From: an uncultured Anaerolineaceae bacterium
GTDB lineage: Bacteria; Chloroflexota; Anaerolineae; Anaerolineales; Villigracilaceae
Reading direction: 5' to 3'
NCBI GenBank assembly: GCA_964625215.1
Contig: CAZVAX010000001.1
Location: 30,354-94,353 of the forward strand
DNA length: 64,000 nucleotides
The first letter of the stretch is position 1. Each line of letters opens with the position of its first letter. The notes under the pieces were generated by a model. That model saw only the letters and a program-made list of their open reading frames with translations. It searched no databases and was not told where the DNA came from. This document shows positions 1 through 64,000 of the stretch, piece by piece. The position numbers and the translations under genes were made by a program.

Positions 1-297
1 GGTCGCGCCCCAGTGAAAGTTTTGGCTCAAACCATTGAGGACGGTCAATCCGGCGGCAAGGATTGGGGTGGCGACCGCAAACACAATCCGGACCCACTCA
101 TGCGACTGGATAAACTCCGCTGTAGAGAGCGATGAAATCAAGGTAACCGATGCCCCAAGAACGATCACCCAAGTACGGGATTGTTTGTACATATTTTTGT
201 TGCTTTTGCTTTTTCCCCAATAGTAATCAATTTGACTCTTGTAACGGTCTTCCACATATTTTCCATCAATCATGTTGGGTTGGACAGGGTCGGTCAT
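1..297 (-). CDS. SLATT/DUF4231-like membrane protein, N-terminal part only (continues past window start)
   Basis: Own translation from ATG (297-295) with GGAGG at 304-308 on the same strand: MTDPVQPNMIDGKYVEDRYKSQIDYYWGKSKSNKNMYKQSRTWVIVLGASVTLISSL... The YYW-K-motif followed by hydrophobic helices resembles DUF4231. Absent from the ORF track because there is no stop inside the window. Confidence 0.45.
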   Translation of the reverse strand, partial: MTDPVQPNMIDGKYVEDRYKSQIDYYWGKSKSNKNMYKQSRTWVIVLGASVTLISSLSTAEFIQSHEWVRIVFAVATPILAAGLTVLNGLSQNFHWGAT

Positions 298-471
298 GAT
301 ATGCCTCCATATAGATTTTTTCAAACAGAAACCGGGCTTACATGAATTATCGCGCCATTTTATAGAAAATGAACAGGGAACTTTCAGGAGGCGCTTTGGC
401 GCTTCGCGCAAGGATTCACCGGCCGAGGGGGGTTCGGAGTTTGATACAATTCCCCCGAAAGGACTCTCCGC

Positions 472-942
472 ATGGTCAAACTCATCCCCATGTCGCCGGA
501 AGATTGCCAACCGTACCTGGAACGCAGTATCCGCGAGTACGCGGAAGATCACGTCCGCAACGGAAATTGGCAGGCCGCCGACGCGTTGGAAAAAGCGCGC
601 AATCAATTCAACGAACTCCTCCCGGAGGGACTCAACACCAAAAACCAATTCATCTACTCCATCGTGAAGGAGGGCGGGCGCAAGATCGGAATCCTGTGGA
701 TCGAAGTCAAAATGGACGCCACCCCGCGCCGCGCCTTCGGCTACGACTTCCGCATTGACGAGGATTTTCGCGGCAAGGGCTACGGCAAACAGGCCCTGGC
801 CGCGTTGGACGAGGTTCTCAAGTCCATGCAGGTCGAGTCGATGGGACTGCACGTATTTGGCGACAACCTCACGGCGCAGTCGTTGTATCGCAAGATGGGA
901 TTCGAGGTCACCGGCGTTCACATGCGCAAGAAATATCGCTGA
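472..942 (+). CDS. GNAT family N-acetyltransferase
   Basis: 156 aa. The acetyl-CoA motif region RGKGYGKQALAALDE and the C-terminal YRKMGFEV are typical of GNAT. Confidence 0.85.
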   Translation: MVKLIPMSPEDCQPYLERSIREYAEDHVRNGNWQAADALEKARNQFNELLPEGLNTKNQFIYSIVKEGGRKIGILWIEVKMDATPRRAFGYDFRIDEDFRGKGYGKQALAALDEVLKSMQVESMGLHVFGDNLTAQSLYRKMGFEVTGVHMRKKYR

Positions 943-977
943 GTCGTCGGACGTAAAATTTGCTATACTCAGAAGAT

Positions 978-1051
978 CACGAAGGTCACGCGTAATTTGC
1001 GCTCTCTTGCGCAAATACGGCGGTAGGGACCGCCTAATACGCGCTTTCGTG
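978..1051 (+). ncRNA. Structured 5' leader (three-way junction) upstream of the CBS-domain gene
   Basis: Outer stem 978-994/1038-1051 (14 bp with a 3-nt bulge). Hairpin ATTTGCGC-TCTCTT-GCGCAAAT (995-1016). Hairpin GGCGG-TAGGGA-CCGCC (1019-1034). The two loops are mutually complementary. A TATACT -10-like box sits at 964-969. Confidence 0.35.
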
Positions 1052-1098
1052 AAGTACTGATACTATTTTCAAATCCAACACGAGAGGAGAACTGTCAA

Positions 1099-1545
1099 AT
1101 GACCACCGTTCGCAAGTTGCTCGAAAACAGGCAACATGAAACCAACATCTCCGTCGCTTCCACCGACTCTGTCTTGCAGGCCATCCGAGTCATGAACCAA
1201 AATCACATCGGCGCGGTGTTCGTCACCGAGGCGGACAAAACCGTCGGTATTTTCACCGAGCGCGACTACCTGCGCAAAGGCGAGATCGAAGGCCGCTCCG
1301 CGAAAGACACCCTCCTCAAGGATGTGATGACGCCGCGCATGGTCACGGTGACGCTGGACACATCCGCGGAGGAATGCTCGGCGTTAATGAAACAATACCG
1401 CATCCGCCACCTGCCCGTGGTCGAAAACAACCAGTTGATCGGAATGGTATCCATGCGCGATGTGCTGGTGGCCTCCCTCGAAAACCGCGACAATGAGATT
1501 CGCGGACTGGAGAATTTCATCCTGGGATCGGGATTCCAATCGTAG
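1099..1545 (+). CDS. CBS domain pair protein
   Basis: 148 aa with two CBS-like repeats (VGIFTERDYL..., LIGMVSMRDVL). RBS GAGAGGAG lies upstream. Confidence 0.85.
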   Translation: MTTVRKLLENRQHETNISVASTDSVLQAIRVMNQNHIGAVFVTEADKTVGIFTERDYLRKGEIEGRSAKDTLLKDVMTPRMVTVTLDTSAEECSALMKQYRIRHLPVVENNQLIGMVSMRDVLVASLENRDNEIRGLENFILGSGFQS

Positions 1546-1643
1546 CCTACACAGGTGGACAGGTAACTCGTAACGCGTAACTTCCCACGCGCGACTCATC
1601 CCTGCCTCGCCGCCGGTCACTGAAAACCGATCGCTGATTACTG

Positions 1644-3251
1644 ATGACTAAAATTCTCCTCACAGCCCTGCTCGCCGCCGCGTTGCTCACTGCCTGCGCT
1701 TCTTCCAACGGGAAAGCGGGCGCGGTCCCCACCTACGACCCCTTCCTCCCCCTCGGCAATGACGCGGCGCCGACCATGATGATCGAGGTCAACCCGGGGA
1801 CGCTCACCGTCGCTACGCCCACCGAAATGCCCTTCATCGTCCCCACCGCCGTGCCGCTGGAATTGCTCGTTCCCACCTTCCGCCCCGCCGGACAACCCTT
1901 CCTCACCCCCACCCCCGACGGCGCGCATCAACTCCCCACCCCGCGCAGCGACGCCTCCGAGTACGTGGCGCAGCCCGGCGACAACCTCGGCGTCATCGCC
2001 CAAAGTTACGGCATCAGCGTGGAAGATTTGATGCAAGCCAACGGCCTGACCGACCCCAACCTGTTGAGCGCGGGCCAGGTGTTGACCATTCCGGTGTCCC
2101 GGCCCGAGGCGGCAGGTTCTTCGTTCAAGGTCATCCCCGACTCGGAATTGGTCTACGGTCCGGCCAGCGTGGACTTTAATGTGGAAAAATTCATCAAAGA
2201 GCGCGGCGGATTCCTCTCGGCCTACGCGGAGGAGGTCAACGGCGAATACTTGACCGCCGCGCAGATCGTCACGCGCGTGGCGCAGAATTACTCGGTCAAC
2301 CCGCGGCTCCTGCTGGCGCTCATCGAATATCGCAGCGGCTGGCTCACCAATCCCGCGCCCTTTCAAACCGACTTTGCCCTGAACATCGCAGATTACTCGC
2401 GCGCCGGACTCTACCGACAACTAACCTACGCGGCCAACGAACTCAATCGCGGCTACTACCTCTGGCGCGCAAACGCCGTGTCCACTTGGGTGTTGGCCGA
2501 CGGGACGATTGTCCCCGCCGATCCAGGCATCAACGCCGGAACAGCGGGAGTGCAAAACCTGTTCGCCCAACTCGATGACCGCGTCGCCTGGGCGTTGGAT
2601 GTGGGCGAGCCGACCGCCGACGCGCCCAGTTTTTACCAGACCTACTTTTTCTTGTTTGGCCGCCACCCCTTCGAGTACGCGGTCGAACCGCTCGTGCCGG
2701 TATGGCTCCACCAACCGCGCCTGGCCCTGCCCTTCGAGCGCGGCGTACCGTGGGTGTTCACCGGCGGCCCGCACGGCGGCTGGGACTCGGGGTCCGCCTG
2801 GGCCGCCCTCGACTTCTCGCCCGTTGCGGAAGAGTCAGGCTGTTTCCTCACCGACACCTGGGTTACCGCCATGACGAACGGACTTATCCTCCGCGCGGGA
2901 GAGGGACAGATCATCCAGGATCTCGACGGCGACGGTCACGAACAAACCGGCTGGGCGATCCTCTACATGCACGTTGAGGCGCGCGACCGCGTGCAACCGG
3001 GAACCTACGTTAAAGGCGGACAGCCCATCGGTCACGCCTCCTGCGAGGGAGGCTTTTCCAGCGCCACGCATCTTCACATCGCCCGCAAATACAACGGCGA
3101 ATGGATCGCCGCCGACGGTCACATTCCCTTCGCGCTGGATGGCTGGGTCTCCAGCGGAACCGGCGTGGAATACGACGGTTTCCTGGAACGCGCCGGCATT
3201 CTCCTCGAGGCCCTCGAAGGCATCAGCGAACTCAACACCATCATCCGTTGA
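1644..3251 (+). CDS. Lipoprotein with LysM domain and C-terminal M23-like metallopeptidase domain (paralog 1)
   Basis: Lipobox LLTACAS. LysM: YVAQPGDNLGVIAQSYGISVEDLMQANGL...GQVLTIP. C-terminus: GGPHGGWD...ALDFSP and SATHLHIARKYNGEWI (HxH). Confidence 0.8.
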   Translation: MTKILLTALLAAALLTACASSNGKAGAVPTYDPFLPLGNDAAPTMMIEVNPGTLTVATPTEMPFIVPTAVPLELLVPTFRPAGQPFLTPTPDGAHQLPTPRSDASEYVAQPGDNLGVIAQSYGISVEDLMQANGLTDPNLLSAGQVLTIPVSRPEAAGSSFKVIPDSELVYGPASVDFNVEKFIKERGGFLSAYAEEVNGEYLTAAQIVTRVAQNYSVNPRLLLALIEYRSGWLTNPAPFQTDFALNIADYSRAGLYRQLTYAANELNRGYYLWRANAVSTWVLADGTIVPADPGINAGTAGVQNLFAQLDDRVAWALDVGEPTADAPSFYQTYFFLFGRHPFEYAVEPLVPVWLHQPRLALPFERGVPWVFTGGPHGGWDSGSAWAALDFSPVAEESGCFLTDTWVTAMTNGLILRAGEGQIIQDLDGDGHEQTGWAILYMHVEARDRVQPGTYVKGGQPIGHASCEGGFSSATHLHIARKYNGEWIAADGHIPFALDGWVSSGTGVEYDGFLERAGILLEALEGISELNTIIR

Positions 3252-3308
3252 TGGAAGCAAGCCCAACACCCATCTGGCCTTAATCTCGGCAGGTATAATC
3301 CCACCAAC

Positions 3309-4904
3309 ATGAAACCGACAGCCACAATTCTGATCGTCGCCGCGTTGGCGCTGGCGGCCTGCGCGCCCACCGCCGACCTGGGCGTGTGGGGCGAATATCT
3401 TACCCCCACCGCCGTCATCCCAGCGAATCAAAGTCCCGCTGCCGAAACGCCGACGGTTCCCCCGCCCACCGCCACCAATTCCCTCCTGGAATTATTCCTG
3501 CCCACGGTGACGTTCACGCCGACGCCCACCCTGATTCTCCCCACCCAGTCGAGCGGACCCACCGCCACATCCGCCTCGCAAAGCGAATTGATCCTGTACT
3601 ACGCCCAAAGCGGAGACACGCTTCAGGTCGTGGCAAACCGCTTCGGGGTCAGCCCGAGCGAAATCACGTCGCCCAAAAACCTGCCGGGGACGGGTCTCAT
3701 TGATCCCGGCATCCTGCTCTTCATCCCGCGTCGCATCGCCGAACCGACCACCCCTAACATCCGCATCATGCCCGACGCCGAGTTGATCTTCTCCGCCTCC
3801 GCCGCCGACTTTAATACCGCGCAGTTCATCATCAACGCCAACGGTTACCTCAGCACGTTCCGGCAATGGACCGAGTCGGAGGGTTGGATGAGCGGCATGC
3901 GAACCATCGAGCGCGCCTCCTACGAAAATTCCATCAGCCCGCGCATCTTGCTGGCTCTGCTCGAATACAAATCGCATTGGGTGTACAGCGCGCCGTACAA
4001 CGCCCAAAACGAAGAGTACCCAATGGGATTCGAATCCATCAAATACAGGGGACTCTTTCTACAAATGGTGTGGACGATCAACCAACTCTACGCCGGTTAT
4101 TACGGCTGGCGCGCCGGCACGCTGACCGAACTTACCTTCCCCAACGGCGAAACCTTGCGCCTCAACCCCGAACTCAACGCCGGGACGGCGGCCTTGCAAT
4201 ATTTTTTCTCGCGGCAATACAACCGCGCCGAATGGGAGCAGATCCTCGACCCCAACTCGGTCAACAGTTTCATGGCTCTCTACGTGCAAATGTTCGGCGA
4301 CCCGGTTGCGCGCGCGCAGGCCGTTGACCCCATCTTCCCTCCCGGCGTGACTGCGCCGAAGATGGTCCTGCCCTTCGAGCCGAACCGCGAATGGAGTTTC
4401 ACCGGCGGGCCGCACGGCGCCTGGGAACACGACGGTCCGCTGGCCGCAGTGGATTTCGCCCCTTCCCTCGATCGCGCCGGGTGCGGGATGGCCAATTCCT
4501 GGGTCGTAGCCGCCGCGCCGGGTTTGGTGGTCCGCTCGGGCAACGGCGTGGTGATGGTGGATATGGATGGCGACGGACTCGAACAAACCGGCTGGAACAT
4601 TCTCTACCTGCATGTCGCCACCGAAGATCGCGTGGCCAAAGGAACCTGGCTCAAGACCGACGATCACATCGGTCACGCCTCCTGCGAGGGCGGCGCGTCC
4701 ACCGGCACGCACCTGCACTTCGCGCGCAAATACAACGGCGAATGGATTCCCGCCGACGGTCCCATCCCGATGATTCTCAGCGGCTGGACAGTCCACGCCG
4801 GCGCCAAACCCTACGAAGGCACAATGACGCGCGGCTCGCGCACGATCACCGCCGACCCGGTTGGACAGGCCTGGTCCATCATCATTCGCAAGCCCGATGA
4901 TTAA
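3309..4904 (+). CDS. Lipoprotein with LysM domain and M23-like peptidase domain (paralog 2)
   Basis: Lipobox LAACAP. LysM: YYAQSGDTLQVVANRFGVSPSEI. C-terminus: GGPHGAWE...AVDFAP, GTHLHFARKYNGEWIPADGP. Confidence 0.8.
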   Translation: MKPTATILIVAALALAACAPTADLGVWGEYLTPTAVIPANQSPAAETPTVPPPTATNSLLELFLPTVTFTPTPTLILPTQSSGPTATSASQSELILYYAQSGDTLQVVANRFGVSPSEITSPKNLPGTGLIDPGILLFIPRRIAEPTTPNIRIMPDAELIFSASAADFNTAQFIINANGYLSTFRQWTESEGWMSGMRTIERASYENSISPRILLALLEYKSHWVYSAPYNAQNEEYPMGFESIKYRGLFLQMVWTINQLYAGYYGWRAGTLTELTFPNGETLRLNPELNAGTAALQYFFSRQYNRAEWEQILDPNSVNSFMALYVQMFGDPVARAQAVDPIFPPGVTAPKMVLPFEPNREWSFTGGPHGAWEHDGPLAAVDFAPSLDRAGCGMANSWVVAAAPGLVVRSGNGVVMVDMDGDGLEQTGWNILYLHVATEDRVAKGTWLKTDDHIGHASCEGGASTGTHLHFARKYNGEWIPADGPIPMILSGWTVHAGAKPYEGTMTRGSRTITADPVGQAWSIIIRKPDD

Positions 4905-6351
4905 GAACGCGCTTCGTTTCATCATAGTCGCCTCCCTGCTCCTGCCCGCCTGCGCGCTAGCCGGAACAGCGCGACTCACCCCAACCCCCTCGCCCTCCCC
5001 AGAGACCGACTCTGTCGCCCTCTCAACCCATCGCCCCAACTACAATCCCGGCGAATTGGTGGACTACGCCGCCCAAACCGGCGACACCCTGCCAGCCCTG
5101 GCGGCGCGCTTCAACACCACAGTGGAGGAAATCCGCGCCGCCAATCCCTTCATCCCCGAAGACGCCACCACCATGCCGCCCGGCATGCCGATGAAGATTC
5201 CCATCTATTACCTGGCGTTGTGGGCCGACCATTATCAGATCATTCCCGACCACGCCTTCGTCAACGGCCCAACCCTGATCGGCTTCAACACCGCCGCGTT
5301 CGTCGCCTCCAGGAATGGCTGGCTCAAAGATTATCGCGCCTACGCGGGCGGCGATTGGCGTTCGGGCGCGGGCATCGTGGATTACGTCTCGGTCAACTTC
5401 AGCGTCAGTCCACGCCTCTTGTTAGCCCTGCTCGAATATCAAACCGGCGCGCTCTCCAATCCGGTCATGCCCAAAGATAAAAATCTGCTCGGTTTCCACA
5501 AGGAATACTACGACACCCTCTACCTCCAACTCGTGCAAGCCGCCGATATTCTAAACGACTCCTACTATCGCTGGCGCACCGGCGACCTGCTCGAATTCGA
5601 ACTGCTCGACGGCAGTCTCTTCCGGCCCGACCCGTGGGACAACGCCGCTTCCGTCAGCCTGAAACGGTACTTCTCCCTCCTTTATAACGGCGACCAATTC
5701 ACCGCATCCATCGGACCCTCGGGCCTGGCGCGCGCCTACACTGACCTCTTCGGCGACCCGTGGCAGGACCCCACCGTCCTCATCCCCGGCAGCCTGCGCC
5801 AACCCGAATTACCCCTGCCCTTCCAGGCGGGACAGGTCTGGTCCTACACGGGCGGTCCGCATACCGGCTACGGCGCCAGCCAACCCTACCCCGCTGTGGA
5901 CTTCGCGCCGCCTTCCGACAAAAGCGGATGCTTTGTGGCCGAATCGAAATATTACGTCATCGCCCTGGCGGATGGGATGATCGCGCGTTCCGAAACCGGG
6001 ACCGTCGTTCTCGACTTGGACGGCGACGGCAACGAGCGCACCGGCTGGGTTATCTACTACCTGCACATCGCCGGCCGCGTCCCGCTCGGACTCGAAGTGA
6101 AACGCGGCGACCCAATCGGTTATCCCTCCTGCGAGGGCGGACACGTCACCGGCACGCACGTTCACATCGCGCGCAAATACAACGGCGAATGGATTCCCGC
6201 CGACGGGCCGCTGGCCTTCGTGATGGACGGTTGGACCGTCCACGCCGGATACGCCCCCTACAAAGGCACCCTCACCAAAGGAAGCCTGATCGTCACCGCC
6301 TGCGAATGCGGCGACCTCTACAGCCAGGTTCGCGCGGGATTAGCGCCCTAG
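4897..6351 (+). CDS. Lipoprotein with LysM domain and M23-like peptidase domain (paralog 3)
   Basis: The internal ATG at 4897 gives the signal peptide MIKNALRFIIVASLLLPACALAG and overlaps the previous stop by 8 nt. LysM: YAAQTGDTLPALAARFNTTVEEI. C-terminus: GTHVHIARKYNGEWIPADGP. Confidence 0.8.
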   Translation: MIKNALRFIIVASLLLPACALAGTARLTPTPSPSPETDSVALSTHRPNYNPGELVDYAAQTGDTLPALAARFNTTVEEIRAANPFIPEDATTMPPGMPMKIPIYYLALWADHYQIIPDHAFVNGPTLIGFNTAAFVASRNGWLKDYRAYAGGDWRSGAGIVDYVSVNFSVSPRLLLALLEYQTGALSNPVMPKDKNLLGFHKEYYDTLYLQLVQAADILNDSYYRWRTGDLLEFELLDGSLFRPDPWDNAASVSLKRYFSLLYNGDQFTASIGPSGLARAYTDLFGDPWQDPTVLIPGSLRQPELPLPFQAGQVWSYTGGPHTGYGASQPYPAVDFAPPSDKSGCFVAESKYYVIALADGMIARSETGTVVLDLDGDGNERTGWVIYYLHIAGRVPLGLEVKRGDPIGYPSCEGGHVTGTHVHIARKYNGEWIPADGPLAFVMDGWTVHAGYAPYKGTLTKGSLIVTACECGDLYSQVRAGLAP

Positions 6352-6451
6352 AAGAAGGATAGGTAGCGGTCACGCAAGCGATGTGGCGCGGAATGGCATT
6401 CCGCAGCCCCGCTATTTGACAGGATCCCATCCCATCCCACAAGGAGGCATC

Positions 6452-6871
6452 ATGCTCAACTTCAAAACCAAATTTGGACGTAAAGTGTGGAAGCACATCA
6501 AGGAGGAATATGCCATCTGGCTGACCACCGTCGGGCCGGACGGCGCGCCTCAACCGCGGCCGGTCTGGTTTGTGTGGGATCAAGACGGCATCCTGATCTA
6601 CAGCGAGCCGACCGCCTTCAAAGTCGCGCACATCAAAAAACACAAGCAGGTCGCCCTCCATTTCAGCGCCGACCCCAAAGCCGAAGAGGATGTGATCGTC
6701 CTGCTCGGCGAAGCGCGCGTGGACAAATCCGCGCCCCCGGCGGACATGCAACGCGCCTACCTAAAAAAATATCGGGCAGGGATTTTGGGGCTGAACTCCA
6801 CCCCCGAACGCTTTGGCCGCGAATACTCCACCGCCATCCGCGTCACGCTCACCTCCATGCGCGGGTGGTGA
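6452..6871 (+). CDS. Pyridoxamine 5'-phosphate oxidase (PPOX) family / F420-dependent-class flavoprotein
   Basis: AAGGAGG RBS at 6441-6447 precedes the ATG at 6452. IWLTTVGPDGAPQPRPVWFVWD is typical of the PPOX split-barrel family. Confidence 0.7.
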   Translation: MLNFKTKFGRKVWKHIKEEYAIWLTTVGPDGAPQPRPVWFVWDQDGILIYSEPTAFKVAHIKKHKQVALHFSADPKAEEDVIVLLGEARVDKSAPPADMQRAYLKKYRAGILGLNSTPERFGREYSTAIRVTLTSMRGW

Positions 6872-6901
6872 AAAATCCCGAAGGGACAGTCTACATTCCG
6901 A

Positions 6902-7372
6902 TTATTCTTCGCCAACCGGCATGAAATTCCCTTCGGAGACGACGCGGGTCTTTCCGTTCCCCTCGTCTTCCAGCACAACGTAGGTCAGGCCAATGGGAAA
7001 GGCCTGACTGAGCATGGCGTGGACAGGACAATACTTTTCCACCGAGAGTTCGATGGCGCGCAGAACCGCTGTCTCATCCACGTTGTGGCCGGCGACGCGA
7101 TATTCCAACGCGGCGCGGGTATACACCTTGGGGTAATCCTCCGCGCGGTCGCCGTGGACGCGCACCTCGAAGGCGGTCACGTTTTGCTGTTTCTTTTGCA
7201 GAATCGAGATCACATCCATGGCGGAGCAACCCGCCAGGCTAAGCGCCACCACCTCCATCGGTCCGGGGCCGAGGCGTTCCGGTCCCGAAGCGGAATCGTA
7301 GACGATGGGCTTGCCAGAGTCGCCCACGCCCTCGAAGACGAGGTTGTTCTTCCAGGTTACTTTTCCATCCAT
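6902..7372 (-). CDS. OsmC/Ohr family peroxiredoxin-like protein
   Basis: 156 aa. GPMEVVALSLAGCSAMDVISIL and EKYCPVHAML carry the two conserved OsmC Cys contexts. Confidence 0.85.
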   Translation of the reverse strand: MDGKVTWKNNLVFEGVGDSGKPIVYDSASGPERLGPGPMEVVALSLAGCSAMDVISILQKKQQNVTAFEVRVHGDRAEDYPKVYTRAALEYRVAGHNVDETAVLRAIELSVEKYCPVHAMLSQAFPIGLTYVVLEDEGNGKTRVVSEGNFMPVGEE

Positions 7373-7386
7373 GTTGTTTCTCCTTG

Positions 7387-7947
7387 TTATTCTTCGATGA
7401 TGGGAACAACGTATTTTTCAAGCGCCTCGCGCGTGATGGCTCCCACCCACTGCAAACGGACGCGTCCCTGCCGGTCAATGAGAAAGGAGGAGGGCAGGTT
7501 GATCGTCCCAAAAACGGTTTCGGAACTGTAGGTGGGATCGAGCCAGACCGGAAATGTCAACCCGTAGTTGTTTACAAAGTCGCGCACATCCAGGAGCGGG
7601 TCGCCGTCGTTCAAGCCGATGATGGCGAATCCCGCGTTGGAGTAATCTTCATAAAAGGCTTGCAGGGTGGGCATTTCTTCGCGGCAGGGCGGACACCACG
7701 TGGCCCACATGTTGACCAGCGCCACCTGGCCGCGATAATCGCTGAGGGAATGGGCGTTGCCATCCAGGTCGTTTAACGTCAATTCGGGGGCGGGATAATT
7801 CACCTCCACCGGCCGGGCGGTCAACTGGCTGGTTGCTTGACTTTGGCGAAGCGCGATCATGGTCATGGTCGCCACACCGACAGAGATCAGGCCAATTCCG
7901 ATCACCAGGAAGGCAATCACACGTTGAAAGGATGACTGATTGGGCAT
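7387..7947 (-). CDS. TlpA/ResA-like membrane-anchored thiol-disulfide oxidoreductase
   Basis: N-terminal TM helix and a WATWCPPCREEMP thioredoxin-fold CxxC motif. Confidence 0.85.
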   Translation of the reverse strand: MPNQSSFQRVIAFLVIGIGLISVGVATMTMIALRQSQATSQLTARPVEVNYPAPELTLNDLDGNAHSLSDYRGQVALVNMWATWCPPCREEMPTLQAFYEDYSNAGFAIIGLNDGDPLLDVRDFVNNYGLTFPVWLDPTYSSETVFGTINLPSSFLIDRQGRVRLQWVGAITREALEKYVVPIIEE

Positions 7948-8097
7948 GTTATATCAATCCGTAAAAGATAATACTTCGTTTCGCCCATGAGTATATCGCG
8001 GGATGATATTCTGACAATGAGATAGGGGACAAATGTCTGAACATTCAGGATATTTGCCACTATTGCTCTCCTAGCGATTCCGATAATATCGTTTCAA

Positions 8098-8832
8098 ATG
8101 TTGCAGACTGTGGAACACATCTCCCTCTTTGACGGCCTGAGCGACGAAGCCCGGCGGTTGGTGGAGCGGCACTTCGAGCCGTATTCCTGCCGCGCGGGCG
8201 AGGTCATTTTCGAACAGGGCGACCCAGCTGTGTTCCTCTACCTGCTCCTCGAGGGCAGCGTGACCGTGCGCTACAAACCCTACGACGGGCCAGCCATCAA
8301 CCTGAATCAGATCCTGGCCGGGGGCGCGTTTGGCTGGTCGGCGGTGGTGGGCAATCCCTCTTACACCTCGGGGGCAAGCGCGCGGGAGAATGTGCAAGCG
8401 GTTCGCATTCGCGGGACCGACCTGCGCGATCTGGTGGCGCGAAATCCCAACGCCGGCAAGGAGTTGCTTGACCGGCTGGCGTCGCTGGTGTCAAACCGCT
8501 GGAAGGACGCCAACCGCCAGGTGCGCGCCATTTTGGAACAGGCTGTGCCGAAGGAAAACGCCGCATCCCGAAAGGCAAAGACGCGTATGACCACTCCCAC
8601 TACCTCCCCCAAAGAAGAACAGATCAAAGCCCTGATCGAACGCCTGAGCGCGTATGTGGAACAATTCCACGGCGGGACGGTGGAATTCGTTTCACTAAAC
8701 GGGAACCGGCTCGAGGTCCGATTGGGAGGCGCATGTTTGGGCTGTCCCCTGCTTCCATCCACGTTGCATGGTTGGGTGGCGGGAACCGTCCATCAGTTCT
8801 TCCCCGAAATTGAAGTGGCCTCCGCCGAGTGA
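8098..8832 (+). CDS. Cyclic-nucleotide-binding domain protein fused to a C-terminal NifU/Nfu-like domain
   Basis: N-terminus: LFDGLSDEARRLVERHFEPYSCRAGEVIFEQGDPAVFLYLLLEGSV (Crp-type effector domain). C-terminus: GGTVEFVSLNGNRLEVRLGGACLGCP (Nfu CxxC). Confidence 0.75.
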   Translation: MLQTVEHISLFDGLSDEARRLVERHFEPYSCRAGEVIFEQGDPAVFLYLLLEGSVTVRYKPYDGPAINLNQILAGGAFGWSAVVGNPSYTSGASARENVQAVRIRGTDLRDLVARNPNAGKELLDRLASLVSNRWKDANRQVRAILEQAVPKENAASRKAKTRMTTPTTSPKEEQIKALIERLSAYVEQFHGGTVEFVSLNGNRLEVRLGGACLGCPLLPSTLHGWVAGTVHQFFPEIEVASAE

Positions 8833-8850
8833 CACGCATCAGTAAACACA

Positions 8851-8889
8851 CAGACCCCCGCGCATCCGCGCGGGGGTCTGCTTATTTTT
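8851..8889 (+). terminator. Rho-independent terminator between convergent genes
   Basis: CAGACCCCCGCG / CGCGGGGGTCTG 12-bp stem followed by CTTATTTTT. Confidence 0.7.
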
Positions 8890-8896
8890 AGAGGGG

Positions 8897-9526
8897 TTAG
8901 CCGCTCTTGAAGTAACGATACACCAGGTATCCTCCTGCCGCCAGGAAAACGATGGCCCAGATGTAATTGGTCGGCCCGCCGCCGAAGAGGACAAGCAGGA
9001 AACCTAACGCGGCGAGCGGAATGGCGGGATACCAGGCCCAGCGCATGTTTGCCAGCAAAGCCACCAACACGAAGGTGAGCGCGAGACCGAGGAAGAAGAT
9101 ACCGCCGGTCTCCTCGCCGGAGACAAACATGGGCGCAAACGAAACGAAAGCCAGGGTGGTAAGCACGCCCGCAGGGATGAGCGCCCACCAACGTTCGCGC
9201 CGGGCCGGCAGGTAAGCCAGCCAGAAGGCCAGACCGAGGCCGCCCAAAAAGACCGCGCCGCCGTACTCTTCAAGCTGGTCAGGCAGGAGGATCAACAGAC
9301 CGATGGCCGCCAGCGTGCAACCGGGAATCACCGCCCACCATGAGCCGGTGAAATAAGCCGCCAGAAATAGCGCGCCGCCGATCAAAAAGACCGCTCCCAT
9401 AAAGGTTTCGCCGACATCGCGGAGAATTCCCATTTGCTGTAACACGAACAGACTGCCCAACAGGATGAGCATCAGGCCGCCAATGACGGCTGGATCAATG
9501 CGTTTCATTGCGCCTCCATTTACCAA
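8897..9526 (-). CDS. Polytopic membrane protein (LiaI/LiaF-like TM repeats)
   Basis: 209 aa, about 6 hydrophobic helices. Its start overlaps the upstream gene's stop by 7 nt. Confidence 0.6.
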   Translation of the reverse strand: MVNGGAMKRIDPAVIGGLMLILLGSLFVLQQMGILRDVGETFMGAVFLIGGALFLAAYFTGSWWAVIPGCTLAAIGLLILLPDQLEEYGGAVFLGGLGLAFWLAYLPARRERWWALIPAGVLTTLAFVSFAPMFVSGEETGGIFFLGLALTFVLVALLANMRWAWYPAIPLAALGFLLVLFGGGPTNYIWAIVFLAAGGYLVYRYFKSG

Positions 9527-10278
9527 ACCGAAACTTTGCCGACGCCCGCTTCGATCATCAAATCAACGCGGTTGGATGAAGTCCCGAAGTCCGGCGATTC
9601 GTAAATGCCGTTGACGTACGGGAAGCGGCCCTTGTCCACGCTAATCTCGGCCAGGCCCGATTGCGAGCGAATGCGCATCGCCACGCCCTCGGGGACGTGG
9701 ATCTTCAATTCCGCCGCGCCGATCTGCGCCTGCGCGTGGACCTGTCCGGTGGCGGGCAGGGTCAGGTCGGTGGAACTCGCGCCGGTTTGGAGTCGAAGCG
9801 AGGCGACGCGCACATCGCGCAAGTCAAGGAAGGATTGGTTCGCGCCCGTTTCGAGGTCCAGCGCGAACGGGACATCCTTCGACAGGCGCAGATTCCACTC
9901 GAAGCCGCGCGTCGTCCCGATGAAGGGAATAAAGACCACATCGGTTCCCACGCGAATCTCGAGCCGGTCACCCGCCAAACGAGAGTTGACCTTCACCCCT
10001 TCCGTGCACTCGCCTTCGAGCGCCTTACCCATCGAAGCGCCCGCGCCGACTTGGAGTCGGCCCGCGCCATGATTCAGTTTGAGCGACACTTCGCGCGCGC
10101 CCTGCAAATCCACCGAAACCGATTCGGTCTTCCCGCTGCCGCGCAGGTACGCGCCCCAAATGATCCACGCGCCAAGCACGATCAACGCGATCGGCCAGAA
10201 ATACTCCATGGAGCCGAAGATCATCAGGACCCCCAAGAGAATGAGGACCGCGCCCCAAAACAGGTTGCCGTTACGCAT
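9520..10278 (-). CDS. LiaF-like protein: N-terminal TM hairpin plus C-terminal toastrack/DUF2154-like beta domain
   Basis: MRNGNLFWGAVLILLGVLMIFG...WPIALIVLGAWIIWG, then a repetitive beta-strand region (LKLNHGAGRLQV...LDLETGANQSFLDL...LRLQTGASSTDLTL). Confidence 0.6.
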   Translation of the reverse strand: MRNGNLFWGAVLILLGVLMIFGSMEYFWPIALIVLGAWIIWGAYLRGSGKTESVSVDLQGAREVSLKLNHGAGRLQVGAGASMGKALEGECTEGVKVNSRLAGDRLEIRVGTDVVFIPFIGTTRGFEWNLRLSKDVPFALDLETGANQSFLDLRDVRVASLRLQTGASSTDLTLPATGQVHAQAQIGAAELKIHVPEGVAMRIRSQSGLAEISVDKGRFPYVNGIYESPDFGTSSNRVDLMIEAGVGKVSVW

Positions 10279-10813
10279 CGCCGCCGCCTTTCCGAAGCGA
10301 ATTCCAAACGCTCCGGCCCAGCAACCACACGCCCAACAGAATCAGCACAACCGCCGCGCCGTAGTTGCCGAGCAGGTCCCACTCGCCGAAGATGGCCGAA
10401 AAGACGAGGAAGAACACCGCGCTGACCACCATCGTATTGAGGCCGCGCGAGATGTTTTGGCGCGGGTTGTCGCCCAGCAGTCCCTGGATCACCGAGCCGA
10501 GGCCGACAAAGCCGATGATGAGCGTCCACATGTAGGCCCAGGCTCCCTGACCTTCGGGCGCGTAATTCTCGTTAAACCAGATGATGCCGCCGATGCCCGC
10601 CACGATCACCGCCGGGACCGACATGCCCGGGTTGCCGGTGAGCAGGCCAAGTAGGAAGATGAACGCGCCGATCCACATGAGGATGAACGGCCCTTCGAAA
10701 TACTTGTCCGCAAACGCGGCCAGGTCGGGGAAAACCTTTTGGGCGACGAACCAGGCTCCAAGCGCGATGAGGATCAGGCCCAGAACCAATTGGGAACGAC
10801 CGTGTCTTGTCAT
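10271..10813 (-). CDS. Polytopic membrane protein, first gene of a 3-gene membrane module
   Basis: 180 aa, 5-6 helices, overlaps the next gene by 8 nt. Confidence 0.6.
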   Translation of the reverse strand: MTRHGRSQLVLGLILIALGAWFVAQKVFPDLAAFADKYFEGPFILMWIGAFIFLLGLLTGNPGMSVPAVIVAGIGGIIWFNENYAPEGQGAWAYMWTLIIGFVGLGSVIQGLLGDNPRQNISRGLNTMVVSAVFFLVFSAIFGEWDLLGNYGAAVVLILLGVWLLGRSVWNSLRKGGGDA

Positions 10814-10857
10814 GACATTCTCCTTTGAAATGGGATTTCCAATTCACGATTATCACT

Positions 10858-10915
10858 CGGACTGCAACGCTCTGCGTCCTGATTTTGCGCCAAAGTTGGG
10901 AGACTTTGGACTCCG
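10858..10915. repeat. Intergenic palindromic repeat, family 1 (GGACTCCAACG...CAAAGT-GGGA-GACTTTGG), copy a
   Basis: CGGACTGCAACGCTCTGCGTCCTGATTTTGCGCCAAAGTTGGGAGACTTTGGACTCCG. Similar to 18894-18956 and 52592-52645. Confidence 0.7.
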
Positions 10916-10962
10916 TATTACTGGGGAAATATACGAAGAGGAGGGACAAAGGTTGCTGAGAT

Positions 10963-12429
10963 TTACCGCACGCGCCAAACGTGGACGACCGGCTTGGCTC
11001 CTTCGCCGTATAACTCCAGCGCGTAGAGCAGGCCGGTGGCGCGGTCATACGAAACGTCGCCGATGCGATCGCGGCGTTGGTCGCCCCAGCCGAGGGAAAC
11101 CAGGTCCCATTCGGGTGGGGCGAGGTAGAGAACTTCGTCAATGTCGAGCAGGGCGTAGGGCTGAGGTTGCCAGGATTCGAGTTGACCCAGCGCGACTTGG
11201 GCCAGTTGGTTGGGATCGAAGAGGATGAATTGCCCGTCGAAGCGGTTCGACCACCAACCGCGCACGGAGGCGCAAGTTCCGGCCTCCTCGTCACAGCAAC
11301 CGGCGAAATCCTCCGAAGGGCAAACGCCTCCATCCGCGGTTCGGCAAGTAGGGAAATCGTGAATGTTCGAGTCCACGCAGGCGAGTTGGGGGCCGTTTGG
11401 ATTGATGTAACCGTACCAGTATTTTTCACCGTTGCTCTTCGTGCCAGCGAACACCACAGCCTGTTTGCCGGAGGGACTGGTGATCCACGCGCCGCCTTCC
11501 CACGCGTCGGGATGTTGGTAGCCATTCATGGCGCGCACGATCTCCTCGGTGTTGTAGGCGTTCTCGTAGAGAAGCAAGGTCACTTCCTCGAGACGCGTCC
11601 CCGAAGGAGGCGGACTCCCATCCGGCAACCAGGGACGGTAGGCGAAGAGAGTCGGACCCATGCCGCCCTGTCCGCCGTCGCGCATGCGGCCGGCGGCGAG
11701 ATAACGTCCGCCCGCGTAGGTGTCGGCCCAGGAGGCGGGAATCTCGAACAGGTAACCGTTGACGCTGTACAAATCCTGCTCCCCGATGAACCACGCGCCT
11801 TGAAAATCGGGGGTCGAGAGGGTCGGGTTGAACCAGCCGTGCGAGGGAAGGTCGGGCGGTTGGAGGTGTTGCCCCCAGGCGATGTGAATCTTCGGGCCGG
11901 TCTCCGGGCGATTGAGGTATTGCAGTCCCACTTTGGGAATCTCATCGAGATCGGCGAATTGACCGACGGTGACATTCGCGAAATCCTGAATGAACTCCGC
12001 TGTGTTGAGATCGGCGAGATTGCGCGAGATGACCGGCACAGGAATTGAAATCTCCGCCACCTGGTCGCCGTCGGGAACAGTCCCGTAGGCCACGCGGTCA
12101 TGGCCGGTGAGGAAGAGCGAACCGGGGAAGCCATCCGCCGCGCCCGAGGGATCGCCGTCGGGGTTGAAGGTCATAGCGTTGCCGCCGTAGGCGAAGGTAC
12201 GCGGACGTTCGTCGCCGCCGGGGAGACGGAACGCGCCCAGGTAGGTGAAGTCGCTGGGGAGGAGGGCGTCGGCAGAAGTCGGCGCGGGGGCGAGGGATGG
12301 AAGGGCCGGGGAGGAGGTCAACGCGGGGGCGAGTGTAGCCGGCCCGAGGTCCGCGGGAGGCGAGGGAGAGGGGAGGGCGCAAGCGAGGGCGAGGGCCAGA
12401 GTCGCAGCAAGCAGAATCGTCCGGTTCAT
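10963..12429 (-). CDS. Secreted protein of unknown function
   Basis: The internal ATG at 12429 gives the signal peptide MNRTILLAATLALALACA and a 4-nt ATGA overlap with the upstream stop. No recognisable catalytic motif. Confidence 0.6.
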   Translation of the reverse strand: MNRTILLAATLALALACALPSPSPPADLGPATLAPALTSSPALPSLAPAPTSADALLPSDFTYLGAFRLPGGDERPRTFAYGGNAMTFNPDGDPSGAADGFPGSLFLTGHDRVAYGTVPDGDQVAEISIPVPVISRNLADLNTAEFIQDFANVTVGQFADLDEIPKVGLQYLNRPETGPKIHIAWGQHLQPPDLPSHGWFNPTLSTPDFQGAWFIGEQDLYSVNGYLFEIPASWADTYAGGRYLAAGRMRDGGQGGMGPTLFAYRPWLPDGSPPPSGTRLEEVTLLLYENAYNTEEIVRAMNGYQHPDAWEGGAWITSPSGKQAVVFAGTKSNGEKYWYGYINPNGPQLACVDSNIHDFPTCRTADGGVCPSEDFAGCCDEEAGTCASVRGWWSNRFDGQFILFDPNQLAQVALGQLESWQPQPYALLDIDEVLYLAPPEWDLVSLGWGDQRRDRIGDVSYDRATGLLYALELYGEGAKPVVHVWRVR

Positions 12430-14054
12430 CGTCGCGCTCGTTTCAAGAGGGAAAGTCCGACCAGCGCGACGGGCAGAATCAATCCGCCGCAGCAAGGCAG
12501 GGAGGGTCGAGTCTCTTCGGAGGTTTGGGTCGGCTCTTGCGGCGCGTCGGTGATTTGCGCGGCGGGCGTGAAGGCGGGCGCGACGCCAAGGAGGGAAAGA
12601 TCATCGAGCCAGATCGTGCCGGCGAGTCGCTCGGTTTCGGGCGTGGAGAGGCCAATGGAAAAGCCGGTGACCGCGTTGGGGTTGAAGGCCATGCCGGAAT
12701 AGGCTTCCCATTCGACGCCCAGGATTTGATCCCAACGAACTTCAACCAAAATCCAATCCTCCCCGCTGCCGGGAGGCGTTTGCGTGCGGAACGTGAAGGC
12801 GGTGCGCCCGCCGGGGTCGCCGCCGTACAGGTCAACGTTGAAAGGGATGCCGGCGCGGTCGGCGCGCAAGTAGAACGAGACGCCCTGGCCCTGACTCCAA
12901 TTTTGAACGGTGTCGAAATAGAAGCCGCAGGTGGCCCAACTGTTGGGGGCCGCGTCGAATGCGAAAAGCAAGGAGGCAGAGCCAGCGCGCGCAATTTCGG
13001 TATTCGGTTCGCAGGTGAGGTCGGTGTCGGTGTTATCCTGGAAGTAGCCCTCCCAACCGGCCGTCCCGGCGGGAGGCGCGCCCTCGAAATCGTCGAGCAG
13101 ACCGACTCCTCCCGGCGGAGGCGCGATCAACGGAGGCTGGGTCGCGTCGCCCACTGGCGGTTCGTTCGTGACCTGCGCGGGCGGCATGATCTCACCCGCG
13201 TTTCGCCAGCGATGATAGAAGACGTTCAGCAACGGGACGAATTCCTCCGTGGCCTTACGACTCCCCTGCGCGGAGGGATGATCGTCGCCGGAGGGATAGT
13301 GGAGAGTGTTGCGTGTTGCGTAAGTGTGTTCGACTTGTCCGTTGATGAAGCGATGGTGGGCGTTGGGGTCAGTGAGAACATTGTAAAAGTCAAAAACAGC
13401 GACGTTGCTGAGGGTGTAGTTGTTTTCGCGCAGCCAGTCGTTGAGCAGCCAGTTGTTGAAGGCGCGGGCGTTGTCGGCGTAGGTTCCGTCGGAGAGGGGC
13501 GGCGCGGTGATGACCACGAAGAGTTTGTCGGGGCGCGTAGCGAAGTAACGCAGGATTTCGTTGTAGACCCACTTGGCATGACCAACCGACAGCCAGCCTT
13601 CGGGGTCGGGCGGATCGTTCGGGTTGCCTTCGAGGGCTGAGTTCGGGAAGCAGGATTTGAAGAGGATGATCTCGTTTTCCCCGCCGGGATCAGAGACGGT
13701 GCGCGTGTAGGAGGAGTTTTGTCCGCTCTCGTTGAGGAGGGCCTCCATGTAACGCGGCGTTTGGTCGCTGGCGAACCACTCGACCCAATTCGGGATGTCG
13801 GTGCGGTCGCCGATGGCGTCCGGCCCCCAACCGTAGTTCGTGTCGCTGACGAAGTAGTTGTTCTGTCCGAGCGCGAGACCCAGCCCACCGTAATCGTCGC
13901 GCAGGAGATTCTCCCCCGTGGAGTGGTGGATGAAGATGAGTTTGACGGTGTGATCGGGCGGAGCGGAGGAGTCTGTCCCTTGCGCGGGCGCGGCCGCGAG
14001 GGAGAAGAGGAGGATGATCCCCATCAACAGAGTGAAGGCGAGATGTTTTTTCAT
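12426..14054 (-). CDS. Secreted multidomain protein: N-terminal hydrolase-like domain, CBM/CIA30-like beta-sandwich, C-terminal membrane-anchor sorting-signal-like tail
   Basis: Signal peptide MKKHLAFTLLMGIILLFSLAAAPAQG. Middle region: LLDDFEG...GWEGYFQD...SLLFAFDA. Tail: SLPCCGGLILPVALVGLSLLKRARR. Confidence 0.6.
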   Translation of the reverse strand: MKKHLAFTLLMGIILLFSLAAAPAQGTDSSAPPDHTVKLIFIHHSTGENLLRDDYGGLGLALGQNNYFVSDTNYGWGPDAIGDRTDIPNWVEWFASDQTPRYMEALLNESGQNSSYTRTVSDPGGENEIILFKSCFPNSALEGNPNDPPDPEGWLSVGHAKWVYNEILRYFATRPDKLFVVITAPPLSDGTYADNARAFNNWLLNDWLRENNYTLSNVAVFDFYNVLTDPNAHHRFINGQVEHTYATRNTLHYPSGDDHPSAQGSRKATEEFVPLLNVFYHRWRNAGEIMPPAQVTNEPPVGDATQPPLIAPPPGGVGLLDDFEGAPPAGTAGWEGYFQDNTDTDLTCEPNTEIARAGSASLLFAFDAAPNSWATCGFYFDTVQNWSQGQGVSFYLRADRAGIPFNVDLYGGDPGGRTAFTFRTQTPPGSGEDWILVEVRWDQILGVEWEAYSGMAFNPNAVTGFSIGLSTPETERLAGTIWLDDLSLLGVAPAFTPAAQITDAPQEPTQTSEETRPSLPCCGGLILPVALVGLSLLKRARR

Positions 14055-14179
14055 GCGACCCTCCCGAGTCTGAAAACCTTGTGCGCGCGCAAACCCGGCG
14101 CAAGAGAGCGCCTGGTACGCGAGTTGATTTATGATTTCATTATAGGGAGTTCGGGGGGAAATTCAAGTCCCTCTTCCGC

Positions 14180-14229
14180 GTACCGCAACATTCATCTTGC
14201 GAGTGGAGGCAACATGAATGTTGCGGTAC
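14180..14229. repeat. Perfect 16-bp inverted repeat (hairpin) between GH5 stop and next gene start
   Basis: GTACCGCAACATTCAT (14180-14195) / ATGAATGTTGCGGTAC (14214-14229), 18-nt loop. Confidence 0.8.
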
Positions 14230-14375
14230 TGGACACCGCGCGAGGAGGCCATCCATCGAGCCGCGGCGTTCAGGAGGATTCCAGCAATCGGGCGTGGTCC
14301 ACCCCTTGGCCCGCCCCGGACGTGGAACGTCGGGGCTAACATGCAAAGGACTTCATCCTAGCAACGGACGTTATC

Positions 14376-15710
14376 TTATCTATTGAAATTGGAAGGCCGC
14401 ACAATGTTGCGGCTCCAGATTTCAACGATGACGGCGAGCAGATCGTTCTCCACCGGCGCGACGTTGTCCGGGTCCGGGCCGAAGCGGTAGTTGAAGCCGC
14501 TGACGCTTCCGGACCACGGCATCCAGTTTGGATCCCAGACCCAGAAGGCGTGGTTCATACCGCGTTGCTCGAAGAGTTCCATTTCGTCGCGCATGAAGTC
14601 CGCCGCGTTGGGAACCCAACGGTTGATGCCGAATTCGTTGACCGCCACCGGCGCGCCGTGTGTGGTTTTGAATTCATCAATGGGCGCGAGGTAGGCGTCC
14701 AGCCAGGCGCGGTCGAAGAGGTCGGGCTGGCCGTCCCAGTCGAGATCGAAGGAGTCGGGATAGGTGTTGCGCGCGGGCGACTCTTGGTGGGTGTAACTAT
14801 CCTGCGGTTCGTATTGATGGACGGTGTAGACGATGCGCGGATCGTCCAGCGTCTTTAGCCAGGGAAGCCAGCGCACCGCGCCCCAGGACATGGGGCCAAC
14901 CAGGATCGGGGTTCGCGCGTCCACCGAGCGGATGCCGTCCACGATGCGGGGGTAGAAGCGATTCCAATCGTAGACGGTGTCGGCATATTGGGCGTAGAAG
15001 TCCGCGGGTTCGTACATGTCAAAGACGACGCCGTTGGAGTTCGGCTCGCACATCAAATCGTAGCCGACCACCACCGGCTCCTCGCGGTAACGTTCCGCCG
15101 TGTAACGCCACATCTCCACCCAGGCGTCCTGCGCGGCTTGGTCGCTCCACACGGACTCGATCAACAGGTCCGCTTCGAACCAGTCGCCGGCGCCGTCGCG
15201 GTAAAAGGTGAAGTCGCTGCGACCCGGCCCGGTGCGGAAGGTGATGACCACGAACAGGTCGGCTTCGGCGGCCATGGCGATCATCGCGTCGAGGTTGGCT
15301 TGCGCCTTCTCATCCAACACATAGGGCGGACGCTCGGTGAACAATCCCGGATGCGAGAGGTTGACGTAATTTGCGCCGTAGGAGGCCAGTTCGTTGAAAT
15401 CAGCCTGCGTGTAGGGTGGGCCGATGTAGCCATTCCCCAAAAATTCGTCGCCGTCCAGCTCGGGGACAACGATGCGCTGCCAGGTGTTCGCGCCGCGCAG
15501 TTGTGTTCCGTTAGCCCAGAGCGACATTTTGTCCGGCGCGGAGGCTGGAGTCGGCTCACGCGTGGACTCGAGGGTAGGCGTGGCAGGGATTACTGTTGGC
15601 GGAATCGCCTCCCGCGTCGCGATGGAAGTCGGCTCAACGCTTTCGGGCGCCTTGCCACAGGAGACCAAGAAGAGTACTGCCAGATACCAGACAAAAAATT
15701 TCGAGCGCAT
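14376..15710 (-). CDS. Glycoside hydrolase family 5 (cellulase/mannanase-like) lipoprotein
   Basis: Lipobox LVSCGK. VVGYDLMCEPN (acid/base NEP-type motif) and VAVNEFG (nucleophile Glu). Confidence 0.85.
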   Translation of the reverse strand: MRSKFFVWYLAVLFLVSCGKAPESVEPTSIATREAIPPTVIPATPTLESTREPTPASAPDKMSLWANGTQLRGANTWQRIVVPELDGDEFLGNGYIGPPYTQADFNELASYGANYVNLSHPGLFTERPPYVLDEKAQANLDAMIAMAAEADLFVVITFRTGPGRSDFTFYRDGAGDWFEADLLIESVWSDQAAQDAWVEMWRYTAERYREEPVVVGYDLMCEPNSNGVVFDMYEPADFYAQYADTVYDWNRFYPRIVDGIRSVDARTPILVGPMSWGAVRWLPWLKTLDDPRIVYTVHQYEPQDSYTHQESPARNTYPDSFDLDWDGQPDLFDRAWLDAYLAPIDEFKTTHGAPVAVNEFGINRWVPNAADFMRDEMELFEQRGMNHAFWVWDPNWMPWSGSVSGFNYRFGPDPDNVAPVENDLLAVIVEIWSRNIVRPSNFNR

Positions 15711-15722
15711 TCCTGCCTCCTT

Positions 15723-16583
15723 TCAATCTTTGGCGGCCAGGTTTTTCAACGCCAGCCACTCCCCCTCATGTTTGGGATGACTCGCCTTCACGATCAGGTT
15801 GGTCTCGGCCAACTTCTTGACCGTCCGCTCGGCGAGGTCTTTCGACCAGCCGAAGAGTTTTGTCACGTCGCGCAGTTGCGCCGCGCCGACGGAGGCGAAG
15901 TACAGATCGAGCAGTTTCGTCCGCGCCTGCGACTCGCTGATCGTCCGCGCCTGTTCGGGTAAATCGGGGAAGTGACGCGCGACGATCTCGTAGATGTGCG
16001 AATACCTCCACGCGCCCGCCTCCGCGACTCCCACCGGCAGGATTTTGAAATCGGACTGTAACTGCTCCAACGCCTTGTTAAACTCGGACTCTTTCGCGTT
16101 GGCGAGTTTCGACAAGCGGCGCAGGTCAAGGGTGTTGAGGGCGCCGTCCTCGAGCAGGGTTTCGTAAATTTGTTTGGCCGCCTGGGTGAGACGTCCCTCC
16201 TGGTAGGCGATGAGATAGTCTTCTTCGGGCGAGCCGTAGTTTTCGGAGAGCGCGTAAAAATACGGCGCGACCTCCAACGAGATCATCGTCGCTTTGCGGC
16301 GCAGGATCTTTCCGTAGTGCCACATCTTCTTGTCGAGCGCGCCGTCCTTCCACCTCCACGTGACGTGGCCCGGGTCGTCATGCTTGTCCGCCACGGGGCG
16401 GTCACCGGCGACGGCGGTCCACAACGAGGGCAGGTCAATGCCAGAGATCGGCCAGAAGTAAATGAAGCCGCGCGCGTTGACAAAGCGCAACGCCTGCGCG
16501 GGCGAGGTCAGCGGTTTGGCGGGAGGCAGGTTGAAGGTCTTGGCGCGGTGCGATTGGAGTTTTTTCAGGTCGAGGGTGGGCAT
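15723..16583 (-). CDS. Hypothetical protein, possibly winged-helix (YcaQ/AlkZ-like)
   Basis: 286-aa ORF with good coding character. Resemblance to wHTH crosslink-repair family proteins is weak. Confidence 0.45.
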   Translation of the reverse strand: MPTLDLKKLQSHRAKTFNLPPAKPLTSPAQALRFVNARGFIYFWPISGIDLPSLWTAVAGDRPVADKHDDPGHVTWRWKDGALDKKMWHYGKILRRKATMISLEVAPYFYALSENYGSPEEDYLIAYQEGRLTQAAKQIYETLLEDGALNTLDLRRLSKLANAKESEFNKALEQLQSDFKILPVGVAEAGAWRYSHIYEIVARHFPDLPEQARTISESQARTKLLDLYFASVGAAQLRDVTKLFGWSKDLAERTVKKLAETNLIVKASHPKHEGEWLALKNLAAKD

Positions 16584-16596
16584 GAGCGGATAATAA

Positions 16597-16640
16597 CAGA
16601 AACCAGGTTTCTCCGCCCTTCGGCGGAAACCTGGTTTCTG
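16597..16640 (-). terminator. Long hairpin downstream of the toxin-antitoxin pair
   Basis: CAGAAACCAGGTTTC(T)CCGCC / GGCGGAAACCTGGTTTCTG, CTTC loop. Followed on the minus strand by TTATTATCC. Confidence 0.5.
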
Positions 16641-16661
16641 TAACAGTGGGCAAGATGAACA

Positions 16662-16934
16662 TTAGGCAGGCGCGTTTATTTTTTCAGCTAGCCACAAATT
16701 GACGAGCGTTTCAGTTGTCACGCCACGCGCTTTGGCTGCGCGTCCAACCGCCTCCGCCAACTCCGGGACAATTGCCACCGCAAATTTTTCCTCCCGGATG
16801 TCAATGTCGAGCTCAACCTCCGTCATCATATCCTCATAATCGGCGGTACTGTGGGTGTCCCAAAATTCGGCGATTTCATCAAGGCTGGCCGAAGGGCCGG
16901 GCAACGGATCGCGGGTTGATTTATTTTTTGCCAT
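16662..16934 (-). CDS. brnA: BrnA-like antitoxin (CopG/RHH-type)
   Basis: 90 aa. EIAEFWDTHSTADYEDMMTEVE and the C-terminal RGVTTETLVNLWLAEK are typical of BrnA-family antitoxins. Overlaps the toxin gene by 14 nt. Confidence 0.7.
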   Translation of the reverse strand: MAKNKSTRDPLPGPSASLDEIAEFWDTHSTADYEDMMTEVELDIDIREEKFAVAIVPELAEAVGRAAKARGVTTETLVNLWLAEKINAPA

Positions 16935-17208
16935 AAGATTTACGCTCCTTGCTGTCCATATCTCGTGCGCTAATGATCAAAGCCTCGTTCCCGGATTTGT
17001 GAATGAAAAAGACGGTCAGATAACGACCCGAATCGGATCGTCCATAAGCGACATATAGATGTTCGTCCGCGTTCGATCTCCCTTTTCCAATCCGACGGAT
17101 ACGCGGCGAGTTCATAAGAACCTGGCGAACTTCTTCAGGATACACACCATGTTTTGCTTCGAGTTTAATCACGTATTGGCGAAGCCAAACGATCCGAGTA
17201 ATGTTCAC
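16921..17208 (-). CDS. brnT: BrnT-like toxin (DUF497)
   Basis: 95 aa. KHGVYPEEVRQV...YVAYGRSDSGRYLTVFFIHKSGNEALIISARDMDSKERKSY matches the DUF497 pattern. Confidence 0.75.
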   Translation of the reverse strand: MNITRIVWLRQYVIKLEAKHGVYPEEVRQVLMNSPRIRRIGKGRSNADEHLYVAYGRSDSGRYLTVFFIHKSGNEALIISARDMDSKERKSYGKK

Positions 17209-17297
17209 CTGCTTCTCCTCAAAGACAAAAGTCGTATTGATTTTATCACGGGAACAACGCTTCCCAAGTTGTTAATCCGTGCTACACTTTCTGAGAA

Positions 17298-18173
17298 ATG
17301 ATCTCACCCACGCCCACCATCCAATCCCTCTACGAGGCCTTGATCCTCGACATCGCCAAAGCCTTCGCCCTGCCGCAAACGCCGGGCGCGCATCGCCTTG
17401 TCGGTTGGGTCTTCGGCAAAGCGGCGCGGCGTGTGGCCGCGCTCGGTCTCGACCTCGACCGCGAAGTGGAACTCGGCGGACTTCCCCAAGGCGCGCGCTG
17501 GCTGCTCAAAATGTTCGTCAAAGATCACAGCGCGCGCGGCGCCGAGATCATCCCGTCCGAGGGACCGCTCATCATCGTCTCCAACCATCCCGCCAACGTG
17601 GACTCGATGGTCATCAGCGCGCACGTCACGCGCTCCGACTACAAAGCCATCATTGACGACATCCCCTACTTCGAACGCCTGCCGCACTTGCGCGAGCGCA
17701 TCATTCTCGCGCCGGTCAGCGACCGACCCGCGGCGCGCATCCACACCGTACGCGAGTCGATTCGACACTTGAAATCTGGCGGCTCGCTTCTCCTCTTCGC
17801 GCGCGGCGGCATCGAAGCCGATCCCGAGTTCATGCCCCACCCCGACGGCGAATTCGAACAATGGTCGCGCAGCCTCGAGGTTTTTCTCAAACATGTCCCC
17901 GAAACGCGCGTACTCATCGCCATCGTCAGCGGCGTGATCGCCCGCGCCTCGATGAAGAACCCGCTCACATATTTTCGTAAAGCCCGCCCCGACCGCCAGC
18001 GCATCGCCTTCCTCACCCAACTCGCCCGCCAAATTTTGAGCGGCCGCGAAATTTTCGGGCTCACGCCGCGCGTCACCTTTGGCGAAGTCATCGAAGGCGG
18101 TCACCAACACGTTCTCGATCAAGTCCACGAGTCGGCGCGCCGCGTCCTGCGTCAGCACATGGAGTGGAAATAA
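17298..18173 (+). CDS. Lysophospholipid/1-acylglycerol-3-phosphate acyltransferase family protein
   Basis: HxxxxD motif in VSNHPANVDSMVI. LLLFARGGIE block. Confidence 0.75.
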   Translation: MISPTPTIQSLYEALILDIAKAFALPQTPGAHRLVGWVFGKAARRVAALGLDLDREVELGGLPQGARWLLKMFVKDHSARGAEIIPSEGPLIIVSNHPANVDSMVISAHVTRSDYKAIIDDIPYFERLPHLRERIILAPVSDRPAARIHTVRESIRHLKSGGSLLLFARGGIEADPEFMPHPDGEFEQWSRSLEVFLKHVPETRVLIAIVSGVIARASMKNPLTYFRKARPDRQRIAFLTQLARQILSGREIFGLTPRVTFGEVIEGGHQHVLDQVHESARRVLRQHMEWK

Positions 18174-18889
18174 TGTTGCGCGTCTTCCACGATCTCGAAT
18201 CCCTCAGCCGCGCCGCCGCGACCCACTTCATCCAAATCGCCAACGAGTCCATCGCGCAACGCGGCCGCTTCCTCGTCGCGCTCAACGGCGGCGGCACGCC
18301 CAAGCGCCTCTTCCAACTGCTCGCCGCCGCGCCCGACAAAATGGATTGGTCGCGCACGCACGTCTTCTGGGGCGACGAACGTCTCGTCCCGCCCGACGAC
18401 GCGGAAAGTTGCTACGGCCTGGCAAAGGGACTCCTGCTCGACTTCGTTCCAATTCCCGCCGACCACATCCACCGCGTCTTGACTCACCTCGAACCGGCTG
18501 AGGCCGCATCGGACTATGCACGAACCCTCCAGCGCTTCGCCCCCCCGCCCCTCGCCTGGCCGCGCTTCGACCTCGCCCTCCTCGGCATGGGCGACGACGG
18601 TCACACCGCCTCGTTCTTCCCCAACTCCCCCACCGACGTGAGCGAGCCGGTCATCCCGGTGGTGGCGCGTTATCAAGATCGCCCGGCGCGCCGCGTCACG
18701 TTGACGCCGCCCGTGTTCAACAGCGCGCGCGAGATTATGTTCCTCGTCGCGGGCGCAAGTAAGGCCGAGGCGTTGAAGCGTGTCTTGAACGGAGAAAATC
18801 CGCTACAATATCCCGCCGCCCGTATCCAACCGACTGATGGAACAATCCTTTGGTTGGTGGACGACGCGGCGGCAGGCAAACTTGATTGA
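18164..18889 (+). CDS. pgl: 6-phosphogluconolactonase
   Basis: LVALNGGGTPKRLF, VFWGDERLVPPDD, LLGMGDDGHTASFFP. Confidence 0.9.
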   Translation: MEIMLRVFHDLESLSRAAATHFIQIANESIAQRGRFLVALNGGGTPKRLFQLLAAAPDKMDWSRTHVFWGDERLVPPDDAESCYGLAKGLLLDFVPIPADHIHRVLTHLEPAEAASDYARTLQRFAPPPLAWPRFDLALLGMGDDGHTASFFPNSPTDVSEPVIPVVARYQDRPARRVTLTPPVFNSAREIMFLVAGASKAEALKRVLNGENPLQYPAARIQPTDGTILWLVDDAAAGKLD

Positions 18890-18893
18890 AACA

Positions 18894-18956
18894 CGGACTC
18901 CAACGCTATCGCGTCTAGACTTTGGAAACCCAAAAGTCGGGAGACTTTCGAGTCCG
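18894..18956. repeat. Intergenic palindromic repeat, family 1, copy b (between pgl and gnd)
   Basis: CGGACTCCAACGCTATCGCGTCTAGACTTTGGAAACCCAAAAGTCGGGAGACTTTCGAGTCCG. Confidence 0.7.
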
Positions 18957-18980
18957 AAGCAACCAAAGGAGAATTTATTT

Positions 18981-19889
18981 ATGGAACTCGCAATGATCGG
19001 ACTTGGCAAGATGGGCCTGAACATGGCCACGCGTCTCGTGCGCGGCGGCCATCGCGTCATCGGCTACGCGCGCACGCCCGCCACCGTGGCCGAGGCGGAG
19101 ACCTTCGGCGTCGAAGGCGCGCATTCGCTCGATGAAGCGGTCGGCAAACTCAAGCAGCGTCCGCGCGTGGTGTGGGTCATGGTTCCCGCGGGAGCCACCA
19201 CCACCGACGCCATCGAGAAGGTCGCGGCCATGCTCGGCAAAGGCGACATTATCGTGGACGGCGGCAACTCGAATTACAAAGATACGATCAAACACGCCGC
19301 GATGTTGGAAGCCAAAGGCATTGACTTCGTAGACAGCGGCACGAGCGGCGGCATTTGGGGCCTGACCGAAGGATACAGCCTGATGGTGGGCGGCCGGCCC
19401 GAGGTCACAGAGAAGTTGCGTCCCATTTTTGAAACGCTCGCCCCGGGCGCGGACAAAGGCTGGGGGCGCGTCGGTCCGCATGGGGCCGGGCATTACGTCA
19501 AGATGATTCACAACGGAATCGAGTACGGCATGATGCAGGCTTTCGCCGAGGGATTCGGAATCCTGAAAGCGAAGGAGGAGTTCGGACTCGACCTGGCGCA
19601 GATCTCGCACATCTGGCAGCACGGCAGCGTCGTCCGCTCGTGGCTGCTCGACTTGGCGGCGCGCGCCCTCGACGAGGACGCCTCGCTGGCAGAGATCAAA
19701 CCCTGGGTGGCCGACTCGGGCGAGGGACGTTGGACCGTGTTCGAGTCGATTGACCTGGATGTCCCCGCGCCGATCATCACTCTGGCTCTGCAAATGCGCT
19801 TCGCCAGCCGCGACGAAGAAAACTTCCCGGCGCGCATGTTGGCCGCGCTCCGTAACCAATTCGGCGGACATGCGGTAAAGAAATCATAG
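18981..19889 (+). CDS. gnd: 6-phosphogluconate dehydrogenase, decarboxylating (short ~300-aa type)
   Basis: AAGGAG RBS, then MELAMIGLGKMGLNMATRL (Rossmann). GAGHYVKMIHNGIEYGMMQA. Confidence 0.9.
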   Translation: MELAMIGLGKMGLNMATRLVRGGHRVIGYARTPATVAEAETFGVEGAHSLDEAVGKLKQRPRVVWVMVPAGATTTDAIEKVAAMLGKGDIIVDGGNSNYKDTIKHAAMLEAKGIDFVDSGTSGGIWGLTEGYSLMVGGRPEVTEKLRPIFETLAPGADKGWGRVGPHGAGHYVKMIHNGIEYGMMQAFAEGFGILKAKEEFGLDLAQISHIWQHGSVVRSWLLDLAARALDEDASLAEIKPWVADSGEGRWTVFESIDLDVPAPIITLALQMRFASRDEENFPARMLAALRNQFGGHAVKKS

Positions 19890-19892
19890 TCG

Positions 19893-19982
19893 TCACTGCG
19901 AGACGGCGTTCTCACGAAGTGGTCGAAGCAGTCTCCTCGTACGAGGGGGATTGCTTCGGGCGAGTACACCCTCGCAATGACG
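19893..19982. repeat. Nested palindromic repeat, family 2 (GTCATTGCGAG...GAAGCAATC...GATTGCTTC...CTCGCAATGAC), copy a
   Basis: GTCACTGCGAG...CGAAGCAGTCTCC...GGGGATTGCTTCG...CTCGCAATGAC. The 3' arm contains the first candidate ATG of zwf. Confidence 0.75.
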
Positions 19983-21443
19983 GAACCTAAAACCATGACA
20001 ACTCGTATCCCCACCTCCATCGTCATCTTCGGCGCGTCGGGCGACCTGGCCCAGCGTAAACTCGTGCCGTCGTTCTTCAATCTCTTTCTCAAACGCAAAA
20101 CGCCGCGCGAGATTCGAATCGTCGGCTACGGTAACACGCCCTTCTCCGAAGAGCAATTCCGCGCCCACCTGCGCGAAGGCATTAACCAGTTCGCCAACGT
20201 CAAGTTCAGCGAGGAGGAGTGGGGGTTGTTCGCCGCGAACCTGCATTACCACCAGGGCCGCTACAGCGACCTGGCCGACTTCCGCAAACTGAGCGATCAC
20301 CTGACCGAACTGGAGGGCGGGTCGGCCAACCGCCTGTTTTACATGGCTATTCCGCCCAGCATCTTCCCCAACATCATTGACTTGCTCGGACTCACCGGTC
20401 AACTCCACGAGAATGGCGGCTGGCGGCGCGTGGTGGTGGAAAAACCCTTCGGCACCGACCTGACCTCCGCGCAGAATCTCAACCAACAGGCGCACAAGAC
20501 CCTCAACGAAAATCAGATCTATCGCATTGATCACTACCTCGGCAAGGAAACCGTCCAGAACATCCTCTTCACGCGTTTCGCCAACACCATCTTCGAGCCG
20601 GTCTGGAATCGCAACTACATTGACCACGTGCAGATCACGGTGGCGGAAAAGGTGGGCGTGGAGCACCGCGCCGGATACTACGACACTGTGGGCGTCCTGC
20701 GCGACATGTTCCAGAATCACCTCCTGCAATTGCTGACCCTCGTGGCAATGGAACCGCCCGCCTCCTTCACCGCCTCGGCCCTGCGCAACGAAAAGGTGAA
20801 AGTCCTCACCGCCATCGCGCCGATGACGCCAGACGAGGTGGCCGCCAACTCGGTGCGCGCACAGTACGAGGGGTACCGCGCCGAGCCGGAGGTCAAGCCG
20901 GATTCGCTCACGCCCACCTACGCGGCTGTGCGGCTGTTCGTCAACAACTGGCGCTGGCAGGGCGTCCCGTTTTATTTGCGCTCGGGCAAAAACCTGACCG
21001 GCAAAAAATCGCAGATTGTGATTCAATTCAAGGAACCGCCGCTGGCGATGTTCCCCATGCCGCCCGAAAAAAAGATGACGCCCAACCTGCTCGTGCTTTC
21101 GATCCAACCCGACGAGGGCGTGCACATTCGCTTCGAAGCCAAAGCCCCCGACACCATCGCCGAGACGCGCTCCGTGGAAATGGATTTCAACTACGACGAG
21201 TCCTTCGGCCCCACCCCAATCCCCGAAGCCTACGAACGCCTCCTGCTCGACGCCATCCAGGGCGACGCGTCGCTCTTCACCCGCGCGGACGAGGTGGAGA
21301 CCGCCTGGAGTCTCATTGACCCGATCCTGCGCACGTGGGACTCGCTTCAGACTCCGCCCCTCGCGGGGTACGCCGCGGGAACGTGGGGACCGATCGAAGC
21401 GGAGTCGCTGCTGGCGCGCGACAGACGCAAGTGGCTCGACTGA
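19977..21443 (+). CDS. zwf: Glucose-6-phosphate 1-dehydrogenase
   Basis: IFGASGDLAQRKL, RIDHYLGKE, and the rest of the sequence. The start is ambiguous (19977 or 19995). Confidence 0.9.
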   Translation: MTEPKTMTTRIPTSIVIFGASGDLAQRKLVPSFFNLFLKRKTPREIRIVGYGNTPFSEEQFRAHLREGINQFANVKFSEEEWGLFAANLHYHQGRYSDLADFRKLSDHLTELEGGSANRLFYMAIPPSIFPNIIDLLGLTGQLHENGGWRRVVVEKPFGTDLTSAQNLNQQAHKTLNENQIYRIDHYLGKETVQNILFTRFANTIFEPVWNRNYIDHVQITVAEKVGVEHRAGYYDTVGVLRDMFQNHLLQLLTLVAMEPPASFTASALRNEKVKVLTAIAPMTPDEVAANSVRAQYEGYRAEPEVKPDSLTPTYAAVRLFVNNWRWQGVPFYLRSGKNLTGKKSQIVIQFKEPPLAMFPMPPEKKMTPNLLVLSIQPDEGVHIRFEAKAPDTIAETRSVEMDFNYDESFGPTPIPEAYERLLLDAIQGDASLFTRADEVETAWSLIDPILRTWDSLQTPPLAGYAAGTWGPIEAESLLARDRRKWLD

Positions 21444-21553
21444 GGCCGCGTCCGCGCGCGGGAGGCGCCACGCGAGAGGCCGCGCCCGCCTCGTCATCAC
21501 GCGCGGAACGGAATGTCACATCCACCAGTATGGAAATCCATGACATATTTCTG

Positions 21554-21582
21554 TTGACGGCATTATTCCATGCATGTATAAT
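21554..21582 (+). promoter_or_regulatory. Near-consensus sigma-70 promoter for the S1-domain gene
   Basis: TTGACG (21554-21559), 17-nt spacer, TATAAT (21577-21582). 37 nt upstream of the ATG at 21619. Confidence 0.6.
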
Positions 21583-21618
21583 CGGCCTTCGGCTAAATTT
21601 GAAACAGGAGAGTCTCTC

Positions 21619-22410
21619 ATGAGCGAATTAATTGAAGCGGCGCCGACGACGGCGATTGAACCAAAAACAAAACTTTCAGGCAAAGTAGCGAAAATAACAC
21701 TGGCGGGGGCCTTGATTGATCTAGGTCAGGAATTACCCGGGGTGCTCCACATCTCGCAAATCCAAAAAGATCCGGTCAATAAAGTGGAAGATGTTCTCAA
21801 GGTCGGCCAGCAGGTGGATGTGTGGGTGCGCCGCGCGCGCAAGGATCGCATCGAGGTGACGATGATTGAACCGATCGGCATGGAATGGGGCGAAATCAAA
21901 CCCGAGATGGTTGTGAAGGGCAAAGTGGTTCGACTCGAGGCCTACGGCGCGTTCGTGGACTTCGGAGCGGAGCGGCCCGGCATGGTGCATGTCAGCGAAC
22001 TGACGCGCGGTTACGTTAAGACCCCCGGCGAGATCGTCAAGGAAGGCGATGAAGTGGAAGCCGTGGTGTTGGAAGTGAATCGCAAGAAGAAGCAGATTCG
22101 CCTCTCGATGAAGGCGCTCATCCCCGAGATCGTACAAGAGGAAAAGCCAGCGCGCGAGGCTCGAGATGCTCGCGAACCCAGGAAGGGTCACGGCGGCAAG
22201 CGCGGCAAGAAGCACGAGGAAGAAATGGTCGAGGTAGACGAGACCCCGAAGGAACCCGAACTGACCGCCATGCAGATCGCCTGGCAGATGGCGATGGAAC
22301 GCTCCGGCGGCAAGGGCAAGACGGTGAAAATCAAGTCGGTCAAGTCTTCCCGTGAACAGGACGAACTTCTCAGCCGCACGCTGGAGAAACGCGTCCCCAC
22401 CGGTGGGTAA
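21619..22410 (+). CDS. S1 RNA-binding domain protein (two S1 domains plus Lys/Glu-rich tail)
   Basis: AGGAG RBS. GKVAKITLAGALIDLG... and GKVVRLEAYGAFVDFG...GMVHVSEL are S1 signatures. Confidence 0.8.
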   Translation: MSELIEAAPTTAIEPKTKLSGKVAKITLAGALIDLGQELPGVLHISQIQKDPVNKVEDVLKVGQQVDVWVRRARKDRIEVTMIEPIGMEWGEIKPEMVVKGKVVRLEAYGAFVDFGAERPGMVHVSELTRGYVKTPGEIVKEGDEVEAVVLEVNRKKKQIRLSMKALIPEIVQEEKPAREARDAREPRKGHGGKRGKKHEEEMVEVDETPKEPELTAMQIAWQMAMERSGGKGKTVKIKSVKSSREQDELLSRTLEKRVPTGG

Positions 22411-22425
22411 TCTCACGCAAGAATG

Positions 22426-22456
22426 AAACCGCCCTCGAATTCGAGGGCGGTTTTGA
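22426..22456. terminator. Bidirectional rho-independent terminator
   Basis: AAACCGCCCTCGAATTCGAGGGCGGTTTT perfect palindrome with flanking A and T runs, between convergent genes. Confidence 0.75.
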
Positions 22457-22510
22457 TTCGCTTCTGTATCGCGACATTCATGTCGCCTCCCGGGCGAGAT
22501 AAATTTCGCG

Positions 22511-24199
22511 TTACAGCTCGGCCTCCAACAATTGGATGAACTTCTCTTTGTTGGCAGCGCGCGCCACTTTGCCGCTGCTGGTTTTAATGACCCACTTCGG
22601 GCCGACTACGCGGACGTGACGCAACGCGATGGCGGAATTCTTCGTCACGTGCTGGCGGATCTCGTTCGCGACCCGGTCGTGCTCGGCCTCGTCGTGCGAC
22701 TCAACCTCCGCGATGATGACCACCTCCTCCGTCCCCTGTCCCTCGTCGAAGATACCGAAGGCCACCGTCCGCCCGGGATGCACGCCGGGGACTTCGCAGG
22801 CCAGCGCTTCCAAGTCCTGTGGATACACGTTCTTCCCGCCAACGATGATCAAATCCTTCTTACGTCCGGCCACGAAAATCTCGCCATTGACCATGTAGCC
22901 GTAATCGCCGGACATGTACCAACCGCCATGCAGGAAGGCTTTCTTGGTTAAGTCGGGGCGGTTGTAATACTCGTTCAACATGCAGTTGCTTTTCAACACA
23001 ATCTCGCCGACGTGACGTTCTGGCAGGTCGTGGCCTTTATTGTCCACGATGCGGATGGTGGTGTTGGGAATCGGCTTGCCGCAGGACATCATCTGAATGG
23101 AGGGGCGACCATCGAAGGCGGGACGCGCGATCTTTTCAGCGGTGAAAGACTCGCGGTCAATGTCTTCCACGTAGGGAAGTTTGGCGGTGTCGTTTTGGGT
23201 GGCGGCAAAGACGTTCTCAGCCATGCCGTAGGAGGTTTGGAGCGTTTCAAGTCGCAGGCCATAGGACTTGAAACGTTCGTAGAACATCTGGTGGCTTTTG
23301 TACTTGACCGGCTCGGAGGTGTTGATGCTGGCGCGCCAGGAGGAAAGGTCAACGCCTTCGAGATCGCGGTCGCGGATCTTTTGGGCGCAGAAGTTATAGG
23401 CGAAGTTCGGGACCCACGTCAGCGTGCCGCGATACTTGCTGATGGTCTGCAACATCTTATAGGGCGCGCGCACCCAGTCGAAGGGGGACATTTGGACGAC
23501 ATGGTTGCCGCGCAGGATGGGCATGAGGAAGCAGGCGATCAGTCCCATGTCGTGATAGAGCGGGAGCCAGGAGACGATGATGTCGTCGCGCGTGAGGCGG
23601 ATGGACTCGCCGTAGGCGTCGAGGTGGTTGAAGATGGCGCGATGGGAAAGCGCGACTCCCTTCTGGAGTCCTGTGGAGCCGGAGGAGTGTTGTAGCAGGA
23701 CGGTGTCATGTTCGTCGCGCGTCAGCCCGGGGAGGGAGGCGAAGTCCACCGAGGGTTCGCGGGCGATGCGGTCGGTAATGAAAACCTCGCGGACGGAGTG
23801 TCCGCTTTCTTCCACCATCATCTTCACGTCCGCTTCGAACTCGGGATAGGTGACAATACCGGTAGGACGGCTGTGCGTGAAAAGGGTGGTCAGGTCGGCG
23901 CGGTAACGTTCGGGGGAGAGTTTCTCGGTGAGGAAAGGCATCATCGAGGGGATGGCGCCGTGAAGGACCGCGCCCCAAAACGAGTAGACCAAGTCTTTGC
24001 CGTGCTGGAGGATGAGGATGATCACCTCGCCGGGCTGGATTCCCGCGCGGGCGTAGGCCGAGGCGTAGTCGTTGGAGCGCTCGACCAGTTCGTGGTAGGT
24101 GATGGTGAAGTCCGGCTGGTTCGGGTGTTGAAGCGTCACCGAAGGCCGGTCGGGTTCGGTGTCGTAAAAATTTTTTAGCGTATTGACGAACGTGGTCAT
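22511..24199 (-). CDS. Adenylate-forming enzyme, fatty-acyl-AMP ligase (FAAL)-like
   Basis: 562 aa. LLQHSSGSTGLQKGVALSH (A3 P-loop), YGMAENV, SGDYGY, GRKKDLIIVGGKNVYP. ATGA overlap with the carrier-protein gene. Confidence 0.85.
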   Translation of the reverse strand: MTTFVNTLKNFYDTEPDRPSVTLQHPNQPDFTITYHELVERSNDYASAYARAGIQPGEVIILILQHGKDLVYSFWGAVLHGAIPSMMPFLTEKLSPERYRADLTTLFTHSRPTGIVTYPEFEADVKMMVEESGHSVREVFITDRIAREPSVDFASLPGLTRDEHDTVLLQHSSGSTGLQKGVALSHRAIFNHLDAYGESIRLTRDDIIVSWLPLYHDMGLIACFLMPILRGNHVVQMSPFDWVRAPYKMLQTISKYRGTLTWVPNFAYNFCAQKIRDRDLEGVDLSSWRASINTSEPVKYKSHQMFYERFKSYGLRLETLQTSYGMAENVFAATQNDTAKLPYVEDIDRESFTAEKIARPAFDGRPSIQMMSCGKPIPNTTIRIVDNKGHDLPERHVGEIVLKSNCMLNEYYNRPDLTKKAFLHGGWYMSGDYGYMVNGEIFVAGRKKDLIIVGGKNVYPQDLEALACEVPGVHPGRTVAFGIFDEGQGTEEVVIIAEVESHDEAEHDRVANEIRQHVTKNSAIALRHVRVVGPKWVIKTSSGKVARAANKEKFIQLLEAEL

Positions 24200-24447
24200 T
24201 TCTTTTGCCTTGCGAGGATGAGGTTGGCGAGTTGCTCGATGGAATCGAAGGTGGAGGCATTCAGTTCCGAGTCGGCGATGCGAACCCCGAAGTTGTCCTC
24301 GACGAAGAGGGCCAGGTCCACCAGGCTAAATGAGTCGATCAGGCCGCCAGAGATGAGGGCTTCGGTTGGTTGGATGACGCGCTTGGGTTGCTTCAAAACT
24401 TGCTTGGCGATGAACTCGGAAATTTTTTGGTGCATTTCTGCGGACAT
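24196..24447 (-). CDS. Acyl/peptidyl carrier protein (DltC-like)
   Basis: 83 aa. GGLIDSFSLVDL carries the phosphopantetheine Ser context. Confidence 0.85.
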   Translation of the reverse strand: MSAEMHQKISEFIAKQVLKQPKRVIQPTEALISGGLIDSFSLVDLALFVEDNFGVRIADSELNASTFDSIEQLANLILARQKK

Positions 24448-24494
24448 GAGGAATCTCCTTTTACAAGAGCGCCATTATCCCACAACTGAAAAAT

Positions 24495-25631
24495 TTATGG
24501 GCAGGCGGATTCGAGAATGCGCGGCGCGAGCAGTTCGGCGTAGATTTCCTCGCCCGCAGGATCGAGATGAAAAATTTCGTTCGCGAACAAGGAGGGAGGG
24601 ATGGCATCCCAGTAATCCAGGTAGGCGTAGCCGCGCTGGATCATCCAATCGGCGAGGGACTGGCGATAGGCGTCGTAGGCCCAGCGCGGGTAGAGGGAGT
24701 TGTAGCGCAGGTCGCTGTTGCGGCCCGTGACGATGAAGATCGGCTCGTTGACCACGATGACGGGAGTCGGGCCGGCGATTTCGCGGCCGACGCGCAGGGT
24801 TTCGAAGAAGAGGGATTTGAGCAGAGTGGGAGTCTCGAAAGCGGCTTTGTACTCGAAGTACGAACGGTCGCGCTTCACCTCTTGCGGCACGGGCGGATGC
24901 TGCGCGGGCGCGGCGGCGTGATTGTCAATGCCAGTGGCGGCCCAGGGCGGGCCGAACAACTGGACGAGCAGGATGTTTTTCAGTCGCTTGCGCTGGCCGA
25001 TGAGGGTTTTATCCCAGAACGATGGCGCGGTCACGTCATCGTAGGCGGGAGGCAGGTTGAGATTGTATTCTTGCATGAGCGCGGACATCCGCTCGGCGTG
25101 AGGGACAAGGAATTGGCGTTCCTCGTTCTTCTTTTCGAAACTGTGCAGGGTGACGCCCCACAGGATCAAATCGGGTTGGTATTGCATGGCCGTGTCGAGG
25201 ATGAGCAGGTCGCGCAGGGTGGACGGCCAGGGGTAGCCGAGATTGAAGACGCGCACCTTACGCCCGTCGCAGGCGGTCAAGTCCATGCGATTGAGTTGCT
25301 CGGAGAGCGCGTCCTGGGCGCGGACGTGTCCGCCCCAAACAGCGGAGTCGCCCAAGAGGAAGACGCGAAATTCGTCGGGCTGTTTGGGTGAGGCCGAAAT
25401 GACGTGCGCGCCGAACATGGCGTCGAAGTCTTCGATGACCGGAGCGTTGTAACCCTGCAAGTAATACTCCGGCGACTCTTCATATGGAAAGCGCAGTCGT
25501 CCCTCCCAAAGGAGGTTGTAGCCGGTGATTTTTCCAATGGGAGGATTGAACGCGGCAAAGAGCAGGTTGAAGGTGGCGAAGAGGATGGCAGCTTTGATGA
25601 GGACGCGAGTCGCACTGACGGGTTGATTCAT
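24495..25631 (-). CDS. Membrane-anchored SGNH/DltD-like protein
   Basis: The ATG at 25631 lies 1 nt after the MBOAT stop. N-terminal TM: VLIKAAILFATFNLLFAAF. FRVFLLGDSAVWG resembles SGNH block I. Confidence 0.6.
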   Translation of the reverse strand: MNQPVSATRVLIKAAILFATFNLLFAAFNPPIGKITGYNLLWEGRLRFPYEESPEYYLQGYNAPVIEDFDAMFGAHVISASPKQPDEFRVFLLGDSAVWGGHVRAQDALSEQLNRMDLTACDGRKVRVFNLGYPWPSTLRDLLILDTAMQYQPDLILWGVTLHSFEKKNEERQFLVPHAERMSALMQEYNLNLPPAYDDVTAPSFWDKTLIGQRKRLKNILLVQLFGPPWAATGIDNHAAAPAQHPPVPQEVKRDRSYFEYKAAFETPTLLKSLFFETLRVGREIAGPTPVIVVNEPIFIVTGRNSDLRYNSLYPRWAYDAYRQSLADWMIQRGYAYLDYWDAIPPSLFANEIFHLDPAGEEIYAELLAPRILESACP

Positions 25632-25632
25632 G

Positions 25633-27066
25633 TCAGGACATCCCAAACAATTTCATGAACGCGGCGAGGGACAGCGCTGGCGTGGAGAGGGAGAAGAAGA
25701 CCAAGCCGAGGGCGAAATAGTTGAAGGTGAGGAAGACGCCGAGAGCGGCGAGCAGGTTGCGCGAGAGCGGGGTCACAGCGATGGATGGGAAGCGCGTGCG
25801 GGCCAGGTCGCTCCAGCGATTTTGGAGGAAGAGTCCGATGCCGTGCCAGAGACCCCAGAAAAGGAAGTTGAGGGTGATGCCGTGCCAGAGTCCGATGAGG
25901 GACAGGGTGACGAGTTGGGTTATAAGGATAATCAGCCAAATGGGGAGTTTCAGTTTTGAGGCGCGCAAGAAGCGGGTGAGGGGATTGAAAATGTAGGCGC
26001 GGAACCACTGGGTCAAGGTGATGTGCCAGGAGTTCCAGAATTGGGTCAGGTTGGACTTGAGGAAGGGCGCGGCGAAATTTTCGGGGAGGCGGATGCCCAG
26101 GAGTCGAGCGGTTCCGATGGCGATGTCGGTGTAGCCGCTGAAGTCGAAGTAGATGCGGAGGGTGTAGGCGTAGAGGAAGAGCCACAACCAGCCGGAGGAG
26201 TCGGCTTGGCGGACGAGCGCGTCGGAGATGGAGAGCCAGGCCAGACCGTCCGCGAGAACGAACTTTTTGAAGAGGCCGATCGCGAGGCGCGTCCCCGCGT
26301 CGAGCCAGTCGTCGTTCACCAGGCGCGTCGGCGCGCGGAGGTCGGGGAGGAAGCGTTCGAGGCGGTCAATCGGGCCGGAAGCGATGGAGGGAAAGAAGAT
26401 AACGTAGCAGAGGAATTCGTCGAGGGAGGCGGCGGGCAGGATGCCGGACTGGCGGTCGCGGATAACGTGGAGCAGGCGGAAGGCGACGTAGGAGTAGCCG
26501 AGCCAGGCGAGGCTGAGGGTGACGTTGGAGTCAATCTCGAAGGGCTGGCCGCGCAGCGAGGCGGAGAGCGCGAAAAATTGACGCGTGAGCCAGGGCGATT
26601 TGAGAACGATGAAGATGGCGAGCAGGCCGAGGATGCCGAGGATTTGCGCGAGACCCTCGCCGCGTTGGAGGGAGGCGAGGCCGAGGGTGAGGAGGAAAAA
26701 GAGGATGAGCGCGGCGAGAATAAATTGAATCGGCGGGATGACGATGTCCGTCATCCAGTTGATCGGAAGGAGACGAAGCGCGACCGCGAGCAGGATCGCG
26801 GCGGACATCACCGCCAACGCGGGCCAGTTATCTTTGATGCGGCGGGATTCGGGAGGGGCGGTGAAAGTCCAGACGAGGGCGACGATAAAGAGGGTGAGGA
26901 CAGGCAGCCAGAACGGGAGACTCGGAATGAGTTTGTCGGCGGGAGAAAGCCAGAAGAGGACGAGCGCGCTGAATCCCGCGAGGGCGAGGGTGCGGACGCG
27001 CCCGCGCAGGGTCAGACCGATGAGCGCCGCGAGCGCGACGAGGAGAAGGATTTGCGCGACGGTCAC
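25633..27066 (-). CDS. MBOAT family O-acyltransferase (DltB/AlgI-like)
   Basis: 477 aa, polytopic. FWNSWHITLTQWFRAYIFNP and LIGLWHGITLNFLFWGLWHG contain the conserved MBOAT His. Confidence 0.9.
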   Translation of the reverse strand: MTVAQILLLVALAALIGLTLRGRVRTLALAGFSALVLFWLSPADKLIPSLPFWLPVLTLFIVALVWTFTAPPESRRIKDNWPALAVMSAAILLAVALRLLPINWMTDIVIPPIQFILAALILFFLLTLGLASLQRGEGLAQILGILGLLAIFIVLKSPWLTRQFFALSASLRGQPFEIDSNVTLSLAWLGYSYVAFRLLHVIRDRQSGILPAASLDEFLCYVIFFPSIASGPIDRLERFLPDLRAPTRLVNDDWLDAGTRLAIGLFKKFVLADGLAWLSISDALVRQADSSGWLWLFLYAYTLRIYFDFSGYTDIAIGTARLLGIRLPENFAAPFLKSNLTQFWNSWHITLTQWFRAYIFNPLTRFLRASKLKLPIWLIILITQLVTLSLIGLWHGITLNFLFWGLWHGIGLFLQNRWSDLARTRFPSIAVTPLSRNLLAALGVFLTFNYFALGLVFFSLSTPALSLAAFMKLFGMS

Positions 27067-27198
27067 TTAGAAGCCTTGGTAGATCCAGGAGGGGGTGATG
27101 TCGGCGGTGAAGATGACCAGCGCGGTGACGATGAGCGCCAGCGCGAGGGCGAGCATGTTTTCGCGGGTGAGGAGGCGGGAGAGGAGGGATTTGAGCAT
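27067..27198 (-). CDS. DltX-like micro-protein (43 aa), not in the ORF track
   Basis: Own translation: MLKSLLSRLLTRENMLALALALIVTALVIFTADITPSWIYQGF. It has one TM helix and a C-terminal aromatic-I-Y-x-x-F end, as in DltX (FIYNEF). Its stop abuts the MBOAT GTG start. Confidence 0.5.
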   Translation of the reverse strand: MLKSLLSRLLTRENMLALALALIVTALVIFTADITPSWIYQGF

Positions 27199-27233
27199 AG
27201 AGATTCTCGAAATAGATTCCGCAACACAAAGTC

Positions 27234-27290
27234 ACCAAGACACAAAGACACAAATTTTTCTTGGCGACCTCGAGTCTTTGTGCCTTGGTG
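27234..27290 (-). terminator. 17-bp hairpin downstream of prfB
   Basis: CACCAAGACACAAAGAC / GTCTTTGTGCCTTGGTG. The single mismatch is A-C on the plus strand but a G-U wobble on minus-strand RNA. Confidence 0.5.
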
Positions 27291-27311
27291 TTCAGAAGCC
27301 AGGAAAGCGCG

Positions 27312-28395
27312 CTACGCGTGTTGGCGCAGGTAGGCCTCCATGAAATCGTCCAGCGCGCCGTCGAGGACGGCGGAGGTGTTGCCGGTTTCGTGGTCGGTGC
27401 GGTGATCCTTCACCATTTGGTAGGGATGCAACACGTATGAGCGGATCTGACTCCCCCACTCAGCCTTGGTGTATTCGCCGCGCAAGACCGCGACCTCCTC
27501 CTCTTTTTCGGCTTGCTTGATCTCCACCAGGCGGGCGCGCAGGATGCGCATGGCGAACTCGCGGTTCTGTGTCTGCGAGCGTTCGTTCTGGCAGGTGACG
27601 ACGATGCCGGTGGGCAGATGCGTGAGGCGGATGGCGGTGGAGTTTTTCTGCACGTTCTGTCCGCCCGCGCCGGAGGAACGGAACACGTCAATTTTGATCT
27701 CGCTCGGGTCAATCGAAATGTCCGGGTCGTCCATCGCGATCTGCGGCAGGACCTCGATCAGCGCGAAGGAGGTGTGACGCCGGTGCGCCGCGTCGAAGGG
27801 AGAGAGGCGCACGAGACGATGCACGCCCTTTTCGGAGCGCAGGTAGCCGAAGGCGTATTTTCCGTCCACGGCAATGGTGACGGATTTGATGCCCGCCTCC
27901 TCGCCCTCGGAACGATCCATGATTTCGGTCTCGAATCCTTTTTTCTCGGCCCAGCGCAGGAACATGCGCTCCAGCATGGCGGCCCAGTCCTGCGAGTCGG
28001 TGCCGCCCGCGCCGGCGTGGATGGCGAGGATGGCGCTATCGTCGTCGTACTTGCCGGAGAACATGGCGTTGAAGGCGCGCGTAGAAACTTCTTTCTCGAT
28101 AAAGTCCACTTCGTTTTCGAGGTCGGCGCGCAGACTCTCATCGTCCATGCGCGAGAGTTCGAGCGTGTCGTGAACGTGCTGGCGAAAAGCGCGCCACGAG
28201 TCCACTTGCTCGCGCAAAGTGGCGGCGGACTTGCTCACGCGCTGGGCGGTCTGCGAGTCGTTCCAGAAATCCGGCGCGGCGATCTGTTTGTCGAAGTCAG
28301 CGAGTTGGGATTCCTTCGAGGCGAAGTCAAAGACGCTCCAGAAGCTGGGCGATGGTTTCCTGCGCGGCGGTCAGTCGGTTGATCAGGTCTTGCAT
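27312..28395 (-). CDS. prfB: Peptide chain release factor 2, requires programmed +1 frameshift
   Basis: Frame 0 from the ATG at 28395: MQDLINRLTAAQETIAQLLERL then TGA. The +1 frame continues DFASKESQLADFDKQIAAPDFWNDSQTAQRVSKSAATLREQ into the 308-aa track ORF, which contains the SPF-type region and GGQ (SGAGGQNVQK). Confidence 0.9.
28326..28332 (-). promoter_or_regulatory. RF2 +1 frameshift site CTT TGA C with upstream internal SD
   Basis: The minus strand reads CTGGAGCGTCTTTGAC: GGAG 3 nt before CTT, then in-frame TGA followed by C. Confidence 0.85.
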
Positions 28396-28428
28396 TGGTT
28401 CCTCCAAAGCGGTAGAGCAAAACCCTTT

Positions 28429-28495
28429 GCCACGAATTTCACGGATTTCACGAATTTTTTTATATCCATTCGCGCCCATTCGTGAAATTCGCGGC
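28429..28495 (-). terminator. 15-bp hairpin downstream of ftsY
   Basis: GCCACGAATTTCACG / CGTGAAATTCGCGGC. The mismatch becomes a G-U wobble only on minus-strand RNA. Confidence 0.45.
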
Positions 28496-28502
28496 CAAAG
28501 AA

Positions 28503-29411
28503 TTAGGCTTGTAAAATTCCATCCACGAAGGCGTCGGGGTCGAAGGGCGTCAGGTCTTCGGGTTTTTCGCCGAGGCCCGCGAACAAAATCGGCAGATGCA
28601 ACGTTTCTTGGATTGCAAACGCCATGCCGCCTCGAGCCGACGAATCCAGTTTTGCCAAAATGACGCCCGTCACCTTGACGGCCTCGCCAAAGGCGCGCGC
28701 CTGTTGCAGGGCGTTTTGTCCGGTGGTTGAGTCCAATACCAGCCAGACCTCGTGCGGCGCGCCGGGCAGGGCCTTGCCCACCACGCGATGGACTTTCTTC
28801 AACTCTTCCATCAGGTTGAAGCGCGTGTGCAGGCGGCCGGCGGTGTCAATCAGAACGATGTCCGCGTTGTGCGCCAGGCCGGACTGGACCGCGTTGAACG
28901 CGACCGCGCCCGGATCCGACTCGACCGCGCCCGCCACCACCGTGACGCCGAGCCGGTCGCCCCACACCTGGAGTTGGTCCACCGCCGCGGCGCGGAAGGT
29001 ATCGGCCGCGCCGAAGAGGACGGTCTTGCCCTCGCGTTGGAAGCGTTGTCCCAGTTTCGCCGTCGTAGTAGTCTTACCAGAGCCGTTGACTCCGACCATG
29101 AGGATGACGGTGGGATGGGCGGCGAAGGTCAGCGCGGGAGGCGGGTCGAGGCGTGCGCGGAGTTCGGCTCGGAGGGCCGATTTAAGTTCGTCGGCCCGAA
29201 GCAGGCCCGAGGTCCGCGTGAGGCGTTTGAGGGAGTCCACAACAGAGGAGGCGCTTTCGATCCCCAGGTCGGCCTGGATGAGGAGCGCTTCGAGTTCGTC
29301 CCAGGTTTCGGAGGTGATTTCGGTGGCGCCGAGGATGGAGGCGACGCGTCCGAACGCGGCTTTGCCGGTTTTGGCGAGTCCGGCGCGCCAACGGGTTAGG
29401 AAATCGGTCAT
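28503..29411 (-). CDS. ftsY: Signal recognition particle receptor FtsY (NG-domain-only form)
   Basis: GVNGSGKTTTTAKLG, DTAGRLH, ILAKLDSSARGG. Confidence 0.9.
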   Translation of the reverse strand: MTDFLTRWRAGLAKTGKAAFGRVASILGATEITSETWDELEALLIQADLGIESASSVVDSLKRLTRTSGLLRADELKSALRAELRARLDPPPALTFAAHPTVILMVGVNGSGKTTTTAKLGQRFQREGKTVLFGAADTFRAAAVDQLQVWGDRLGVTVVAGAVESDPGAVAFNAVQSGLAHNADIVLIDTAGRLHTRFNLMEELKKVHRVVGKALPGAPHEVWLVLDSTTGQNALQQARAFGEAVKVTGVILAKLDSSARGGMAFAIQETLHLPILFAGLGEKPEDLTPFDPDAFVDGILQA

Positions 29412-29511
29412 GGCGGGCGATTATAACATGGGGGTTGCGGGGTTTTATGTTATACTCGCCGACTGGCAGTCGCGGGATACGCGGCGCGCCAATTTTTTGC
29501 GAGGTAACAGA

Positions 29512-29856
29512 ATGATCGAAGAACCAATCCATGTCACCGACGACGCGTTCGAAAAAACCGTGCTTCAATCGCCCCTGCCCGTGGTAGTGGACTTTTGGGC
29601 GCCGTGGTGCGGGCCGTGCAAGATGGTCGCGCCGACGCTTGATAAGCTGGCCAAGGAGAACGCCGGAAAGTTGCTCGTCGCGAAAGTAAACACTGACGAG
29701 AATCCCGAATGGGCGCAGAAGTACGGCGTGCAGGGAATCCCGACGATGTTGTTCGTCTCGAAAGGCAAGATCGTCCACCGGCAGACGGGCGCGCTGCCCG
29801 AGCGCATGTTGCGGGATGTTGTGACGCAGTTCATGGAAGTGATCGCGCAAGCATAG
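29512..29856 (+). CDS. trxA: Thioredoxin
   Basis: VVDFWAPWCGPCKMVAP. Only the last 114 aa of the long track ORF 28624-29856 are real; the rest is antisense to ftsY. Confidence 0.9.
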   Translation: MIEEPIHVTDDAFEKTVLQSPLPVVVDFWAPWCGPCKMVAPTLDKLAKENAGKLLVAKVNTDENPEWAQKYGVQGIPTMLFVSKGKIVHRQTGALPERMLRDVVTQFMEVIAQA

Positions 29857-29865
29857 GAGGTTCCG

Positions 29866-30573
29866 ATGAACCGAGCGGCCTTGGGTGTTTTGATCTTCCT
29901 TCTGGCGTTATCCGCCTGTACGCCTGGCCTTTCGCCCTCCGCGTCGGAGGCGCAAGCCACGTCGAAAGCGTTCGTCGCCACTGCCGGCGCGCAGACCATG
30001 GCCGCCTTGCCCACGTTGACGATGCCGCCAACGAACACTCCGCTGCCCACGCAACCGCCGACGCAAACCAACACGAGCGCCCCCCCGCCCACCGCGACCA
30101 AACCAACCAGCACCGCCAGCGCGACCCAACCGCCGACGGTCACCGGCACGCCTCCAACCGCCACCGCTTCGGCCACGACGGGCGCGACGGCCAGCCCCAC
30201 CAAAACCGCGACCGGCACCCCGCCGACCGCCACCAACACCGTCACCGGCACGCCTCCCACCGCCACCGCCACCGACTTGATGGTGACGCGCGTCTACGGC
30301 ACGCAGCCCCCCTACGTGGACTATGGTCGCGTGGAGTTGCGCAACCTGTCCAAGACCGATGTGTACATTTCGTTCCAATGCACCACCCCCGACGGGCAGT
30401 ACGTGATCGTGGAATATCCTGTCGGCGGTTCGTACATCAAGGTCTCTGTGCCGGCCGGGCGCTGCGCCTACGTGGCCTGGGTGGGCGGACGCGAGTTCAC
30501 CGGCGAATTTGGCCTGAAACCGTTCGAGGAATTGATCTTCACGTTCAAGAAAGATTCCGTCACCATTCAATGA
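29866..30573 (+). CDS. Lipoprotein with long Thr/Pro-rich linker and small Cys-containing C-terminal domain
   Basis: Lipobox LALSACTP. About 110 aa of PT-rich sequence. Confidence 0.6.
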   Translation: MNRAALGVLIFLLALSACTPGLSPSASEAQATSKAFVATAGAQTMAALPTLTMPPTNTPLPTQPPTQTNTSAPPPTATKPTSTASATQPPTVTGTPPTATASATTGATASPTKTATGTPPTATNTVTGTPPTATATDLMVTRVYGTQPPYVDYGRVELRNLSKTDVYISFQCTTPDGQYVIVEYPVGGSYIKVSVPAGRCAYVAWVGGREFTGEFGLKPFEELIFTFKKDSVTIQ

Positions 30574-30617
30574 TAAAATCCAGCGATTTTCAACAGAAAG
30601 ACAAGGAGAGTTCACGA

Positions 30618-31208
30618 ATGAAAAAAGTTTTACCCCTGCTTGCGGCGATTGCTATCTTCTTGGCGGCCTGCGGACCGAAAGGCACTCCCACCCCTGACCA
30701 GGCGCAGGTCTTAGCCTCGGCGGTTGCCCTGGCTTCCACAATGGCCGCGCAGACCCAGGCGGCCCAACCGACCCCAACCCAGGTTCCGCCCACTCCGCTC
30801 CCAACGAACACGCCTTTACCCGCGCCCCCCACTTTTTCGCTTCCCACCTTCCCGGTGGCTTCTCCCACCGCCACCGCGCGTAGCGGCGACGCGTGCAGTT
30901 CGCTCATGGATCCCAACTGGGGCGGCCCGAGCGTTTACCTGATGATCAAAAACGAGACCAAGGGTTCGCTGAGCCTGTCGCTCTACCTGTACGAAACCCC
31001 GTTCGCCTGTGGTTTTGTCCGCCTTCCGCAGTTCGGCCCGAACGAAGACAACGGTATCAATGTGCCTGAAGGTTGTTACTGGCCCTCCGCCTACATCAAC
31101 GACCCCAAGAAACCGCGCTCGATCGAAGGCCCCAAAGCCTGCATCCACGGTAACGATAAAATTGAGTTGCTCGTCACGTACGATGGTTTCCGCTGGCTCT
31201 TCCCGTAG
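30618..31208 (+). CDS. Lipoprotein with Pro/Thr linker and Cys-rich C-terminal domain
   Basis: AAGGAGAG RBS, MKKVLPLLAAIAIFLAACGP lipobox. This is the C-terminal 196 aa of track ORF 29709-31208. Confidence 0.6.
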   Translation: MKKVLPLLAAIAIFLAACGPKGTPTPDQAQVLASAVALASTMAAQTQAAQPTPTQVPPTPLPTNTPLPAPPTFSLPTFPVASPTATARSGDACSSLMDPNWGGPSVYLMIKNETKGSLSLSLYLYETPFACGFVRLPQFGPNEDNGINVPEGCYWPSAYINDPKKPRSIEGPKACIHGNDKIELLVTYDGFRWLFP

Positions 31209-31234
31209 ACCGGCGCATCCCATTCGCGATTGAA

Positions 31235-31280
31235 ACACACCAGCCCGACTCATGGCGAGCCGGGCTGGTGTGTTTCTTCC
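31235..31280 (+). terminator. Rho-independent terminator
   Basis: ACACACCAGCCCG / CGGGCTGGTGTGT 13-bp stem followed by TTCTTCC. Confidence 0.7.
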
Positions 31281-31354
31281 AACCGTCATTGCGAGCCGCG
31301 AAGCGGCGAAGCAATCCCCGCGAGGCCAGAAGGAGATTGCTTCGCAAAAAGCGC
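31275..31354. repeat. Nested palindromic repeat, family 2, copy b
   Basis: GTCATTGCGAGCCGCGAAGCGGCGAAGCAATCCCCGCGAGGCCAGAAGGAGATTGCTTCGCAAAAAGCGCTCGCAATGCC. Confidence 0.75.
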
Positions 31355-31375
31355 TCGCAATGCCAGAACGAAGGG

Positions 31376-32656
31376 CTATTCCGTCACGCGTTCGATCTTG
31401 GCGCCAAGGGCGCGCAGTTTCTCATCCACCTTTTCGTAACCGCGGTCAACCTGACCGATGTTGCGAATCGTGGAAGTCCCTTGCGCGGCAAGGGCCGCCA
31501 GCACGAGAGCCATGCCGGCGCGGATGTCGGGACTTTCCATCTTTTCGCCGAAGAGTCGGTTCGGTCCCTGCACAAGACAGCGATATGGGTCGCACAGGAT
31601 GATGCGCGCGCCCATGCCCACCAGTTTATCGGTGAAGTACATGCGGCCGGAATACATCCAGTCATGGAAGAGGATCGGGCCGTCGGATTGGGTGGCGACG
31701 GTGATGGCGATGCTCATCAGGTCGGTGGGAAAGGCCGGCCAGACGTTGGTCTTGATTTCGGGGATGACATTGCCCAAATCGGGAATCACCGCGAGCGATT
31801 GATTCGCGGGGACGATCAAATCATCTCCTTCGACTTGCCACGTCACGCCGAGGCGATGAAAAACCTGCGCGGTCATTTCGAGATGTTGCACGCCCGCGTT
31901 GTGAATGCGAATCTCGCCTCCGGTCACAGCGGCCGCGCCGACCAGGCTGATCACCTCGAGGTAATCCGGCCCGACCGAGAATTCGCCGCCGTGCAACGCG
32001 TCCACGCCTTCGATGTGCAGGGTGTTCGAGCCGATGTCGCGAATGCGCGCGCCGAGCAGGTTGAGGAAATGACACAACTCCTGGATGTGCGGTTCGGAGG
32101 CGGCGTTGCGAATCACGGTCTTGCCTTTGGCGCGGACGGCGGCCATGACGGCGTTCTCGGTGGCGGTGACGCTGGCTTCGTCAAGCAAAATATCGGCGCC
32201 GTGGAGCGAGTCGGCCCGAAATTCGAGCGACCGATCGTAGGTGACGCGCGCGCCGAGGGCCTGCAGGGAGAGGATGTGGGTGTCGAGGCGTCGGCGTCCG
32301 ATCACGTCGCCGCCGGGAGGGGAAAGCCGGATCTCGCCGGCGCGGGCGGTCATGGGGCCAGCAAGCAGGATGGAGGCGCGAATGCGGCGGCACAGGTCCG
32401 GGTCGAGGTCCGCCGGCCGGAGCGTCCGCGCAGTGACGCGCCACGAGTTGCCGCCCAGGTCTTCCACAGTCGCGCCGAGGCTTTCGATCAGGTGACGCAT
32501 GTCGCTCACGTCGCGGATCTTCGGGACGTTATGCAAGACGACCGGTTCGTCGGTGAGCAGGCAGGCGGCCAGCAAAGGCAGGGCGGAATTTTTATTGCCC
32601 CCCGGCGTCACTTCGCCCTGCAAAGGCGCGCCCCCTTCGATGACAAATTTTTCCAT
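31376..32656 (-). CDS. murA: UDP-N-acetylglucosamine 1-carboxyvinyltransferase
   Basis: MEKFVIEGGAPLQGEVTPGGNKNSALPLLAACLL. Start trimmed to the ATG at 32656. Confidence 0.9.
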   Translation of the reverse strand: MEKFVIEGGAPLQGEVTPGGNKNSALPLLAACLLTDEPVVLHNVPKIRDVSDMRHLIESLGATVEDLGGNSWRVTARTLRPADLDPDLCRRIRASILLAGPMTARAGEIRLSPPGGDVIGRRRLDTHILSLQALGARVTYDRSLEFRADSLHGADILLDEASVTATENAVMAAVRAKGKTVIRNAASEPHIQELCHFLNLLGARIRDIGSNTLHIEGVDALHGGEFSVGPDYLEVISLVGAAAVTGGEIRIHNAGVQHLEMTAQVFHRLGVTWQVEGDDLIVPANQSLAVIPDLGNVIPEIKTNVWPAFPTDLMSIAITVATQSDGPILFHDWMYSGRMYFTDKLVGMGARIILCDPYRCLVQGPNRLFGEKMESPDIRAGMALVLAALAAQGTSTIRNIGQVDRGYEKVDEKLRALGAKIERVTE

Positions 32657-32666
32657 GGGTCTCCTC

Positions 32667-32708
32667 AAAGCGACAGTCACTTTCATTTTCGGAAGCGACT
32701 GTCGCTTT
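32667..32708 (-). promoter_or_regulatory. 12-bp perfect hairpin in the murA 5' leader
   Basis: AAAGCGACAGTC / GACTGTCGCTTT with an 18-nt loop, 11 nt upstream of the murA ATG. Confidence 0.3.
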
Positions 32709-32751
32709 AGGATTCTAAGGCGCTTTCCACGTTTCGGGTAGCACATTACAG

Positions 32752-33594
32752 GTGACTTACATATTCTACAAAATCGGGCAATTCGACTATAATAGGAAGG
32801 TGGTAGCCGGTTTATTTATTGCTTTTTTGATGGGCCTGGCAAGCGCTTGGATCGCGAATTACCTCGCCGATGTGTTGCCGGAAACCAGGAAGCTCAGCCA
32901 GCCCAAATGTCTTCATTGCGGCTCCCACTATTCATGGCAGGATTACCTCCTGCTCCGTCGGTGTAAACAGTGCAACTCACCACGACGGATACGAGCCTGG
33001 CTCGTTATTATTCTCTCCGTTATTTTGAACATCTATTTTTGGACCGCCCCTCCAGCCCGCATCGGATTTTGGCTCGGATGGGTCGTGTTGGCGTACTTTA
33101 CCACGGTGTTCGTGATCGACCTGGAACACAGGCTGATCCTGCACCCCACCAGCGTCTTCGGCGCGGCGCTCGGACTCCTGGTCGGGTACCTGCGCCACGG
33201 GCTTGTGACCACCCTGCTGGGCGGCCTGCTCGGCTTCGTCATCGTGTACGCCTTTTACCTGCTTGGCGTATTGTTCACCAAGATGCGAGCGCGGCGTTTG
33301 CAGGCGCAGGGTCTCGAAGCGGACGACGAGGACGCCTTCGGCGCCGGCGACGTGATCCTGGCAACCATCCTGGGTTTCATGCTCGGCGTCACTTTGATCT
33401 GGTTCGGCATTTTGCTGGGCGTGTTGTTCGGCGGCGTGATCAGCGGATTGATCATGCTGGCGTTGTTCCTCACCCGGCGCTACCGAGATAACGCCTGGAT
33501 GATCTTCATCCCGTTCGGCCCGTTCTTTATCGTCAGCGCGTTCCTGATGATCTACCTGCCCAAAGTGGCCGCGTACTTCACCTTCCAAAACTGA
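32752..33594 (+). CDS. Prepilin peptidase (A24 family)
   Basis: N-terminal Cys cluster CLHCGSHYSW...CKQCN. Catalytic Asp contexts VFVIDLEH and FGAGDVILATILG. Confidence 0.8.
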   Translation: MTYIFYKIGQFDYNRKVVAGLFIAFLMGLASAWIANYLADVLPETRKLSQPKCLHCGSHYSWQDYLLLRRCKQCNSPRRIRAWLVIILSVILNIYFWTAPPARIGFWLGWVVLAYFTTVFVIDLEHRLILHPTSVFGAALGLLVGYLRHGLVTTLLGGLLGFVIVYAFYLLGVLFTKMRARRLQAQGLEADDEDAFGAGDVILATILGFMLGVTLIWFGILLGVLFGGVISGLIMLALFLTRRYRDNAWMIFIPFGPFFIVSAFLMIYLPKVAAYFTFQN

Positions 33595-33668
33595 CGGCCT
33601 GTTTAGTACCGAAGTAGGATTGTTGATTAATTTCGATTGTCTAAACTACATTTGGGAACCTTTGTATC

Positions 33669-34913
33669 ATGAACAAGAAACTTTTTTTCAAGCGCAAGTC
33701 TCCGGCGCAAGCGATGGTCGAATTTGCGTTGGTGTTGCCGATCCTCCTGCTCGTGATCTACGGGCTGATCGAGGTCGGCCGCTTGCTGTTCATTTACAGC
33801 AGCGTGGTCACCTCGGCGCGCTCGGCCGCGCGTTACGGCTCGACGACCGGATTGAACGCCATCGGCGGCGTGCCGCGCTACCAGGATTGCGCCGGGATGC
33901 GCAACATGGCCCAACGCTCGGCCTTCATTCAAAACATCACAGACGACGATATCGCCATTGACTACGACACGGGCGAGGGCGAGGCGCCCCAGTCGAATTA
34001 TCATTCCGATTACGTAAACAACGACCCCAACTGGGCCGCCGACATCGCCGATTTTTGCGCGCCCGGCGACTCGACCGACACCGACCTCAATTCCGACGAC
34101 AGCACGCTCAACACCGGCAACGTGACCCGCATCCGCGTGACCGTACGCGGGCGCTATGGGCCGATCCTTTCCTTCCTGCCCATCGAACCTTTCCATATTT
34201 ACTCCACCAGCGCGCGCACCATCCTTGTCAGTGTGCCGGTGGAAATCACCGCCGCGCCGCAAACGTGGGACGGCCAGGCCTCGAACACGCCTCAACCCTC
34301 CGCGACCGCTTCGGCTACCGACGTCCCTCCGCCGTCGGATACGCCCACGCCTTCACGGACGCCCACCATTTCGCAGACGCCCACAATCACCCAAACGCCT
34401 ACCATCACCCAAACGCCCAGCAAGACCCCTACACCGTCGAAGACCTCCACGCCCACTATCACACATACGCCCACCAACACCGCCACCATCACGCCCACCC
34501 CGGTCTCCTGCGCCGGCAACGTGAAACACAGCGCGGTGAAAGTGGGAACCGGCAGCGCCAGCAAGCAAGTGACGATGACGATCTTCAATAACTTCGCGGG
34601 CGGCGTGCCATTGACCATCACCCAAATCCAGGTGACCACTTACGGTTCGGAAACGGGCAATGAAATCCAGTCCATGGACTTGGGGTCCGGCAATACGATC
34701 TGGACCGGCCCTCAACTGCCCCCCATCACCGTGAGTTCTTTTACAGGCAGCCCCACCATTTACATCGCTGGAAGCACCAGTTCCAAACTCCTGATCATCT
34801 ACTTTAAAACGCCGTACAGTTCCAGCGCGCAAATGCCCACCATTATCATCACATTTGCCGAATGTCCGTCGGGCTTCTACCTTAGCTCCGACGATCCCAG
34901 CACGCAGCAATGA
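33669..34913 (+). CDS. TadE-like pseudopilin with TPT-repeat linker and C-terminal beta domain
   Basis: N-terminus: SPAQAMVEFALVLPILLLVIYGLIEVGRLLF (TadE-type prepilin-like segment). Confidence 0.65.
   Translation: MNKKLFFKRKSPAQAMVEFALVLPILLLVIYGLIEVGRLLFIYSSVVTSARSAARYGSTTGLNAIGGVPRYQDCAGMRNMAQRSAFIQNITDDDIAIDYDTGEGEAPQSNYHSDYVNNDPNWAADIADFCAPGDSTDTDLNSDDSTLNTGNVTRIRVTVRGRYGPILSFLPIEPFHIYSTSARTILVSVPVEITAAPQTWDGQASNTPQPSATASATDVPPPSDTPTPSRTPTISQTPTITQTPTITQTPSKTPTPSKTSTPTITHTPTNTATITPTPVSCAGNVKHSAVKVGTGSASKQVTMTIFNNFAGGVPLTITQIQVTTYGSETGNEIQSMDLGSGNTIWTGPQLPPITVSSFTGSPTIYIAGSTSSKLLIIYFKTPYSSSAQMPTIIITFAECPSGFYLSSDDPSTQQ
34330..34500 (+). repeat. Imperfect 18-nt coding tandem repeats (TPTITQ units)
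   Basis: ACGCCCAC(A/C)ATCACCCAA-like units encode TPTISQTPTITQTPTITQTPSKTPTPSKTSTPTITHTPTNTATITPTP. Confidence 0.7.
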
Positions 34914-35368
34914 AAACGAAACCCTCTCCTCATCCCGAGCGCGGACAGAGCCTGGTGGAATTCGCCATCAGCCTGACCGCCATTCTCATCCTTTTGGCCG
35001 GAGCCGTGGACTTTGGCATCGGTCTCTTTCATTACATCGCCATGCGTGAAGCCGCCCAAGAAGGCGCGCTCTACGGCTCGATGAACCCTCCAGCATCGGC
35101 CGGAACGTGCCCCTCCGTTGACGCAGATTTGTGCAACCGGGTGGCGAACGCGGCGGGCGAAGACGGCATCATACGCGCCCTTTATGATGCGGGCGAACTG
35201 GGTGTCGCGGTCAGTTATACCGGCGCGCACTGCGAAGGCAACGGCATCACCGTCGCCCTTAGCTACGATTATCCCATCTCCATGCCGTTCATCGGCGCGT
35301 TCGTTGGAGATACGATCCGCTTGCGCGCGGCGATAACCGACACCATCCTGACACCGGTTTGCCCATAG
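34910..35368 (+). CDS. TadE family pseudopilin
   Basis: ERGQSLVEFAISLTAILILLAGAVDFG carries the G/xxxxEF prepilin-peptidase motif. 4-nt overlap with the upstream gene. Confidence 0.75.
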   Translation: MKTKPSPHPERGQSLVEFAISLTAILILLAGAVDFGIGLFHYIAMREAAQEGALYGSMNPPASAGTCPSVDADLCNRVANAAGEDGIIRALYDAGELGVAVSYTGAHCEGNGITVALSYDYPISMPFIGAFVGDTIRLRAAITDTILTPVCP

Positions 35369-35395
35369 CCCACCCCCTGCCGAAAGGAAACCAGT

Positions 35396-36685
35396 ATGAA
35401 AACCAAGACCCACCGCTCAGAACGAGGTCAGGCATTGATCCTGATCGTGTTCGCCATCCTCGCCTTGATCGCGTTGACCGCGCTGGCCGTGGATGGCGGC
35501 AATGTGTACGCCGAACGACGCCGCGCCCAAAACGCGGCCGACTCCACCGCGCTCGATTCCGCGCTCGCCATGGTGCGCGGCTCAGACATCACTGGCATGC
35601 GCGCGGAAGGACTGGCGCGCGCCTCCAGCAATCGCTATACAGACGCCGACGCAACCGCCGCCTCCAGCAACGAAGAAGTGAACGTGGAGATCTACAGTCC
35701 GCCCAACGACGGCCCCTACAATTGCGCGAACTCTCCCACCACCTGCGACCAATACGTCCAGGTGATCATCACCGCTGAGATAAGAACCTATTTCGGACGC
35801 GTCATCGGCATCCCCACCGTCACCAACCAGGTGCAAGCGGTGGCGCGCGGCAAGCCGCCTGTCGCCACCCCCATGGGCTTTGGCAACGCCATCGTCAGCC
35901 TCGCGCCGGACGAGTGCAAGGCTGTCACCTACCAAGGCAATGCGGATACCCTTCTCACGGGCGGCGGTATCTACGTAAATTCGAACTGCGAAGATACGGC
36001 CTTCTTTAACAACAGTGGTTCCGCCGCCCTGACGGCGCCATGTGTGCAGGCTGTGGGCGGCATTCAATACAAACCCGGCGCGCTCAACATCACACCCGAC
36101 CCGTCCTGCATCAATTCCGGCGTCTCCGTCCTGCCCGACATCGTATATCCGGACCCTGTATGCACCAGCGACGTTTCCATTGACGGCGACACCATGTCTC
36201 CTGGAACCTGGCCTCCTGCCGGACACTCTGGCTCGACCAAGTTCCCTCCCGCCGGCGTCGAAAACCTCGAATCGGGCATCTACTGCGTTGAGGAGGGCGA
36301 CTTCGTTGTGAACGGAGGCGATACGCTAACCGGGGAAAACGTTGTCATTGTAGTTGAAACCGGCGATATATCGTGGAACGGCGGCGCGGAGATCAACCTT
36401 AGCGCTCCCACAGAAGGTCCCTACGATGGGCTATTGATCTTCATGCCCGAATCGAACGATGGCGATGTGACGATCAACGGCAATTCGAACTCCAACTTCA
36501 CAGGCTCCATTCTTGTTCCGTCTGCCGATGTCACTATTAACGGAACCGGTTCGCCCACCGGCTTACACTGTCAGATCATTGGGTATACCGTGGATATTTC
36601 CGGCACGAGCGACATGAATCTGACCTACAACGCAGACGATAACTATGAAGCCCCCGTTCCCCCGCAGGTCGAGTTGGTGCAATGA
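35396..36685 (+). CDS. TadG-like (Tad domain) pilus-associated protein, paralog 1
   Basis: SERGQALILIVFAILALIALTALAVDGGNVYAERRRAQNAADSTAL. The C-terminal beta-helix-like region ends in INGNSNSNFTGSILVPSADVTINGTG. Confidence 0.7.
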   Translation: MKTKTHRSERGQALILIVFAILALIALTALAVDGGNVYAERRRAQNAADSTALDSALAMVRGSDITGMRAEGLARASSNRYTDADATAASSNEEVNVEIYSPPNDGPYNCANSPTTCDQYVQVIITAEIRTYFGRVIGIPTVTNQVQAVARGKPPVATPMGFGNAIVSLAPDECKAVTYQGNADTLLTGGGIYVNSNCEDTAFFNNSGSAALTAPCVQAVGGIQYKPGALNITPDPSCINSGVSVLPDIVYPDPVCTSDVSIDGDTMSPGTWPPAGHSGSTKFPPAGVENLESGIYCVEEGDFVVNGGDTLTGENVVIVVETGDISWNGGAEINLSAPTEGPYDGLLIFMPESNDGDVTINGNSNSNFTGSILVPSADVTINGTGSPTGLHCQIIGYTVDISGTSDMNLTYNADDNYEAPVPPQVELVQ

Positions 36686-37995
36686 ATCCTAGTCCTGCCT
36701 CCATCCGCTCTCATTCCTCCGAACGAGGCCAGGCCATCGTGCTGATTGTGGTCGCGTTGATCGCCCTGATCGCGATCACCGGCCTGGTGGTGGATGGAGG
36801 CAGGGCCTTCGCCGACCGGCGTCAGGCCCAGAGCGCCGCCGACTCGGCCGTGTTGGCCGCCTCGCTCGCCAAAATTCGCGGCGACAGTCCCTCCGCCGCG
36901 GCCTATGAAATCGCCGGGCAGAACGGCTACGAACACGGCGGCGCGTACACCGACGTGGAATACCACAACCCGCCCGTCAGCGGACCCTACGCCGGCAACT
37001 CGGAATACCTGCAGGTGATCGTCACCTCGCACATGCAAACCTACTTCGGGCGCGTCGTCACCATAGACCGCATCACCAACACCGTCGAAGCCGTGGCGCG
37101 CGCCAAGCCCTCCCAATGGGGCGAGATCATGTACGGCTATTCGGTCATCAGCCTGGCCCCCACCAGCGACTGCATGAACGAGAAAGCCTTTTGGTTGCAC
37201 GGGCAGGCCACCCTCTCCATCGAGGGCGGCGGATTGTTCGTCAACTCCAACCACAACTCCTGCGCCTTCATGCAACAAGGAAGCGGCAGCTTGGTGATCA
37301 TGGACCAAAGCCAGGTCAACGTGGTGGGCGGCGCGTCCATCCAAAAATTGACCCTGATCAAACGCCTGACCTACTTCGACTTCCGCAACAAAGGCAAACC
37401 TGACTGGGATCGCGGCCAACCCTTCCTGCCCACCACCGGCGTGACCCCCCTCTCCTACCCGCCTCCCTTCCTCCTCCCCAATCCGGCTTGCACGAAACCG
37501 GCCGAAATCAACCGCTCCGGCTCCGGCATGTCCGCCGGCTACTGGGACGAAGACTTCCCGCCCGACGGCGTCACCGACCTCGATGAAGGCGTCTACTGCA
37601 TCAGCGGCGACGTGCGCATCGGCGGCAACGCCACCCTGCGCGGCGACGGCGTGGTGCTAGTGGTGGAAAAAGGCTCCGTCCACTTCGACGGCAACGCCAC
37701 CATCCAACTCAGCGCCCCGTCCAAAGGTCCCTTCAAAGGACTCCTGCTCTTCCTGCCGCTCGAAAACCACAAACGCGTCATCCTGAACGGCAATTCGGAT
37801 TCAACCATCACCGGCACCATCCTGGCCCCCAGTTCCCTGATTCGCATCACCGGCAACGATTCCACCTACGGTTTCCACAGCCAGATCATCGGCTACCGCA
37901 TCGAACTGGACGGCGACTCGATCCTGATCGTCAAGTACATCAACGAACAGAACTACGACGCCCAGATCGCGCCCGAAATCCAACTCATCCAATAA
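36682..37995 (+). CDS. TadG-like (Tad domain) pilus-associated protein, paralog 2
   Basis: SERGQAIVLIVVALIALIAITGLVVDGGRAFADRRQAQSAADSAVL. C-terminus: LNGNSDSTITGTILAPSSLIRITGN. 4-nt overlap with paralog 1. Confidence 0.7.
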   Translation: MNPSPASIRSHSSERGQAIVLIVVALIALIAITGLVVDGGRAFADRRQAQSAADSAVLAASLAKIRGDSPSAAAYEIAGQNGYEHGGAYTDVEYHNPPVSGPYAGNSEYLQVIVTSHMQTYFGRVVTIDRITNTVEAVARAKPSQWGEIMYGYSVISLAPTSDCMNEKAFWLHGQATLSIEGGGLFVNSNHNSCAFMQQGSGSLVIMDQSQVNVVGGASIQKLTLIKRLTYFDFRNKGKPDWDRGQPFLPTTGVTPLSYPPPFLLPNPACTKPAEINRSGSGMSAGYWDEDFPPDGVTDLDEGVYCISGDVRIGGNATLRGDGVVLVVEKGSVHFDGNATIQLSAPSKGPFKGLLLFLPLENHKRVILNGNSDSTITGTILAPSSLIRITGNDSTYGFHSQIIGYRIELDGDSILIVKYINEQNYDAQIAPEIQLIQ

Positions 37996-38018
37996 GGTTT
38001 CCTTTCACGCGTCGAAAC

Positions 38019-38055
38019 AGGCCGGACCATCCGGCCTGTTTCCGTTTTGTAAGTC
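38019..38055 (+). terminator. Rho-independent terminator after the Tad cluster
   Basis: GAAACAGGCCGG-ACCAT-CCGGCCTGTTTC followed by CGTTTTGT. Confidence 0.8.
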
Positions 38056-38088
38056 GAAATTAATTCCGGCCTACATCCTGCGGTATAA

Positions 38089-38094
38089 TCTCGC
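38089..38094 (+). promoter_or_regulatory. Candidate -10 box (TATAAT) for the glmS leader
   Basis: TATAAT at 38089-38094 with a weak -35 (TTAATT, 18-nt spacer). About 50 nt upstream of the putative ribozyme cleavage site. Confidence 0.35.
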
Positions 38095-38143
38095 CCACCA
38101 AATTTAGAACGGAGGCGACCTGACACAAACAACCGGGAAAGAC

Positions 38144-38510
38144 AGCGCATGGACTTTAGTGGTTGGATAGTTTGGTAGTTTAGGTAGTTAGGCAGTTCAG
38201 ATAGTTTGATGGTTCGGTAGTTCATAACCTTCTGCAACTATAGAACTACGTAACTACGTAACTATCAAACTATTAACCAACTAAAGTTGACGAGGAAGAG
38301 GGTTCTGCGGCGCGAGCCGCGGCCAACTGGCCCTCACTCCTGCCCCTCTCCCGATTAAAGGAGAGGGAGGAAAAGGCCAGGAAAATCGAACGATCAGCGG
38401 AAGCCCTCCGGGACAGCCCGTCCCGATCTCTTTCCCTCCAGAACACAATCCCCGCGAAGAACGCCGCGCGAGCAACCGCGCGGACAAAGGCGCGAGGAGG
38501 GGCAAACGAA
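38144..38510 (+). ncRNA. glmS ribozyme: Probable glmS ribozyme/riboswitch with expanded helices
   Basis: A|GCGCATGGACT at 38144-38155 (compare consensus A|GCGCCAGAACU). GTTGACGAGGAAGAGGGTT at 38286-38304. ATCGAACGATCAGCGGAAGCCCTCCGGGAC at 38385-38414 (compare AUCGA..UUCGGCGGAUG.CUCCCGG). Located directly 5' of glmS. Confidence 0.55.
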
Positions 38511-38528
38511 GCCGGTGTCAAGTGACCC

Positions 38529-38588
38529 AGTGTCAGGTGTCAGACGCATCATCCCCCACCTGACACCTGACACGTGACACCTGACACT
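38529..38588 (+). promoter_or_regulatory. Hairpin with two alternative 3' arms just upstream of the glmS RBS
   Basis: AGTGTCAGGTGTCAG (38529-38543) can pair with CTGACACCTGACAC (38560-38573) or GTGACACCTGACACT (38574-38588). The GGAGG RBS is at 38598. Confidence 0.4.
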
Positions 38589-38613
38589 TTCAAAACCTGG
38601 AGGAACCCAACCC

Positions 38614-40455
<1,842 letters not shown>

Positions 40456-40495
40456 CGCGACAGATTAGCGTTTCATTAGAGGATGAAACGACTAC

Positions 40496-40524
40496 TTGAC
40501 TTTGCCTTCCAAATTTTGTATAGT
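40496..40524 (+). promoter_or_regulatory. Sigma-70-like promoter for the ABC/GldG-like operon
   Basis: TTGACT (40496-40501), 17-nt spacer, TATAGT (40519-40524). Confidence 0.5.
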
Positions 40525-40544
40525 ACTTTCGACACCCCAAAACA

Positions 40545-40596
40545 ACAAACGGCACGGCTGCCAACTGGCTGGCGTGCCGTTTGTTTCGCCAATTTT
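40545..40596 (+). terminator. Terminator-like hairpin inside the leader of the ABC operon (possible attenuator, or the glmS terminator)
   Basis: ACAAACGGCACG / CGTGCCGTTTGT 12-bp perfect stem followed by TTCGCCAATTTT. It lies between the candidate promoter and the RBS. Confidence 0.5.
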
Positions 40597-40613
40597 CGGG
40601 GCAAGGAGTATCC

Positions 40614-41552
40614 ATGATCCAAGTCACTGAATTGACCAAAGATTACGGCTCGCGGCGCGCCTTGAACAACATTACCTTCGAAACCCAGCAGGGAGAGATC
40701 GTCGGGTTCCTCGGGCCGAACGGCGCCGGCAAAACCACCACGATGCGCATCCTGGCCGGGTACATGCCGCCCACCGCAGGCGAGGCGCGCGTGGCCGGTT
40801 TCGACGTGGTCACCGAATCGCTCGAAGTGCGCAAGCGCGTCGGCTACCTGCCCGAAACGGTGCCGCTGTATACCGATATGATCGTCTTCGACTATCTAAA
40901 ATTCATGGCCGACCTGCGTCACATTCCCGATGTGGAGGACCGCGTGGATGAGACGCTGGAAATGGTCGGCATGTTGGATCGCTCCCAAAGTTTTATCGGC
41001 AGTCTCTCCAAGGGCATGCGCCAGCGCATCGGACTCGCCCAGGCCCTGATCCACCGCCCCGAAGTGTTGATCCTCGACGAGCCGACCATCGGTCTCGACC
41101 CGGGCCAGGTGGTGGAAGTCCGCAACCTGATCCGCGAGATCGGCAAGGAACGCACCGTCCTGCTTTCCACCCACATTCTCTCCGAAGCCCAACAAATCTG
41201 CGACCGCGTGCTTATCATCAACAAGGGCAGCATCGTGGTGGAGGATACGCCCGAAAACCTGCAAGCCCGCCTGGTGGGCGCGGAACGAGTCATCCTGCGC
41301 GTGCGCGGCGACAGCGACGGATTGGCGGAAAAGGTCGGCAAAATCAAGGGCGTGCAACATCCCAAAGTCGGGCCGGATGGCGCGTTGGAATTCCAGTTCA
41401 TGTCTGGCCAGGATGTGCGTCCCGAAGTGGCTCGCGTCGTGATTCAATCCGGTTTCGACCTGCTTGAAATGCGCCAGGTGGGAATGAGCCTGGAGGAAAT
41501 CTTCCTTGAATTGACCAAGGAAGACACTGGATCGAAAAAGAAAAAATCGTGA
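40614..41552 (+). CDS. ABC transporter ATP-binding protein (GldA-like)
   Basis: AAGGAG RBS. GPNGAGKTTT Walker A, LSKGMRQRIGLA signature, LILDEPT Walker B. Confidence 0.9.
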   Translation: MIQVTELTKDYGSRRALNNITFETQQGEIVGFLGPNGAGKTTTMRILAGYMPPTAGEARVAGFDVVTESLEVRKRVGYLPETVPLYTDMIVFDYLKFMADLRHIPDVEDRVDETLEMVGMLDRSQSFIGSLSKGMRQRIGLAQALIHRPEVLILDEPTIGLDPGQVVEVRNLIREIGKERTVLLSTHILSEAQQICDRVLIINKGSIVVEDTPENLQARLVGAERVILRVRGDSDGLAEKVGKIKGVQHPKVGPDGALEFQFMSGQDVRPEVARVVIQSGFDLLEMRQVGMSLEEIFLELTKEDTGSKKKKS

Positions 41553-41559
41553 GGCTCTC

Positions 41560-42303
41560 ATGAGAAACATTTGGACAATCGCCAAACGCGAATACCAGCA
41601 TTACTTCATCAGCCCCATCGCCTATGCCCTCGCGGCCGGGCTTCTCTTTTTGCTGGGAGGCTACTTCGCCTTTATGCTCTGGAGCGCGAACCAATTCAGC
41701 ATGTTCGGCGGCTACACCCCCAACGTCACCGACATCAACAGCCTGTTCGCCTTCCTGCTCATGATCGTCGCTCCCGCGCTGACCATGCGCCTGATCGCCG
41801 AAGAAAACAAAAGCGGCACAGTCGAACTCCTGCTCACCGCGCCCGTGCGCGACTTTGAACTGGTGACCGGAAAATGGCTGGGCAGTTTCCTCTTCATCTT
41901 AACCGTCATCGCGATCACCTTCATCTACCCGGTCATCCTGAACAGCGTGGTGGATCCTGGCATTGACCAGGTGGTTATGCTCACCTCCTACATCGGGCTG
42001 ATCCTGGTGGCCGGTTCCTTCCTCGCCATCGGCGCCGGCATCTCGGCCATGTTCAGCAACCAGATCGCGGCCTTCTTCGTTACGCTGTTCGTCTTCCTTG
42101 TGCTGTGGTGGCTGATCGGCGTCCCGGCTGGCCTCTCCACCAACGGCGGAGAATTCTTCCGCTACATGGTGGTTAACAGCCACGTGGATTCCACGCTCAA
42201 CATGGGCGTGCTCAAACTATCAGACTTTATCTACTTCATCAGCCTGACCGCGGTGGGACTCTTCACCGGCACCATGGCGATCGAAACCCGGAGATGGCGC
42301 TAA
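41560..42303 (+). CDS. ABC-2 type transporter permease (GldF-like)
   Basis: 247 aa, 6 TM. The KREYQHYFISPIAY N-terminus is typical of this family. Confidence 0.8.
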   Translation: MRNIWTIAKREYQHYFISPIAYALAAGLLFLLGGYFAFMLWSANQFSMFGGYTPNVTDINSLFAFLLMIVAPALTMRLIAEENKSGTVELLLTAPVRDFELVTGKWLGSFLFILTVIAITFIYPVILNSVVDPGIDQVVMLTSYIGLILVAGSFLAIGAGISAMFSNQIAAFFVTLFVFLVLWWLIGVPAGLSTNGGEFFRYMVVNSHVDSTLNMGVLKLSDFIYFISLTAVGLFTGTMAIETRRWR

Positions 42304-43922
42304 TGGATAACAAACCGCAGAACCGCTATTCCGTCATTGCCCTGATCGTTTCCGGGGCGGCGCTCGTTGCCACCCTGCTCGTGGGCGTCATCAAAATCCT
42401 GATCAACATGGGCGCTTTCACGCCCACCGATCCGCAAGCCTTTACGCTGGCCTTGCAGATCAGCGCGGCCCTCATCCTGGTGGGCTTGGCCGTTTACGCC
42501 ATCCTCGAACCGGATATGGTGCGTCGTTTCCTCTCAGGCCGGCAGGCGCGCTATGGCAGCAATGCCCTGGTCACCATCCTGGCCTTCGTCGGCATCGTGT
42601 TCGTGATCAACTACATGATGGCCACCAACGCCGAACTCGTAGCCATCAAAGCCGACCTGACCGAGAACAAGGTCAACACGCTTTCGCCGGAAATGGTCAC
42701 GGCCATGCAAAACCTCCCCGCGCCCTTGACCGCCACCGCATTCTACACATCCCAAAACCCCACCGACTCGGCCCGCGAATTGTTCGACGACATGCGCGCC
42801 AAGAGCGACGGAAAATTCGATTACTCCTTCATTGACCCGAATAAAAATCCGGCCGCCGCGAAGGAAGCCGGCGTCACCGGCGACGGAAAGATCCTGCTCG
42901 AAATGAGCGGACGCCGCGAGATCGCCGCCTACGCCGACGAAGCGGAAATCCTGACCGCCCTCAACCGCATTATGAATCCCGAACAGCGCACCGTCTATTT
43001 CCTGACGGGACACGGCGAGCGCAACATTGACGGGACCGACGATCTGGCCTACAGCCGCGCCCGCGATGTGCTGGAGAAGAAAAACATCGTTGTCAAATCC
43101 CTCAACCTGATCGCCGAAAACGCCATCCCCGAGGACGCCAAGGCCATCATTATTGCCGGGCCGCAGACGCCGCTTTCGCTGAATGAGGTCGGCTTGTTGA
43201 ACGATTTCGCCCTCAAAGGCGGCGCGCTCGTGATCCTCGAAGACCCCACTCCCCTCACTGAGTTTGGCGATACGCCCGATCCGTTGTTGGATATGCTCAG
43301 CAATTCCTGGGGTCTCGTTCTCCGCAACGACTTCGTAGTGGATACCGCCAACTCCAGTTCCCCGTACAACGCGGTCGGCGCGATCTTCGACGCCTCCCAT
43401 CCGATCACGCGTCCCCTGTTGGGACAGGTGGTGGTGCTGCCTCTCACGCGCAGTATCGAGGTCAAGACCCTGGAGGGCTTCACCCTCTTCTCCCTGGTGA
43501 AAACCACCCCCAGCCTCAACCAGACTCCCGCCTGGAGCGAGACCGATTTCTCGCCGCTCCAGAGCAACACCAACATCCCCGCCTTCGACCAGGATGTGGA
43601 TGTGCTAGGCCCGCTCACCCTCGTCGCGGCAAGCCAGAAAACGGATGGCGGCAGCGTGATTCTGATCGGCAGTTCCAACTTCGCCGCCGACCTGAACTTC
43701 GATGTGTACGCCAATAGCGACTTGTTCGTCAACGCCGTGGGGTGGGCCGCCGGGATGGGCGAAAGCATTGACATCACACCCAAAGACACAACCATGCGCA
43801 CGTTCAAATCGCCCAGCCAGTTGGGCGCCATCAGCATCTACCTGGGGACATTCTGCGTCATTCCGGGGCTGGTCATGGCGGCCGGCGTTTACGCCTGGGC
43901 CTCGCGCCGTCGTCGGAATTAA
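42294..43922 (+). CDS. GldG-like ABC-transporter-associated protein
   Basis: 542 aa with N- and C-terminal TM anchors and a large extracytoplasmic domain. Gene order A-F-G. Confidence 0.7.
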   Translation: MALMDNKPQNRYSVIALIVSGAALVATLLVGVIKILINMGAFTPTDPQAFTLALQISAALILVGLAVYAILEPDMVRRFLSGRQARYGSNALVTILAFVGIVFVINYMMATNAELVAIKADLTENKVNTLSPEMVTAMQNLPAPLTATAFYTSQNPTDSARELFDDMRAKSDGKFDYSFIDPNKNPAAAKEAGVTGDGKILLEMSGRREIAAYADEAEILTALNRIMNPEQRTVYFLTGHGERNIDGTDDLAYSRARDVLEKKNIVVKSLNLIAENAIPEDAKAIIIAGPQTPLSLNEVGLLNDFALKGGALVILEDPTPLTEFGDTPDPLLDMLSNSWGLVLRNDFVVDTANSSSPYNAVGAIFDASHPITRPLLGQVVVLPLTRSIEVKTLEGFTLFSLVKTTPSLNQTPAWSETDFSPLQSNTNIPAFDQDVDVLGPLTLVAASQKTDGGSVILIGSSNFAADLNFDVYANSDLFVNAVGWAAGMGESIDITPKDTTMRTFKSPSQLGAISIYLGTFCVIPGLVMAAGVYAWASRRRRN

Positions 43923-43925
43923 CCC

Positions 43926-44570
43926 ATGATCAAACGCTCTGCCCTGGTCTACTTCATCATCTTCGTCGTGGTGGCGGCCGTTGCCATCTTCCTGAAATAT
44001 CGCGAGAAGGCCGCCCCCGCCGAGGATATCGAAACCCCAACGCCGGTTCCCACCGTGGCCTTTCTATTCTCGAGTCAGGAAGGCGTGGTGACGAGCATCC
44101 TGGTGGAAAGCCGGGAAGGAAAAAGCCTGGGGTTGGAACGTCGGAATGGCGTTTGGGCAGCCACCCGGCCCTTTCCAGCCGAAACCATTCAGTCGTCGGT
44201 GGAAGAAGCGGCCAGTCAGATTCTGGCCCTGCAGGTTCTCGACAGTCTCGATCTTCCCAACGCGGATGTCGGCCTGGTCGCGCCGAGTTACACCCTCACC
44301 ATCGGGTTCAGCAGCGGCAACTTCATCATCGCCCAGGTGGGCGATGAAACGCCAACCGGAAACGGCTACTACGTTCGTAAGGAAGGCGGACCTGTGCTCG
44401 TCGTAAGCAAGTATGGGCTGCTGGCCTTGCTCAACCTGCTGGAATCTCCCCCCTACGTGGCTACGCCCACGCCCACCATCACCCCGACGCCCACCGAGAC
44501 CCTCACCCCAACCGTCACGCCCACGCCGACCCCGGTCACAGAGACGCCCACCGCAACGAATGTGCCATAA
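43926..44570 (+). CDS. DUF4340-like membrane-anchored protein with PT-rich tail
   Basis: N-terminal TM helix. Its position after gldG-like is typical of DUF4340. Confidence 0.55.
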   Translation: MIKRSALVYFIIFVVVAAVAIFLKYREKAAPAEDIETPTPVPTVAFLFSSQEGVVTSILVESREGKSLGLERRNGVWAATRPFPAETIQSSVEEAASQILALQVLDSLDLPNADVGLVAPSYTLTIGFSSGNFIIAQVGDETPTGNGYYVRKEGGPVLVVSKYGLLALLNLLESPPYVATPTPTITPTPTETLTPTVTPTPTPVTETPTATNVP

Positions 44571-44626
44571 AAGGGTATTGTATTTCAACTAAAACGCGTG
44601 TATTCTACAAGTAGCCCTTTTTCCAT

Positions 44627-44652
44627 GTGACAGTCGCTTCGGCGACTGTCAC
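44627..44652 (+). promoter_or_regulatory. 11-bp perfect hairpin with UUCG tetraloop in the rpoD upstream region
   Basis: GTGACAGTCGC-TTCG-GCGACTGTCAC. Confidence 0.4.
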
Positions 44653-44703
44653 GTTGCCGCACCAGCCTGATTTATCCGTCAATTAACCAGTGGATGTGAC
44701 CGA

Positions 44704-45915
<1,212 letters not shown>

Positions 45916-45928
45916 ATCCCGCGATACA

Positions 45929-45963
45929 ATCAGACAGTCACAAACGTGGCTGTCTGATTTTTT
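45929..45963 (+). terminator. Rho-independent terminator of rpoD
   Basis: ATCAGACAG / CTGTCTGAT stem followed by TTTTTT. Confidence 0.75.
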
Positions 45964-47484
45964 ATGCTGAAATACATCCTTCCCCGCCTGCGCGACATCC
46001 TCTTCCTGGCCGTTTTTCTTGGGGCGTTCTTGCTCGGCCCGCGCATGTTGTCCCTCGACAGCGACTTGGGACGTCACCTCACGCTCGGCAACTATATTCT
46101 CGAAGAACGAGACATCCCCACCACCGACATTCTCTCGCACACCAAAAGCGGCGAGCCGCGTCCCGCCTACGAGTGGTTGACGCAGGTTTTATTCGCGCTG
46201 GCGAATCGCGTCGCCGGGCTGGACGGAGTAATCCTCGTCTGCGCGCTGACTATCGCCGTGGCCTTCGCTCTCGTCTACGCGGACGCGGCGCGGCGGAGCG
46301 CCTTGCCATTGACCGCGCTCATCGTCACGATGAGCGCGGTGGCCGCCTCCAGCCTGCACTGGCTCCCGCGCCCACACGTTATCACGTTCCTCTTCCTGGC
46401 AATTTGGATCGAGCGGTTGGAACGCATGCGGCGCGGCGAGGATGTCCCGCTCTGGCAATTCCCCGCGCTGATGCTGTTTTGGGTTAACGCGCATGGCGGG
46501 TTTCTGTTTGGCGCGCTGGCGTGGGTTGCGTATTTCGGCGGTTGGGCGTTGTCTGTCATTGCGAGGGTACGCCCGAAGCAATCCCCCCTTGCGGTTGAAG
46601 GATTGCCTGACCGGGAAGAACACCCCGCTCGCAATGACGGAGGCGGAAAACAATTCCTGCTCATCGGCGCGACCTCCCTGCTGGCAACCTTTGTCGCCCC
46701 GAGCGGATGGGGAAATTGGCAGGCGGTGTTGAATAATAACAACCGCTTTCTCCTGAGTCATACCATCGAAACTATGCCGCCGGATTTCGCGCAGGCGGGA
46801 ATGTGGCCATTTGCGCTCTTGCTCATCCTTGTCGTTGTTTTATGTTTTGCCACGCGCAAGACAACGCCTTTCGCGCATTTCTTTTTGCTCGGCGGTTTTT
46901 CCCTGCTCGGATTGTTGATGGCGCGTAATATTCCACTCTTCGCCATCGCGGCCGCGCCGGTCCTCGCGGAGCGGTTAGCGGACTTCTTACAAACTATGCA
47001 ACGCTGGCGAAAGATTGAGGCGAACATCGCGAAGTTGGAGAGACCGTTGCGGGGCGCGCTGTGGCCGGTCGTCGTATGCGGAGGAATCGCTTTGGCGCTG
47101 GCTGGCCGGTTCGGGGTCCGACAGGAAGCGACGGCCCGGTTCGACGCGAACGTCTTTCCGGTTGCGGCGACGGATTGGCTGGTCGAACATCCCCAGTCGG
47201 GAAATATGTTCAACGAGTTCAATTGGGGCGGGTATCTTTTATATCGCTTGTGGCCCGATCAAAAAGTGTATCTCGACAGCCAGACCGATTTTTATGGGGA
47301 GGAATTCATGCGGGAGTACGAACAGATTTTGACCGCGCAAGGCGATTGGCAACCCGCCCTCGACCGTCGCGCTGTGACTTGGGCCATCCTCCCATCCGAC
47401 GCGCCGCTCGCCTCCTCCCTACGGGACGCCGGGTGGCTGCCTCTCTATTTTGATTCCACCGCCATCATTTTCCGGCATCCGTGA
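45964..47484 (+). CDS. Polytopic membrane protein, GT-C-like (function unknown), carrying an in-frame repeat insertion
   Basis: 506 aa, 10 or more TM helices plus a soluble C-terminal domain. Confidence 0.6.
   Translation: MLKYILPRLRDILFLAVFLGAFLLGPRMLSLDSDLGRHLTLGNYILEERDIPTTDILSHTKSGEPRPAYEWLTQVLFALANRVAGLDGVILVCALTIAVAFALVYADAARRSALPLTALIVTMSAVAASSLHWLPRPHVITFLFLAIWIERLERMRRGEDVPLWQFPALMLFWVNAHGGFLFGALAWVAYFGGWALSVIARVRPKQSPLAVEGLPDREEHPARNDGGGKQFLLIGATSLLATFVAPSGWGNWQAVLNNNNRFLLSHTIETMPPDFAQAGMWPFALLLILVVVLCFATRKTTPFAHFFLLGGFSLLGLLMARNIPLFAIAAAPVLAERLADFLQTMQRWRKIEANIAKLERPLRGALWPVVVCGGIALALAGRFGVRQEATARFDANVFPVAATDWLVEHPQSGNMFNEFNWGGYLLYRLWPDQKVYLDSQTDFYGEEFMREYEQILTAQGDWQPALDRRAVTWAILPSDAPLASSLRDAGWLPLYFDSTAIIFRHP
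46555..46638. repeat. Nested palindromic repeat, family 2, copy c, inside a CDS and in frame (84 nt)
   Basis: GTCATTGCGAGGGTACGCCCGAAGCAATCC...GGATTGCCTGACC...CTCGCAATGAC. Translated as VIARVRPKQSPLAVEGLPDREEHPARND within the 45964-47484 ORF. Confidence 0.75.
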
Positions 47485-48645
47485 CGCGGCCTGCTCCCGT
47501 CGCAAAATAATCGCGAACAAACCCAGCACGAGCAGGGTCATCAGGCTGTTGGGATTTTCCATGCGGATGGTTGCGGACCAGCCAAATAACAGCCAGCCGA
47601 TAATATCCACGCCGAGGAAGAGCAACGCGCTGACCAAATAAGGCGCGCGCTGTTTTATCAAGGCGGGCATGCTGAGCGTCATTGGAAGCCAGAGCAGAAC
47701 CTGGTCGTATGGCCACAGATAAGGCGTGACAAAAAGCGCCACCGCGACAGAGAGGGCGAGACCGTGAAGGGGGGACATGGTTTTCCAGCGGCGGATGGCG
47801 AGGAAATAGAGCGTGCAGATGACAAGGGTGAGAATGGCGCCAAGCAAAATCGTGTAAGTCGGATCGAATCCAACCGCCAACCCGGAGAGACCCCAGAGGG
47901 TGGAGGAGTAACCGAATGTCTCCGATTGTTTGGATTGCACAACGCCGAGGTATTCGCTCACCCAATTCGGGTTGAGGAGGAGACCGACGAGCAGAATCCC
48001 CATTCCGCCCGCGCCGACGCCGGCGAGTCCTCGGTAGGATTTGCGAACGAGCAGGAACAAACCAGCCAGGGCAATAATGGGAACGCCGATGCTCGGCTTG
48101 AGCAAGAGGATGGAAAGCGCCGCGCCGCCCCAAAACCAGCGGCCTCGTTCCCACAACCTCCCGGCCCCCACAATCGCCAACAAAAAGATCGCGCTCAGCT
48201 GACCGTTCACCAACAGAGAGATAACCGGACGATACAATAAAATCCCCAACGCGACCGGGACAATGAAGTGTTTCCGGTTCTCCCCCAACAAAGGAAAGAG
48301 GATGAGCGCGGAAATCAACAATAAAATTTGGGAGAGCCACACCCACGCCACGAAGGCGGGATACAAGTCGAACGCGCCGAAGGGGATGAACAGAATAGCG
48401 AGGGGAATGGGATATAAAAAGGTTGGGTCGGAAATCCATTTCGCGCCATAGGTGTGATGCGCCTCGACCCACCCTTCCGCTTCATATGGATTTTGGTAAG
48501 ATTGAAGCATGCGCCCCGAAAGCCAAAACGAGAAAAAGTCGCTGTTGGGATAATTCGTGGGGCTGACAATCAGCCTGCTGGTTCCTCCGAACAGGACGCA
48601 AAGCAGAACGATGACGAGGCCGCTGGTTATCTTCCTTGCATTCAT
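47419..48645 (-). CDS. GT87/DUF2029-like polytopic membrane glycosyltransferase
   Basis: Start trimmed to the ATG at 48645 (MNARKITSGLVIVLL). SDFFSFWLSGRMLQSYQNPYE is the DUF2029 N-terminal motif. Confidence 0.65.
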   Translation of the reverse strand: MNARKITSGLVIVLLCVLFGGTSRLIVSPTNYPNSDFFSFWLSGRMLQSYQNPYEAEGWVEAHHTYGAKWISDPTFLYPIPLAILFIPFGAFDLYPAFVAWVWLSQILLLISALILFPLLGENRKHFIVPVALGILLYRPVISLLVNGQLSAIFLLAIVGAGRLWERGRWFWGGAALSILLLKPSIGVPIIALAGLFLLVRKSYRGLAGVGAGGMGILLVGLLLNPNWVSEYLGVVQSKQSETFGYSSTLWGLSGLAVGFDPTYTILLGAILTLVICTLYFLAIRRWKTMSPLHGLALSVAVALFVTPYLWPYDQVLLWLPMTLSMPALIKQRAPYLVSALLFLGVDIIGWLLFGWSATIRMENPNSLMTLLVLGLFAIILRREQAASRMPENDGGGIKIERQPPGVP

Positions 48646-48827
48646 GGGCAACTTTTTCCGAACTCTCGATGCGGGCGTTTTGAAATCTCGATTGGCAAAC
48701 GGAGATACAAGACCCAAACAAATAGACGGCTCATATGAAGATTGCAAAACCCGACGCTACATGCCCTGGCGGGCGGCGCCAGGGGAGAGCGTCTGGCGCG
48801 CTCACGTTGGAAAAGATTTTAACCCTA

Positions 48828-49997
48828 ATGCCAAGATTCAACCGTATTGATTTCCTTTTTCTGGTCAGTTGGCTGATCGTCAGTCTGGGAGTCGCGTTTC
48901 TCTCCGTCGTCGTGTTCGGGGTGGATTTTCGCGGGTATTACGCCGCGGCCAAAGTCTTATTGGCGGGCGGAAACCCATACGATTATCGCCTGGTCGCGGA
49001 CGCGCTTCTGGAAATCACCGGGGAAATGGGAAACAATCCCTTTTATTACCCTCTTTGGTTTGCGTGGCTTTTTATCCCGCTGGTGTGGCTTCCCTTCCAA
49101 ACCGCGCGCTGGATTTGGATGGCCTTCAACCTCGTCCTGTGGAGCGTCGGTCTCTGGCGGCTGGGCGAACTGGTCCATTGGCCGCCGGAGGGTTGGAAAC
49201 GCTACTTTTTCTTTTTGCTCGCCACCCTGTCGTTCGCGTGGATTGTTTGGAGATACGAGCAGGCGGGAATTCTCGTCTTCTTCCTTCTTTTGGCGGCGCT
49301 TTTGGCGGCGCAAAAAGAAAAATGGGATGCGGCTGGAATCTGGCTGGCTTTGTCGCTCATCAAGCCAAATATTACGCTCCCCATCGTGGCCGGAATTTCC
49401 TTGTGGTTGCTTTCCAAGGGATGGCGCCGCCCCGTGGCGGTCATGATCGCCACGCTCCTCGCGTTGCTGGCAATCTCCACGCTGATCACCCCCGATTGGT
49501 TCGCGCCTTTCTTCGAGCCGGGATTTGGGCTCGGGCTGACCGTGGCGTTGGATGGGCCGGATACCATCGTGATGGACCGGATCAACACCACCTTCATGGA
49601 TTGGTTATCCACCCTGAACATTCAAGGGCTGGCAGGCCCGATCTTGTACGGGTTTTTGATCTGCGCCGCGGCCGCGGCTTTCTATTTCACCGTTGCGCGC
49701 TCCCGGTCGCTTTTGGAGGCGGCGAGTTTATGCACGGTCATTTCGTTCGCCGTCACACCGTACGCGCTCCAATATGATTACCCGCCGCTTGTGATTCCCT
49801 TGTTTTGGGCGCTCTCCCTGCCCAATCCATCCAGCGCTTCTGCAAAATGGAAAATCCTGATGGCGGCCTTCGTTTTCAGCGTGAACATCTGGCAACAAAA
49901 TATTTCATACGGATATTGGATCGTCGTTGGCATGACGATTCTCGTCGCGTATGCGCTCGGCCAAGCCAGGAAAATTTCCGCGCCAGCCGCAGGCTAG
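48828..49997 (+). CDS. GT87/DUF2029-like polytopic membrane glycosyltransferase
   Basis: Start trimmed to the ATG at 48828 (MPRFNRIDFLFLV). VDFRGYYAAAKVLLAGGNPYDY. Confidence 0.65.
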   Translation: MPRFNRIDFLFLVSWLIVSLGVAFLSVVVFGVDFRGYYAAAKVLLAGGNPYDYRLVADALLEITGEMGNNPFYYPLWFAWLFIPLVWLPFQTARWIWMAFNLVLWSVGLWRLGELVHWPPEGWKRYFFFLLATLSFAWIVWRYEQAGILVFFLLLAALLAAQKEKWDAAGIWLALSLIKPNITLPIVAGISLWLLSKGWRRPVAVMIATLLALLAISTLITPDWFAPFFEPGFGLGLTVALDGPDTIVMDRINTTFMDWLSTLNIQGLAGPILYGFLICAAAAAFYFTVARSRSLLEAASLCTVISFAVTPYALQYDYPPLVIPLFWALSLPNPSSASAKWKILMAAFVFSVNIWQQNISYGYWIVVGMTILVAYALGQARKISAPAAG

Positions 49998-51328
49998 ACC
50001 ATTGCATCCACCATGAACGCGATGAATAGGAACAGCAGATACATGCTCGTCCAGCGGTACATTTGCCAGGCGACTTTGTTCCCCTCTTGTTTCCACACGC
50101 GCCACGCGCCGTAGATCAGCCACAATCCCAACACGATGGCCGAGACAAGGTAGATCGTCCCGGTCAAGTGGAACGCGGGCAGGAGCAGGGTGATCGCGAC
50201 GAGAACCCAGGTGTAGATCCAAATCTGCTTGCGCGTCGCCGTCTCGCCGCGCACCACCGGGAGCATGGGAACGCCTGCGTTGGCGTAATCCTTTTGGCGG
50301 ACGATGGCGAGCGCCCAAAAATGCGGCGGCGTCCAGAAGAAGACGATGGCGAAGAGGAGGATCGAAACGAGGTCAATGCGACCGGTGGCGGCGGCCCAGC
50401 CCACCATCGGGGGAATCGCCCCCGCCCCGCCGCCGATGACGATGTTTTGCACCGTCGCTTTTTTCAGCCACACCGAGTAGACCAGCACATAGTAAAAAAT
50501 TCCCGCGAGCGAAAGCAGAGCCGCCGTCACATTGACGAAACAGGCCAGAATGTAATAACTGAGGATGCACAACGCCAGAGAAAACGCCAGTCCCTCGGCG
50601 GGGAACATCCGTCCGGCCGCGAGCGGACGTTTCTCGGTGCGCTGCATGTTCTTATCGAGGTCGCGGTCAATGAATTGATTCAACGCGGAGGAGCCTCCGG
50701 CCGCGAGCGCGCCGCCCAGAAGGGTGAAAAACGCCAGGGAAAACGAGGGCCAGCCCCGAAGTCCCGCGAGAAGCGAAGTGAAGGTGGTGGCGAGAAGCAA
50801 CGAGACCACGATCGGTTTGGTCAGCGTGAAAAAGTCCCTGAGGCGTTGTCCCCATCCCACGCGCGGATAGGCCGCCGAAACCGGGGATAGAAATCCCGAA
50901 ACGATCACCAGCGCCGCCAGCCCCACCCACAGCGAAATGGCCGTCAACCCATGCAGGATGATGAGATGCAACACGAAACCGCCGGCCGCCTGCACCGCGC
51001 CGATGAGCGCTTCGCCAAAATAGAGAGCGACCACAACGGTGGCGAGCGGCAGGAGCGTGCGTTCCTCGCGATGATGCCGCCAGGCGGTGACGAAGATCCA
51101 GAGCATCAACACGCTCGCCAGCCCCACCGCCAGGCGATGCCCCAAGCCGATCCAACCTACCGGGTTTTCGGGCCAACACAAAGGCCAGCCCGAACAGGCG
51201 GTGAGCGCGCCGGTAAGTTTGGTGTAACGCCCGCCGACGGTCACTAATAAAGTCGCCACCATCGTCAAAAGCGTCAACCGGGTGAAGGGCGCAGAAAGGG
51301 AAAATTTTGCGGCAGTGATCGCTCTCAC
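49994..51328 (-). CDS. ctaB: Protoheme IX farnesyltransferase (heme O synthase) with an N-terminal 4-helix CtaA/COX15-like module
   Basis: The GTG at 51328 overlaps the surf1 stop (GTGA). N-terminus: TGALTACSGWPLCW plus His in helices 2 and 4 (GLGHRLAV, HLIILHG). C-terminus: LTKPIVVSLLL..., ALNQFIDRDLDKNMQRTEKRPLA (UbiA motif). Confidence 0.8.
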   Translation of the reverse strand: MRAITAAKFSLSAPFTRLTLLTMVATLLVTVGGRYTKLTGALTACSGWPLCWPENPVGWIGLGHRLAVGLASVLMLWIFVTAWRHHREERTLLPLATVVVALYFGEALIGAVQAAGGFVLHLIILHGLTAISLWVGLAALVIVSGFLSPVSAAYPRVGWGQRLRDFFTLTKPIVVSLLLATTFTSLLAGLRGWPSFSLAFFTLLGGALAAGGSSALNQFIDRDLDKNMQRTEKRPLAAGRMFPAEGLAFSLALCILSYYILACFVNVTAALLSLAGIFYYVLVYSVWLKKATVQNIVIGGGAGAIPPMVGWAAATGRIDLVSILLFAIVFFWTPPHFWALAIVRQKDYANAGVPMLPVVRGETATRKQIWIYTWVLVAITLLLPAFHLTGTIYLVSAIVLGLWLIYGAWRVWKQEGNKVAWQMYRWTSMYLLFLFIAFMVDAMV

Positions 51329-52086
51329 GAAACTCGCTCCGTCTCTTGCTTGCGCAGGTAAAAGGGATAGCCCAACAATAAAAGGGCCGCAAACGCGAAC
51401 CACTGCAAAGCATACCCGACATGCGGCCCTTCGGATAATTCCATTTCTTCGGGGTGCGGAATGGGCAGGCCGGGGCCGGCGGGCGAGGTCTGCTGGATGT
51501 AGACCGGCAAAATGGGATACGGCAATTGCAAAGCGATGCGTTCGAGGTTGACGAAGGTCCACGTATCGAGACGCGCCTGACCGGGCGCGAGAGTGGGATC
51601 GGTACGCCCGCCGAGGGACGCGCCTGACTGACTGAGACGGATCACGCCCTCGACCCGGGCCGGCTGAGGCCCATCGTAGCGAGTCCAACCCTCGCGCGTT
51701 TCACCTCCTTCCGCGGCCACCCAGCCTCGGTCCACCAACACGGCGGTCCCATCAGCCAGAAGGAGGGGCGTCAAAAGATCGAATCCGTACACATCGTTCA
51801 CGTACTGATTGCGGATGGCGACCTGGTTCTCAAAATCGTATTCGCCGCTGACAATGACCGCGCGGTATTCCATCGCGACAAGATCGTCCGGCGCGCTGGC
51901 GGAAATATCCAGCGGAGGCAGGGCGCGCATGGACAACACCTGTTCGTTGAAAGCGCGTCGCTGGTCGAGCCGGTCGAGTTGCCAAATGCCGAGGCGCGCG
52001 CACATCGCCGCGCCAATAACAACGAGCGCGGTGGTGAGAATCCATTGTTTGGAAAACATGCGAGGAAGGATGCGGAGGAGACTCAC
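51325..52086 (-). CDS. surf1: SURF1 family cytochrome oxidase assembly protein
   Basis: ALVVIGAAMCARLGIWQLDRL, GYALQWFAFAALLL. Confidence 0.85.
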   Translation of the reverse strand: MSLLRILPRMFSKQWILTTALVVIGAAMCARLGIWQLDRLDQRRAFNEQVLSMRALPPLDISASAPDDLVAMEYRAVIVSGEYDFENQVAIRNQYVNDVYGFDLLTPLLLADGTAVLVDRGWVAAEGGETREGWTRYDGPQPARVEGVIRLSQSGASLGGRTDPTLAPGQARLDTWTFVNLERIALQLPYPILPVYIQQTSPAGPGLPIPHPEEMELSEGPHVGYALQWFAFAALLLLGYPFYLRKQETERVS

Positions 52087-52601
52087 GAAGCAGGCTCCTC
52101 TTTCTTAATCGGACGCGCCACGAGGCTGTAGAGCGCGATCAATCCGCCGAGGGGAAGCCCGCCGAAGAGGATGCCGGTGAAGCGCGTGTAGGGAGTCACG
52201 GGTTCGCGCACGTCGAGGCCGAGGGCTTTGTCGGGTTGGAAAGAGCAGGAGTAGGAGTAGCCTTCGGGTTTGTCGAAAGCTAAACTAGCCGACGCGCCGG
52301 GCGGGATGAACAACGGGCCGAGTTCATGGGGCGCGGAATCTTCGTTCTTCACCACCAGCTCGTCGCCGACGATAAAGATCATATCATCCGGGATGGAGGG
52401 AGGTTGTTCGCCGCGCGCCACCAGGTCCGCTGTGCCGGGAGGGATGACGAGTTCGATCACCTGCGGATCGCGATTCACTTCACGCAGGAAGAGGAAGGAG
52501 AGTTCGCTCACCGCCGCGCTGAGGGCAATGCCGATGGCGAGGCAGAGGAGGATGCGTTTGAGGAGGGGACGGTTGTTGAGCATTTTGATTGTGGACTCCA
52601 A
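52083..52601 (-). CDS. Bitopic membrane protein of unknown function inside the oxidase assembly operon
   Basis: 172 aa. N- and C-terminal TM helices flank a beta-rich domain. GTGA overlap with surf1. Confidence 0.5.
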   Translation of the reverse strand: MESTIKMLNNRPLLKRILLCLAIGIALSAAVSELSFLFLREVNRDPQVIELVIPPGTADLVARGEQPPSIPDDMIFIVGDELVVKNEDSAPHELGPLFIPPGASASLAFDKPEGYSYSCSFQPDKALGLDVREPVTPYTRFTGILFGGLPLGGLIALYSLVARPIKKEEPAS

Positions 52602-52645
52602 CGTCTCCCAACGTTGGCCTCAAAGTCTGGAGACTTTGGAGTCCG
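52592..52645. repeat. Intergenic palindromic repeat, family 1, copy c (between sco1 and downstream gene)
   Basis: TGGACTCCAACGTCTCCCAACGTTGGCCTCAAAGTCTGGAGACTTTGGAGTCCG. Confidence 0.7.
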
Positions 52646-52646
52646 G

Positions 52647-53252
52647 TTAACGAGTCAATAGAATCTTCAAATCGTGCGTCACGTCTTCCACTGTCGCGCC
52701 GAAGGGGAAGGATAGGCTGAGGTTGCCACGCGCGTCCACTACGTAGACGCGGGCTGTGTGCGAGACCTCGTAAAAGCCGTTGGCGTTGGGCGTCCCCAGT
52801 TCGCGGAAGACGCCGTAGGCGGTCCACACTGTGGCGAGTTCCTCTTCGGTTCCGCTGAGACCCAAAAAATTCGGGTCGAAGCGTGAGACGTATTCCTGGA
52901 TGAGCGCGGGAGTGTCGCGATTGGGATCCACGGTGATGAAGACCACCTGCACCCGGTCCGCCTGCTCGGGTTTCAACTGCGCCCGCGCCTGTTTCAACAC
53001 GGCCAGCGTGGCGGGACACACGTCCGGGCAGGCGGCATAGCCGAAGAAGAGCAACACCACCTCGCCGCGGTAGTCGGAGAGGCGAAAGGGGCGTCCGTTT
53101 TGGTCGGTCAGCGCGATCTCCGCCGCGGGGACGGGCGGTTCGATCACCGAGCCGCGCAACTGGTTGAAACTGGAAAACAAAACGAGATATAACGTCACAA
53201 AACCGATCAAGAATAAGGCCCCCACGCCGACCCAAAGTAATCTACGATCCAT
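52647..53252 (-). CDS. sco1: SCO1/SenC copper chaperone
   Basis: Start trimmed to the ATG at 53252 (MDRRLLWVGVGALFLIG). FGYAACPDVCP motif. Confidence 0.85.
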   Translation of the reverse strand: MDRRLLWVGVGALFLIGFVTLYLVLFSSFNQLRGSVIEPPVPAAEIALTDQNGRPFRLSDYRGEVVLLFFGYAACPDVCPATLAVLKQARAQLKPEQADRVQVVFITVDPNRDTPALIQEYVSRFDPNFLGLSGTEEELATVWTAYGVFRELGTPNANGFYEVSHTARVYVVDARGNLSLSFPFGATVEDVTHDLKILLTR

Positions 53253-53261
53253 TCTATCTCC

Positions 53262-53298
53262 TGACAAAAAGATGGGCGTCCTTTGCAGAACGCCCATC
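53262..53298 (-). terminator. Rho-independent terminator/attenuator between ctaE and sco1
   Basis: The minus strand reads GATGGGCGT-TCTGCAAAGG-ACGCCCATC followed by TTTTTGTCA. Confidence 0.65.
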
Positions 53299-53326
53299 CA
53301 TTTTACTACAACGACTTGCAGTGAAT

Positions 53327-54100
53327 CTACTTGACCGCCGTGCCGATCAGGTAGAGGGCCGGGTAGAAGAAGATCCACACCACGTCCACGAAGTGCCAAT
53401 AGACGGCGGCGGCCTCCACGCCCCAGTGGTTCTCGGCGGTGAAGTATCCCTTGCGCCCGTTACGATAGACGAGAGCCAGGAAGATAACCCCCGTCAACAC
53501 ATGGAAAGCGTGCATGCCGGTCATCATGTAGAAGATGCCGCCGACCACGTCTTTGCTGGCGATGATCTCTTCGATCTGCGCCAATTGCCACTCGCCACCC
53601 ACCACGCCGATGACGAAGCCCAGGCCCAAAACGATGGTGATAAGCGTGCCGGTCAGGAAGCCCTTGGTGTCGCCATGCGCCATGGATGTTTCGGCGCGGT
53701 TCATGAAGAACGAGGAAATGAGCAAGACAGAGGTGACGATCAAGCCGAGGAACTGATTCAGCGCGGGGCGTTCCATGCCGAGCAGGTTGAAGCGACTGAC
53801 GAGCAGGCCGCCGAACACGAAGGAGTCGGACAGGAGGAAGAGCCACAGGCCGAGGCGATTCGTGCCGGTCTTGTAGGCGACGCTATCGTGACCCTCGCCG
53901 TGATCGTCCTGGCTGAGTTTGTAGATGTGCATGTAGTAGTACGCGACCAGCCCGGCCTTGACCAGGGCCACGACGGTCAGCAGGACCACATTGGGCAGGG
54001 CAAGCGCGAGGCCAAACTCCAGCGCAGTCAAAACGGCGAGGTAGATGAAGATGACAACGCCCTGCGAGAGCGCGGATTTTTTGTCGGTTGTGTGAGTCAT
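53327..54100 (-). CDS. ctaE: Cytochrome c oxidase subunit III
   Basis: 257 aa, 7 TM. FYMMTGMHAFHVLTGVIFL, YWHFVDVVWIFFYPALY. Confidence 0.9.
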   Translation of the reverse strand: MTHTTDKKSALSQGVVIFIYLAVLTALEFGLALALPNVVLLTVVALVKAGLVAYYYMHIYKLSQDDHGEGHDSVAYKTGTNRLGLWLFLLSDSFVFGGLLVSRFNLLGMERPALNQFLGLIVTSVLLISSFFMNRAETSMAHGDTKGFLTGTLITIVLGLGFVIGVVGGEWQLAQIEEIIASKDVVGGIFYMMTGMHAFHVLTGVIFLALVYRNGRKGYFTAENHWGVEAAAVYWHFVDVVWIFFYPALYLIGTAVK

Positions 54101-54109
54101 GTTCGCTTC

Positions 54110-56140
54110 CTATTTCGAGAATTCCACGTACTTCGAGTCGGCCAAGCCATAGTCGTACGGTTCGCCGACGACCTCGAAGGGCTTCTCGTAGTTGTGCGCG
54201 GGCATGGGCGAGGCCGCCTGCCATTCGGGCGAACGCGAGTTCCAGATGTTGCCCTGGGCAGGTTCGCCGTTCTTGATACTCTTGACCAGGTTGATGAGGA
54301 AGATCAACACGGAGAGGGCGATCAGGAAGGCCGCGACAGTCAGGACGATGTGCCAGGTCTGGAAACCCAGCGCGGGATCGTAGTCGAAGATGCGGCGGCG
54401 CATACCGAGCAGGCCGATGCGCATCATGCCCAGGGAGAGGACAAAGAACGAGGGAGTCATCAGCCAGAAGTGCCACTTGCCAAGCGTCTCGTTCAGGTGG
54501 CGACCCGTGGCTTTGGGGAACCAATAATAGAGGGCTGCGAAGAACGGGAAGACGAATCCGCCGAACAAGGTGTCGTGGAAGTGGCCGACGATCCAGTAGG
54601 TGTCGTGGAGATGAAGGTCGGTGGAGACGGTGGCGTTGGGCGGGCCGGTGAGTCCGCCCATTAGGAAGACGACGATCGCGCCGACCACGAAGAGGAAGGC
54701 GGTGGGCATGGGCGTTGGGATTTTGCCCTTCCAGATCGTCGCGACCCACGAGAAGAACTTGACGCCGGTCGGGACGGCCACGAGCAGGGTGCTGTACATG
54801 AAGGGAACGCGCAGGTACTCGTTCATGCCGGAGGTGAACATGTGATGCGCCCACACTAGGAAGCCCACCAACGCGATGCCGAGCGAGGACATGGCGATCC
54901 ACTTGTAGCCAAACAGCGGCTTGCGGACGAAGACCGGCAGGAGTTCTGAAACCACGCCCAGGCCCGGCAGGATGAACACATACACAGCCGGGTGGGAATA
55001 GAACCAGAACAGGTGTTGGTAAAGAACCGGGTTGCCACCCTTGTTCGGGTCGAAGAAGCCCATGCCAAACAAGCGCTGGAACATGACCATCTGGAAGGAG
55101 AGACCAATCAACTGTGTGGCGGTCAACGAGATGAGGGAGGTGGCAATGGAAGCCCACACGAAGATCGGCATACGGAAGGCGGTCATGCCCTTGGCGCGCA
55201 TACGGACAGTGGTGACAATCAGGTTGAGACCGCCAAGCACAGACGACCAACCGGCCACGAACACGCCCAGGAAAAACATCTGCTGGCCAATCTTGGCCGG
55301 GTTGGCGGAAAGAGGCGGATACCCCGTCCAGCCGGTCTCGACGCCGCCGAGGGGCATGGACATGAGAAGCCACACCGCGGCCGGGACGGCGATCCAGAAC
55401 GAGAAGGCGTTCAAGCGCGGGAAGGCCATGTCGTGCGCGCCGATCAGAAGCGGGACGAGGTAGTTCATCAAACCGGCGATGCCGAGCAAAATCGAGACGA
55501 TCATGATCATGCCGTGCAGGGACATCAACGTGTTGTATTGCGCGGCCTCCAGGAACTGTTTGCCTTCAAACGAAAGTTCGGTGCGGAAGATCAACGCGAA
55601 GGTTCCGCCGACCACGAGCAGGAGGATGGCGGTGACGGTGTATTGAATGCCGATGACCTTGTGATCGAGCGAGGGACCGAGGTACTTGAGCCAACCGGCG
55701 GGGTCCTCGTGATGATCGGGCGTGTCTTGTCCGCGCCACCATTTGAACCAATCGCTCATCACGCCATGAGCGGCGAGGAAGGCCAGCGTACCGACGAATC
55801 CGCCAAAGACCCAGGCGTGCTCGGTGAAGAGAAATGAGCCTCCCGAAACCTTTAACCCCATCGCAAAGCGAATGACGGCGACGAACAGAACCCCGGCAAG
55901 CGTTCCAATGATCTGCCAGAATAAACCTCGAATGAGAGGAATCTGGCGATGGAGAACATAGAGCGGAGCAACTACGCCTACAAGCGCTCCGACAAACCAG
56001 TTGATCGGATGCAGTTCAAATTTCCCCCCAAACAACAATCCGATTCCAGCCAGAGCAAAAGCCGCCACAGCCGTGACAAGGGCCGTGACGATTAGCCAGA
56101 TTAGTCCGCGAATAATCTTGTTCATATTGATTTCCTCCAC
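54110..56140 (-). CDS. ctaD: Cytochrome c oxidase subunit I with ~150-aa N-terminal 4-TM extension
   Basis: The canonical core starts near LDHKVIGIQY. FFWFYSHPAVYVFILPG, GAHHMF, WIVGHFHDTLFGG. Confidence 0.9.
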   Translation of the reverse strand: MEEINMNKIIRGLIWLIVTALVTAVAAFALAGIGLLFGGKFELHPINWFVGALVGVVAPLYVLHRQIPLIRGLFWQIIGTLAGVLFVAVIRFAMGLKVSGGSFLFTEHAWVFGGFVGTLAFLAAHGVMSDWFKWWRGQDTPDHHEDPAGWLKYLGPSLDHKVIGIQYTVTAILLLVVGGTFALIFRTELSFEGKQFLEAAQYNTLMSLHGMIMIVSILLGIAGLMNYLVPLLIGAHDMAFPRLNAFSFWIAVPAAVWLLMSMPLGGVETGWTGYPPLSANPAKIGQQMFFLGVFVAGWSSVLGGLNLIVTTVRMRAKGMTAFRMPIFVWASIATSLISLTATQLIGLSFQMVMFQRLFGMGFFDPNKGGNPVLYQHLFWFYSHPAVYVFILPGLGVVSELLPVFVRKPLFGYKWIAMSSLGIALVGFLVWAHHMFTSGMNEYLRVPFMYSTLLVAVPTGVKFFSWVATIWKGKIPTPMPTAFLFVVGAIVVFLMGGLTGPPNATVSTDLHLHDTYWIVGHFHDTLFGGFVFPFFAALYYWFPKATGRHLNETLGKWHFWLMTPSFFVLSLGMMRIGLLGMRRRIFDYDPALGFQTWHIVLTVAAFLIALSVLIFLINLVKSIKNGEPAQGNIWNSRSPEWQAASPMPAHNYEKPFEVVGEPYDYGLADSKYVEFSK

Positions 56141-56143
56141 GCG

Positions 56144-57157
56144 TTATTTCAACGACATGATGTACGCGATGATGTAGGACAGTTCTTCTTCGGTGAACGA
56201 GTAGGCAGGCATCGCGCTCGCCGACTCGAATCCCGCCACGATCTTCGCGGAAGGATTGAGGATGGACTCAATGAGGAAGGCCTCATCCGCGGTGACGGTG
56301 GAACCGTCGGACAGTTTCACTTGTGAGCCGAAGAGTCCCTTCCACGTGGGGCCGATCAGGGTCGCGCCGGTGGCGCTATGGCACCCCAAACAGCCGTTCG
56401 ATTTGGCGATCCGCTCGCCCATGCCTTCGGGAGTCTGCGCGGCGCTGAAGGCGGCCTGTTGTTCGCTGGCCCACTGCTGGAAGGTCGCGTCGTCGGTGAC
56501 AACCACCGACTTTTCCATTGCGTAGTGCGCCGCGCCGCACAATTCCGCGCAACGGACTTTGTATGGCCCAACCAGGGTGGGGGTGATGCGCAGTTCGGTC
56601 ACGCGGCCCGGCACAACGTCCTGTTTGACGCGGAATTCGGGAACCCAGAAGGAGTGAATCACATCCTTCGAGTCCATTTGGAGCAAGACTTGTCGGTTCA
56701 CAGGCAGGCGCAATTCGTCGCTGATGAAACCGCCGTATTCGGGATATTCGAAACTCCACGAGAACTGCGCGGCATGGACTTTGACAATCATAGCCTGCGG
56801 GTCGACGCGGCGCGTCTCGCGCAGGGACCACGCGCCCATGTACGCGAACGCCACCACTGTAATGAGCGGGATGATCGTCCACGTGATTTCCAGTTTGGTG
56901 TTGCCCTCCACATGTTCCGCGTCGGTTGTGTCGCCCTTTTTCCGCCGGAAGACGATCAGACTGTAGAGCAGGGGAACAACGATCAATGCGAACAGGAAGG
57001 AAATCGCCATGACTTGGTATTTCCACATCCAGTCAATAGGCACGGCTTGCGCGCTGGCTTCCACCGGCAAAAGGTGGGACGCCTCCAGGCCCAGGTAGGT
57101 CAGGACGGCGGTGATGAGAACCAGGATGCCAACTGTCAAATAGTGTCGCATACGCAC
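56144..57157 (-). CDS. ctaC: Cytochrome c oxidase subunit II with fused C-terminal cytochrome c (caa3 type)
   Basis: CuA site DVIHSFWVPEF...CAELCGAAHYAM. Heme c site CLGCHS. Confidence 0.9.
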   Translation of the reverse strand: MRMRHYLTVGILVLITAVLTYLGLEASHLLPVEASAQAVPIDWMWKYQVMAISFLFALIVVPLLYSLIVFRRKKGDTTDAEHVEGNTKLEITWTIIPLITVVAFAYMGAWSLRETRRVDPQAMIVKVHAAQFSWSFEYPEYGGFISDELRLPVNRQVLLQMDSKDVIHSFWVPEFRVKQDVVPGRVTELRITPTLVGPYKVRCAELCGAAHYAMEKSVVVTDDATFQQWASEQQAAFSAAQTPEGMGERIAKSNGCLGCHSATGATLIGPTWKGLFGSQVKLSDGSTVTADEAFLIESILNPSAKIVAGFESASAMPAYSFTEEELSYIIAYIMSLK

Positions 57158-57178
57158 ACTCCTACAATGAGATACTCG

Positions 57179-57556
57179 TCAGGCCCAGGGGTCTTTCAGC
57201 CAGGAATCGGCCTGGGTCGAAGTCAATTGCTTTCGTTGATACAACACGACCGGTTCGGTGGAACCGAGCGATACAAGCACCACCTGCATGGTGGACTTGC
57301 CCTCCACAAACCGGTCCAGGAACTCTTCGCGGTTGATGGCGCGATCGTCGTAATCCACGATCATCAGGTCGGGGTTGAGCGTTTCGAGGGCATTCAAGGT
57401 CTCTTCCATGGTGGAGGGCGTTCCGACCACAACCGCTTTTTTGCCCCAACGCGCGACATATCCCTTCCGCAATCCTTCCCGAAACATGGGATTGGCGGAA
57501 GCGATCAAAACGCGGCGAGGATGAGAACGTTTCGAAGCGCTCAATTCGATGCTCAA
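57179..57556 (-). CDS. Receiver-like (pseudo-receiver) domain protein
   Basis: RVLIASANPMF lacks the acidic pair. DLMIVDYDD retains an Asp at the beta-3 position. Confidence 0.5.
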   Translation of the reverse strand: MSIELSASKRSHPRRVLIASANPMFREGLRKGYVARWGKKAVVVGTPSTMEETLNALETLNPDLMIVDYDDRAINREEFLDRFVEGKSTMQVVLVSLGSTEPVVLYQRKQLTSTQADSWLKDPWA

Positions 57557-57630
57557 TAAAGTTTGGATATCTATAATTTACCAAAGTTCGTCTGGTTTGT
57601 CATTAATCCATGGTCAAATTCAGGGGGATT

Positions 57631-57669
57631 TGGAATCAAACAACCGGGTGATTTCCATCACCCGGTTGT
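57631..57669 (-). terminator. Rho-independent terminator after the response regulator gene
   Basis: ACAACCGGGTGA / TCACCCGGTTGT 12-bp stem. The minus strand is followed by TTGATTCC. Confidence 0.65.
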
Positions 57670-57686
57670 CATCACCCTAATATCCT

Positions 57687-58328
57687 TTAGATCAAGCCGG
57701 TTTGCAATGCCCTTGCCACCGCTTCAGCCCGGTTGCTCACCTGCATTTTTTCAAGGATGTGACGGATATGCGTCTTGACGGTGTTCTCGGAAATATACAA
57801 CAAATTCGCGGCCTGCAATGTGGTCATGCCGCGCGCCAGGCAACGCAACACCTCCACCTCGCGCTCGCTCAAGAGCGAGTCGGCGCGCGGCGCCATGTGG
57901 CGGCGAATCACGCGGAACACCTGGGCGGTCATTTCCGGCGCGAGAACGGAATTGCCCGACGCCACATTCTGCATGGTCTGGCGCAAGGATTCTGGCTCGG
58001 CGTTTTTCAAGAGATACCCCGAAGCGCCCGCCAGGATCGCGCCCACCAGATCGTTTTCATCTTGCGAAACGGTCAACATCAACACCGGCTGGATAAACCC
58101 GGATTTTCGCAAAGCCTGCAACGTCTCCACCCCTGAAATGCCGGGCATGTTGATGTCGAGCAGCGCCAGGTCCGGTTTCAATTTTGGAATCACCTGTAAG
58201 GCTTCCTCGCCGCTCCCCGCCTGGCCAATCACTTCGAAGCCCTCGAAATCGCCAATCAAACCGATCAGACCGCGCCGGAAGATGGCATGGTCGTCCACAA
58301 CGACGAGGCGGATCGGCGGATGATTCAC
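57687..58328 (-). CDS. NarL/FixJ-family response regulator (receiver + LuxR HTH)
   Basis: IRLVVVDDH, DLALLDINMPG, LSEREVEVLRCLARGMTTLQAANLLYISENTVKTH. Confidence 0.9.
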   Translation of the reverse strand: MNHPPIRLVVVDDHAIFRRGLIGLIGDFEGFEVIGQAGSGEEALQVIPKLKPDLALLDINMPGISGVETLQALRKSGFIQPVLMLTVSQDENDLVGAILAGASGYLLKNAEPESLRQTMQNVASGNSVLAPEMTAQVFRVIRRHMAPRADSLLSEREVEVLRCLARGMTTLQAANLLYISENTVKTHIRHILEKMQVSNRAEAVARALQTGLI

Positions 58329-59518
58329 TTGGACGCCTTCTCGACCAGCGGCACGCGCAAACGGACGGTCGTGCCGCCATCGGGGCGACTGGCGATCTGG
58401 AAATCCGCGCCGATGGCCTCGGCCCGTTCCCGCATCCCGCGTAGGCCAAAGCGGGCCGCCGCAATCGAATCGGGCGCGAACCCCCGACCGTTGTCGCGCA
58501 CTTCGATCACCGCCTCGCTGGAGTTATCCCACGCCGCCAGCCAAACGCGGCTGGCCTCGGCATGCCGCCGCACATTCGTCAACGCCTCCTGGACGATGCG
58601 AATCATCTGCACTTGCACGTTTGGGGAAAAGTCGCTGGTGATGGATAGGGAGACCTCCACCGACTGGCTCGTGAGAGTTTGGTAATCCTCCGCCACCTGG
58701 GCCAGCCAGGTTTCCAGGCGGCCATCGGGAACGCGGCGCAGATTTTCAATGGCCTGACGCGCATCCAGGTACGCGTCGGAAACGGTGCGGGCCGAATCGT
58801 GCAGGAGCCGCGCCGCGCCATCCGCCTTGCCCTGCGAGAGGAAGACCTCGGCGCGATTGATCTCGATCTTCAAAAATGCCAGCGTCTGCGCGAGGCCATC
58901 ATGGATCTCGCGCGCTAGGCGCGTCCGCTCGCCAAGCACGGCGCGGTATTCGATCTCCGGCGCGAGTTCCTGTATGTTCCCGGAATCAGAGGATAGTTCC
59001 CTAGCGTGATCGAACGCCATGCGCTCTTGCGCGACGCGCTCGAGCGAGTCCAGGGCCAGGTCCACCAGGCGGATGGCTTCCGGCAAAAAGGCTTCGACTT
59101 CCGCTTCGAAGTTGGGTTCGGAGGCGAAGACAAAACTGAACAGGCCGGCTTCCCTTCCGCAATGTTGCAACGGCACGCAATAGATGAAGCGATCCTCGGG
59201 ATCGCTGCGCAATAAAATGCACTCGTGTCCCGCTTGCCGAACCCGGCAGGCTTTACATTCCACGCGCGCCATTGGCCGGACGAGATCCACATTCCAATCG
59301 CCGGAGGGAGCCAGGGGCGTCCGACCGAATTCCAGCGGCGACAGGCTGTTGGAAAATTCGCCGAACGGCATGAAGAGACATCCTTCCGCATTGAGCAACT
59401 CGCAACTGGCGCGCATGAACGCGCGCAGAACCGCCTCGGGACTATTGGATTCGAGCAGGGACGCGCTGAGGGAGAGGCTGGTTTTGAGAATGGCGGGGGA
59501 GGAGTCGGATTGGGTCAC
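58325..59518 (-). CDS. Sensor histidine kinase (GAF-like N-terminus, HisKA_3 + HATPase)
   Basis: REIHDGLAQTLAFLK H-box, EALTNVRRHA N-box, DNGRGF. Start trimmed to the GTG at 59518 to avoid overlapping bcp (start uncertain). Confidence 0.8.
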   Translation of the reverse strand: MTQSDSSPAILKTSLSLSASLLESNSPEAVLRAFMRASCELLNAEGCLFMPFGEFSNSLSPLEFGRTPLAPSGDWNVDLVRPMARVECKACRVRQAGHECILLRSDPEDRFIYCVPLQHCGREAGLFSFVFASEPNFEAEVEAFLPEAIRLVDLALDSLERVAQERMAFDHARELSSDSGNIQELAPEIEYRAVLGERTRLAREIHDGLAQTLAFLKIEINRAEVFLSQGKADGAARLLHDSARTVSDAYLDARQAIENLRRVPDGRLETWLAQVAEDYQTLTSQSVEVSLSITSDFSPNVQVQMIRIVQEALTNVRRHAEASRVWLAAWDNSSEAVIEVRDNGRGFAPDSIAAARFGLRGMRERAEAIGADFQIASRPDGGTTVRLRVPLVEKASK

Positions 59519-59540
59519 GGGAATCCGGTTGGAGGTCAGG

Positions 59541-60005
59541 TTAGAGCGAGCGGAGGGCCTCGAGTACTTCGGCGCTGTGTTCCGCCGGTCGGACGTTCTC
59601 GAAGACGCGGGCGATGGTCCCGTTCGCATCAATCAAAAAGGTCGTGCGCAAGACGCCCTCATAGGATTTGCCCATGAATTTCTTCGGACCCCACACGCCG
59701 TAGCGGTCGCACACCGCATGATCTTCATCGGCGAGCAGAGGAAAGGGCAATTGAAATTTGGTTTTGAACCTGGCGTGCGATTCAGGAGAATCGGGGCTGA
59801 CGCCCAGGATGACAACGTTTGCGTTTTGGTAGGCGGAATAGTCGTCGCGGAAGTTGCAGGCTTCTTTGACGCACCCCGGCGTATCGTCTTTGGGATAGAA
59901 GTAGAGAATGACCGGTTGGCCGCGATACGCGGATAATACGCGCGAAACGCCGGAATCATCGAGCAGTTCGAACTCGGGAGCGGGAACGCCGCTTGCCAAT
60001 GACAT
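59541..60005 (-). CDS. bcp: Thiol peroxidase Bcp/PrxQ
   Basis: VILYFYPKDDTPGCVKEAC. Confidence 0.9.
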   Translation of the reverse strand: MSLASGVPAPEFELLDDSGVSRVLSAYRGQPVILYFYPKDDTPGCVKEACNFRDDYSAYQNANVVILGVSPDSPESHARFKTKFQLPFPLLADEDHAVCDRYGVWGPKKFMGKSYEGVLRTTFLIDANGTIARVFENVRPAEHSAEVLEALRSL

Positions 60006-60107
60006 GGATTGTTTCTCCGGAAAGGGGTTGGGGAGGCGCGGTCGAATGGATTTCGATCCCGCCCGATGCGCTGTTGGTTGCGCGCAATTTTAGCATAGAA
60101 GGGGATG

Positions 60108-60143
60108 GTACAACAAAGCCGGGCAAGGATGTCCCTGCCCGGC
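60108..60143 (-). terminator. Terminator after the cytochrome c gene
   Basis: The minus strand reads GCCGGGCAGG-GACAT-CCTTGCCCGGC followed by TTTGTTGT. Confidence 0.55.
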
Positions 60144-60163
60144 CAGAAGCGAAAAAACAAGGT

Positions 60164-60568
60164 TTACTGGAGGGTGCGAATGTAGGCGACCACCTGCCAG
60201 ATCTGTTCCTCGGTGAGAATGCCCGCCCAGGACACCATGGAGGTGCCGTCCTTGCCGGCGCTGACGCGCCAGAACAAATAGTCGTCGCCGACTTGGGGGG
60301 CGAACGTGACCAGGTTGGCGGGTTTGGGATCGAGCGACGAGCCGGCGATCCCATCGCCAACGCCGGTCGCGCCGTGGCAGGACTCGCAATTGGCGGCGTA
60401 CACTTCCTTACCCGCCGCGGTGTCCGTACCAGCCGGCATGGTTTTCCCGGCGAAATCCGCCGGGACGCTGGGAATTGGAGTCGCCTCGGCCCTCGATCCG
60501 CCGCAGGCCGCCAGGGCGAGGGCGATCGCAACGAGGATCGCCAAGAGCAAATATTTCTTCATGAACAT
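60164..60568 (-). CDS. Class I c-type cytochrome lipoprotein
   Basis: Lipobox LALAACGG. CESCHG heme site. Distal Met in DGTSMVSW. Confidence 0.85.
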   Translation of the reverse strand: MFMKKYLLLAILVAIALALAACGGSRAEATPIPSVPADFAGKTMPAGTDTAAGKEVYAANCESCHGATGVGDGIAGSSLDPKPANLVTFAPQVGDDYLFWRVSAGKDGTSMVSWAGILTEEQIWQVVAYIRTLQ

Positions 60569-60635
60569 TCTCCGTTATTTAGATTGATTGATGCGCGGGC
60601 GCATTATACCATCCTCATTTCGGAGAGGTCGACTC

Positions 60636-60746
60636 GTGAACGCCCTGGCTGGCGCCGTAATCCTGCTGGCAGTCGCCTACGATCCCATGCGCACGCACAT
60701 GAACGCCAACCTCGATATGTCTGCCCCGGGCTTCAAGCCCTGGTAG
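60636..60746 (+). CDS. Candidate 36-aa small membrane peptide (not in ORF track)
   Basis: GTG start 6 nt after GGAGAGG. VNALAGAVILLAVAYDPMRTHMNANLDMSAPGFKPW. Followed by a strong terminator. Confidence 0.25.
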   Translation: MNALAGAVILLAVAYDPMRTHMNANLDMSAPGFKPW

Positions 60747-60748
60747 CG

Positions 60749-60792
60749 AAAAAAAAACTGGTTTCCGCCACAAGCGAGAAACCGGTTTTTTT
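60749..60792. terminator. Bidirectional terminator
   Basis: AAAAAAAAACTGGTTTC...GAAACCGGTTTTTTT. Confidence 0.7.
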
Positions 60793-61161
60793 CTACTTCA
60801 ATGCGCCTGCTTTTTTCAACGCCGCCTCGAGCATGTCGAAGGTGGCAGGCTTGATGAGCATGGCCGTCGCCCCGCCTTTCATCACGCGTTGCCGCGTTTC
60901 CGGCTGATCGTCGGAGGTGACGACGATGACCGGCACCGAGAGCAGGCGCGGCTCGCGGCGTAAGAACGCCAGCACCTCGGTTCCGTCCAACCCGGGCATG
61001 TTGATGTCCAACAGCACCACGCTGGGAATGTGTTCGCGCAACACCGCCAGGGCCGGGCTGGCCCCATAGGCGGTCCGCGCCGAAACGCCGAGCAGGTCCA
61101 ACATTTGTTTCAACGCATCCGCTGTTTGGCGGTTATCGTCAATGATGAGGGCATCGTTCAT
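60793..61161 (-). CDS. Single-domain CheY-like response regulator
   Basis: ALIIDDN, VVLLDINMPGLDG, VVTSD, K in LIKPA. Confidence 0.9.
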   Translation of the reverse strand: MNDALIIDDNRQTADALKQMLDLLGVSARTAYGASPALAVLREHIPSVVLLDINMPGLDGTEVLAFLRREPRLLSVPVIVVTSDDQPETRQRVMKGGATAMLIKPATFDMLEAALKKAGALK

Positions 61162-61162
61162 T

Positions 61163-63208
61163 TCAAGTCTCCAAGATCGTTTCGCCCATGCGTCTCACGT
61201 CATAGCCGGGCAGGGCTGAGACTGCCTCACGAAACGATTCTGTATAAATGGTTTCAAACAACGGGCCGAGCAATTCGCTTTCTGCAAATTGCCGGGGGAT
61301 CGCCAGATCGTAACGTTCATGAAAGAGCGGCATAAAATCGAGATCGAGCGCCTGCGCCGCGGCCGGGATCCCCAGCCCGCAATCGGCGCGCCCCGAAGCG
61401 ACTGCCGCCGCCACACCCAAATGAGTATATTCCTCTTGATTGTAGCCGCGAACGTCGGACGCGACCATCCCCATTAAGTTCAGATGATAATCCAGCAGGA
61501 CGCGCGTCCCGGCCCCCCGCTGCCGGTTTACGAACTGAACGTCCGAGCGGGCCAGCGCCTTCAAGTCTTTGATTCCCTTTGGGTTGCCGCGCCGCACCAT
61601 CAACCCCTGCTCGCGCTCCACGAACGCGACCAGTCTCACCGGCGCATCCGGCAGGTATTGACGCAACGCCGACAGGTTGTACTCGCCGGTTTCGGGGTCG
61701 AGCAAATGCGACCCGGCCAGATGCGCCTCGCCGCGACTCAACGCAATCAATCCACCCTGCGAACCGACGTTGGCCGAGACGAATCGCCGCTCGCGCTCCG
61801 CGAGAAACTGCGCCAACAGGTCGAGAATCACATCGTGCGAACCGATGCAGAAAATGGTCTTGTCCAACTCAGATTGAGCGCGATACAGCCTCACCTTCAC
61901 TTGCCGACCCGCCTCCGCGCCCTGCTCGCCGCGCGGCAAAAGGAGCAGTCCATCCGCGCGGACCAGGGAAGTGATCACGCCGGCCCCGCGCGAAAGCGGC
62001 GCGGCGAGAGTCTTTTCGCCCACGCGGCCGACCACCACGCGCACAAAATCATCGTCGCCGGGCGGAGAGACGATGGCGCGCGTGAGGGTTGCGGTCACTT
62101 CCGGCAGTTCGCGCGGACGCCGGCCCAACCATTGCGCCATCAGCGGCTCGACGAAGATGTCCACCGTCAACGCGGCGGAGACGGGGTAGCCGGGAACGCC
62201 GAGGATGGGGATGGGAGACAGGAGACGGGGGATGGGAGACGGGGCGTCAGACGTGTGTAACTGTGTACGTGTGTACCTGTCTACCTGTGCGCCAACCAAC
62301 CCAATAATCACCGGATGCCCCGGCCTCACCGCGACGCCGTGAACGAGGAGTGTCCCTAGCCTCTCCACCACCTTCGAGGAGAAGTCTTCCGCGCCAGCGG
62401 AGGAACCCGCGTTTAGCAGGATGAGATCGTGGTCACGCACGGCTTCTTCCACGCGGGCGCAGATGGCTTCGAAATTGTCGGGGGTGATGGGAAAGCGGGT
62501 TGGGAGTCCGCCCATGGACTTGATCTGCGCGGCCAGGACGAGGGAGTTGTATTCGAGAATGTCGCCGCGTTTCAAGTCCGCGCCGATGGGAACGAGTTCC
62601 GAGCCGGTGGGCAGGATCGCGACGCGGGGAGGCCGCGCCACTTTGAGTTCCGTGTGGCCGGAGGCCGCCACCGCTCCGAGGTCCGCGGGACGAAGCGTGT
62701 GCCCGGCGGGCAGGACAAGTTGAGTCGCGACAATGTCCTCCCCCAGCGGGCGGACGTGACTCCACGGCGTGACCGCGGCGCGGATTCGGATCGAGGTCGG
62801 ATGACGTAGGTTGGAGGTCAACGCGCCGTCGGCGTCGAGCGATTCCACATTTTCGATGGGAATGACCGCGTTCGCCCAATCGGGAAGCGGGTCGCCGGTA
62901 TCAATATATTGGGCTTGCGGGGGACGGGTGTCGAGCGTGACGGGCGACGAGGGGCCAGCGCCTTCGGTATCTTCAGCGCGGACGGCAAAGCCGTCCATGG
63001 CGGAGGCGTGGTAATGCGGCGAGGAGACCTTCGCCCAAACGGGTTCGGCCAACACGCGGCCGAGCGCGTTTTCATCGAGCGGGATAATCTCGACGCCGAG
63101 GACGCGCCACAGGCCGGATTCTTCGAGGGCTTGTTTGAGTCGCGTTTGCGCGGCGGCGAGGGGAATGTCGTGCAGGTAAACGGACATGGGTGAAAATATA
63201 CCACTCAA
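61163..63208 (-). CDS. moeA: Molybdopterin molybdotransferase MoeA fused to a C-terminal PBP-like (COG1910-type) domain
   Basis: MoeA: SPHYHASAMDGFAV, ILPTGSELV, LLNAGSSAGAEDF, GVPGYPVSA. C-terminus: GSHDVILDLL...NVGSQGGLIALSRGEAHLAGSH. Confidence 0.85.
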   Translation of the reverse strand: MSGIFSPMSVYLHDIPLAAAQTRLKQALEESGLWRVLGVEIIPLDENALGRVLAEPVWAKVSSPHYHASAMDGFAVRAEDTEGAGPSSPVTLDTRPPQAQYIDTGDPLPDWANAVIPIENVESLDADGALTSNLRHPTSIRIRAAVTPWSHVRPLGEDIVATQLVLPAGHTLRPADLGAVAASGHTELKVARPPRVAILPTGSELVPIGADLKRGDILEYNSLVLAAQIKSMGGLPTRFPITPDNFEAICARVEEAVRDHDLILLNAGSSAGAEDFSSKVVERLGTLLVHGVAVRPGHPVIIGLVGAQVDRYTRTQLHTSDAPSPIPRLLSPIPILGVPGYPVSAALTVDIFVEPLMAQWLGRRPRELPEVTATLTRAIVSPPGDDDFVRVVVGRVGEKTLAAPLSRGAGVITSLVRADGLLLLPRGEQGAEAGRQVKVRLYRAQSELDKTIFCIGSHDVILDLLAQFLAERERRFVSANVGSQGGLIALSRGEAHLAGSHLLDPETGEYNLSALRQYLPDAPVRLVAFVEREQGLMVRRGNPKGIKDLKALARSDVQFVNRQRGAGTRVLLDYHLNLMGMVASDVRGYNQEEYTHLGVAAAVASGRADCGLGIPAAAQALDLDFMPLFHERYDLAIPRQFAESELLGPLFETIYTESFREAVSALPGYDVRRMGETILET
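62201..62290 (-). other. About 90-nt low-complexity in-frame insertion within the MoeA core
   Basis: GGGAGAC x3 then TGTGTA/CCTGTCTACC words. Encodes AQVDRYTRTQLHTSDAPSPIPRLLSPIPIL between the conserved IGLVG and GVPGYP. Confidence 0.4.
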
Positions 63209-64000
63209 TCGTTTAACTTGGCCTTGTTGGGGATGAAGGCCCGGCGCGTGCGCGCATTGAATTTACAACCCGGCGTGAGAACATGAATGCGGAGGTCGGC
63301 CACCGCGACGGGACCGCCGTCCGCGAGCTCCGCGATGTCCGTGGCGCTCATTCCTCGCCCGTCCACGATCGTGACTCCGCCCGAGCCGGTCACTGTCACA
63401 CGCGCGTCATCCTCGATGATCGCGGCGGTGTTCTCGTCCACGCCCAGGCCGATCGGACCGGGGTGCGCGGCGACGATGTAGAGCAATCTCCCGAGTCGGT
63501 CGCGTTCGCGGAAGTGCTGGTCAACTACAAAGTTTTTCGTCAACGCGAAACCGGGGACAAACTCAGCGATCTTGTTGCGCGGCGTGGGGCCGGATTTCCC
63601 GTCCGCGAACATGGTGGCGGACATCACCGCCGCGCCAGCGCTCGTCCCGGCCACGACCGCGCCGCGCGCGAAGGCTTGCTGGATGGCGGGGAGGAGAGTT
63701 GTCCCGCCGTAGAGGGAGGTCAAACGGAGTTGGAATCCGCCAGAGATGAAGATGCCCGTCGCGGAGGAGATCGAAGCGAGCTGCGCGCGTGTCCCGGCCG
63801 CGGCGCGCGTCTTGAAGTCCAAACTGCGCGCGTGGCGGGCTCCGAGGTCGCGGAATTTTTTGATGTAGAACTCGCCGGTGTCTGCGTGTGCAGAGGCTTG
63901 CGGAATGATGACGATACGCGCGGATTTCCCTCCGGCGCGCTCCACGAACTCGCGCACGACAACCGGGTTCTTCCAATTGATGTTCCCGCCTATGGGGATG
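63205..64000 (-). CDS. cphE: Cyanophycinase-like S51 peptidase (N-terminus beyond window end)
   Basis: VVAGTSAGAAVMS (nucleophile Ser context), IGLGVDENTAAII. The reading frame stays open to position 64000 (...IGGNINWKNPVVVREFVERAGG). Confidence 0.8.
   Translation of the reverse strand, partial: IPIGGNINWKNPVVVREFVERAGGKSARIVIIPQASAHADTGEFYIKKFRDLGARHARSLDFKTRAAAGTRAQLASISSATGIFISGGFQLRLTSLYGGTTLLPAIQQAFARGAVVAGTSAGAAVMSATMFADGKSGPTPRNKIAEFVPGFALTKNFVVDQHFRERDRLGRLLYIVAAHPGPIGLGVDENTAAIIEDDARVTVTGSGGVTIVDGRGMSATDIAELADGGPVAVADLRIHVLTPGCKFNARTRRAFIPNKAKLND

Follow-up and report, generated by a model that had tools for sequence, protein, structure and literature searches.

The closest described system is the Dlt operon of Bacillota (DltX-DltA-DltB-DltC-DltD), in which the microprotein DltX carries an FxYxxF shuttle motif (PMC12148441). 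The non-Dlt MBOAT/SGNH pathways work without a microprotein, carrier protein or adenylase (PMC12148441). FAALs pass their acyl groups on to holo-ACP and do not accept CoA (PMC8460268), and the FAAL-specific insertion is their defining feature (PMC12820801, PMC8460268). In the literature searched we found neither a description of the five-gene system presented here nor a relevant paper with both a FAAL and an MBOAT, and MBOAT proteins go unmentioned in a 2026 survey of the genomic contexts of FAALs (PMC12820801).

The window analyzed in this study is a stretch of 64,000 nucleotides from an uncultured Chloroflexota bacterium of the class Anaerolineae, in agreement with the non-Firmicute host assumed in the preliminary description. 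Five genes lie at 22511-27198 in the order X-B-D-C-A, all on the minus strand, to which all coordinates below refer. X (27067-27198; 43 aa, MLKSLLSRLLTRENMLALALALIVTALVIFTADITPSWIYQGF) encodes a DltX-like membrane microprotein, B (25633-27066; 477 aa, GTG start) a DltB-like MBOAT acyltransferase, D (24495-25631; 378 aa) an N-terminally membrane-anchored SGNH-fold protein, C (24196-24447; 83 aa) an acyl carrier protein and A (22511-24199; 562 aa) a FAAL-type adenylate-forming enzyme. The length of D is counted from the ATG at 25631; the mechanical list of open reading frames starts it with a TTG 5 codons earlier. Reading the sequence, we observed that the TAA of X directly abuts the GTG of B, that 1 nt separates the TGA of B from the ATG of D, that D and C are 47 nt apart and that C and A share an ATGA overlap. 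The unit is closed by a convergent gene. Reading frames, lengths, coordinates and junctions were thus as previously described, and the gene call that JGI made independently for this metagenome contig contains the same five genes, including the 43-aa ORF. The cluster is flanked by prfB, ftsY and trx on one side and by S1, zwf, gnd and pgl on the other. None of the neighbouring genes inspected was for acceptor synthesis or encoded a PKS, an NRPS or another evident consumer of acyl-ACP. With just five genes, the cluster in the window is the minimal form; many relatives have additional genes.

Microprotein X has a basic N-terminus and, according to hydropathy, a single TM helix at approximately residues 15-33, which leaves a C-terminal tail predicted to be extracytoplasmic. 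The tail ends in WIYQGF (W38-I-Y40-Q-G-F43; 27070-27087), a putative acyl-shuttle motif with Tyr40 (27079-27081) as the predicted acyl acceptor. It resembles the end of S. aureus DltX (FIYNEF), although none of the DltX models of Pfam or NCBIfam matched X in profile searches. In related loci, WIYQG[F/Y] terminated 63 of the 64 recovered copies of X (WIYQSF in the remaining one), and the wider pattern P-x-WIYQG[F/Y] was near-invariant, while B and D had diverged to 40-60% identity.

B matched Pfam MBOAT (2.1e-20), and its sole NCBIfam match was DltB, with 213 bits, under the equivalog cutoff of 375. Residues 181-459 aligned with the DltB structures 8jem and 6bug (E ~2e-44). In this alignment His395 of the LWHGI motif (25882-25884) corresponds to the invariant catalytic His336 of DltB, and His348 of SWHIT (26023-26025) to DltB His289 (active-site residues according to PMC11035591). 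The protein ends in FMKLFGMS; neither B nor any of 70 orthologues carries a fused [FWY]xYxx[FY] tail. Stand-alone MBOATs adjoining GDSL genes do end in such a motif (FIYYQF, FFYFDF, FIYWSF), and the tail of X resembles these ends as well. Judged from the sequences, the arrangement is the split architecture of the Dlt type, with an MBOAT lacking the tail and the motif on a separate microprotein.

One TM segment is located at approximately residues 10-28 of D. The AF2 model (pLDDT 84, pTM 0.85) had GDSL/SGNH esterases as its best Foldseek matches (probability 0.97-0.99). In Pfam and NCBIfam profile searches D itself gave a sub-threshold GDSL match only, and its homologues P0291 and P0252 scored above the Pfam GDSL threshold (36 and 35 bits). 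The family comprises 2834 members in 90% clusters, with 225 representatives at E<=1e-30. An alignment of 33 sequences revealed an invariant G94-D95-S96, in which Ser96 (25344-25346) is the putative SGNH block I nucleophile, and an invariant His355 (24567-24569), the putative catalytic base. Homologue P0264 is fused to a CE4 polysaccharide-deacetylase domain. D had been described as SGNH/DltD-like; the SGNH fold and the DltD topology stand, but comparison with real DltD gave no significant sequence or profile similarity (hhalign probability 0.67%). Therefore "SGNH partner analogous to DltD" is the fitting term, and we predict that D is an extracytoplasmic acyl-serine transferase, functionally analogous to DltD.

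C matched Pfam PP-binding with 23.7 bits (cutoff 20.8). Generic ACPs were its best NCBIfam matches, DltC models reached just 17.6-21.7 bits, and similarity to S. aureus DltC was weak and local, around the serine. The predicted phosphopantetheine attachment site is Ser39 in IDSFS (24331-24333).

A matched Pfam AMP-binding (6.3e-51). The profile searches that had been recommended for the cluster matched MBOAT, AMP-binding and PP-binding, and neither DltX nor DltD. The best NCBIfam matches of A were FAAL/long-chain models (363 and 361 bits; FAAL PRK09192, 363), with a score under every curated FAAL cutoff, and the DltA model was absent from the 25 best. A aligned end to end with the FAALs of L. 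pneumophila (3kxw, E 6e-74) and E. coli (3pbk, E 3e-67), and both the FAAL-specific insertion and the helix regions were covered. The insertion, residues 337-372 (DTAKLPYVEDIDRESFTAEKIARPAFDGRPSIQMMS; 23084-23191), follows the YGMAE (A5) motif and aligns without a large gap to its LpFAAL and EcFAAL counterparts; a MAFFT alignment of 43 orthologues and S. aureus DltA showed that these ~30 residues are missing in DltA, to which A is only 20% identical (pairwise E 2e-4). In Foldseek the AlphaFold (AF2) model of A gave FAAL structures on top (E 2e-46), and FAALs or McyG exclusively at ranks 1-28; the top 15 were all fatty-acid-activating FAALs with C12-C20 adenylates bound, and DltA was outside the top 50. 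The profiles, PDB alignments, insertion and helix regions and predicted fold together support placing A in the FAAL clade and not with DltA, as the preliminary description had proposed. McyG, a phenylpropanoid enzyme, was also close (1e-60, Foldseek rank 16), and so was the keto-acid-selecting adenylation domain of StsA (3e-58, rank 29). Since such enzymes score near FAALs, a "fatty" cargo is not proven.

We wanted to know whether the genes stay together in relatives. A genome scan gave 595 confirmed stretches encoding relatives of D, and 80 related loci were kept for neighbourhood counts. B adjoined D in 69 of the 73 loci with room for it, and in at least 63 of 73 X immediately preceded B. 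Of the 54 loci whose sequence extends for 6.5 kb or more downstream, 41 (76%) have C and A there, on the same strand. In the other 13 the C-A pair was not within 7 kb of X-B-D, and in many further loci 1-4 kb of extra genes separated the two parts; the functional link between X-B-D and C-A is therefore strong, not absolute. The grouping persisted across relatives down to ~40% identity. The five-gene arrangement is far beyond chance, and the operon is conserved across Anaerolineae. With co-conserved genes, a FAAL-clade adenylase and a Chloroflexota host, the reading first given to the cluster is supported. Many relatives also encode further exported lipoproteins of SGNH-like type, together with a small lipoprotein rich in Cys; a small conserved lipoprotein directly upstream of X, frequent in related loci, is absent from this window.

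These results make it probable that the cluster encodes a carrier-protein-dependent relay, Dlt-built and fed by a FAAL-type enzyme, that takes an acyl group out of the cytoplasm and across the membrane. What the analysis shows is the parts with their motifs, predicted folds, topology and shared conservation, as described above; on the template of Dlt and PatAB (PMC12148441), we infer the direction and chemistry of each transfer. A would adenylate a free carboxylic acid in the cytoplasm, for which its class makes a medium- or long-chain fatty acid the most probable candidate, and then attach the acyl group by a thioester bond to the phosphopantetheine arm that C carries at Ser39. Acyl-C would then dock at the cytoplasmic face of B, where His395 may catalyse transfer through the membrane to Tyr40 of the WIYQGF tail of X. 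The acyl-tyrosine tail could swing to D and acylate Ser96, and D would finally esterify an extracytoplasmic acceptor, for which a wall polysaccharide, glycolipid or protein of the Anaerolineae envelope would be candidates. As D lacks significant DltD similarity and X matches no DltX model, the analogy with Dlt is drawn from architecture and motif and does not imply that every part is homologous.

The same relay might carry something other than a fatty acid, namely a small, aromatic, keto, hydroxy or amino acid, and we regard this as a minority possibility. McyG and StsA match A nearly as well as true FAALs do, A stays under all curated FAAL cutoffs, and for a DltB-type tunnel passage is known only for a small group. 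However, the 15 highest-ranking structures and the best matches by sequence are fatty-acid-activating FAALs, and A contains the insertion as well as the helix regions of FAALs. Where acetyl-CoA synthetase has its acetate-gating Trp, A presumably has the Gly of YGMAE, which also counts against such a cargo. Were the cargo non-fatty, the product would be a charge- or polarity-modifying ester, nearer in spirit to D-alanylation or acetylation.

The acceptor could be a membrane lipid, glycolipid or lipoprotein instead of a wall polymer, so that the relay would remodel lipids of the outer leaflet. We consider this unlikely. Polysaccharide and teichoic-acid genes are absent near the cluster, eukaryotic MBOATs acylate lipids and proteins (PMC11035591), and the small lipoprotein upstream of X in many related loci could be a substrate or partner; yet this lipoprotein is missing here, every bacterial MBOAT-SGNH pair that has been characterised acts on glycopolymers (PMC12148441), and the CE4 fusion of P0264 hints at a carbohydrate substrate.

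It is quite improbable that X-B-D is a self-contained, acyl-CoA-dependent O-acetylation system (PatAB/AlgIJ-like) and C-A a neighbouring pair serving another pathway, such as lipid or secondary-metabolite synthesis. The 13 loci without a nearby C-A pair and the intervening genes in many others would agree with it, FAAL-ACP pairs normally supply PKS, NRPS or lipid enzymes (PMC11837247, PMC12820801), and the higher identity of A and C (84% and 82%) than of B and D (60% each) to locus L001 would fit different selective regimes. Against this, D and C are closely spaced on one strand here, with overlapping C and A and a convergent gene closing the unit; the C-A pair follows in 76% of the testable loci, deeply diverged ones included; no acyl-ACP consumer of the PKS or NRPS kind is near the cluster; and, apart from this cluster, the literature knows the split-microprotein type of MBOAT only in Dlt, which depends on a carrier protein (PMC12148441). 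An ordinary dlt operon, D-alanylating teichoic acids with a divergent DltA, has the five-part list matching dltXABCD, the DltB equivalog match of B and the DltX-like tail of X in its favour, but is hardly credible and largely refuted by the class of the adenylase (FAAL models ~360 bits, DltA not among the best 25, an insertion missing in DltA, a model matching FAAL structures), with D outside the DltD family, B well under its cutoff, C at 22 bits or less on DltC models and a host phylum whose envelope polymers are uncharacterised (PMC13319060).

We compared the proposed FAAL-fed relay with known systems. If its cargo is fatty, it resembles PORCN, HHAT and GOAT, treated alongside DltB in PMC11035591, in that an MBOAT takes a long acyl chain from a thioester in the cytosol and passes it to an acceptor across the membrane. 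Those enzymes, unlike this cluster, have no tyrosine shuttle, SGNH partner, dedicated adenylase or ACP, and the resemblance is a functional analogy only. AlmEFG of Vibrio cholerae, which adds glycine to lipid A, is likewise a carrier-protein-dependent envelope modification outside Firmicutes with an adenylase and carrier pair. However, AlmE is DltA-like and AlmG is an LpxL-type transferase on the cytoplasmic face, and to our knowledge AlmEFG has no MBOAT, microprotein or SGNH partner.

Stand-alone FAAL-ACP pairs (EcFAAL-ACP, LpFAAL, FadD32-Pks13, lipopeptide and olefin-synthase loading) share with the cluster an adenylase that is FAAL-type in its sequence and predicted fold as well as in its insertion and helix region; here it is translationally coupled to a small ACP. 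Those pairs feed PKS, NRPS, condensation or lipid-synthesis enzymes, whereas in this operon the MBOAT is the only plausible acyl consumer. In PatA/PatB (peptidoglycan), AlgI/AlgJ/AlgX (alginate) and similar uncharacterised pairs, as here, an MBOAT adjoins an extracytoplasmic SGNH protein and a tyrosine-containing hexapeptide shuttle is present; their MBOATs are 31-36% identical to B over ~290 aa, similar to DltB. In contrast to our cluster, their shuttle motif is fused to the MBOAT's own C-terminus, and they use acyl-CoA.

With Dlt the cluster shares a separate single-TM microprotein ending in [F/W]-x-Y-x-x-F, an MBOAT without fused tail and with both active-site histidines, a small carrier protein with an adenylate-forming enzyme, a ~380-aa SGNH-fold partner with an N-terminal TM anchor, and the presence of all five genes in one operon. 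The parts list thus mirrors DltX/DltB/DltD/DltC/DltA as first suggested, with D by analogy. It differs from the Bacillota system in that the adenylase is a FAAL and not DltA, the SGNH protein is outside Pfam DltD, X, C and B are all under the curated Dlt models, the host belongs to Chloroflexota/Anaerolineae, and the order is X-B-D-C-A instead of X-A-B-C-D, a difference already seen in the preliminary description. The operon unites the Dlt membrane relay, which in Gram-positives places D-alanine onto teichoic acids, with a fatty-acid-type activating enzyme, and it suggests an undescribed way to acylate the poorly understood cell envelope of Chloroflexota.

We scanned the window for open reading frames and recovered five co-directional genes on the minus strand, exactly where the preliminary description had placed them. 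The first encodes X, a microprotein of 43 aa (27067-27198). It is followed by the genes of the MBOAT protein B (25633-27066, 477 aa, GTG start), the SGNH-fold protein D (24495-25631, 378 aa counted from the ATG at 25631), the carrier protein C (24196-24447, 83 aa) and the adenylase A (22511-24199, 562 aa). Direct reading of the sequence agreed with the junctions described previously: TTC TAA at the end of X is immediately followed by GTG ACC of B, the genes of B and D are separated by 1 nt (TGA-C-ATG), and those of C and A share an ATGA overlap (AAATGACC). The spacer between D and C, read in the same way, was 47 nt. The gene call of JGI, made independently on this metagenome contig, lists the identical five genes, that of 43 aa among them.

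In the JGI gene call, prfB, ftsY and a thioredoxin gene lie upstream of the cluster, and a convergent S1-domain gene, zwf, gnd and pgl lie downstream. Given these neighbours, the cluster has housekeeping genes around it and none for polymer synthesis close by. There were no teichoic-acid genes within 10 kb on either side, and the 64-kb window contained neither paralogues of the cluster genes nor the accessory genes known from related loci. A promoter and terminator scan of positions 22300-27500 detected no promoter-like sites, and its single terminator-like site was located inside A on the wrong strand; therefore the scan was uninformative.

Just upstream of the cluster, the prfB gene (release factor 2; 27312-28479, minus strand) is in two parts: an ORF of 50 aa terminates with GAG CGT CTT TGA C, and the +1 frame runs on into a 308-aa ORF. 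The shift site, CTT TGA C, is located at 28332-28326 on the minus strand. The arrangement corresponds to the classic +1 programmed frameshift by which prfB regulates itself; JGI annotates it as two genes. Approximately 16 kb past the downstream (A) end of the cluster, three successive large genes lie on the plus strand (1644-6351; 535, 531 and 484-496 aa). Their products contain LysM and/or M23-peptidase domains and are probable peptidoglycan hydrolases.

The adenylase had been proposed to be of FAAL type and distinct from DltA. This was borne out by HMM searches, by comparison with PDB sequences, by the FAAL insertion and by Foldseek. The best curated models for A were FAAL/long-chain subfamilies (363 and 361 bits), and the DltA model was not among its top 25 NCBIfam matches. 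Because the NCBIfam FAAL subfamily scores were under the curated cutoffs (363 vs 600), we class A, on these scores, as a new FAAL subfamily. Its core ANL motifs (A3, SSGSTGLQKG at 172; A5, YGMAEN at 324; A7, GDYGY at 431; A8, GRKKD at 445; and SSGKV at 541, with the A10 Lys) were all conserved across 43 orthologues. The closest solved structures were LpFAAL (3kxw, 6e-74) and EcFAAL (3pbk, 3e-67), with which A aligned end to end, followed by the olefin-synthase FAAL domain (1e-62) and FadD32 (1e-52); McyG and a keto-acid A domain were also among the best solved relatives.

The FAAL class is defined by a specific insertion and a specific helix (PMC8460268, from which the helix definition was taken; also PMC12820801). 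Residues 337-372 of A, located after YGMAE, aligned without a large gap to the FAAL-specific insertion of LpFAAL and EcFAAL, and the segment SPFDWVRAP aligned ungapped with RTQDFAMRP of EcFAAL, the FAAL-specific helix. In a MAFFT alignment of 43 A orthologues and S. aureus DltA, the 337-372 insertion was missing from DltA, and the pairwise identity between A and this DltA was 20% (E 2e-4). The AlphaFold model of A (pLDDT 79) was matched at Foldseek ranks 1-15 by FAALs exclusively (E ~1e-44 to 1e-46, TM ~0.7), and many of these structures contain bound C12-C20 acyl-adenylates.

The 83-aa protein had been described as a carrier, and the HMM search identified in C a PP-binding domain with Ser39 in an IDSFS motif. 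DltC models scored 17.6-21.7 bits on C (cutoffs 52-68), generic ACP models scored higher, and the similarity to S. aureus DltC was weak and local. FAALs deliver their acyl group to holo-ACP and do not accept CoA (PMC8460268), which fits the overlap between the genes of C and A.

X was said previously to be a single-TM, DltX-like microprotein, and its architecture and motif agree with this. Its N-terminus is basic (K3, R8, R12), a single hydrophobic helix spans approximately residues 15-33, and a tail of 12 residues follows; the predicted topology is therefore N-in/C-out. The extreme C-terminus reads P-x-W-I-Y-Q-G-[F/Y] in 63 of 64 related loci and WIYQSF in the remaining one, so that the tail stays near-invariant while the adjacent MBOAT falls to 40-60% identity. 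The hexapeptide WIYQGF fits the FxYxxF acyl shuttle motif, with W and not F at position 1; the C-terminus of S. aureus DltX, fetched for comparison, is NNFIYNEF. According to the summary of Schultz et al. 2023 in Anderson et al. 2025 (PMC12148441), the invariant Tyr of FxYxxF takes the acyl group from the MBOAT and hands it to the SGNH protein. X matched no Pfam or NCBIfam models, those of DltX included, apart from one spurious sub-threshold hit to DUF3392; its resemblance to the Dlt microprotein thus lies in motif and architecture and not in a family model. The X family is overlooked by the present Pfam and NCBIfam models, and such operons carry only the annotations 'hypothetical', 'MBOAT' and 'AMP-binding'.

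B matched Pfam MBOAT (2e-20), and its sole NCBIfam match was the DltB equivalog model. The score of 213 bits is below the cutoff of 375, so B is not an equivalog. Both families of DltB structures in the PDB (8jem, 6bug) were matched at ~2e-44 over residues 181-459. In the alignment, His395 of B (GLWHG) corresponds to the invariant catalytic His336 of DltB and His348 (FWNSWH) to its His289; the DltB-like character proposed previously was thus recovered, with both active-site His residues kept and no tail. A [FWY]xYxx[FY] tail was absent from B of the window, from 70 of 70 orthologues and from S. aureus DltB. Among the architectural features this one was decisive, and for this reason B is of the split, Dlt-type design.

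The contrast class for this comparison of tails was formed by plasmid MBOATs of Methylomonas, Sphingomonas and Tistrella. Three stand-alone MBOATs encoded beside GDSL genes on proteobacterial plasmids terminate in FIYYQF, FFYFDF and FIYWSF. We rejected the plasmid homologues as relatives of the system, as they are fused-motif MBOAT-GDSL pairs with neither carrier nor adenylase.

D was the one component whose earlier label, 'DltD-like', held in part. Size, topology, the N-terminal anchor (one TM helix) and the SGNH fold agreed with it; family membership did not. Pfam DltD (PF04914) did not match D, and the profile of D gave no significant match to the S. aureus DltD sequence (probability 0.1%) or to a profile of 21 DltD sequences (probability 0.67%, E 0.085). 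The profile comparison contained a suggestive C-terminal alignment with the same 16-residue spacing from Asp to His. Since the comparisons with DltD were not significant, we dropped the designation of D as a DltD homologue. D has an SGNH fold and resembles DltD in size and topology, but is not demonstrably homologous to it.

The sequence of D matched nothing in the PDB, even at E<=10. Pfam GDSL scored 17 bits, which is sub-threshold, and several family members passed with 35-36 bits. In an alignment of 33 sequences the block G94-D95-S96 was invariant, as were Asp339 and His355; the Asp of the canonical SGNH DxxH is not conserved, and Asp339 may substitute for it. The AlphaFold model of D (pLDDT 84, pTM 0.85) had small GDSL/SGNH esterases as its best Foldseek matches (probability 0.97-0.99, target-normalised TM 0.53-0.61, with weak E values of ~1e-2), and DltD was not among the top 50.

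We analyzed the distribution of the cluster by a genome scan with the profile of D, one genome per species, which yielded at least 595 confirmed stretches. The best 80 of these at least 595 loci were inspected and compared with the five window proteins by tblastn. All named homologues of D came from Chloroflexota/Anaerolineales metagenome bins, in line with the non-Firmicute host that had been pointed out. The best 80 loci belonged to Anaerolineae-type Chloroflexota (Anaerolineales, Caldilineales, Thermoflexales, Roseilinea, Leptolinea, Longilinea and others) with two exceptions, an unclassified MAG and a 'Bacteroidota' MAG with Anaerolineae synteny, which is probably misbinned. The D family is large, with 2834 clusters at 90% identity (E<=1e-3) and 225 representatives at 50% identity (E<=1e-30).

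Among the best 80 loci, B adjoined D in 69 of the 73 with upstream room, and X was found in at least 63 of these 73. Where at least 6.5 kb of downstream sequence was available (54 loci), C and then A followed on the same strand in 41, and in 13 loci C-A was not found within 7 kb. C was located between B and D in three loci, and in about half of the loci D and C were set apart by 1-4 kb of extra genes. From these adjacency counts, X-B-D is a tight core and C-A a frequent, non-obligatory neighbour, the tie between the two being statistical. Co-conservation had been left as a point to check, and the cluster genes do recur together across these related Anaerolineae-type loci. Identity to the related locus L001 was 84% for A, 82% for C, 74% for X and 60% for both B and D. 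The cytoplasmic parts are thus much better conserved than those in the membrane or exported, as would fit an acyl donor that is fixed and an acceptor side that varies more.

Some loci differed from the window in gene content. A close relative with the same prfB ... S1 synteny (L090:3578-7049, JGI 3300042991 contig) has the order X-B-D-C-A-A', with the FAAL gene in tandem duplicate (the two copies, of 562 and 591 aa, share 87% and 78% identity with A of the window). This suggests two acyl substrates or sub-functionalisation. On the 212-kb plasmid AP024711 of Leptolinea sp. HRD-7, a cultured Anaerolineae isolate (L085:7337-10381), X and B are present, and ~1.4 kb of repeat-rich, apparently non-coding DNA follows B in place of D. 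There was no C or A within 8 kb on either side, and the copy may have decayed or been split.

In 47 of 80 related loci, one to three extra exported lipoprotein-like proteins are encoded between D and C (e.g. L016:8133-9068, L063:8077-9072, L063:9059-10033, L063:10052-12127, L014:8139-9983). These proteins are ~45% identical to each other and contain blocks of SGNH type, 'GDCQ' or 'GDGE' close to the N-terminus and 'DGFH' close to the C-terminus; in some, a PD40 beta-propeller is fused on. Additional roles in acyl transfer or as esterases are possible for them; the 64-kb window contained no homologue. A small lipoprotein gene precedes X directly and on the same strand in 42 of 80 related loci (e.g. 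L042:4963-5364, L063:5026-5433). Its conserved product is ~105 aa long when mature and keeps four cysteines, in the pattern SCAxWE...LxC...VxCxGK...WLVCGY. This lipoprotein was absent from the window and its closest relatives (L001-L008), and could be an accessory factor or even an acceptor.

Fusions occur among D-family proteins from the representative library (P0264, P0252, P0292): some have a second GDSL domain, and one, P0264 (654 aa), is joined to a CE4 polysaccharide-deacetylase domain (PF01522, 3.8e-18), a hint of the Rosetta-stone type that the acceptor is a glycan or carbohydrate.

The analysis shows the parts of a proposed acyl relay, their motifs and topology, the folds predicted for them and their co-conservation. 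The chemistry that follows is inferred from the Dlt and PatAB systems by analogy. A would adenylate a carboxylic acid and load it onto C; B, through His395, would move the acyl group across the membrane onto Tyr40 of X; the acyl-Tyr tail of X would deliver it to Ser96 of D, and D would esterify an extracytoplasmic acceptor. A fatty acid is the most probable cargo, although relatives that activate phenylpropanoids and keto acids score nearly as high as FAALs. If the cargo is a fatty acid, this would be a bacterial acyl-tyrosine relay able to move lipids. We consider it possible, with some doubt, that in this cluster a bacterial MBOAT pathway exports, for the first time, a fatty acyl group of medium or long chain (from the FAAL through ACP, MBOAT and acyl-Tyr microprotein to the SGNH protein) for covalent esterification onto an extracytoplasmic envelope component of Anaerolineae. 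If so, lipidation of a wall polymer could form the hydrophobic outer layer that some 'monoderm' Chloroflexota show, a functional parallel to the mycoloylation of arabinogalactan from wholly different parts. Chloroflexota envelopes are multilayered, have neither LPS nor BAM, and contain polymers uncharacterised in composition (PMC13319060). Their layers are visible structurally and undefined chemically, and the cluster gives a concrete point from which this chemistry can be tested.

Two designs of envelope acylation by MBOAT/SGNH proteins have been described (PMC12148441). Dlt combines a microprotein shuttle, a carrier protein and DltA with D-alanine; all others have a fused shuttle and use acyl-CoA. 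In the PatAB/AlgIJ type the MBOAT itself bears the shuttle hexapeptide, fused at its C-terminus on two additional TM helices; the donor is acyl-CoA and there is no carrier. The non-Dlt pathways are stated to have neither a DltX-like microprotein nor a carrier protein (PMC12148441). Our literature searches on dlt-like, DltB-like and DltX-like systems, on Chloroflexi with DltB or D-alanylation and on FAAL with MBOAT returned nothing relevant, and a 2026 survey of the diversity of FAALs and of the genomic contexts in which they occur (PMC12820801) makes no mention of MBOATs.

The cluster resembles Dlt in its separate single-TM microprotein with a shuttle-type C-terminus, encoded together with the MBOAT, and in an MBOAT that has no fused shuttle tail and keeps the catalytic and the second active-site His. 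Unlike in Dlt, the adenylase is not the D-alanine-specific DltA of ~500 aa, which misses the insertion present in A, and D lies outside PF04914, with size, topology and SGNH fold alone in common with DltD. Unlike in PatAB/AlgIJ, B has no hexapeptide-bearing C-terminal tail, and the operon encodes a carrier protein and an adenylase. Since the cluster matches neither design and our literature searches returned no comparable case, we class it as a variant of the Dlt-type relay. It widens the known partners of FAAL-ACP beyond PKS, NRPS and lipid enzymes, and extends the split-shuttle/carrier relay to hundreds of genomes of a non-Firmicute phylum. In summary, the cluster encodes a probable relay of Dlt architecture, widespread in Anaerolineae, in which a FAAL replaces DltA and the SGNH partner is another one. 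It breaks the two-type dichotomy, as a Dlt-style split shuttle and carrier are combined with a FAAL-class adenylase and a non-DltD SGNH protein.
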